DNA of 10,755 nt, taken from a bacterium. GTDB taxonomy: Bacteria > SAR324 > NAC60-12. How positions within the stretch are numbered: the first letter of the stretch is position 1; each line of letters starts with the position of its first letter. Positions 1 to 10,755 of the stretch are shown here, one piece after another. The DNA lies in the NCBI GenBank assembly GCA_965233585.1, contig CBDDTI010000258.1, forward strand, positions 1 to 10,755. The letters are read 5' to 3'. The notes under the pieces were generated by a model. The model saw only the letters and a list, made by a program, of their open reading frames with translations, did no database searches and was not told the origin of the DNA. The position numbers were made by a program, and so were the translations under genes.

Positions 1-94
1 CGAGTTAGGAGGTGGGTTATGTGAGTTGCCACGAGTCTCCTGAGATGTTGCGAGTGACCGAAGGGAACGAGTAACAAGTGGTGTAATGCCACTC

Positions 95-268
95 GGGGCC
101 ATCCACAAACTAAGTAGACACTTAGGGGGGAGGGGGGGGGTCAGCCAACTGTTTACTCTAGGGGGTATTTAGAGGCTTTTTTATTGCAAAAAAAGCTAAA
201 ATTGTCTACGTGGGGGAGGGGGGGTCAAAATTTCCGGAAAAGGGTCTACGTAGTTTGTGGATGGCCCC
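95..268. mobile_element. MITE-like unit 1 with 25-bp terminal inverted repeats
   Basis: Begins GGGGCCATCCACAAACTAAGTAGAC and ends GTCTACGTAGTTTGTGGATGGCCCC (reverse complements, 1 mismatch). Non-coding interior with G tracts. Confidence 0.75.
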
Positions 269-296
269 TTATCTTACCAAAATTTTTTCAAAATTT

Positions 297-470
297 GGGG
301 CCGTCCACAAACTACATAGACACTTAGGGGGGAGGGAAGGTCAGCTAATTGTCTACTTGGGGGGGGGGTATTTAGAAGGTTTTTATTGCAAAAAAGCTAA
401 AATTGTCTATGTGGTGGGGGAGGGGGGGTCAAAATTTCTGAAAAAGTGTCTACGTAGTTTGTGGATGGCC
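297..470. mobile_element. MITE-like unit 2 (right TIR 2 nt short)
   Basis: GGGGCCGTCCACAAACTACATAGAC ... GTCTACGTAGTTTGTGGATGGCC, with the same internal layout as unit 1. Confidence 0.72.
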
Positions 471-516
471 ACGAGGGAACACAAGGGAACGAGTAACAAG
501 TGGCGTAATGCCACTA

Positions 517-690
517 GGGGCCGTCCACAAACTAAGTAGACACTTAGGGGGAGGGGGGTCAGCCAACTGTCTACTCCAGGGGGGTATTTAGAGGCTTTTT
601 TTTAATTGCAAAAAAGGCTAAAATTGTCTATGTGGGGGAGGGGGGGTCAAAATTTCCGGAAAAGGGTCTACGTAGTTTTTGGATGGCCCC
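517..690. mobile_element. MITE-like unit 3 (copy of unit 1)
   Basis: GGGGCCGTCCACAAACTAAGTAGAC ... GTCTACGTAGTTTTTGGATGGCCCC. Shares the unit-1 diagnostics CTAAGTAGAC and TTTCCGGAAAAGGGTC. Confidence 0.75.
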
Positions 691-718
691 TTATCTTACC
701 AAAATTTTTTCAAAATTT

Positions 719-904
719 GGGGCCGTCCACAAACTACATAGACACTTAGGGGGAGGGAAGGTCAGCCAATTGTCTACTTCAGGGGGGGCGGGGGGGGGGG
801 TATTTAGAGGGGTTTTATTGCAAAAAAGCTAAAATTGTCTACGTGGTGGGGGAGGGGGGGTCAAAATTTCAGAAAAAGTGTCTACGTAGTTTGTGGATGG
901 CCCC
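719..904. mobile_element. MITE-like unit 4 (copy of unit 2)
   Basis: GGGGCCGTCCACAAACTACATAGAC ... GTCTACGTAGTTTGTGGATGGCCCC. Shares the unit-2 diagnostics CTACATAGAC, GGGAAGGTCAG and AAAAAGTGTC. Confidence 0.75.
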
Positions 905-1146
905 TTTCGCAAAACATAAAGATAATGTTAGATTTTAGGATGAACTGTTCTTGAGCAGAGTTTATTTTGATAGAGATGGATTTGAAGTTGGAGGTCTAGA
1001 CAGGCTCTTTCGAGCTCGATGTAGGCACATTTCTTCTCAAAACGTTCTCAAAACACCTTAAAACAGTCTTAAACGGGCTTTTAACCATCCGTTTACGCAT
1101 AAAAACCATCTTGAAGCGCTCTCAAACCACCTTGATGGCATCTACA

Positions 1147-1392
1147 TTGAGCCTGTTGCAGGCTCAATCGAGCCTGTTTTTGTCTGTAATCGGCCTGCAA
1201 CCGGCTTGTTTTCGTCTGCAAACGGCTTGCAACAGGCTCAATCGAGCCTGTAATCGGCCTGCAACCGGCCTGTTTTCGTCTGCAATCGGCTTGCAACAGG
1301 CTCGATTGAGCCTGTAATCGGCCTGTTGCAAGCCGATTGCAGACGAAAACAGGCCGATTACAGGCTCAATCGAGCTTGTTGCAGGCCAATTG
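1147..1392. repeat. Palindromic array: 64-bp direct repeats built from 10-11 bp subunits, followed by an inverted copy
   Basis: CTGTAATCGGCCTG at 1184, 1248 and 1312 (period 64). The hairpin CAGGCTC-AATC-GAGCCTG recurs. Perfect 36-bp inverted arms at 1266-1301 and 1321-1356. Confidence 0.92.
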
Positions 1393-1460
1393 TAGTCAAA
1401 AACAAAGCTGTATTTCAGTATATTGTTAAACCTTGTTCAGATAACACTTGTTGCAAAATC

Positions 1461-1766
1461 ATGCTTCACAATAAAAATTTGTTTCAAAAAAATCCAAAAG
1501 AAGACGGCATTCTGCAACACATCTCAATTCTTCTCAACTCTATAAACAAAACTTTAAAACTGCTAGAGCAAGAAGTATCACTTTATTGTCAAGACGTCAA
1601 AAATCACACGTTTTTATTTTATGGTCCAAGAGATGATTTTGAAACTCGTGCACAAATCATTCCTGTCATTCAAAAAGAACTAGAAGTGTACCATTATTAC
1701 AAAAAAACTTTGGAACTTTTGTACATAATTTTTGCTCAAAGTTTTTACACTCAGTTTTTTTGTTAA
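1461..1766 (+). CDS. Hypothetical protein, 101 aa (MLHNKNLFQK...YTQFFC), probably helical
   Basis: ATG at 1461 in an AAAATC context inside ORF 1326..1766, whose upstream part is only translated repeat. Amphipathic stretch LQHISILLNSINKTLKLLEQEV. No family recognised. Confidence 0.5.
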   Translation: MLHNKNLFQKNPKEDGILQHISILLNSINKTLKLLEQEVSLYCQDVKNHTFLFYGPRDDFETRAQIIPVIQKELEVYHYYKKTLELLYIIFAQSFYTQFFC

Positions 1767-1955
1767 AACATCAATATTCCAAATAATGTCAATTTTATTA
1801 TGACCCTAATTCCTGTCATTCAAAAAGAACTAGAAGTGTACCACTATTACAAAGAAATAACTTTTGATCTTTTGTACAAAATTTAACTTTACACGCAATG
1901 TTTTTGTTTTAGTCAACAATATTTCACATCAATATTTTAAAATAATGTCAATTTT
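1659..1955. repeat. Diverged ~150-bp tandem duplication
   Basis: TCCTGTCATTCAAAAAGAACTAGAAGTGTACCAyTATTACAAA at 1661 and 1811. Both copies end with ACATCAATATT..AAATAATGTCAATTTT (~1768-1797 and ~1926-1955). Confidence 0.9.
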
Positions 1956-2178
1956 TGACTCATCGTCGGAAAGTGAAGATGAACAAGAAATTACCACACA
2001 CAACAATTTTGTAGAAGAAGATGTTTCGCCTGGTCTAATGAGTTGCTTGTACATTTTATGGATGTTACTTGGTTTATTCGTTTTATTTGAATATCATTAT
2101 CAATTATATTATGTAAATGTCAATAATAATATTAATAATTCATTTTTCCGTCAAAATACAAACGATTTATTAATTTAA
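1945..2178 (+). CDS. Small single-pass membrane protein, 77 aa, with an acidic N-terminus
   Basis: ATG at 1945: MSIFDSSSESEDEQE..., then the hydrophobic segment LMSCLYILWMLLGLFVLF and an Asn-rich tail. Confidence 0.6.
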   Translation: MSIFDSSSESEDEQEITTHNNFVEEDVSPGLMSCLYILWMLLGLFVLFEYHYQLYYVNVNNNINNSFFRQNTNDLLI

Positions 2179-2332
2179 CGTGCAATGTTTTATCTTTTCC
2201 AACGCGTGTCTTTCGTTCCTTTTTCACTCAATTCATGCAACACTGCACAATTCATTGATTTAGCATGCAATGTGCATTGAAGCGCACAATGTTTTATGTG
2301 CAATATATATGCAGTCAAAATTGACTCTTATT

Positions 2333-2339
2333 TATAAAA
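2333..2339 (+). promoter_or_regulatory. Candidate TATA box for the mucin-like gene
   Basis: TATAAAA ~120 bp upstream of ATG 2455. The AT-rich context makes a chance match possible. Confidence 0.3.
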
Positions 2340-2454
2340 AATATGTGTCTGAGCGCGTTTTAGCTGTAATTTTTTATTATACAAATAAAAATCTTGAATT
2401 CTGTAATTAAAAATTCTCACTTTGAACCAAAATCTTCAACAATTAACAACAGTC

Positions 2455-3491
2455 ATGAAATTTTTGACTTTATTTTTTTGTGTCATTTTTTTGACGCAAA
2501 ATTCCTTCGCCCAAAACATCACTTTTTGGAAAAATATTTTAGAAAAGGCTTCTGGATTTTCTGCCCCATTAAAGACCACCAGCTCCACAACCACCACCAG
2601 CTCCACAACCGCCACCAGCTCCACAACCACCACCAGCTCCACAACCACCGCTTCCACTTCTACCGCCGTTGCAATTATTACGTCCACCACCGCTCCGTTA
2701 AAGACCACTACAATTTCTTCAACAACATCAATTTCTACTACCATCGACAGTGTCACCACCACTGTGTCAACCAACAATTTAACAACCACCACAACTTTTG
2801 CAACATCTACTATTAGTCCTGCAACTACCACAATCAGTCCCACAACCGTAATAAACTCCTCTACCGTTCCTGACAAATTCACTTTTGACAGTAAGTTTGA
2901 TTTGTTTTAGTTTTATTTTATTTTCTCTAATAATTATATTACTATTTTGCAGACGGATTCAAATTGGTGGTTTTTGTTATTCTCGTAGTCGTTTGTCTTT
3001 TGGTGATAACCTTGACAATTAAATTTTGGAAATTTAATTCCCAACTGGCTAAACACAATTCTGAAGTAATTTTTTTAAATAAAAAATTTCTGTTTGATAT
3101 TATTATAATTTTTATTTATTTTAGTTTATTGAAATGTCAACTCTTCGTTGCAAAACAAAGAGTCAAAATTCAATACCTTCTTCACAAGCTGATAACAACG
3201 TGTTGCCAGAAACATGCGACAAAAAAATAAACACCGACGAGTCATATTTGTCAAATTTAAGGGTAAGAAATTAATCTTTTATTTTTTCAAAATTAATTAT
3301 AAAATTACTTTATTATTTATTAGAAATATCAATTCCGTCCGTTGTACCGCCCAACACCATCATATCCACGCACTTCGCTTCACAGACAACGGGCAGCATT
3401 TTTCAACGATTCTTTAAATTCCGTCACCACCGCTCAAATGGAATATTCTTCATCCGCCTCTTCTCTTTTTCATCCGCCCACTTCACATTAA
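2455..3491 (+). CDS. Mucin-like type I membrane glycoprotein, 284 aa, 4 exons: join(2455..2890,2953..3065,3125..3262,3324..3491)
   Basis: Signal peptide MKFLTLFFCVIFLTQNSFA; Thr/Ser-rich ectodomain with N-glycosylation sequons (NIT, NLT, NSS); TM segment LVVFVILVVVCLLVITLTI followed by KFWK; Ser/Pro/Tyr cytoplasmic tail. Introns 2891-2952 (GTAAGT..TTTTGCAG), 3066-3124 (GTAATT..TTTTAG) and 3263-3323 (GTAAGA..TATTAG) give an uninterrupted 855-nt frame. AATAAA at 3563. Confidence 0.85.
2575..2646 (+). repeat. Coding minisatellite, 4 x 18 bp (TTSSTT)
   Basis: ACCACCAGCTCCACAACC x4, with one A>G change in copy 3. Confidence 0.95.
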
Positions 3492-3594
3492 ATTTACTTT
3501 ATTTATATTTATTGTATTAGTAAGTAAGATATTTTAGAGTATGCGCATCTCTGTTATTTTGAAATAAACATATGTACATAGTAACCGCCTTGTC

Positions 3595-4803
3595 TCACTG
3601 TGGAATTACGGGTAGTTTTTTCTTAATGCCAAAACACAATTCCATAAATGCCTTTGTTATTTCTTCCAATCCTCTCAATGGCACCTGGATTTTCATAATT
3701 TTTGTTGAATATTGTTGGTTGTTCTCATTGTACTAAAAAAAGATACGGTTTAGAAGTGAACAATTCTTTCACTATCATTTTTACTTACGTGTTCCTTTTT
3801 CATGTAGATTACCGGCCAGGTCGACAATCCTCCTGCTTTTTGTATATGCCTTAAACCAGTTATCCCTACAGTCACTTGAGGATTAAGGTATACCACCTTA
3901 TACATTGGTTTTATTGGAAGGCTAACGCTTTTTTCGTCCACCTTTTTGTTCTTGATTAGTTCAATAAACTTTTTTAGTGTGGCTGGATTTATATACATGT
4001 ACTGAAATAAAAACTTAATCATTTCTGCAATAAAACGAATCAAATTAGAATTTCAAAACTTACGTTGTCCGGTCCAAAAAAGTATGCTTCTCTGGTAGAA
4101 TGTTCCTTTTGCCATTCCACAAAATCAATGTCTCTAGTGTCGGCCATTTTCTCAGTTGTCCAATTTCGAAAAAATACTTTTTGCTCCTCTTCATTCATTA
4201 AAATCTGGTACGTCATCAACGATGCGCCTTCATAAACCGCATGGTTGTTAATTTCATTTTCTAAAACCAGCTTCTTTTTTTTCGGTTTGGTTCTTTTCTT
4301 TCCTAAAATGTCTTGAGTCTGTTCATCAAGGTCTGCGTCCTCACTGACCTCATTGTCGTCATCATCATCATCATCATCATTATTTTCTGAACTTTCATCG
4401 CTCGGTTCTTCTACATCGGTTGAAACATCATCAGAGTCAGAAGTCAACTCTTCCACTTCTGATTCTTCAGTTTCTTCAGACGTAACATCAGTTTCTGACG
4501 ATGACATGTCTTCTTTCTTTTTTTGCTTTTTATCTTAAATAACATACAATATGGTTAATAAGGCCCACGCATATAAAAATTTATAAATTTGAAATTACCG
4601 GTTTTTAATTTATGTTTTTTATTTGAATTCTTCTTGGACTTCTTCTCACTCCCATGTTTTTTCTTATCAGCCTTTTTATCATTCTTTTCCGTCTCCTTTT
4701 TGGTCTTTTTTTTCTTCTCGTCCTGAATGGTCTTATGATTGTCCTCTTCGGCATTTTTTATGCGAGAATTTAATTTTCTCCTCTTTGCTGGTGATTTCTT
4801 CAT
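3595..4803 (-). CDS. Nuclear-type protein, 341 aa, 4 exons: complement(join(3595..3732,3789..4001,4064..4533,4599..4803)); Lys-rich N-terminus, Ser/Asp/Glu tract, globular C-terminus (possibly PC4-like)
   Basis: Minus-strand introns 4598-4534 (GTAATT..TTTAAG), 4063-4002 (GTAAGT..TTTCAG) and 3788-3733 (GTAAGT..TTTTTAG) join ORFs 4555-4803, 4040-4507, 3750-4043 and an unlisted last exon (YNENNQQYSTKIMKIQVPLRGLEEITKAFMELCFGIKKKLPVIPQ*) in frame, 1026 nt in total. The first intron is the least certain (AAG acceptor); the alternative start is ATG 4507. Confidence 0.78.
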
Positions 4804-5232
4804 ATTCTTTTCTTAAATGCGGGTTATTTATTCAAAGCAGAAATCCACACTGGCATCCAATAGAAAAAATTCCGTTCTTTTAAACCTTTTTCAAAGTTTA
4901 TTGCCTGCTACCAACTAGAGCTGGTTAACACCCTAAAACGACCCAACCCCAAGTGTGTGTGGACAAATGGTTGATACAATCATGGAATAAAAATTTTAAA
5001 TAAAGGACCATGCACGTGATTAAGATTTTAAAAAAACTAAAAAATGACAGGAACATAAATTTTCTTTTGTTTTAAGTATTTAACAGAGATAATGCGAAAT
5101 AGTGACCATAAATTTTATTGTCACAAAACTGCTTGACCGGAATATCGGTCAGAATTTTTCTCATGCAGTTATTTCTTTCCTGCAATTAGTCTATATACCG
5201 TTTAAGAAGTGAGCGCTTGCTGCTAAAATTTG

Positions 5233-5269
5233 TATAAAAGTCGGGATATATATTTTCATTCCGTCATTC
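5233..5269 (+). promoter_or_regulatory. Pol II core promoter candidate: TATA box plus initiator-like TCATTC
   Basis: TATAAAAG at 5233-5240, TCATTC at 5256 and 5264 (about 25-33 bp downstream), ATG at 5336. Confidence 0.55.
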
Positions 5270-5335
5270 TATCTTTGTTCAAGAAGTCTTCTACTCAAAC
5301 TACCCCAACTCAATTTTAAGGTAAAATAATAAAAT

Positions 5336-6145
5336 ATGCCTGGTCTTAACAACACCCAATCTCGTCAAGTAGCTCATGACTCGCAAGGGTTAAGGGTTAC
5401 CCTAAATCTTGCCGATGATTCAACATCGGGTCTCAACGTCTCCAATTCTGCTGGTGATTCAACATCAGGCCTTAACTTCATCAATTCTGCCGATGATTCA
5501 ACATCGGGATCTCCAACTGTTGTGCCAATTGGTCGAGGTGAAAGGTTGACAAGACCAATTAACACGGTAAACCCCTCTTCTACCAATCACAGAGTTGGAC
5601 GAGGTGGGAGAGTTCTTCCTTCGTCTCGCCTTGAAGTTGATGATTCAACATCGACATGGTTTGGTCGCAACCCCGCAAATAATTTATTTGTCGGGCGTGG
5701 CGTTGGTCGAGGTCAACCAACCCAATCAAATACCGAGCCATCAACTTCTGCTCCAAGAGTTGGGCGGGAGGTTGGAGGCGGTGCTGGCAGGGGTGGAAGA
5801 TATTTTCATCCTTACCAGCGTCCGGCAAACCAAACTTCTGCCTCCACAACCTCCACAAGAAACGAAACTCGATCGAGTTCCGTTATCATTTTGGACAGCG
5901 AAGGGGAAGAAGTTGAAGAGGAGGAGGAAAGTTTTGCTAGGTCGAATGACGACCACCACCGATCTACTTACATTGCACATTTATTTAATAGAAGAAGATC
6001 CATTTTTAGTGTTAATGAAAGATATTTGGAGTCTTTTATTCAACAGCAAATACGTGTACTTGAGCATGAGAATATTTTTTTACGAGCTGAAGTTCGTCGA
6101 TTAAATATTCAATTATGCCGATTGATGGATTTGTTAATTTCTTAA
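5336..6145 (+). CDS. Largely disordered 269-aa protein with DSTS repeats, GRG/RGG repeats, an acidic tract and a C-terminal leucine-zipper-like coiled coil
   Basis: Intact intronless ORF downstream of a TATA box, followed by AATAAA at 6214. Heptad L-EHENIF-L-RAEVRR-L-NIQLCR-L. RYFHPY resembles a PY-NLS. Confidence 0.82.
   Translation: MPGLNNTQSRQVAHDSQGLRVTLNLADDSTSGLNVSNSAGDSTSGLNFINSADDSTSGSPTVVPIGRGERLTRPINTVNPSSTNHRVGRGGRVLPSSRLEVDDSTSTWFGRNPANNLFVGRGVGRGQPTQSNTEPSTSAPRVGREVGGGAGRGGRYFHPYQRPANQTSASTTSTRNETRSSSVIILDSEGEEVEEEEESFARSNDDHHRSTYIAHLFNRRRSIFSVNERYLESFIQQQIRVLEHENIFLRAEVRRLNIQLCRLMDLLIS
5405..5510 (+). repeat. Coding 39-bp (13-aa) tandem repeat x ~3
   Basis: TGATTCAACATC recurs with period 39 (NLADDSTSGLNVS / NSAGDSTSGLNFI / NSADDSTSG). 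A fourth dispersed copy lies at ~5641. Confidence 0.88.
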
Positions 6146-6243
6146 GTTATTTGAGTTTATTTTGTATATACTTATTGTGTAATGTATTATCAAAATTATT
6201 TTAAATTAATGTAAATAAATTTTGTTTTCAGAATTTGTAAGAC

Positions 6244-6963
6244 ATGCCGAAATCTTACGTTTGTCCTGAATGTCAAAAATCGTTTGTTAGAAAATCTTCT
6301 CGCGACAAACATCATTTATTCCGTCATCGCAAAACTACAAAATCTCAAACTCGGACTCCGCTTAATCAGTCGTTTCAATGCCCATTTTGCGAGAACAAAG
6401 TAAGTTCCTTTAAATCAAGAAAAGATTTAGTCTCTCACATTGATGCTTCTCATTTGGAAAATTTACAATATTTATTACACAAATCAGCACTTAACGGAAA
6501 AATCAAATTTTATCGAAAACACATTTTTTCGAAAGAAACACTTAATGGTTTTGCTGCAAATAAAAAAAATAAACAAGAAATAGTTGACGTTATTCGTCAC
6601 GAATTAAGTAAAACTTTTACGGTTAAAGTCGCCCTTATTTTGACAGCAGCGTATCAAATTCCTGATTTGAATTCCGCTGCAGAGAAAAAAGACATTGAAT
6701 CAGATAATACCGATATTAGTGATATTTCTAAAAAACCTTCTGATCAGTCGTCGCTTGCAATATTGTCCAATGATCGAGATGTCTTTGCTTTAAGAACCAG
6801 CTACATTCAATTCACGTCTTTTGATTCATCTCGCTCGTTAAAAGGCAAGGTCCAAAAATTATTAAATAATTTAGTAAATCGAGAAGAAGATTTGTTGATG
6901 AGAGGTTCCGGATGGAGATTTGAGTCTTTATCTTTTAGTGATATTCAAATTACTAGTTTTTGA
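6244..6963 (+). CDS. Double C2H2 zinc-finger protein ending in the GSGW module typical of the N-terminal region of Polinton-type PolB, 239 aa
   Basis: YVCPECQKSFVRKSSRDKHHLFRH and FQCPFCENKVSSFKSRKDLVSHIDASH. C-terminal EEDLLMRGSGWRFESLSFSDIQI. Confidence 0.85.
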   Translation: MPKSYVCPECQKSFVRKSSRDKHHLFRHRKTTKSQTRTPLNQSFQCPFCENKVSSFKSRKDLVSHIDASHLENLQYLLHKSALNGKIKFYRKHIFSKETLNGFAANKKNKQEIVDVIRHELSKTFTVKVALILTAAYQIPDLNSAAEKKDIESDNTDISDISKKPSDQSSLAILSNDRDVFALRTSYIQFTSFDSSRSLKGKVQKLLNNLVNREEDLLMRGSGWRFESLSFSDIQITSF

Positions 6964-7015
6964 TTTTTATGGACTTATTTTATCTTATTTAAAATATTTA
7001 AAATAAACTTTGGAA

Positions 7016-9875
7016 ATGGATTTTATAGAAATTCCGCATGATTTAAGGAGATCTAATTGCTTGGAATGGAAAACTCGATACGATAAATTTAACTTTCTTT
7101 ATCTGTACATTAGACATCTTTTTCCTGAAGAAACGGTTTCCGTTGTTGATTTTCGTCAAATGCCAATAAGATTTCTTAAAAAGTTTAATGTAAAAGGTTT
7201 CAAGTTTCCTCTTCAATTTTGTAATTTAAAAAAATTTCTAAAAAAAAACTCCCATTTACCAATTTCAATTTCAGTTTTTTATGAGAGTGAGGGTCAAGTT
7301 TCGAAGTTAGGATTTTTTACTAATAAAAACAACGACAGAAACAAAAACATTTTAAATTTGTTAATGATAAAATATGATCCTGAAATCTCTACTGAACATG
7401 AATCTCTATTTTCCCGCCTTCCAAAATTAGCTAAATGCAAGAAAAAATCTTCTCGTAAAAAGATTGACAATTCTAGTTCTAATGTTAAATTGGGTTTTTC
7501 TTCCAAGTTTAAAAAGATTAAAGATTTAAATCAACAGCACCATTTTTTTAAAATCACTAAAATTCAAGGTTTTTTAAATAATCGGGCTAGACTGGTGTCG
7601 GACAAAAAAGCGGTTCAACAGAAGCACATCTATTGTGAAAAATGTCTGCTACGATTCCGATCAAAATTTAAGAAGGAAAAACATGAACAAACTTGCTACG
7701 ATAAACAACGTGCTGTCTACCCACCCAAAAATTTCTCCATAAGTTTTACCAATCACAGACATAAATTTCAAGCTCCTGTTGTAGGATTTTGTGATTTTGA
7801 AAGTGTGCTTCAAAGAAACAAAGAACGATCTAAGTGTCGATTTTGTTCAAAAACTGAGTGTCTGTGTGCTTTTCCCACCAGTGACGATATAAACGTGCAT
7901 AGACCGGTGGGCTATAGCTTGCTTTTTGTGGACTCCGACGATGAAGTATTTTTTCAAGAAGAATATTTAGGAGAAGATGCGGTTAAACATTTTTTGAATC
8001 GGTTGACTTTTTATGAAAAGGTTGTTGAAGAAAGAAAACAAAAATTTAGACATGTTGTTAAAAGTCAATCTAGTCCGCAAGAATGGCAAATGTATCGAGA
8101 AGCGAAGGTTTGTCATATTTGTGGCGGCCAGTTTAAAAATGAGTCTAGAAATTACAGAAAAGTTTTAGATCATGATCACGTGTCAGGCAAAATAATGGGT
8201 GCGGCTCATTCGTTGTGTAACTTGACAAGATCCGGTCCATACCGCACACCAATTTTTTTCCACAACGCTCAAGGGTAAGAAATTTTTGATTGAGTTTAGT
8301 TATCAAAATAATACAAATTATGCATGCGTTTCAGATATGATTTGCATCTTATTGTGAAAGAATTGAATCTTTCTCAATTTAAGTATAATCCAGAAGTTTT
8401 GGCAAAAAATAGTGAAAAGTTTCGCACTCTTACATTAGGCAAATTTAAAATTCAAGATTCATTAGAGCACATTTCTGCCAGTCTGGATGCTCTTGTTAAA
8501 GATTTAAATCAGACCTCAAATTTTTCCTTTCCCATCTTACAACAAATGGAAAGATTTAAAAAAATTCCTGCTCGTCAAAAATCAAAAGCTTTGAAACTTT
8601 TAAAAAGAAAAGGTGTCTTTTGTTATGAACATTTCCAATCCCTACAAGAGATGAAGAAAAGCCGAAACCTTCCGTCCAAAGACTCTTTTTATTCGGAATT
8701 AAACGAAGAACACATTACGGAAGCGGATTATTCCCATGCTCAAGAGGTCTTCAAATCATTTAAATGCAAAAATGTGGCGGATTACATGATGCTCTATTGT
8801 TCTTTAGACGTTGTTTTGTTGTGTGAAGCATTTCTTCAATACAGAAAAATGGTGATGGAGCATTTTCAATTGGATCCTGTTTATTATCTAGGTAAGTTTT
8901 ATTCTTTAATGTCAAATGTATTGTAATACTAAATTTATTTAACCTTAATTAGGAATTCCTGGATTGAGTTTTGACGTCATGCTCATGTTCTTTGAAAATT
9001 CAGAACAAGCTAAATCAGATAATAAGCTCACAACCAAATCCGAAACTTCCAAACCTCTTGGATCATTAGATGTCTATTCTGATCCTGAAATGGAGCGTTT
9101 TTTCACAAAGGGTATTAGAGGTGGGCAAAGTTTTATCGCCCAGCGTTATGCCAAAGGGAATAGCAATCCTGGAAAAAGCGGCGATCACTTGTTATACATT
9201 GATGGTAATTTTAAACTGTATTATTTAATAAAATTATTTTGTTTTAACTCAACAAATTTTTTTAGCCAATAACTTATACGGAAGTATGGAAACTTTAAAG
9301 TTACCAGTTTCTGATTTTAAATGGGTTCCAAAAAGTGAATTTAAAAGATGGACAGCTAAAGATATCATCAATATTCCTGCGCAAGACGATACAGGTTATG
9401 CGTTTGAAGTTGATTTGCATTATCCATCTCATCTTCATCAGGTAAATCTAATCTTTGGTGCAGCACGTTATTTATTAATTCCGGCAACTTATACACTATT
9501 ATTTTCAGGCACACGATCAATTTCCGCTGGCTCCGTATACAGACACGGTTTCTTTTAAACATCTATCTCCTTACAATCGCCGTTTACTGAAACAACACTG
9601 TCCTCGAGATTATAGGAACAAAAGATATCAAAGCAAGAAATTGTTGAGCACTTTTTATGACCGAAAGAAGTACGTGGTGCATCTGGAAAACCTGCAGTAC
9701 TACCTAAAAAAGGGCATGAAGCTGCTAAAGATAAGAAAAGTCATGAAGTTTCGACAAAAAGCTTTTTTAAAAGAATTCATCGAGAAGGTCACAAAGCTGC
9801 GATCGAATGCCCGCAACGACTTTGAACTAAGGCTTTTTAAACTTTTTGCCAACTCTACTTTTGGAAAGTTTATTG
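7016..9875 (+). CDS. polB: Protein-primed family B DNA polymerase (DNA_pol_B_2, Polinton/Maverick/adintovirus type), 3'-partial: join(7016..8274,8335..8891,8953..9204,9266..9441,9509..9875), 870 codons
   Basis: Exo I GFCDFES; endonuclease-VII-like CHICGG...DHDHVSGKIMGAAHSLCNL; Exo II HNAQG/YDLHLI; RKGVFCYE; Exo III LYCSLDVVLL; YYLG/IPGLSFD; motif A YID/ANNLYG; LHQ/AHDQFPLAP; motif B KLFANSTFGKF. Each slash marks a splice junction that rebuilds the motif. Motif C is absent from the window. Confidence 0.93.
8275..8334 (+). other. polB intron (60 bp, phase 2)
   Basis: GG/GTAAGA ... GTTTCAG/A. Removal gives HNAQGYDLHLIVKEL. Confidence 0.93.
8892..8952 (+). other. polB intron (61 bp, phase 1)
   Basis: G/GTAAGT ... 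TAATTAG/GA. Removal gives DPVYYLGIPGLSFDVML. Confidence 0.92.
9205..9265 (+). other. polB intron (61 bp, phase 1) inside catalytic motif A
   Basis: G/GTAATT ... TTTTTTTAG/CC. Removal gives LLYIDANNLYGSM. Confidence 0.94.
9442..9508 (+). other. polB intron (67 bp, phase 0)
   Basis: CAG/GTAAAT ... TTTTCAG/GCA. Removal gives YPSHLHQAHDQFPLAP, in frame with ORF 9641..9892. Confidence 0.92.
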
Positions 9876-9970
9876 GTAAGTTTCCAAAATAAGATGATTT
9901 ATCCGCGTAAAAAGAATAAGTACTATCATTAAGGGGTCATTTTTTATTTAGAGATCGTTTTTATTCTTAT

Positions 9971-10483
9971 TTACACATCGGGGACAAGTGCGTGGTGGTA
10001 CCTTTGACAGTTGCGACAGTAGGTCCGGACGGAGCTCACCACGCACTTGGCCGCATCGTACTTGTGCTCGTCTTGAGCACGGTTGGAGATGCGGTTGGGT
10101 TGTGGAGATGCGGTGTTGTTGGGGGGGACGTGGCCTGAACTTCTGCTAAAAGCAGCGGTGACCGTCCTCGCCAGCCCGACCACCGCATCGGCAAATCGAC
10201 TGATGAGGCTCCTCCTCGGCAACGTTGGCGGCGCGGTTGGTGGCAGCATCGTCGATGCCATCGACCGGTTTGTCTGTCGGGGATCCGGAGACGGTGGCGG
10301 AGCTGGCGGGATCGGAAGACGGCGGCGCCGCCTCCGGATCTTTGCAAAGTTGTTCGATGCTGGTGCTTCCTCCTCCTCCTCCATCCTGTCCCGCTCCTCC
10401 TCCATCCTGTCCAGCAAAAACACCCCGTCCTGCTCCTCCCTCCTGAACACCCCAATAATCATTCTCGTCCTCGTCCTCTTCAT
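9971..10483 (-). CDS. Hypothetical 170-aa protein: acidic tract, RRRRRR, Pro-rich linker, amphipathic helix and C-terminal CxxC/His cluster; start codon uncertain
   Basis: The stop coincides with the sharp GC-to-AT boundary at ~9971. Two minus-strand AATAAA signals follow (TTTATT at 9960 and 9943). C-terminus KCVVSSVRTYCRNCQRYHH. The competing overlapping frame 10146..10544 cannot be excluded. Confidence 0.55.
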   Translation of the reverse strand: MKRTRTRMIIGVFRREEQDGVFLLDRMEEERDRMEEEEEAPASNNFAKIRRRRRRLPIPPAPPPSPDPRQTNRSMASTMLPPTAPPTLPRRSLISRFADAVVGLARTVTAAFSRSSGHVPPNNTASPQPNRISNRAQDEHKYDAAKCVVSSVRTYCRNCQRYHHALVPDV

Positions 10484-10755
10484 CGTCCTTTTTCTCCTCC
10501 TTCTCCACCTTCCTTCCTTTAATTTGTTTTGAATTTTCCCACATGGGGTTGGTTGGGAAGTTATTAGAAATTAATCACCAAATCTCAACACAATTAATGG
10601 CAAATTATCTCATAAATATCAATAAATTAAATGAATATTAAATTGTAGAATTTGTGATATTGGTTTTATTATGTCATTTTTTTAAAGGAACAAATTTATT
10701 TGTTAATTTTTTTGGTCACTTTACGGGCTGTGGACGGGGACCACAACGACGGAAA

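Follow-up and report, generated by a model that had tools for sequence, protein, structure and literature searches.

The window analysed here, a stretch of 10,755 nucleotides, is an entire 10.7 kb contig that terminates within a ~2 kb intron of a polB gene, and we are highly confident that it is the left, polymerase-bearing arm of one Maverick/Polinton copy of the polintovirus/adintovirus type, an element 23-24 kb long. The contig is eukaryotic DNA that was mis-binned with a bacterial genome. Since the contig end interrupts the polB intron, the absence of core genes is an artefact of the window edge. A first-pass annotation had described an accessory gene set in place of the usual core and had proposed an undescribed nuclear DNA virus or large endogenous element. 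It was right about a virus-like element with what appear to be host-type spliceosomal introns, and about a replication region, as the window carries the polB-bearing replication arm of the element, but the element is not of an undescribed kind. The reported lack of integrase, ATPase, protease and capsid genes holds only inside the window, and the other half of sister copies contains an integrase gene, a capsid gene and candidate genes for the ATPase and the protease, together with the second terminal inverted repeat (TIR).

Gene order, copies and terminal repeats

The whole element begins with a TIR, ORF-A, a small TM protein, a mucin-like membrane protein, gene C (minus strand), an RGG protein, a zinc-finger ORF and polB, which has four short introns and a ~2 kb intron containing the antisense genes N2 and N1. 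After polB come the putative packaging ATPase, p130, a C2H2 protein, the putative protease (minus strand) and the capsid protein (minus strand), then the TBP-like and TFIIB-like genes, p138, the rve and chromodomain integrase, p579 and the other TIR. This order is well established, being identical in every mapped copy and recurring on at least six contigs. The features of the window are listed in Table 1.

Table 1. Features located in the window, by position and strand
Feature	Position	Strand	Description
Left TIR core	1001-1405		internal 32/64-bp tandem repeats; many copies, both orientations
ORF-A	1461-1766	+	101 aa; same ATG and frame in the 84% lineage and in family 2
Small TM protein	1945-2178	+	77 aa; acidic N-terminus; one hydrophobic segment, residues 28-51
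Mucin-like type I membrane protein	2455-3491	+	exons 2455-2890, 2953-3065, 3125-3262, 3324-3491; introns 62, 59, 61 bp; 284 aa
Gene C	4803-3595	-	exons 4803-4599, 4533-4064, 4001-3789, 3732-3595; introns 65, 62, 56 bp; 341 aa
RGG/zipper protein	5336-6145	+	269 aa, single exon; RGG-rich, C-terminal heptad (zipper-like) region
C2H2 zinc-finger ORF	6244-6963	+	239 aa; weak C2H2/Di19 Pfam matches
polB	7016-9875 within window	+	introns 60, 61, 61, 67 bp; last exon outside window
Long polB intron, first ~880 bp	9876-10755	+	GTAAGT donor at 9876; GC-rich, hypervariable
N2	10483-9971	-	170 aa, Arg/Pro-rich, GC-rich; antisense, nested in polB intron
N1	10696-10755	-	last 19 codons and stop; second antisense gene nested in polB intron

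Positions 1809-10755 of the window match positions 31854-22905 of contig C224 with 97.9% identity over 8973 bp. Eleven further stretches are ~84-86% identical across 5007/5197-9901, and another eleven are ~81% identical across 7487-9881. Besides the 98% copy on C224, no fewer than 20 copies of greater divergence in this assembly extend into the missing half; all copies derive from one metagenome bin, where repeats can be mis-joined. Each core gene gave 40-57 matches, and at least one element gene was present on 63 contigs (1.69 Mb). At least four diverged families coexist in the assembly, and copies within the 84% lineage show 96-99% mutual identity. The source population is probably a recently amplified, multi-family set of elements in the nuclear genome of a small-intron, probably marine, eukaryote. 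Where the phylum is known, polB relatives come mostly from Arthropoda, and an invertebrate host is therefore plausible.

The TIRs are equally well established. An inverted repeat on C224 (9572-10050 and 32534-32130) encloses 23 kb, and in three complete copies of 22,959, 23,963 and 23,873 bp the TIR pairs align over 479-603 bp with 80-96% identity, the arrangement that characterizes Mavericks/Polintons, in which TIRs bound an element of 15-25 kb (sometimes larger). The left TIR of the window is inverted relative to the far end of the complete copies. It is without the outermost ~23 bp, by which other copies extend further before their flanks diverge, and it abuts a satellite at 1001, which may be an assembly join. 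The first-pass annotation had suggested looking for TIRs and a target-site duplication (TSD); the former were found, but identical 4-8 bp flanks at offsets 0-6 were present in none of the three complete copies, in a search that was weak for an expected TSD of 5-6 bp, since many flanks consist of other copies and the contigs come from a metagenome.

Accessory genes of the left arm

Eight genes on both strands were found between 1461 and 10483, in agreement with the first count of about eight. ORF-A differs from copy C212a at 10, 6 and 14 sites in codon positions 1, 2 and 3, respectively (over 1440-1710), and has no Pfam match. The small TM protein gene has a dN/dS of 0.33-0.47 against the 84% lineage and is free of stops, and a positional homologue is present in family 2. 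A local duplication of ~150 bp lies directly upstream of this gene in the window. The mucin-like protein has a hydrophobic N-terminal leader, a Ser+Thr content of 36% and a TM segment near residues 141-175; its four-exon model is open to the same C-terminus in seven of eight copies, one copy being frameshifted in the repeat, and the dN/dS of exon 1 is ~0.55. The ORF of the RGG protein is open in 8/8 copies, with indels that keep the frame and a dN/dS of ~0.5, and family 2 has a positional homologue with the same features. The accessory set of family 2 as a whole matches by position and character.

Gene C encodes a basic region, then an acidic region and then a conserved C-terminal domain, which is present on 35 contigs. 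The purifying selection on this gene is well established (dN/dS 0.10-0.12 against the 84% lineage). No relative was found in Pfam or the Atlas and none is named. Ordinary host genes in the flanks, with accessory genes unlinked to polB, would have spoken against a viral element; instead gene C is paired divergently with polB at 27 of 30 loci, and a contig end truncates the remaining three. The accessory genes thus belong genuinely to the lineage, in which they are conserved and always linked to polB.

Introns and expression signals

Ten introns of 56-67 bp in three genes had been annotated, and exactly ten were found, each with GT..AG in 8/8 aligned copies. Their conservation is firmly established. 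Intron lengths differ between copies by non-multiples of 3, the spliced frames are open in the other copies, and splicing of polB brings together residues that are adjacent in relatives without introns. Identity to copy C212a is 79% in introns versus 91% in exons, a figure that pools polB and gene C introns and includes two candidates later rejected. The candidate introns at 6956-7028 and 3551-3609 failed the copy-conservation (GT..AG) test. On the sequence evidence these are most likely host-type spliceosomal introns, and the mRNAs would be spliced. TATA and AATAAA signals had been noted nearby. TATA-like motifs show no enrichment (15 matches versus 11.6 expected, with 44 of 200 shuffles reaching 15); AATAAA is enriched (62 versus 26.6 expected), but shuffling the whole window gives a poor control where the sequence is AT-rich.

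The polymerase gene and the genes nested in its intron

The polB exons in the window are colinear with intronless relatives of 1200-1300 aa, and 2323 relatives were found at E<=1e-3. Full-length relatives match PF03175 in 8/18 cases (best 8.1e-24), and their profile matches the phi29 polymerase (2e-6). The window's own polB pieces have no PF03175 match in Pfam, and the assignment to this family is based on the relatives and on motifs. An Endonuclease VII-like zinc insert lies between Exo I and Exo II (Endonuclease_7, 2.6e-5). With a dN/dS of 0.14 and no stops in seven other copies, purifying selection on polB is well established, and the gene is the polB expected of a Maverick/Polinton. The zinc-finger ORF can be aligned with the relative P0024 (1248 aa) over residues 2-196 of the latter, and corresponds to the N-terminal module of the relatives' full-length polB, carried here as a separate ORF. 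Its conserved stop is 52 nt upstream of the polB ATG, and this stop and the nearby ATG are kept in all families examined.

In the 98% copy on C224 the long polB intron is ~2.0 kb, with a TTTCAG acceptor near C224 21757 and the last polB exon ~2 kb downstream; the relative P0014 is continuous from residue 1025 to 1026 where this intron sits. Within the intron, GC contents of 55-65% occur in two blocks in six copies, and family 2 has a single such block. N2, which has no Pfam match, has a Cys/His-rich C-terminal motif that is shared by the 84% lineage and family 2, and its middle is not alignable. N1 is repeat-rich and rich in Gly, Ser and Trp, with 398 aa in the 84% lineage; its ORF in C224 is not single-frame, and C224 and the 84% lineage agree at its start and its C-terminal end.

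Core genes in sister copies

The search past the window that had been recommended for core genes located those for capsid and integrase, and candidates for ATPase and protease, in sister copies. The integrase (C224 13434-14519) matches rve at 1.6e-9 (38.3 bits, cut-off 32.6) and Chromo at 2.4e-6 in Pfam; this rve integrase, outside the window, has 47 matches on 40 contigs. The ATPase has a P-loop, adjoins polB in every mapped copy and matches Pox_A32 at 5.1e-4 (20 bits, cut-off 22.8), with ATPase_2 and FtsK_SpoIIIE also below cut-off. The adenain-like protease matches Peptidase_C5 at 5.2e-3 (16.9 bits, below the cut-off of 21.3), and its gene adjoins that of the capsid both in this element and on the metagenome contigs L031 and L034. 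The capsid gene is a 457-aa ORF (C224 16288-17658), whose AF2 model (pLDDT 71.9, pTM 0.75) has its best Foldseek matches in the PBCV-1, SGIV, Sputnik and mavirus capsid proteins (E 1e-15 to 1e-12, TM 0.5-0.6). The predicted fold confirms this ORF as a double jelly-roll major capsid protein. The candidates for minor or penton capsid proteins, p579, p138 and p130, have no Pfam match.

TBP-like and TFIIB-like genes

Adjacent TBP-like and TFIIB-like genes, outside the window and between the capsid and integrase genes, are present in at least four families, and the pair also occurs in seven unrelated public metagenome contigs with 19-42% identity. Residues 92-179 of the TBP-like protein match PF00352 at 3.2e-18 (65.8 bits, cut-off 22.9), and TBPs in the PDB are matched at 1.8e-16 to 1e-12, the chain being matched in two separate stretches. 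The gene is intact in diverged families (35-41% identity). The assignment is firm, the TBP repeat fold being recognizable at the level of sequence, and DNA binding is putative. The TFIIB-like protein matches the zinc ribbon PF08271 at 2.5e-8 (33.8 bits, cut-off 29) and human TFIIB at 5.2e-6. Among the Foldseek matches listed for its AF2 model (pLDDT 67.9), those to rank 33 are chains of Pol II/Pol III initiation or TBP-TFIIB/TFB complexes, with cyclins below; the matches to rank 33 have E 8.6e-8 to 2.8e-4 and TM ~0.4. This assignment is likewise firm: the modelled protein has an N-terminal zinc ribbon and two cyclin-like repeats, and polymerase contact and a B-reader/linker function are putative.

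A Pfam scan of the element's ORFs with a length of 100 aa or more, 14 in number, showed no RNA polymerase gene, and the pair would therefore need a host polymerase. We found no description of TFIIB in Maverick/Polinton elements in the literature searched. We tentatively suggest, at somewhat less than even odds, that the lineage is a widespread, undescribed Maverick clade whose own TBP/TFIIB-like pair nucleates a separate pre-initiation complex and thereby recruits RNA polymerase II (or III) of the host to the promoters of the element, and whose left-arm genes rely on host splicing.

Alternative explanations and proposed mechanism

It is improbable that the contigs are free (episomal) genomes of an adintovirus-like virus that infects the source organism and is not integrated. 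Intact genes under purifying selection, the near-identity of copies within the 84% lineage and a TSD in 0/3 complete copies are what such genomes would show, and free and integrated forms can coexist in the Maverick/adintovirus family, but 19/19 copy ends among those listed run into differing flanks and not contig ends, truncated and abutting copies lie on C224 and C288, one copy has a frameshifted mucin gene, and several diverged families co-occur.

It is very unlikely indeed that this is a nuclear DNA virus or large element of a new type, without the Maverick core: integrase, ATPase, protease and capsid genes are missing from 10.7 kb, but the window stops in the polB intron, and in the 98% copy, as in every other mapped copy, the full core follows directly, its ATPase and protease genes being candidates. 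Such an element would need chimeric contigs of the C224 type, which is unlikely because the gene order recurs on separate contigs and on metagenome contigs elsewhere. The properties of Nucleocytoviricota or of a large nuclear DNA virus (a genome >100 kb, own transcription and replication core) were not found; TIRs delimit the element to 23-24 kb, and there are no RNA polymerase or primase-helicase genes among its ORFs. We give as little credence to a host gene cluster with a domesticated polB, or to an assembly or contamination artefact without biological unity. The contig came from a bin otherwise described as bacterial and the satellite join at 1001 may be artificial, but the element is multi-copy and TIR-bounded with a fixed gene order, gene C is linked to polB in 27/27 testable loci, and neither the 29 relatives of gene C nor the 88 of the TFIIB-like protein include a named host orthologue.

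If the Maverick/Polinton copies behave like the known family, the host's RNA polymerase II would transcribe them in the nucleus and their mRNAs would be spliced, the element's polymerase would replicate the linear DNA from its TIR ends by a protein-primed mechanism, the integrase would insert the element, and the capsid, ATPase and protease genes would permit virion formation. More speculatively, the TBP/TFIIB-like pair may direct the host polymerase to element promoters, gene C, which is head-to-head with polB, might be a nuclear replication accessory protein, and the two membrane proteins could act at the cell or particle surface.

Comparison with known systems

Animal Mavericks/Polintons (polintoviruses; the adintoviruses of Starrett et al. 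2021, PMC8502044) share with this element a protein-primed polB, an rve integrase with chromodomain, a double jelly-roll capsid, TIRs, a length of 23-24 kb and many copies per genome, and the element has candidates for their A32/FtsK-like ATPase and adenain-like protease; the Figure 5 legend of that paper labels a 'TBP' gene in a related virus. Unlike them, the present element has ten short introns in three left-arm genes and a polB intron of ~2 kb in which one or two antisense genes are nested, a polB zinc-finger module in a separate ORF and an adjacent TBP-like/TFIIB-like pair, and a TSD was not seen in three complete copies. Introns in some Polinton genes were reportedly noted by Kapitonov and Jurka in 2006. 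The antisense genes within the polB intron, the separate zinc-finger ORF and the TBP/TFIIB-like pair are unusual.

Adenoviruses are nuclear, linear dsDNA viruses with a protein-primed polB, an adenain protease and spliced transcripts from host Pol II. Unlike the element, they are without an integrase and have larger genomes, and we know of no adenovirus with its own TBP or TFIIB. Virophages (mavirus) and the polinton-like viruses (PLVs) of protists are similar in that the capsid fold matches mavirus and Sputnik and some have polB and an rve integrase, but they depend on cytoplasmic giant-virus factories. The introns reported in passages of one PLV paper are group I introns (PMC12220804). A virus-encoded TBP-like and TFIIB-like pair is, as here, found in large DNA viruses, according to parts of the accounts of poxvirus VITF-3 (PMC12917281) and of Nucleocytoviricota TFIIB (bioRxiv 10.1101/2022.05.25.493380), but these viruses have their own multisubunit RNA polymerase, unlike the element.

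The result is mainly corrective, in that an apparently novel virus devoid of core genes proves to be one half of a Maverick/Polinton, and ~1.7 Mb of eukaryotic elements reside in an assembly catalogued as the genome of a prokaryotic species. It also describes a Maverick lineage in which replication-arm genes have conserved introns of apparent host type and polB harbours nested antisense genes. If the TBP and TFIIB homologues are functional, this would be a small integrating DNA virus with its own promoter-recognition factors and no polymerase, and the control by Mavericks of their own expression would become directly testable.

Identity of the element

The window is the left arm of a Maverick/Polinton, and it occupies the whole of contig C258 (10,755 bp). 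The coding sequence of polB halts past motif B at a GTAAGT donor, and in contig C224, the closest sister copy in the assembly, it resumes about 2.0 kb further on, past a TTTCAG acceptor, in register with residues 1025 and 1026 of P0014, a polB relative. The DTDS motif lies in this last exon. Beyond it C224 carries the core genes listed in the table, and the gene order is identical on all contigs mapped. The structure of the 457-aa ORF was predicted together with 12 paralogues from the assembly (pLDDT 71.9), and the model scores highest against double jelly-roll capsid proteins, those of PBCV-1, SGIV, Sputnik and mavirus (E 1e-15 to 1e-12). A scan of IMG/VR by capsid profile gave 87 pattern matches, of which none was confirmed. 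A repeat near the start of the window recurs in inverted orientation at the far end of the element, and three complete copies are 22,959, 23,963 and 23,873 bp long. The two TIRs of each can be aligned to one another over 479-603 bp, with 80-96% identity.

The first-pass annotation had read this DNA as part of an undescribed nuclear DNA virus or large endogenous element, with a virus-like gene set that lacked core genes. Inside the window that observation is accurate; its interpretation is not, because the core genes are missing only as a result of where the contig ends, and the full core is found on sister copies. The annotation had also proposed a search of the flanks for capsid, ATPase, protease and integrase genes, long TIRs and a TSD. 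When this was run on the sister copies the capsid and integrase genes and the TIRs were recovered, together with a candidate ATPase and a candidate protease whose scores lie below the cut-off, and no TSD was found at any of the three complete copies.

In the window's own family there is a single capsid gene, whereas distant families (C213, C98, C58, C93, C593) have two tandem capsid paralogues, which share about 53% and 40% identity with the query.

Locations and properties of features in the window and in related contigs
Feature	Location	Details
G-rich tandem repeat	window 61-906	~210-bp units, 92% alike, against the truncated TIR
Repeat found inverted at far end of element	window 1001-1405	
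TIR-internal repeat	window 1078-1436	
Eight genes	window 1461-10483	
Stretch matched by C224	window 1809-10755	97.9% identity over 8973 bp
Mucin-like protein, cytoplasmic tail	window 3324-3491	Tyr-Pro-x3-Leu motif
Gene C intron candidate, rejected	window 3551-3609	donor absent in 84% lineage; equivalent stop kept
Eleven further stretches	window 5007/5197-9901	~84-86% identity
polB intron candidate, rejected	window 6956-7028	donor GC or AT in other lineages
Zinc-finger ORF stop to polB ATG	window 6961-7018	52 nt
Another eleven stretches	window 7487-9881	~81% identity
End of polB coding in window	window 9875	GTAAGT donor
Homopolymer in N1	window 10707-10713; C224, L002 2947-2954	one-base length difference
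Mucin gene introns		62, 59, 61 bp; predicted, pass alignment test
Gene C introns		65, 62, 56 bp; predicted, pass alignment test
polB short introns		60, 61, 61, 67 bp; predicted, pass alignment test
P-loop ATPase ORF	C224, after last polB exon	Pox_A32 5.1e-4, below cut-off
130-aa ORF	C224, after ATPase	
C2H2 protein	C224, after 130-aa ORF	
Adenain-like protease	C224	5.2e-3, below cut-off
457-aa ORF	C224	double jelly-roll capsid protein by predicted fold
TBP homologue	C224	3.2e-18
TFIIB-like protein	C224	zinc ribbon 2.5e-8
TBP-like/TFIIB-like pair	C224 14932-16306 (L001); also L016-L028	between capsid and integrase genes
138-aa ORF	C224, between TFIIB-like and integrase	
rve+chromodomain integrase	C224	1.6e-9 and 2.4e-6
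579-aa ORF	C224, last in list	
THAP-domain ORF and 780-aa ORF (three times in assembly)	C224 flank, 4487-5158 and 7275-9614	
Two tandem capsid paralogues	C213 13474-16243	

Gene and intron models

We enumerated GT..AG pairs that restore the reading frame and checked each in an alignment (MAFFT) that combines the window and seven further copies, namely C224 (98.5% identity) and six of the 84-85% lineage (the 84% lineage), a group of diverged copies in the same assembly; the six are mutually 96-99% identical and therefore amount to roughly one independent comparison. Eight genes, as first annotated, were borne out, and the earlier count of ten introns of 56-67 bp agrees exactly with the ten predicted introns that pass the alignment test. 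At all ten, GT..AG is kept in 8 of 8 copies, and lengths shift by 1-5 bp between lineages. Contigs of four sequencing runs have no joint at any of these introns, a result that bears neither for nor against splicing. Identity to contig C212a, a sister copy, is 91% in exons and 79% in introns, the latter figure pooling the introns of polB and gene C (the minus-strand basic/acidic protein gene) with two rejected candidates included. Of the regulatory signals reported earlier, the TATA motif occurs in the window at chance level, and AATAAA is enriched, though against a poor control. Neither Rfam families nor tRNA genes were found in the window when it was scanned for them.

In all seven other copies the spliced frames of polB and gene C are free of internal stops, and differences between copies fall mostly at third codon positions (dN/dS against the 84% lineage: polB 0.13-0.14, gene C 0.10-0.12). 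In 7 of 8 copies the four-exon model of the mucin gene can be read through to an identical C-terminal end, with a difference of about 120 residues between lineages in the mucin domain. Intronless polB relatives of 1200-1300 aa align without gaps across every polB junction of the window, and most junction positions recur in families at merely 35-75% protein identity; junctions have been lost at residue 838 in C58, a diverged copy, and at residues 653 and 838 in the metagenome contig L031. Two further candidates, one in polB and one in gene C, were rejected (table); at the polB candidate the lineages retain a stop with an ATG close behind it.

That stop closes a separate 239-aa zinc-finger ORF, and in full-length polB relatives the module is fused to the polymerase (n=18: C2H2 in 10, PF03175 in 8, Endonuclease_7 in 7). 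The gap between the zinc-finger stop and the polB ATG is about 2-18 nt in more distant families (C593, C58 and C106 equivalents), and comparably little sequence separates ORF-A from the small TM gene. At E<=1e-3 polB has 2323 relatives; the names of ten that were looked up carried no useful information. Its nearest Atlas clusters are eukaryotic, with Arthropoda commonest where the phylum is known; Endonuclease_7 occurs in 11-39% of the members of those clusters and DNA_pol_B_2 in 13% of one. In the window, Pfam searches of all ORFs gave just weak zinc-finger and Endonuclease_7 matches.

The long polB intron contains two GC-rich blocks (55-65%, against about 33% in the rest of the element), which correspond to the antisense genes N2 and N1. 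N2 encodes 170 aa in the window, with a conserved Cys/His C-terminus and a middle part that cannot be aligned between lineages; N1 encodes 398 aa in the 84% lineage, with conserved start and end. A second group of diverged copies, family 2, has an N2-like gene only. The homopolymer length difference between the window and C224 alters the last N1 residues, and the C224 length recurs in many contigs of the sequencing runs.

Accessory genes

No Pfam family was found for any accessory gene of the window. The accessory genes are not random ORFs. Family 2 (e.g. contig C106), which has about 75-80% DNA identity to the window in parts only, has counterparts in matching order: an ORF-A homologue, a small TM protein, a Ser/Thr-rich TM protein with a signal peptide, gene C and an RGG/zipper protein. 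The C-terminal domain of gene C is present on 35 contigs of the assembly, and at 27 of 30 gene C loci the gene faces polB, whose N-terminal part is no more than 4 kb away, the other three loci being cut by contig ends. Database relatives of gene C are 29 unnamed, exon-sized proteins, all from metagenome assemblies; longer relatives were not found, nor was an Atlas match. The membrane proteins and the RGG protein are fast-evolving (dN/dS 0.35-0.55), with indels that keep the frame open.

The 84% lineage retains the Tyr-Pro-x3-Leu motif of the mucin-like tail, and the segment around it is duplicated there. The motif resembles the retroviral ALIX-binding late-domain motif; it is short, and chance is a possible explanation.

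TBP-like and TFIIB-like genes

Adjacent TBP-like and TFIIB-like genes lie outside the window and are conserved in all families of the assembly; in diverged families the pair is intact and adjacent at 27-31% and 35-41% identity (TBP-like 35-41%). Solved TBP structures are found with the TBP-like ORF at 1.8e-16, and human TFIIB with the TFIIB-like ORF at 5.2e-6; for the model of the TFIIB-like protein (pLDDT 67.9) TFIIB, TFB and Brf chains of initiation complexes rank above cyclins. With the TFIIB-like profile, 88 proteins, all unnamed, were retrieved from public metagenome assemblies, and a search of contigs from JGI and other metagenomes gave 56 loci, of which we examined the 11 whose matches cover most of the query. 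In seven (L029-L034, L060) a TBP-like gene lies immediately upstream, and these also carry homologues of capsid, protease, integrase, p579 (the 579-aa ORF), ATPase or polB in varied combinations, at 19-45% identity. The remaining four have the TFIIB-like match alone (38-68% GC) and are probably cellular.

Source of the contig and copy junctions

The window DNA is not bacterial. Its genes contain GT..AG introns, and it is a member of a repeat family. Besides the copies in the table there are more distant ones, and searches of the assembly (12.0 Mb, 747 contigs, 33-48% GC) with core genes gave 40-57 matches per gene. The bin is contaminated in part. At least one eukaryotic Maverick gene occurs on 63 contigs, which make up 1.69 Mb of the 12.0 Mb; the assembly is catalogued as a prokaryotic species genome.

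Matching of the window copy begins 23 bp inside the consensus terminus, where it adjoins the satellite of about 210 bp; this edge could be a truncation or an assembly join. Copies elsewhere in the assembly abut or truncate one another, for which chimerism could also account, as this is a metagenome assembly. The same satellite lies beside the TIR on contig C30. In run X1 the summed contig depth, which is not copy number, is 6946 at the TIR-internal repeat against about 60-1000 in bins between 1796 and 10052, which may point to numerous solo or miniature derivatives. The THAP-domain and 780-aa ORFs that flank the C224 element probably represent further mobile elements from the same host.

Discussion

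Introns are nowhere mentioned by Krupovic et al. 2014 (PMC4028283), and in PMC6431247 they are named solely in a reference title. One figure legend of PMC8502044 names TBP as a gene of a related virus, the single such mention found in the literature covered. No description of TFIIB was found for Mavericks, Polintons or adintoviruses in the portions of the literature covered. Judged by its sequence, the element is a Maverick/Polinton variant with conserved, predicted spliceosomal introns and putative antisense genes nested in polB, and its further unusual features are the split zinc-finger/polB arrangement and the TBP/TFIIB-like pair.

Follow-up and report, generated by a model that had tools for sequence, protein, structure and literature searches.

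The window, by which we mean the whole 10,755-nucleotide stretch of DNA analyzed here, belongs to a 12-Mb "prokaryote" assembly but is itself a eukaryote-like contig. From left to right it carries a terminal inverted repeat (TIR) region, an ORF with putative C2H2-type zinc fingers, and the first exons of a candidate protein-primed family B DNA polymerase (pPolB) gene, the fifth of which is followed by the start of a further intron with an ORF on the opposite strand (Table 1). When joined, exons 1–5 comprise 2611 nt, corresponding to 870 codons and 1 nt, with zero stops. The earlier note on this DNA had described four GT-AG introns and an open spliced frame of 870 codons; the introns and the frame stand, but the count does not, there being five introns rather than four. 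In the copy on contig C224, which is 97.9% identical to the window, the fifth intron is 2018 nt long. Because the exon encoding motif C (DTDS) and the KxY motif lies past the contig end, the polymerase gene is incomplete in the window, and this last exon is visible in sister copies only.

Table 1 Features of the window and their positions
Feature	Position	Strand	Details
Left TIR region with subterminal short repeats	1001..1405		Matches to other copies begin abruptly at 1001
239-aa ORF, putative C2H2-type zinc fingers	6244..6963	+	Directly upstream of the polymerase gene; sub-threshold Pfam
pPolB exon 1	7016..8274	+	419 codons + 2 nt
HNH/Endonuclease VII-like insert	8069..8227	+	Between Exo I and Exo II; Pfam PF02945
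Intron 1	8275..8334	+	60 nt, phase 2, GTAAGA..TTTCAG; cuts Exo II, HNAQ/G/YD
pPolB exon 2	8335..8891	+	Rest of Exo II, then Exo III (YCSLDVVLL)
Intron 2	8892..8952	+	61 nt, phase 1, GTAAGT..AATTAG
pPolB exon 3	8953..9204	+	
Intron 3	9205..9265	+	61 nt, phase 1, GTAATT..TTTTAG; cuts motif A, LLYID/x/NNLYG
pPolB exon 4	9266..9441	+	
Intron 4	9442..9508	+	67 nt, phase 0, GTAAAT..TTTCAG
pPolB exon 5	9509..9875	+	Ends right after motif B (KLFANSTFGKFI)
Intron 5, first 880 nt	9876..10755	+	Phase 1, donor G/GTAAGT; continues past the contig end
Antisense ORF in intron 5	9971..10483	-	170 aa from its ATG

Exon 1 encodes, in order, an N-terminal region, a CCHC zinc finger, Exo I (GFCDFES), a Cys cluster, the HNH/Endonuclease VII insert and the start of Exo II (FFHNAQ). 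Along the whole gene the residues GFCDFES, FHNAQ-G-YD, YCSLDVV, LYID-x-NNLYG, KLFANSTFGK, FSDTDS and RPKCYS follow one another, the last two of these being read in sister copies only; we take them to be forms of the consensus Exo I, Exo II, Exo III, A, B, C and KxY motifs, respectively. The insert matches the Endonuclease_7 profile (PF02945) that the earlier note had named, at 24.5 bits against a cut-off of 23.6 (residues 352–404), and its residues C366, C369, D385, H386, H388, H398 and C401 are invariant in 31 sequences. Exon 5 alone matches Pfam DNA_pol_B_2 (PF03175) at 25.3 bits (E 8.8e-6), just below the cut-off of 25.8. This profile found no match in the other exons, nor in an intronless paralogue from the same assembly (C492, 1343 aa), at E <= 0.01, and it is assigned in precomputed annotation to some relatives at 34–40% identity. 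A sequence search of the PDB with C492 as the query returned nothing meaningful (best E-value 0.36). The motif order suggests that the full protein, of ~1134 aa from six exons, is a protein-primed family B polymerase.

In the window's clade (25 copies), intron 5 measures 941–2322 nt, as compared to 55–74 nt in 14 copies from more distant sub-families, and it starts with GT and ends with AG in 39 of 39 instances. By tblastn, the antisense ORF was detected at the corresponding position in 18 further copies, which are spread over 16 other contigs. Its body is fast-changing, low in complexity and G+C-rich, while its C-terminus (...KCVV..RTYCRNC.RYHHALVP) is kept; most of the more distant copies have an overall identity of 28–33% and yet retain the C-terminal motif. 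Pfam searches of this ORF and of five other ORFs in the window gave nothing above cut-off. Contigs from four genomic-type sequencing runs cover introns 1–4 unspliced, with no joint at the intron borders, as DNA would; being DNA, they say nothing about expression.

The polymerase gene sits in a TIR-flanked element with a putative capsid gene

Sister copies of the gene sit in TIR-flanked elements, four of which measure 22,963, 23,887, 22,886 and 22,850 bp. The TIRs of four elements are 479–580 nt long, with an end-to-end identity of 96–99.4% in three and of 80% in C224, and the TIR sequence is found inverted at both element ends in C224, C579, C30 and C77. The window copy lacks the outermost 22 nt of the left TIR that are present in sister copies. 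Variation by a few TG-rich bases at the ends leaves the exact tips of the elements uncertain.

The remaining genes of the element point in the same direction as the polymerase. In particular, the integrase of the C224 sister element matches both rve (PF00665, 38.3 bits, cut-off 32.6) and Chromo (27.8 bits, cut-off 25.1). Weaker matches to an ATPase (Pox_A32, 20.0 bits, below the cut-off of 22.8) and to an adenain-like protease (Peptidase_C5, 16.9 bits, below the cut-off of 21.3) fall in ORFs whose size and position fit. The element also encodes TBP-like and TFIIB-like genes. The region of the 239-aa ORF in the window is matched at ~24 other places in the assembly, and the ORF itself has matches to zf-C2H2 (20.9 bits, below the cut-off of 25.2) and, below threshold, to zf-Di19. 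For a 457-aa protein of the element we obtained a structural model of 450 residues from a nine-row alignment (pLDDT 72.1, pTM 0.73), and a Foldseek search of this model against BFVD gave 135 matches at E <= 0.001. The best was to a Cotesia bracovirus protein (1e-21), and others were to adomavirus LO7, an Adintovirus sp. capsid protein, a MELD virus, and major capsid proteins of giant viruses and virophages. The modeled fold identifies the 457-aa protein as a double jelly-roll (DJR) major capsid protein. The Cotesia bracovirus match represents a bracovirus-borne Maverick remnant. Apart from the polymerase, each core gene of the element is one ORF that has a start codon close to its beginning. 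TIRs, an rve-chromodomain integrase, a DJR capsid protein and the weak ATPase and protease matches support the assignment to the Polinton/adintovirus type that had been made from the polymerase.

Tandem or nested arrays of the elements are frequent, with tandem units 95–96% alike, and no target-site duplication (5–6 bp) was seen at the four elements examined, the flanks of which differ. Such an arrangement raises the question of whether the contigs derive, as genomes or concatemers, from a free adintovirus-like virus that was co-assembled with the bacterium, rather than from integrated copies. A read depth that is very high (hundreds to >1000) in the runs containing the element, the head-to-tail units, the missing target-site duplications and the full virion gene set would all suit such a virus. 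However, the DNA flanking the elements differs from one to the next, adjoining units are only ~95% alike, some copies are truncated or interrupted, and no relative was found in the viral contig collection. We therefore regard a free virus as unlikely, although among the rival readings it retains most credit. The question concerns lifestyle alone and leaves the intron finding unaffected.

The same arrays and missing duplications, together with introns typical of host genes, might instead be taken to indicate that the polymerase belongs to a domesticated host gene family that acquired introns and no longer resides in a mobile element. Against this, the gene is always at the same place in TIR-flanked units of 22.9–23.9 kb with capsid and integrase genes and putative ATPase and protease genes. 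The copies number in the dozens and fall into several young sub-families, and both the near-identity of the TIRs within three of the four single elements measured and the similarity of the tandem units are at odds with domestication, which we consider highly improbable.

Introns and spliced frame are conserved across copies

The assembly that contains the window contains 33 further copies with complete exons 1–5. The spliced frame is open in 32 of these 33 (10/11, 11/11, 2/2 and 9/9 in the individual sub-families). An earlier suggestion that the gene seems intact accordingly holds for the spliced frame, which is open in the window and kept in other copies, but not for the window copy as a whole, which is incomplete at its 3' end. 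The ends of introns 1–4 are GT and AG in 127 of 127 instances (the 33 other copies plus the window's four introns), an agreement across copies that is far beyond chance. Purifying selection acts on the spliced frame. Relative to the window, the number of substitutions per site is 0.087 at codon position 1, 0.056 at position 2 and 0.228 at position 3, as compared to 0.276 in the introns. Exon indels number zero or are multiples of three in 23 of 26 compared copies, the remaining three being degenerate or partial, and the introns range from 57 to 67 nt in length and differ by non-multiples of three.

Copies that lack an intron provide a direct view of the junctions. Intron 2 is precisely absent in nine copies of the C58/C530 sub-family, which read through the site as ...YYLGIPGL..., the predicted junction; similarly, intron 4 is precisely absent in the C98 copy. 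We also aligned the gene with C492, the exon peptides being joined with an X for each split codon, and all five junctions aligned without a gap. At the Exo II junction, FFHNAQ-X-YDLHLIV aligned to VFHNLSGYDSHLFI of C492, and at the motif A junction, LLYID-X-NNLYG aligned to SYLDANNLYG. The proposal that removal of the introns rebuilds Exo II and motif A is thus supported by gapless junctions against an intronless relative.

Beyond this assembly, conservation of the introns was read solely from the ends of database ORFs. The protein database contains 53 relatives of 237–426 aa, and 26 of the 30 that were aligned end exactly at ...FHNAQG, that is, at the intron-1 donor. Intron 1 is old, since these metagenome ORFs, at 38–87% identity, end at its donor. 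The same ORF ends confirm the suggestion that ORF-based discovery would read the gene as broken.

An old origin is at variance with the idea that intron-generating transposons (introners or MITE-like elements) inserted recently and gave rise to the interruptions. Introners are known inside dinoflagellate Maverick-Polinton-like proviruses, according to part of the text of PMC11957031, and exon 1 of one family of copies here carries a MITE-like insertion of 220 bp whose ends are inverted. However, the four intron sequences are unlike one another and match, in the 12-Mb assembly, only the introns of sister copies and three chance stretches of 18–26 nt. Their positions are common to sub-families at ~42–87% protein identity, and the intron-1 site is common to metagenome relatives down to 38% identity. 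Recent insertion is likewise highly improbable.

A plain ORF scan yields only fragments of 422, 200, 102, 90 and 83 aa, and the nearest copy (C224) has stop codons within exon 1, as might be expected of a decaying polymerase pseudogene in which chance GT..AG stretches posing as four introns hide stops and frameshifts, but the openness of the spliced frame in other copies with exon 1 identities down to ~42%, the uniform GT-AG ends, a third-codon-position bias that tracks the spliced frame and the precise absence of single introns in sister lineages leave this account next to no probability.

Discussion

The stretch analyzed here very probably comprises the first five of the six exons of the pPolB gene of a Polinton/Maverick (adintovirus-like) element that is present in many copies in a eukaryote, contigs of which contaminate a bacterial assembly. 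The host eukaryote is probably an arthropod, as judged from the automatic taxon labels of look-alike clusters and from the best capsid-fold and weak sequence matches, which are to wasp-associated proteins; looking for actin in the assembly turned up fragments only. In such a host the element would be located in nuclear DNA and its polymerase gene would be transcribed by the host RNA polymerase II. The host spliceosome, which would be needed for expression, would then take out five U2-type GT-AG introns of phases 2, 1, 1, 0 and 1, such that Exo II, motif A and the connection between motifs B and C would be encoded by the spliced mRNA alone. The resulting enzyme would presumably copy the linear element from its inverted ends by protein priming, and the rve-chromodomain integrase would insert the copied element, which may be mobile at the present day.

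We lean, without strong conviction, toward a broader reading that stands or falls as one joint claim. According to this reading, the copies would belong to a still-proliferating clade of capsid-encoding Maverick/adintovirus-like elements, probably in small marine arthropods, in which the polymerase is an obligately spliced gene of six exons while the other core genes are intronless. The precise loss of single introns in different sub-lineages would be a footprint left by recombination with spliced cDNA; one intron would have grown to 1–2 kb and come to house a conserved antisense gene; and the elements would carry TBP-like and TFIIB-like factors of their own. If this is true, the elements are adapted to expression by nuclear RNA polymerase II and to RNA processing beyond anything described in Polintons, and virus discovery based on ORFs cuts them short systematically.

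Our findings indicate that a key replication gene of a Polinton-type element can be intron-rich and yet under selection. A literature search, outside which lay Kapitonov & Jurka 2006, Krupovic & Koonin 2015 and Pritham et al. 2007, found no published description of a Polinton core gene with conserved introns. In surveys of Polintons, Mavericks and related endogenous viruses, genes are commonly called with ORF finders made for prokaryotes or viruses, the reason given being that such elements have no introns (as given in part of PMC10120064), and sections of PMC8097293 describe intact vertebrate Mavericks as intronless. Because five introns split the polymerase gene, gene finders that expect unbroken viral genes see the first piece only. 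The protein database shows the polymerase only as ~400-aa "exon 1" fragments without a polymerase domain, and such elements would therefore be scored as degraded or missed altogether. The element also offers a natural case in which to ask for what reason a selfish DNA element of the nucleus retains introns in just one of its genes, and whether its replication is tied by splicing to the nuclear state of the host.

Relatives of the polymerase with named sources come from insects, a mussel, Hydra and a EukProt entry labelled 'Skav'. Scans of viral contigs (with a single protein and with an alignment) and of genome contigs found no relatives, and a scan of metagenome contigs found only three distant loci, at 27–31% identity; of these, L019 has ORFs of 914 and 328 aa and L021 has a single uninterrupted ORF. 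That pPolB genes of relatives are long single ORFs, as the earlier note had it, agrees with uninterrupted ORFs of 1240–1264 aa, of 1312 aa (L021) and of 1343 aa (C492). C492 has the same domain order as the intron-bearing gene, namely zinc finger, Exo I, HNH, Exo II–III and motifs A–C, and the relatives of 1240–1264 aa have PF03175 and/or PF02945 domains. Indeed, single-ORF pPolB genes with an Endonuclease_7 insert are widespread in eukaryote assemblies; unlike the gene described here, to which they are 26–44% identical, they are uninterrupted.

Polintons/Mavericks and the proposed adintoviruses of animals resemble the 22.9-kb element in size, TIRs, pPolB, rve integrase and DJR capsid protein; their A32-like ATPase and adenain-like protease are matched only weakly here. 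In contrast to Polinton/Maverick core genes, which are described as intronless in parts of PMC8097293, 10.1101/2022.07.12.499685 and PMC10120064, the polymerase here has five conserved introns. The element further differs from Polintons/Mavericks in adding TBP-like and TFIIB-like genes and in showing no 6-bp target-site duplication. An HNH-type insert is common to this polymerase and to the pPolB2 of nematode and oomycete Polintons; portions of Jeong et al. 2023 (PMC10748475) report the insert in pPolB2 as specific to Polintons of terrestrial nematodes and of oomycetes. Dinoflagellate Maverick-Polinton-like proviruses share with the present element the occurrence of spliceosomal-type introns in a Polinton-like context. 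Theirs are introners that derive from transposons, occur in many copies and mostly postdate the integration (as stated in parts of Gozashti et al. 2025, PMC11957031 / PMC12166617), whereas the introns here are sequences unique within the assembly, at positions conserved across a deep clade.

Adenovirus, a nuclear virus, has a protein-primed polymerase encoded in E2B whose mRNA needs host splicing. There, a short leader exon from upstream is spliced onto a single long ORF; the gene described here, by comparison, is split at five places, through its catalytic motifs.

Predicted structure of the polymerase gene

Reading positions 6900–10000 of the window from stop to stop revealed five successive plus-strand frames bearing polymerase motifs, which we assign to a protein-primed family B DNA polymerase (pPolB) gene split by short introns. 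The earlier note had described four GT-AG introns of 60–67 nt within a frame without stops over 870 codons, and a re-reading of the coordinates bore this out exactly, the joined exons amounting to 2611 nt (870 codons and one base). Of the two Pfam domains that the note proposed to search for, Endonuclease_7 was found in exon 1 above its cut-off (24.5 against 23.6 bits), but DNA_pol_B_2 on exon 5 scored 25.3 bits, slightly under the cut-off of 25.8.

Coordinates of the predicted polymerase gene parts and of other features of the element family
Feature	Sequence	Position	Strand	Description
Exon 1	window	7016-8274	+	1259 nt
Intron 1	window	8275-8334	+	60 nt, GTAAGA..TTTCAG, phase 2
Exon 2	window	8335-8891	+	557 nt
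Intron 2	window	8892-8952	+	61 nt, GTAAGT..AATTAG, phase 1
Exon 3	window	8953-9204	+	252 nt
Intron 3	window	9205-9265	+	61 nt, GTAATT..TTTTAG, phase 1
Exon 4	window	9266-9441	+	176 nt
Intron 4	window	9442-9508	+	67 nt, GTAAAT..TTTCAG, phase 0
Exon 5	window	9509-9875	+	367 nt
Antisense ORF inside long intron 5	window	9971-10483	-	170 aa from its ATG
TFIIB-like/TBP-like gene pair	L011 (locus on contig C224)	14932-15687 and 15761-16306	both -	window's element family

Two further claims of the note, that there are four introns and that the gene seems intact, stood in part. Those four introns are supported by comparison with other copies in the same assembly, but a fifth donor lies at 9876 (ATT G/GTAAGT); the frame stops a few codons further on, and the G+C content rises (0.61 in 10001–10500). 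Sister copies have, after this donor, a sixth exon that reads ...ENVRNY...CFSDTDSF...RPKCYSMK... and brings motif C and KxY, and the gene would therefore comprise six exons and five introns and encode ~1134 amino acids. In the copy on contig C224, which is 97.9% identical to the window, the sixth exon is 2018 nt downstream, which in the window would be past the end of the contig. Thus the window's five exons are open, but they hold only the first 870 codons of the polymerase.

Sister copies support the introns

A search of the assembly with exon 1 returned 77 matches, and we aligned the DNA of a first set of 26 copies to window positions 7000–9901. In these copies and the window, 107 of 108 intron instances retain GT..AG; the sole exception is in the copy on C288 at 41776, which also contains stops. 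Intron lengths in this set (57–67 nt) differed by non-multiples of three, and exon indels were zero or multiples of three in 23 copies out of 26, the others (C288 at 41776, C705 at 22767 and C476) being degenerate or partial. Relative to the window, the first, second and third codon positions of the spliced frame carry 0.087, 0.056 and 0.228 substitutions per site, and the interiors of the introns 0.276. A second, cleaner set took in all 33 copies in which exon 1 is complete and exon 5 is present; copies whose exon 1 is truncated or broken (C224, C476, C79 and C288 at 41776, for example) thereby fell out. GT-AG was present in 127 of 127 intron instances when the window's four were included, and the spliced frame was open in 32 of the 33 copies (10/11 in the 87%-identity sub-family, 11/11 in that at 74%, 2/2 of the C608/C593 type and 9/9 of the C58/C530 type).

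Some copies lack single introns exactly. In particular, nine C58/C530-type copies lack intron 2 and read straight through (...LDPIYYLGIPGLSFD...) at the junction predicted for the window, and a copy on C98 lacks intron 4, where the site reads ...YHKRDDQF.... Such absences in separate sub-lineages would fit either intron loss via spliced cDNA or independent gain, and either way the sites would therefore act as splice junctions. Moreover, the exon peptides, joined by X, align gaplessly across all five junctions with an intronless 1343-aa paralogue on C492. Intron 1 lies inside Exo II (HNxxGYD), intron 3 inside motif A (DANNLYG) and intron 5 just past motif B; the gapless junctions uphold the note's statement that intron removal rebuilds Exo II and motif A. 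From these comparisons we infer that the polymerase introns are spliced.

Seven runs, belonging to three studies, came up in a run search, none of them recorded as RNA. Contigs from four runs cover each intron contiguously, as DNA does (for example, 8262–8472 without a difference), and show no joint at the intron borders, a result expected of DNA and silent on expression. Introners were rejected as a source of the introns: the four are mutually dissimilar in sequence and match only the same introns of sister copies, other matches in the assembly being three chance ones of 18–26 nt. (Separately, a 220-bp MITE-like insertion with inverted ends of ~15 nt breaks exon 1 of the polymerase in one sub-family, at C98 ~7388–7606 on the minus strand; in a copy at C212 66418–69452, which has the same exon 1 break, the break alone was seen.)

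A long fifth intron with a putative nested gene

Intron 5 starts with GT and ends with AG in 39 of 39 instances. It measures 941–2322 nt in the window's clade (25 copies) and 55–74 nt in sub-families further away (14 copies). Inside the long form is an antisense ORF with a fast-changing, low-complexity body, acidic and proline-rich, and a Cys/His-rich C-terminus (...KCVV..RTYCRNC.RYHHALVP). Sixteen copies, from the window's own sub-family and that at 87% identity, keep this C-terminus. In the 74%-identity sub-family the form is more diverged, and where intron 5 is short there is no space for the ORF. The ORF had no Pfam match; we read it as a predicted nested gene gained by the long intron.

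Relatives of the intron-bearing clade

In a large protein database, exon 1 had 53 relatives of 237–426 aa from metagenome assemblies, together with one weaker match, a named Hydra protein (399 aa, 26% identity). We aligned 30 of the 53, picked for near-full coverage, which are 38–87% identical to the window's exon 1. Twenty-six end exactly at ...FHNAQG, where an in-frame G/GTAA or G/GTGA reads as a stop, and the remaining four extend 2–10 residues further. Consistent with the note's prediction, ORF-based discovery thus sees a broken gene, ending in these 26 at the intron 1 donor. Longer proteins matching exon 1 numbered only two (26–29% identity), one of them an "uncharacterized protein" of 1132 aa from Microplitis mediator. 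A search with the last exon returned 123 longer proteins, the best 64% identical and the others at most 44%; many are ORFs of 1240–1264 aa on large contigs, and the few with a named source are from Photinus pyralis and Mytilus edulis, along with two EukProt 'Skav' entries. Outside the clade, therefore, relatives have long ORFs without interruption, as the note had held of pPolB genes of Polintons and their relatives, and the intron-bearing clade appears in databases only as truncated first exons.

The nearest look-alike clusters in the ESM Atlas (388–449 aa, some with Endonuclease_7) are labelled Eukaryota, most often Arthropoda, a lead to the host rather than proof. Within the assembly, tblastn with the C492 protein, whose N-terminus is a Rho_N/SAP-like domain, found 63 polymerase loci. 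Other, mutually diverged and seemingly uninterrupted pPolB lineages are present on C492, C657, C493, C315, C606, C581, C322 and others, with ORFs of, for example, 1343 and 888 aa.

The element and its setting

Likeness to other copies begins abruptly at window position 1001, and this sequence recurs, inverted, at both ends of units of 22,850–23,887 bp on C224, C579, C30 and C77. The two ends of one unit are up to 99.4% identical; the window's copy is without the outermost 22 nt of the terminal inverted repeat (TIR). The sister element on C224 encodes a chromodomain-bearing rve integrase, a TFIIB-like protein (Zn_Ribbon_TF, 33.8 bits, above cut-off, and a weak TFIIB repeat) and, adjoining it, a TBP-like protein (PF00352, 65.8 bits). 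It also gave sub-threshold Pfam matches to a Pox_A32-type ATPase, an adenovirus protease and, in a 551-aa ORF, C2H2 zinc fingers. A candidate capsid protein is encoded by a conserved ORF of 457 aa: its model, built with nine homologues from the assembly (pLDDT 72.1, pTM 0.73), matches double jelly-roll capsid proteins. The best match is a protein of Cotesia sesamiae bracovirus (E 1e-21, 22% identity), and further matches are adomavirus LO7, an Adintovirus sp. capsid protein, a MELD virus protein and giant-virus and virophage major capsid proteins. The gene content is that of a Polinton/Maverick, and TIRs, integrase and capsid candidate agree with the Polinton/adintovirus type named by the note. 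Each of the remaining core genes is one ORF that has a start codon close to its beginning, and therefore, among the core genes, only that of the polymerase seems rich in introns. The note's observation is confirmed and its interpretation supported, splicing being a prediction from sequence.

A target-site duplication, sought at four elements, was not found. Some units lie head to tail at ~95% identity; indeed, elements are often head to tail or nested rather than isolated (C328 13517–52646, with a period of ~20.3 kb, C212 and C224; units 95–96% alike). TIR tips differ from copy to copy by a few added TG-rich bases (tgtg, ttgtg, gtg, ttg), and both tips of one element agree (for example, C30 1001 and 23886, and C224 9572 and 32534), which would fit end regeneration in protein-primed replication.

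The assembly (747 contigs, 12.0 Mb) is filed as a single prokaryote genome, with a reported completeness of 92.5% and contamination of 2.1%. Bacterial contigs make up ~2.9 Mb of it, and the other ~9 Mb is eukaryote-like and rich in repeats. Five large contigs, 2.9 Mb together, have bacterial coding density (long-ORF cover 0.83–0.86), and the remainder mostly have low ORF cover and look eukaryotic. The window, one complete contig of 10,755 nt, falls in the eukaryote-like part. Its positions 1–1000, outside the element, are G+C-richer and internally repeating, with ...GEGGSKFPEKGLRS... recurring in one frame, and match nothing elsewhere in the assembly.

Comparison with described Polintons

In the available text of the sources, intact vertebrate Mavericks are described as having intronless ORFs, "in agreement with" Kapitonov & Jurka 2006 (Barreat & Katzourakis 2021, PMC8097293); nematode Mavericks as having intronless core genes, with introns in cargo genes only (Widen et al. 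preprint, 10.1101/2022.07.12.499685); and prokaryotic gene calling is justified on the ground that endogenous viruses "do not contain introns" (Bellas et al. 2023, PMC10120064). Also reported are an HNH insert in pPolB2 of Polintons from nematodes and oomycetes (Jeong et al. 2023, PMC10748475) and introners in dinoflagellate Maverick-Polinton-like proviruses (Gozashti et al. 2025, PMC11957031 / PMC12166617). A full-text literature search found, by title or abstract, no paper on a TFIIB-like and TBP-like pair in a Polinton, and the papers reached by full-text searching yielded no account of conserved spliceosomal introns in any core gene of a Polinton. Within that coverage, what is new is that a polymerase gene predicted to be rich in introns occurs in a Maverick/adintovirus-like family that is otherwise typical and apparently active.

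Follow-up and report, generated by a model that had tools for sequence, protein, structure and literature searches.

The window analysed here (10,755 nt, an entire contig) is eukaryotic DNA that was binned as bacterial; about 7 Mb of the "bacterial" bin is eukaryotic. An element of ~23 kb, with about 40 copies, is represented in it by its left ~10 kb; by sequence this element is a Maverick/Polinton, having a protein-primed family B polymerase (pPolB) and an rve integrase in one element together with terminal inverted repeats. The closest copy, on contig C224 and referred to below as the twin, is 97.9% identical over window positions 1809-10755. Positions 1001-1386 of the window match both ends of the twin element, in inverted orientation, and copy depth is ~160 at 1201-1400 versus ~25 across the element body. 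The ends of the twin element (9572 and 32534) are terminal inverted repeats of 479 nt with 80% identity, of which the first 36 nt are identical; a 6-bp target-site duplication was not seen, the flanking hexamers of this one copy, with uncertain exact termini, being different. The integrase is encoded in the twin element, not inside the window, and matches PF00665 (38.3 bits, cut-off 32.6) and Chromo (27.8 bits, cut-off 25.1). A candidate packaging ATPase of the A32/FtsK type (Pox_A32, 20.0 bits) and a candidate adenovirus-type protease (Peptidase_C5, 16.9 bits), both below the cut-off, a 457-aa capsid candidate without Pfam match, and TBP-like and TFIIB-like proteins are also encoded by the twin element. 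No Rfam RNA genes were found in the window or in the twin's long intron. The features of the window are collected in Table 1.

Table 1. Positions, strands and distinguishing marks of the features in the window
Feature	Positions	Strand	Remarks
Left terminal repeat region	1001..1405		internal short repeats outnumber the element in the bin by far
C2H2 zinc-finger ORF, 239 aa	6244..6963	+	weak Pfam zinc-finger matches; directly upstream of polymerase ORF
pPolB exon 1	7016..8274	+	419 codons without stop; phase-2 end within FFHNAQG
Intron 1, 60 nt	8275..8334	+	GTAAGA...TTTCAG
pPolB exon 2	8335..8891	+	YDLHLIV... to ...DPVYYL; 185 codons without stop; aligns to homologues
Intron 2, 61 nt	8892..8952	+	GTAAGT...AATTAG
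pPolB exon 3	8953..9204	+	ends ...LLYID, first half of motif A
Intron 3, 61 nt	9205..9265	+	GTAATT...TTTTAG; divides motif A (YID/ANNLYG)
pPolB exon 4	9266..9441	+	homologue alignment, borders, open frame
Intron 4, 67 nt	9442..9508	+	GTAAAT...TTTCAG
pPolB exon 5	9509..9875	+	motif B; phase-1 end at G 9875; 122 codons without stop
Intron 5, first 880 nt	9876..10755	+	donor GTAAGT at 9876; acceptor and last exon past contig end
Decoy acceptor TTTTTATTTAG	9941..9951	+	use would give an 18-residue dead end
X2, 170 aa	9971..10483	-	nested in intron 5; AATAAA just past stop codon
Overlapping ORF, 132 aa, MWENSKQ...	10146..10544	-	different frame from X2; ATG conserved at DNA level
AT-rich block upstream of X2, conserved	10486..10644	-	TATA-like element; candidate promoter and 5' leader
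X1 end, last 19 codons and stop	10696..10755	-	window reads FPSLWSPSTARKVTKKINK, then stop

The polymerase gene up to the contig end

Database homologues have the zinc-finger region as part of the polymerase, at its N-terminus; residues 2-196 of homologue P0005 align to window positions 6253-6957, and P0002 and P0073 have an N-terminal zf-C2H2. An intron fusing the zinc-finger ORF to polB was considered, since the window contains an in-phase GT...AG pair, although most copies have GC in place of the GT. It was rejected because the TGA stop and the next ATG are conserved in 25/25 aligned copies and no GT donor is conserved. Exons 1 and 2 align to residues 227-783 of P0002, and exon 5 to residues 909-1025 (window 9512-9874). 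Exon 1 contains the Exo I motif DFE, read by eye, and an endonuclease VII-like domain at ~8069-8227 (PF02945, E 2.6e-5, 24.5 bits, cut-off 23.6). The exon translations give CDFES, FFHNAQG-YDLHLI, YCSLD, YID-ANNLYG and KLFANSTFGK, colinear with the homologues, and we take these peptides to be the exonuclease and polymerase motifs whose names are used here. Single exon translations of the window gave no PF03175 match at E<=0.01, and a whole-genome scan with this profile listed other families of the bin, the window's family being absent. The profile was passed by 3 of 5 tested homologues (E 6e-23 to 3e-16), these being full-length proteins that align to all exons (P0063, 82 bits; P0073, 73; P0047, 60; cut-off 25.8), and homologues of the last polB exon are proteins of ~1200-1300 aa. 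Through the full-length homologues, and through motifs read by eye, the window's family can be identified as a putative polymerase.

The original prediction, that the polymerase frame stops at a splice donor right after motif B, describes the junction correctly: 9839-9874 reads KLFANSTFGKFI, the last exon base is the G at 9875, and GTAAGT follows. Without splicing the frame runs to a TAA at 9890-9892 and the protein ends GKFPK, as had been noted. Use of the nearest acceptor would remove a 76-nt interval, and the phase-1 reading, by eye, is then EIVFILIYTSGTSAWWYL followed by a stop; this acceptor is not conserved, as the start of the intron cannot be aligned between subfamilies A1 and A2. Motif C, said to be missing, is indeed not seen beyond the donor, with DTD or DSD in 0/6 frames of 9876-10755, and the antisense gene said to follow corresponds to the ATG-to-stop ORF X2. 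The contig ends inside the intron, so that the window copy's own last exon is absent from the assembly, and no other contig in the bin continues this copy. Because that exon is not in the bin, the claim made below for the window copy rests on the twin and on the family.

Intron 5 and the downstream exon in related copies

In the twin, intron 5 is a 2018-nt, phase-1, GT-AG interval ending TTTCAG (donor G at 23770, first exon base 21752), after which the sequence continues with TTTGCATTTCAG and an open exon of 263 codons. The acceptor and exon start, TTTCAG/AA AAT GTT CGA AAT TAC, give (E)NVRNY, followed by FSDTDSF (motif C) and PKCYS; this acceptor lies ~1152 nt past the position equivalent to the window's contig end. 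The last exon of the twin aligns without gap to residues 1026-1293 of P0002 (1295 aa), residue 1025 corresponding to window base 9874, and a multiple alignment of five database homologues with one intronless copy from the bin is colinear through motif B, FSDTDSF and GLRPKCYS. The phase-1 exon that had been anticipated near E-N-x-R, with DTDS, is thus present in the twin, as it is in 23 other family A and B copies. Motif C and KxY (FSDTDSF, GLRPKCYS) both lie in this downstream exon of the twin; 25 family A and B copies have the exon, and in 23 of them it is open. A search for sequencing runs with this sequence gave four, from one study, and no RNA run; their contigs are short and DNA-like at the twin locus, with no joint removing the intron, and their depth is ~30-80 over the subfamily-specific intron versus 400-800 over the exons common to all copies.

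Among the 14 copies of subfamilies A1 and A2 with both intron ends, intron 5 measures 1583-2322 nt in 12, beside the twin and one decayed copy of 941 nt, and in the sister family B it measures 1077-1351 nt (11/11 copies). At the same site the intron is 55-57 nt in family C (9/9 copies) and 68-74 nt in a fourth family (4/4 copies), and the remote copy C606 reads straight through without an intron. The exon end and GT are kept in 27/27 copies of the two long-intron families, with the donor GTAAGT in 26 and GTGAGT in one, and also in 13 copies of the two short-intron families; of the 24 family A and B copies with both ends, 23 have CAG as acceptor and one has TAG. With its borders, phase and site conserved, and with the protein restored without gap by its predicted removal, intron 5 is, on sequence grounds, a U2-type GT-AG spliceosomal intron. 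It had been proposed that other copies continuing normally after a short intron would make this copy a simple rearrangement. Distant families do continue after 55-74 nt, but the intron is long in all copies of both the window's family and the sister family, which points to a lineage-wide intron expansion and not to rearrangement of one copy.

Antisense reading frames within intron 5

In the X2 protein the N-terminus is charged and a Cys/His motif (KCVVSSVRTYCRNCQRYHHALVPDV) lies at the C-terminus; a stretch rich in proline and a conserved helix (LISRFADAVVGLARTVTAAF) are present as well. The DNA stretch in which X2 lies is 61% G+C versus a window average of 37%. The frame is intact from N- to C-terminus in 2/2 copies of A1, 10/14 of A2 and 5/11 of B, and is broken in 4/14 of A2 and 6/11 of B, or 10/27 overall. 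It also sits in G+C-rich repeats, where long ORFs occur on both strands. Six database relatives from other assemblies, not encoded in the bin, are 160-196 aa long with 53-81% identity and 60 invariant columns, and an exhaustive profile search reached 14 database clusters. X2 belongs to no Pfam family and had no protein-atlas match; viral contigs yielded no relative either of X2 or of the last polB exon, and metagenome contigs yielded neither relatives of the X2 alignment nor an exact match to a 37-letter pattern of exon end plus donor. In an AF2 model, mostly disordered (mean pLDDT 54.7), residues 93-115 form the one helix. Neither X1 nor X2 occurs elsewhere in the bin.

The overlapping 132-aa ORF is probably not a separate gene: copies of A1, A2 and B keep the block CCATG(T/C)GG.AA..TTCAAAACAAA whatever frame follows it, and the ATG of this ORF is in frame with X2 in the relative P0124 and in copy C670. 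The AT-rich block upstream of X2 is the sole stretch of the intron that matches ~14 other copies (77-80% identity), and a candidate promoter; it was not found elsewhere in the twin element. Where X1 is intact, it encodes a repeat protein of ~397-426 aa rich in G, S and W. A strict test finds it intact in 8/14 A2 copies; it is frame-broken in the twin, whose X1 contains a tandem array of eight copies of a 69-nt unit, broken in ~6 of the 15 family-A copies that reach the X1 start, and absent from 11/11 B copies.

A probably interrupted polymerase gene and the alternatives

The related copies support the option of a long intron with nested antisense genes and the remainder of polB downstream. With a probability of roughly 0.87, polB in the window is interrupted and not truncated, by the family's ~2 kb phase-1 intron bearing antisense genes, and its sixth exon lies beyond the contig end. 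The pPolB gene would then consist of six exons, separated by four introns of 60-67 nt and a fifth that opens at 9876, and the sixth exon, ~1.15 kb past the contig end, would supply the remaining palm domain together with motif C (SDTDS) and KxY. The intron may have had an ancestral length of ~55-74 nt and have grown when X2, on the opposite strand, came to lie inside it, X1 joining later, in the window's family; this order of events we infer, as we do splicing and the expression of X2 and X1. Active polymerase would require nuclear transcription through the antisense genes, and joining by the host spliceosome of ...GKFI-G to AA-AAT-GTT (E-N-V-R-N-Y), while X2 and X1 would be transcribed in the opposite direction from their own conserved upstream region. 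An intron of 1-2.3 kb is atypical beside the other four, and efficient splicing is therefore not guaranteed. A more far-reaching idea, distinctly unlikely in our estimate, is that the intron serves as both cargo bay and switch. X2 and X1 would be a lineage-restricted Cys/His family, acquired or arisen inside the intron and known only from these elements, and their transcription and polymerase expression would be mutually exclusive, through transcriptional interference or double-stranded RNA, thereby toggling the element between replicating and quiescent or virion-forming states.

The two polymerase halves are separated by 1-2.3 kb containing other genes, as might be expected of the split polymerase that was originally offered as a second option, in which an N-part (exonuclease, motifs A and B) and a C-part (motif C, KxY) from two transcription units assemble afterwards. 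This is extremely unlikely. The first 64 downstream codons are without Met, no ATG occurring before codon 66, and yet their dN/dS is 0.02-0.16; purifying selection on these Met-less codons implies that splicing is required. Moreover, the GT...AG borders, phase and exact site are those of the families with 55-74 nt introns, and the upstream product would end in the unconserved tail GKFPK. Inactivation of polB by insertion of X2 and X1, with non-autonomous spread relying on the polymerase of short-intron families, would fit the coexistence in the same bin of families with short or no intron and intact polB, as well as the atypical length of the long intron. The upstream exon (exon 5), however, is open in 35/36 copies (dN/dS 0.01-0.07) and the downstream exon in 32/34, comparisons of the exons flanking intron 5, whether inside one long-intron family or across the two, give dN/dS of 0.01-0.10 with dS reaching 0.8, and the splice signals are conserved. 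Such a pattern is not expected if the gene had fallen out of use before families A and B diverged, and a dead polymerase is accordingly rated very unlikely.

That the break after motif B is a misassembly or truncation of a single copy is barely credible, although the contig ends 880 nt past the donor without continuation elsewhere and the 69-nt array, which in the twin lies 235 nt further on, could have halted an assembler. Twenty-seven copies, on many contigs, have the junction along with the beginning of the intron, and both junction regions of the twin are covered by independent run contigs. Of the truncation or misassembly that had been suggested, what stands is that the contig ends inside the intron; beyond this the suggestion applies only trivially. 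A separate matter is whether the antisense ORFs are genes at all, or a G+C-rich minisatellite that is open by chance in several frames. Repeat regions do have ORFs of 60-320 aa on both strands, and the number of broken X2 and X1 copies, the lack of a Pfam or protein-atlas match for X2 and its largely disordered model would all suit this explanation, which we nevertheless consider unlikely. The dN/dS of the X2 frame is 0.33-0.59 versus 0.87-1.3 in frames sharing no wobble position, as measured on intact copies only in an alignment guided by the X2 frame, and this frame has the lowest dN/dS and no stops. The N- and C-terminal motifs are common to A1, A2 and B despite diverged DNA, the relatives from other assemblies keep their length and invariant columns, the upstream block is conserved, and the repeat units are multiples of three bases. 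By these measures X2 appears to behave as a coding gene under moderate purifying selection.

Comparison with known systems and implications

Eukaryotic chromosomes contain nested genes, independent genes with their own upstream region that occupy an intron of another gene and run antisense to it. X2 resembles these in lying inside a polB intron, on the other strand and with its own upstream region, but the gene around it is a mobile element's replicase, and each transposition therefore copies the nested arrangement, which is seen in 27 copies of two families. In adenovirus, a relative of Mavericks, the E2B polymerase mRNA is spliced over a region with genes on the opposite strand, with the pol ORF almost wholly in one exon. 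A pPolB message that is nuclear-spliced over DNA used by the other strand would be common to both, but the likeness is analogous and not homologous, the catalytic domain here being divided between motifs B and C.

The usual view of Mavericks/Polintons is of compact virus-like elements that largely lack introns. The present element resembles them in its ~23 kb size (in the twin), terminal inverted repeats, many copies, rve integrase and candidate ATPase and protease genes, and in a pPolB with Exo motifs, motifs A, B and C and KxY. It differs in a polymerase gene with five predicted spliceosomal introns, the last of 1-2.3 kb with antisense ORFs, in the endonuclease VII-like domain of the polymerase, and in the TBP-like and TFIIB-like proteins of the element. 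Intact vertebrate Mavericks were reported intronless in one study (PMC8097293). No gene nested in a Maverick polB intron is described in the full-text literature searched, a scope without Kapitonov and Jurka 2006 and Pritham et al. 2007. Introners, short non-coding transposons that create new introns, are described from dinoflagellate Maverick/Polinton-like proviruses (PMC11957031 / PMC12166617). Both cases have spliceosomal introns in Maverick-like genes of elements that still look capable of spread, but the intron site here is old, being occupied by 55-74 nt introns in sister families, and would have been enlarged by protein-coding ORFs.

In summary, a family of elements has multiplied to at least 27 copies with a 1-2.3 kb intron, coding on the opposite strand, dividing its replicase between motifs B and C, and X2, a small previously unnamed protein family, gains a fixed genomic address. 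In automated surveys a polymerase ORF that stops after motif B is scored as dead. If the intron is spliced as proposed, ORF-based censuses would undercount active elements, replication of the element would depend on nuclear transcription and the host spliceosome, and introns of mobile elements could take up genes that travel along with them.

Polymerase gene and its continuation in a related copy

The gene for the element's DNA polymerase, which is protein-primed and of family B, begins at ATG 7016 and is open over five exons (see table), with GT...AG introns of 60, 61, 61 and 67 nt between them. In exon 1, PF02945 matches at 24.5 bits (cut-off 23.6), marking an endonuclease VII-like domain. 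No match to the Pfam polymerase profile was found for the window's exons taken singly; database proteins P0002, P0005 and P0073 align to all of them, in order. A C2H2 zinc-finger ORF in a different frame closes with a TGA kept in 25 of 25 copies, 52 nt ahead of the polymerase ATG, itself conserved; database homologues have this zinc-finger region as the N-terminal part of their polymerase.

Inspection of the sequence bore out the original observation of a break directly after motif B (KLFANSTFGKFI), which is followed by G/GTAAGT with its GT at 9876. Without splicing, the frame ends at a stop at 9890-9892, and the acceptor at 9951 leads to a dead end of 18 residues. Motif C, required for catalysis, is indeed missing, with DTD in no frame of 9876-10755, and the antisense gene said to follow the break is present as a 170-aa ORF (here X2) in sequence of 61% G+C.

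The exon carrying motif C was seen in the best related copy, on contig C224 of the same bin (97.9% identity to window 1809-10755). In this twin, the donor G is at 23770 and, 2018 nt on, TTTGCATTTCAG is followed by a 263-codon exon reading NVRNYCEVV...FSDTDSF...GLRPKCYS, the phase-1 E-N-x-R exon with DTDS that had been anticipated. The split codon G/AA at the junction specifies Glu. P0002 residue 1025 corresponds to window base 9874, and the twin's last exon takes up the alignment at residue 1026 with its first full codon. No residue is lacking between the two and no extra exon is called for; a spliced message would read ...TTTATTG/AAAATGTT... at the exon 5/last exon junction. The last exon has 234 longer homologues, mostly of 1200-1300 aa, and three of five last-exon homologues tested pass PF03175 (E 6e-23 to 3e-16). 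The observation is confirmed, and its interpretation as a long fifth intron with nested antisense gene(s), the rest of the polymerase gene lying downstream, is supported by this DTDS exon, colinear with homologues.

Placed from the twin, the acceptor is to be expected some 1152 nt past base 10755; no continuation of the window copy was found among the bin's other contigs. The twin has 69-nt repeats in a 550-nt array that begins 235 nt beyond the point matching the window end.

Features of the window and of contig C224
Feature	Position	Strand	Remarks
Flank repeat, outside element	window 162-832	+	2-3 copies of ~380 nt encoding ...GEGGSKFPEKGLRS.WMAPYLTKIFSKFGAVHKLHRHLGG...; 3-4 further matches in bin
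Short direct and inverted repeats	window 1159-1405		within terminal repeat
ORF	window 2407-2910	+	signal-peptide-like start (MKFLTLFFCVIFLTQNSFAQ), then long Ser/Thr-rich stretch
ORF	window 2934-3230	+	hydrophobic segment; follows preceding ORF
C2H2 zinc-finger ORF	window 6244-6963
Polymerase exon 1	window 7016-8274	+
Polymerase exon 2	window 8335-8891	+
Polymerase exon 3	window 8953-9204	+
Polymerase exon 4	window 9266-9441	+
Polymerase exon 5	window 9509-9875	+
Motif B	window 9839-9874	+
X2	window 9971-10483	-
AT-rich block	window 10486-10644		upstream of X2
C224 element	C224 9572-32534		22,963 bp
TBP-like protein	L009:6359-6907	-	PF00352, E 3e-18, 65.8 bits; right half of C224 element, outside window
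TFIIB zinc ribbon protein	L009:5530-6288	-	PF08271, 33.8 bits vs cut-off 29, plus helix-turn-helix matches; C224 element, outside window
Polymerase last-exon fragment	C224 ~40831	-	second, decayed, many stops; elsewhere than twin element

The element and its bin

Window 1001-10755 is present about 25 times in the bin. Both ends of the C224 copy match window 1001-1386 in inverted orientation, and its terminal inverted repeats are 80% identical over 479 aligned nt. The C224 element also encodes an rve integrase with chromodomain and, by weak matches, an A32/FtsK-like ATPase and an adenovirus-type protease; it is of the Maverick/Polinton type, with the window as its left arm. The genes for its TBP-like and TFIIB-like proteins are adjacent, and no description of TBP or TFIIB for Mavericks was found in the titles and abstracts covered by a full-text search for Polintons/Mavericks. 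Among the left-arm genes, the consecutive ORFs with the Ser/Thr-rich stretch and the hydrophobic segment look like a mucin-like membrane protein. The short repeats within the terminal repeat have about 160 matches in the bin vs about 25 element copies, and might represent solo ends or some derived miniature element.

The bin, nominally of a prokaryote, comprises 12.0 Mb in 747 contigs, the window's included, and is chimeric. With a 100-aa minimum for ORFs, coverage reaches 84-94% in the five largest contigs (2.9 Mb), a bacterial ORF density; it is below 60% in 653 contigs out of 747 (together 7.1 Mb), and its median is 29% for the 735 outside the 12 largest. G+C is uniform at about 39%, contigs of low ORF density being similar to the large ones, and the bin's completeness (92.5%) and contamination (2.1%) figures give no hint of chimerism. 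Many low-density contigs bear Maverick copies, several per contig. The window, which carries short GT-AG introns, is part of the non-bacterial fraction.

The intron site and its antisense ORFs

Comparison of 41 loci by tblastn and direct reading revealed the same site in several element families. In family A (subfamilies A1 and A2), to which the window belongs, 14 copies have both ends, with introns of 2018 nt in C224, 1583-2322 nt in 12 others and 941 nt in one decayed copy; two more, the window and C705, run off their contigs and are absent from this count. Introns measure 1077-1351 nt in 11 copies of family B (~90% amino acid identity), 55-57 nt in nine of family C (~68%) and 68-74 nt in four of a fourth family, all with both ends, and a single remote copy (C606) reads through uninterrupted (...NNSVTMENVRKH...). 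Intron phase is always 1. Of 27 long-intron copies, 26 have GTAAGT as donor; of the 24 A and B copies having both ends, 23 have CAG as acceptor.

X2 adjoins the donor on the antisense strand in all family A and B copies, and is intact in 2/2 A1, 10/14 A2 and 5/11 B copies. Features common to the families are a charged N-terminus, a helix motif (RR..LI..IR.A.A..AD), variable in-frame tandem repeats and a C-terminal motif (...C...TYCRNC.RYHHALV; ...FCTKYWQYHHTLV in family B). Among intact copies, in alignments guided by the X2 frame, dN/dS in that frame is 0.43 (A2, n=10), 0.59 (A1 and A2, n=12) and 0.33 (B, n=5), and 0.87-1.31 in four other frames; the complementary frame sharing wobble positions with X2 gives 0.46-0.55 and has stops. 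The AT-rich block, with core CCATG(T/C)GG.AA..TTCAAAACAAA, is conserved in A and B whatever frame follows.

X2 shares 53-81% identity with six database proteins (160-196 aa), none encoded in the bin, and 14 clusters came out of a profile search run exhaustively over 1.84 billion representatives; neither a Pfam family nor a protein atlas match was found for X2. The predicted structure is mostly disordered, with one putative helix at residues 93-115. X1, a repeat protein of about 400 aa, occurs in family A only; a strict test finds it intact in 8 of 14 A2 copies, its frame is broken in the twin, and the window includes only its final 19 codons. Apart from three partial contigs, X1 and X2 were found nowhere else in the bin. 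One of the 14 clusters, P0129 (185 aa), joins an X1-like G/S/W-rich repeat N-terminus to an X2-like helix and Cys/His C-terminal tail, which points to a single gene as the origin of both X1 and X2.

Selection and proposed history of the long intron

Two alternatives to splicing were weighed: that the polymerase is a split enzyme, and that it has been inactive from the time the intron expanded. Of 36 copies, 35 keep the upstream exon open, and 32 of 34 the downstream exon; with stop-bearing copies and pairs of dS below 0.01 excluded, pairwise dN/dS is 0.01-0.10 for both exons, within and between long-intron families, at dS up to 0.8. Codons 1-64 of the downstream exon contain no Met, yet have a dN/dS of 0.02-0.16, which implies that they are translated as an extension of something upstream. 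Selection on both halves favours splicing over either alternative. The polymerase gene is whole at family level; its splicing, and likewise the idea that X2 and X1 are expressed or that one strand affects the other, we infer, a search for RNA data having returned none.

Intact vertebrate Mavericks are reported as intronless (PMC8097293), and Maverick-like proviruses of dinoflagellates are described as carrying introner insertions (PMC11957031). No gene nested within an intron of a Maverick polymerase was found in the portions of text covered by a full-text literature search that included PMC10748475, PMC6431247 and PMC11161782, the two founding papers lying outside its scope. In the proposed history, an ancestral short intron after motif B would have been expanded by X2, which arrived in the ancestor shared by families A and B, and further by X1, which arrived in family A, and the elements would have kept multiplying with the long intron.
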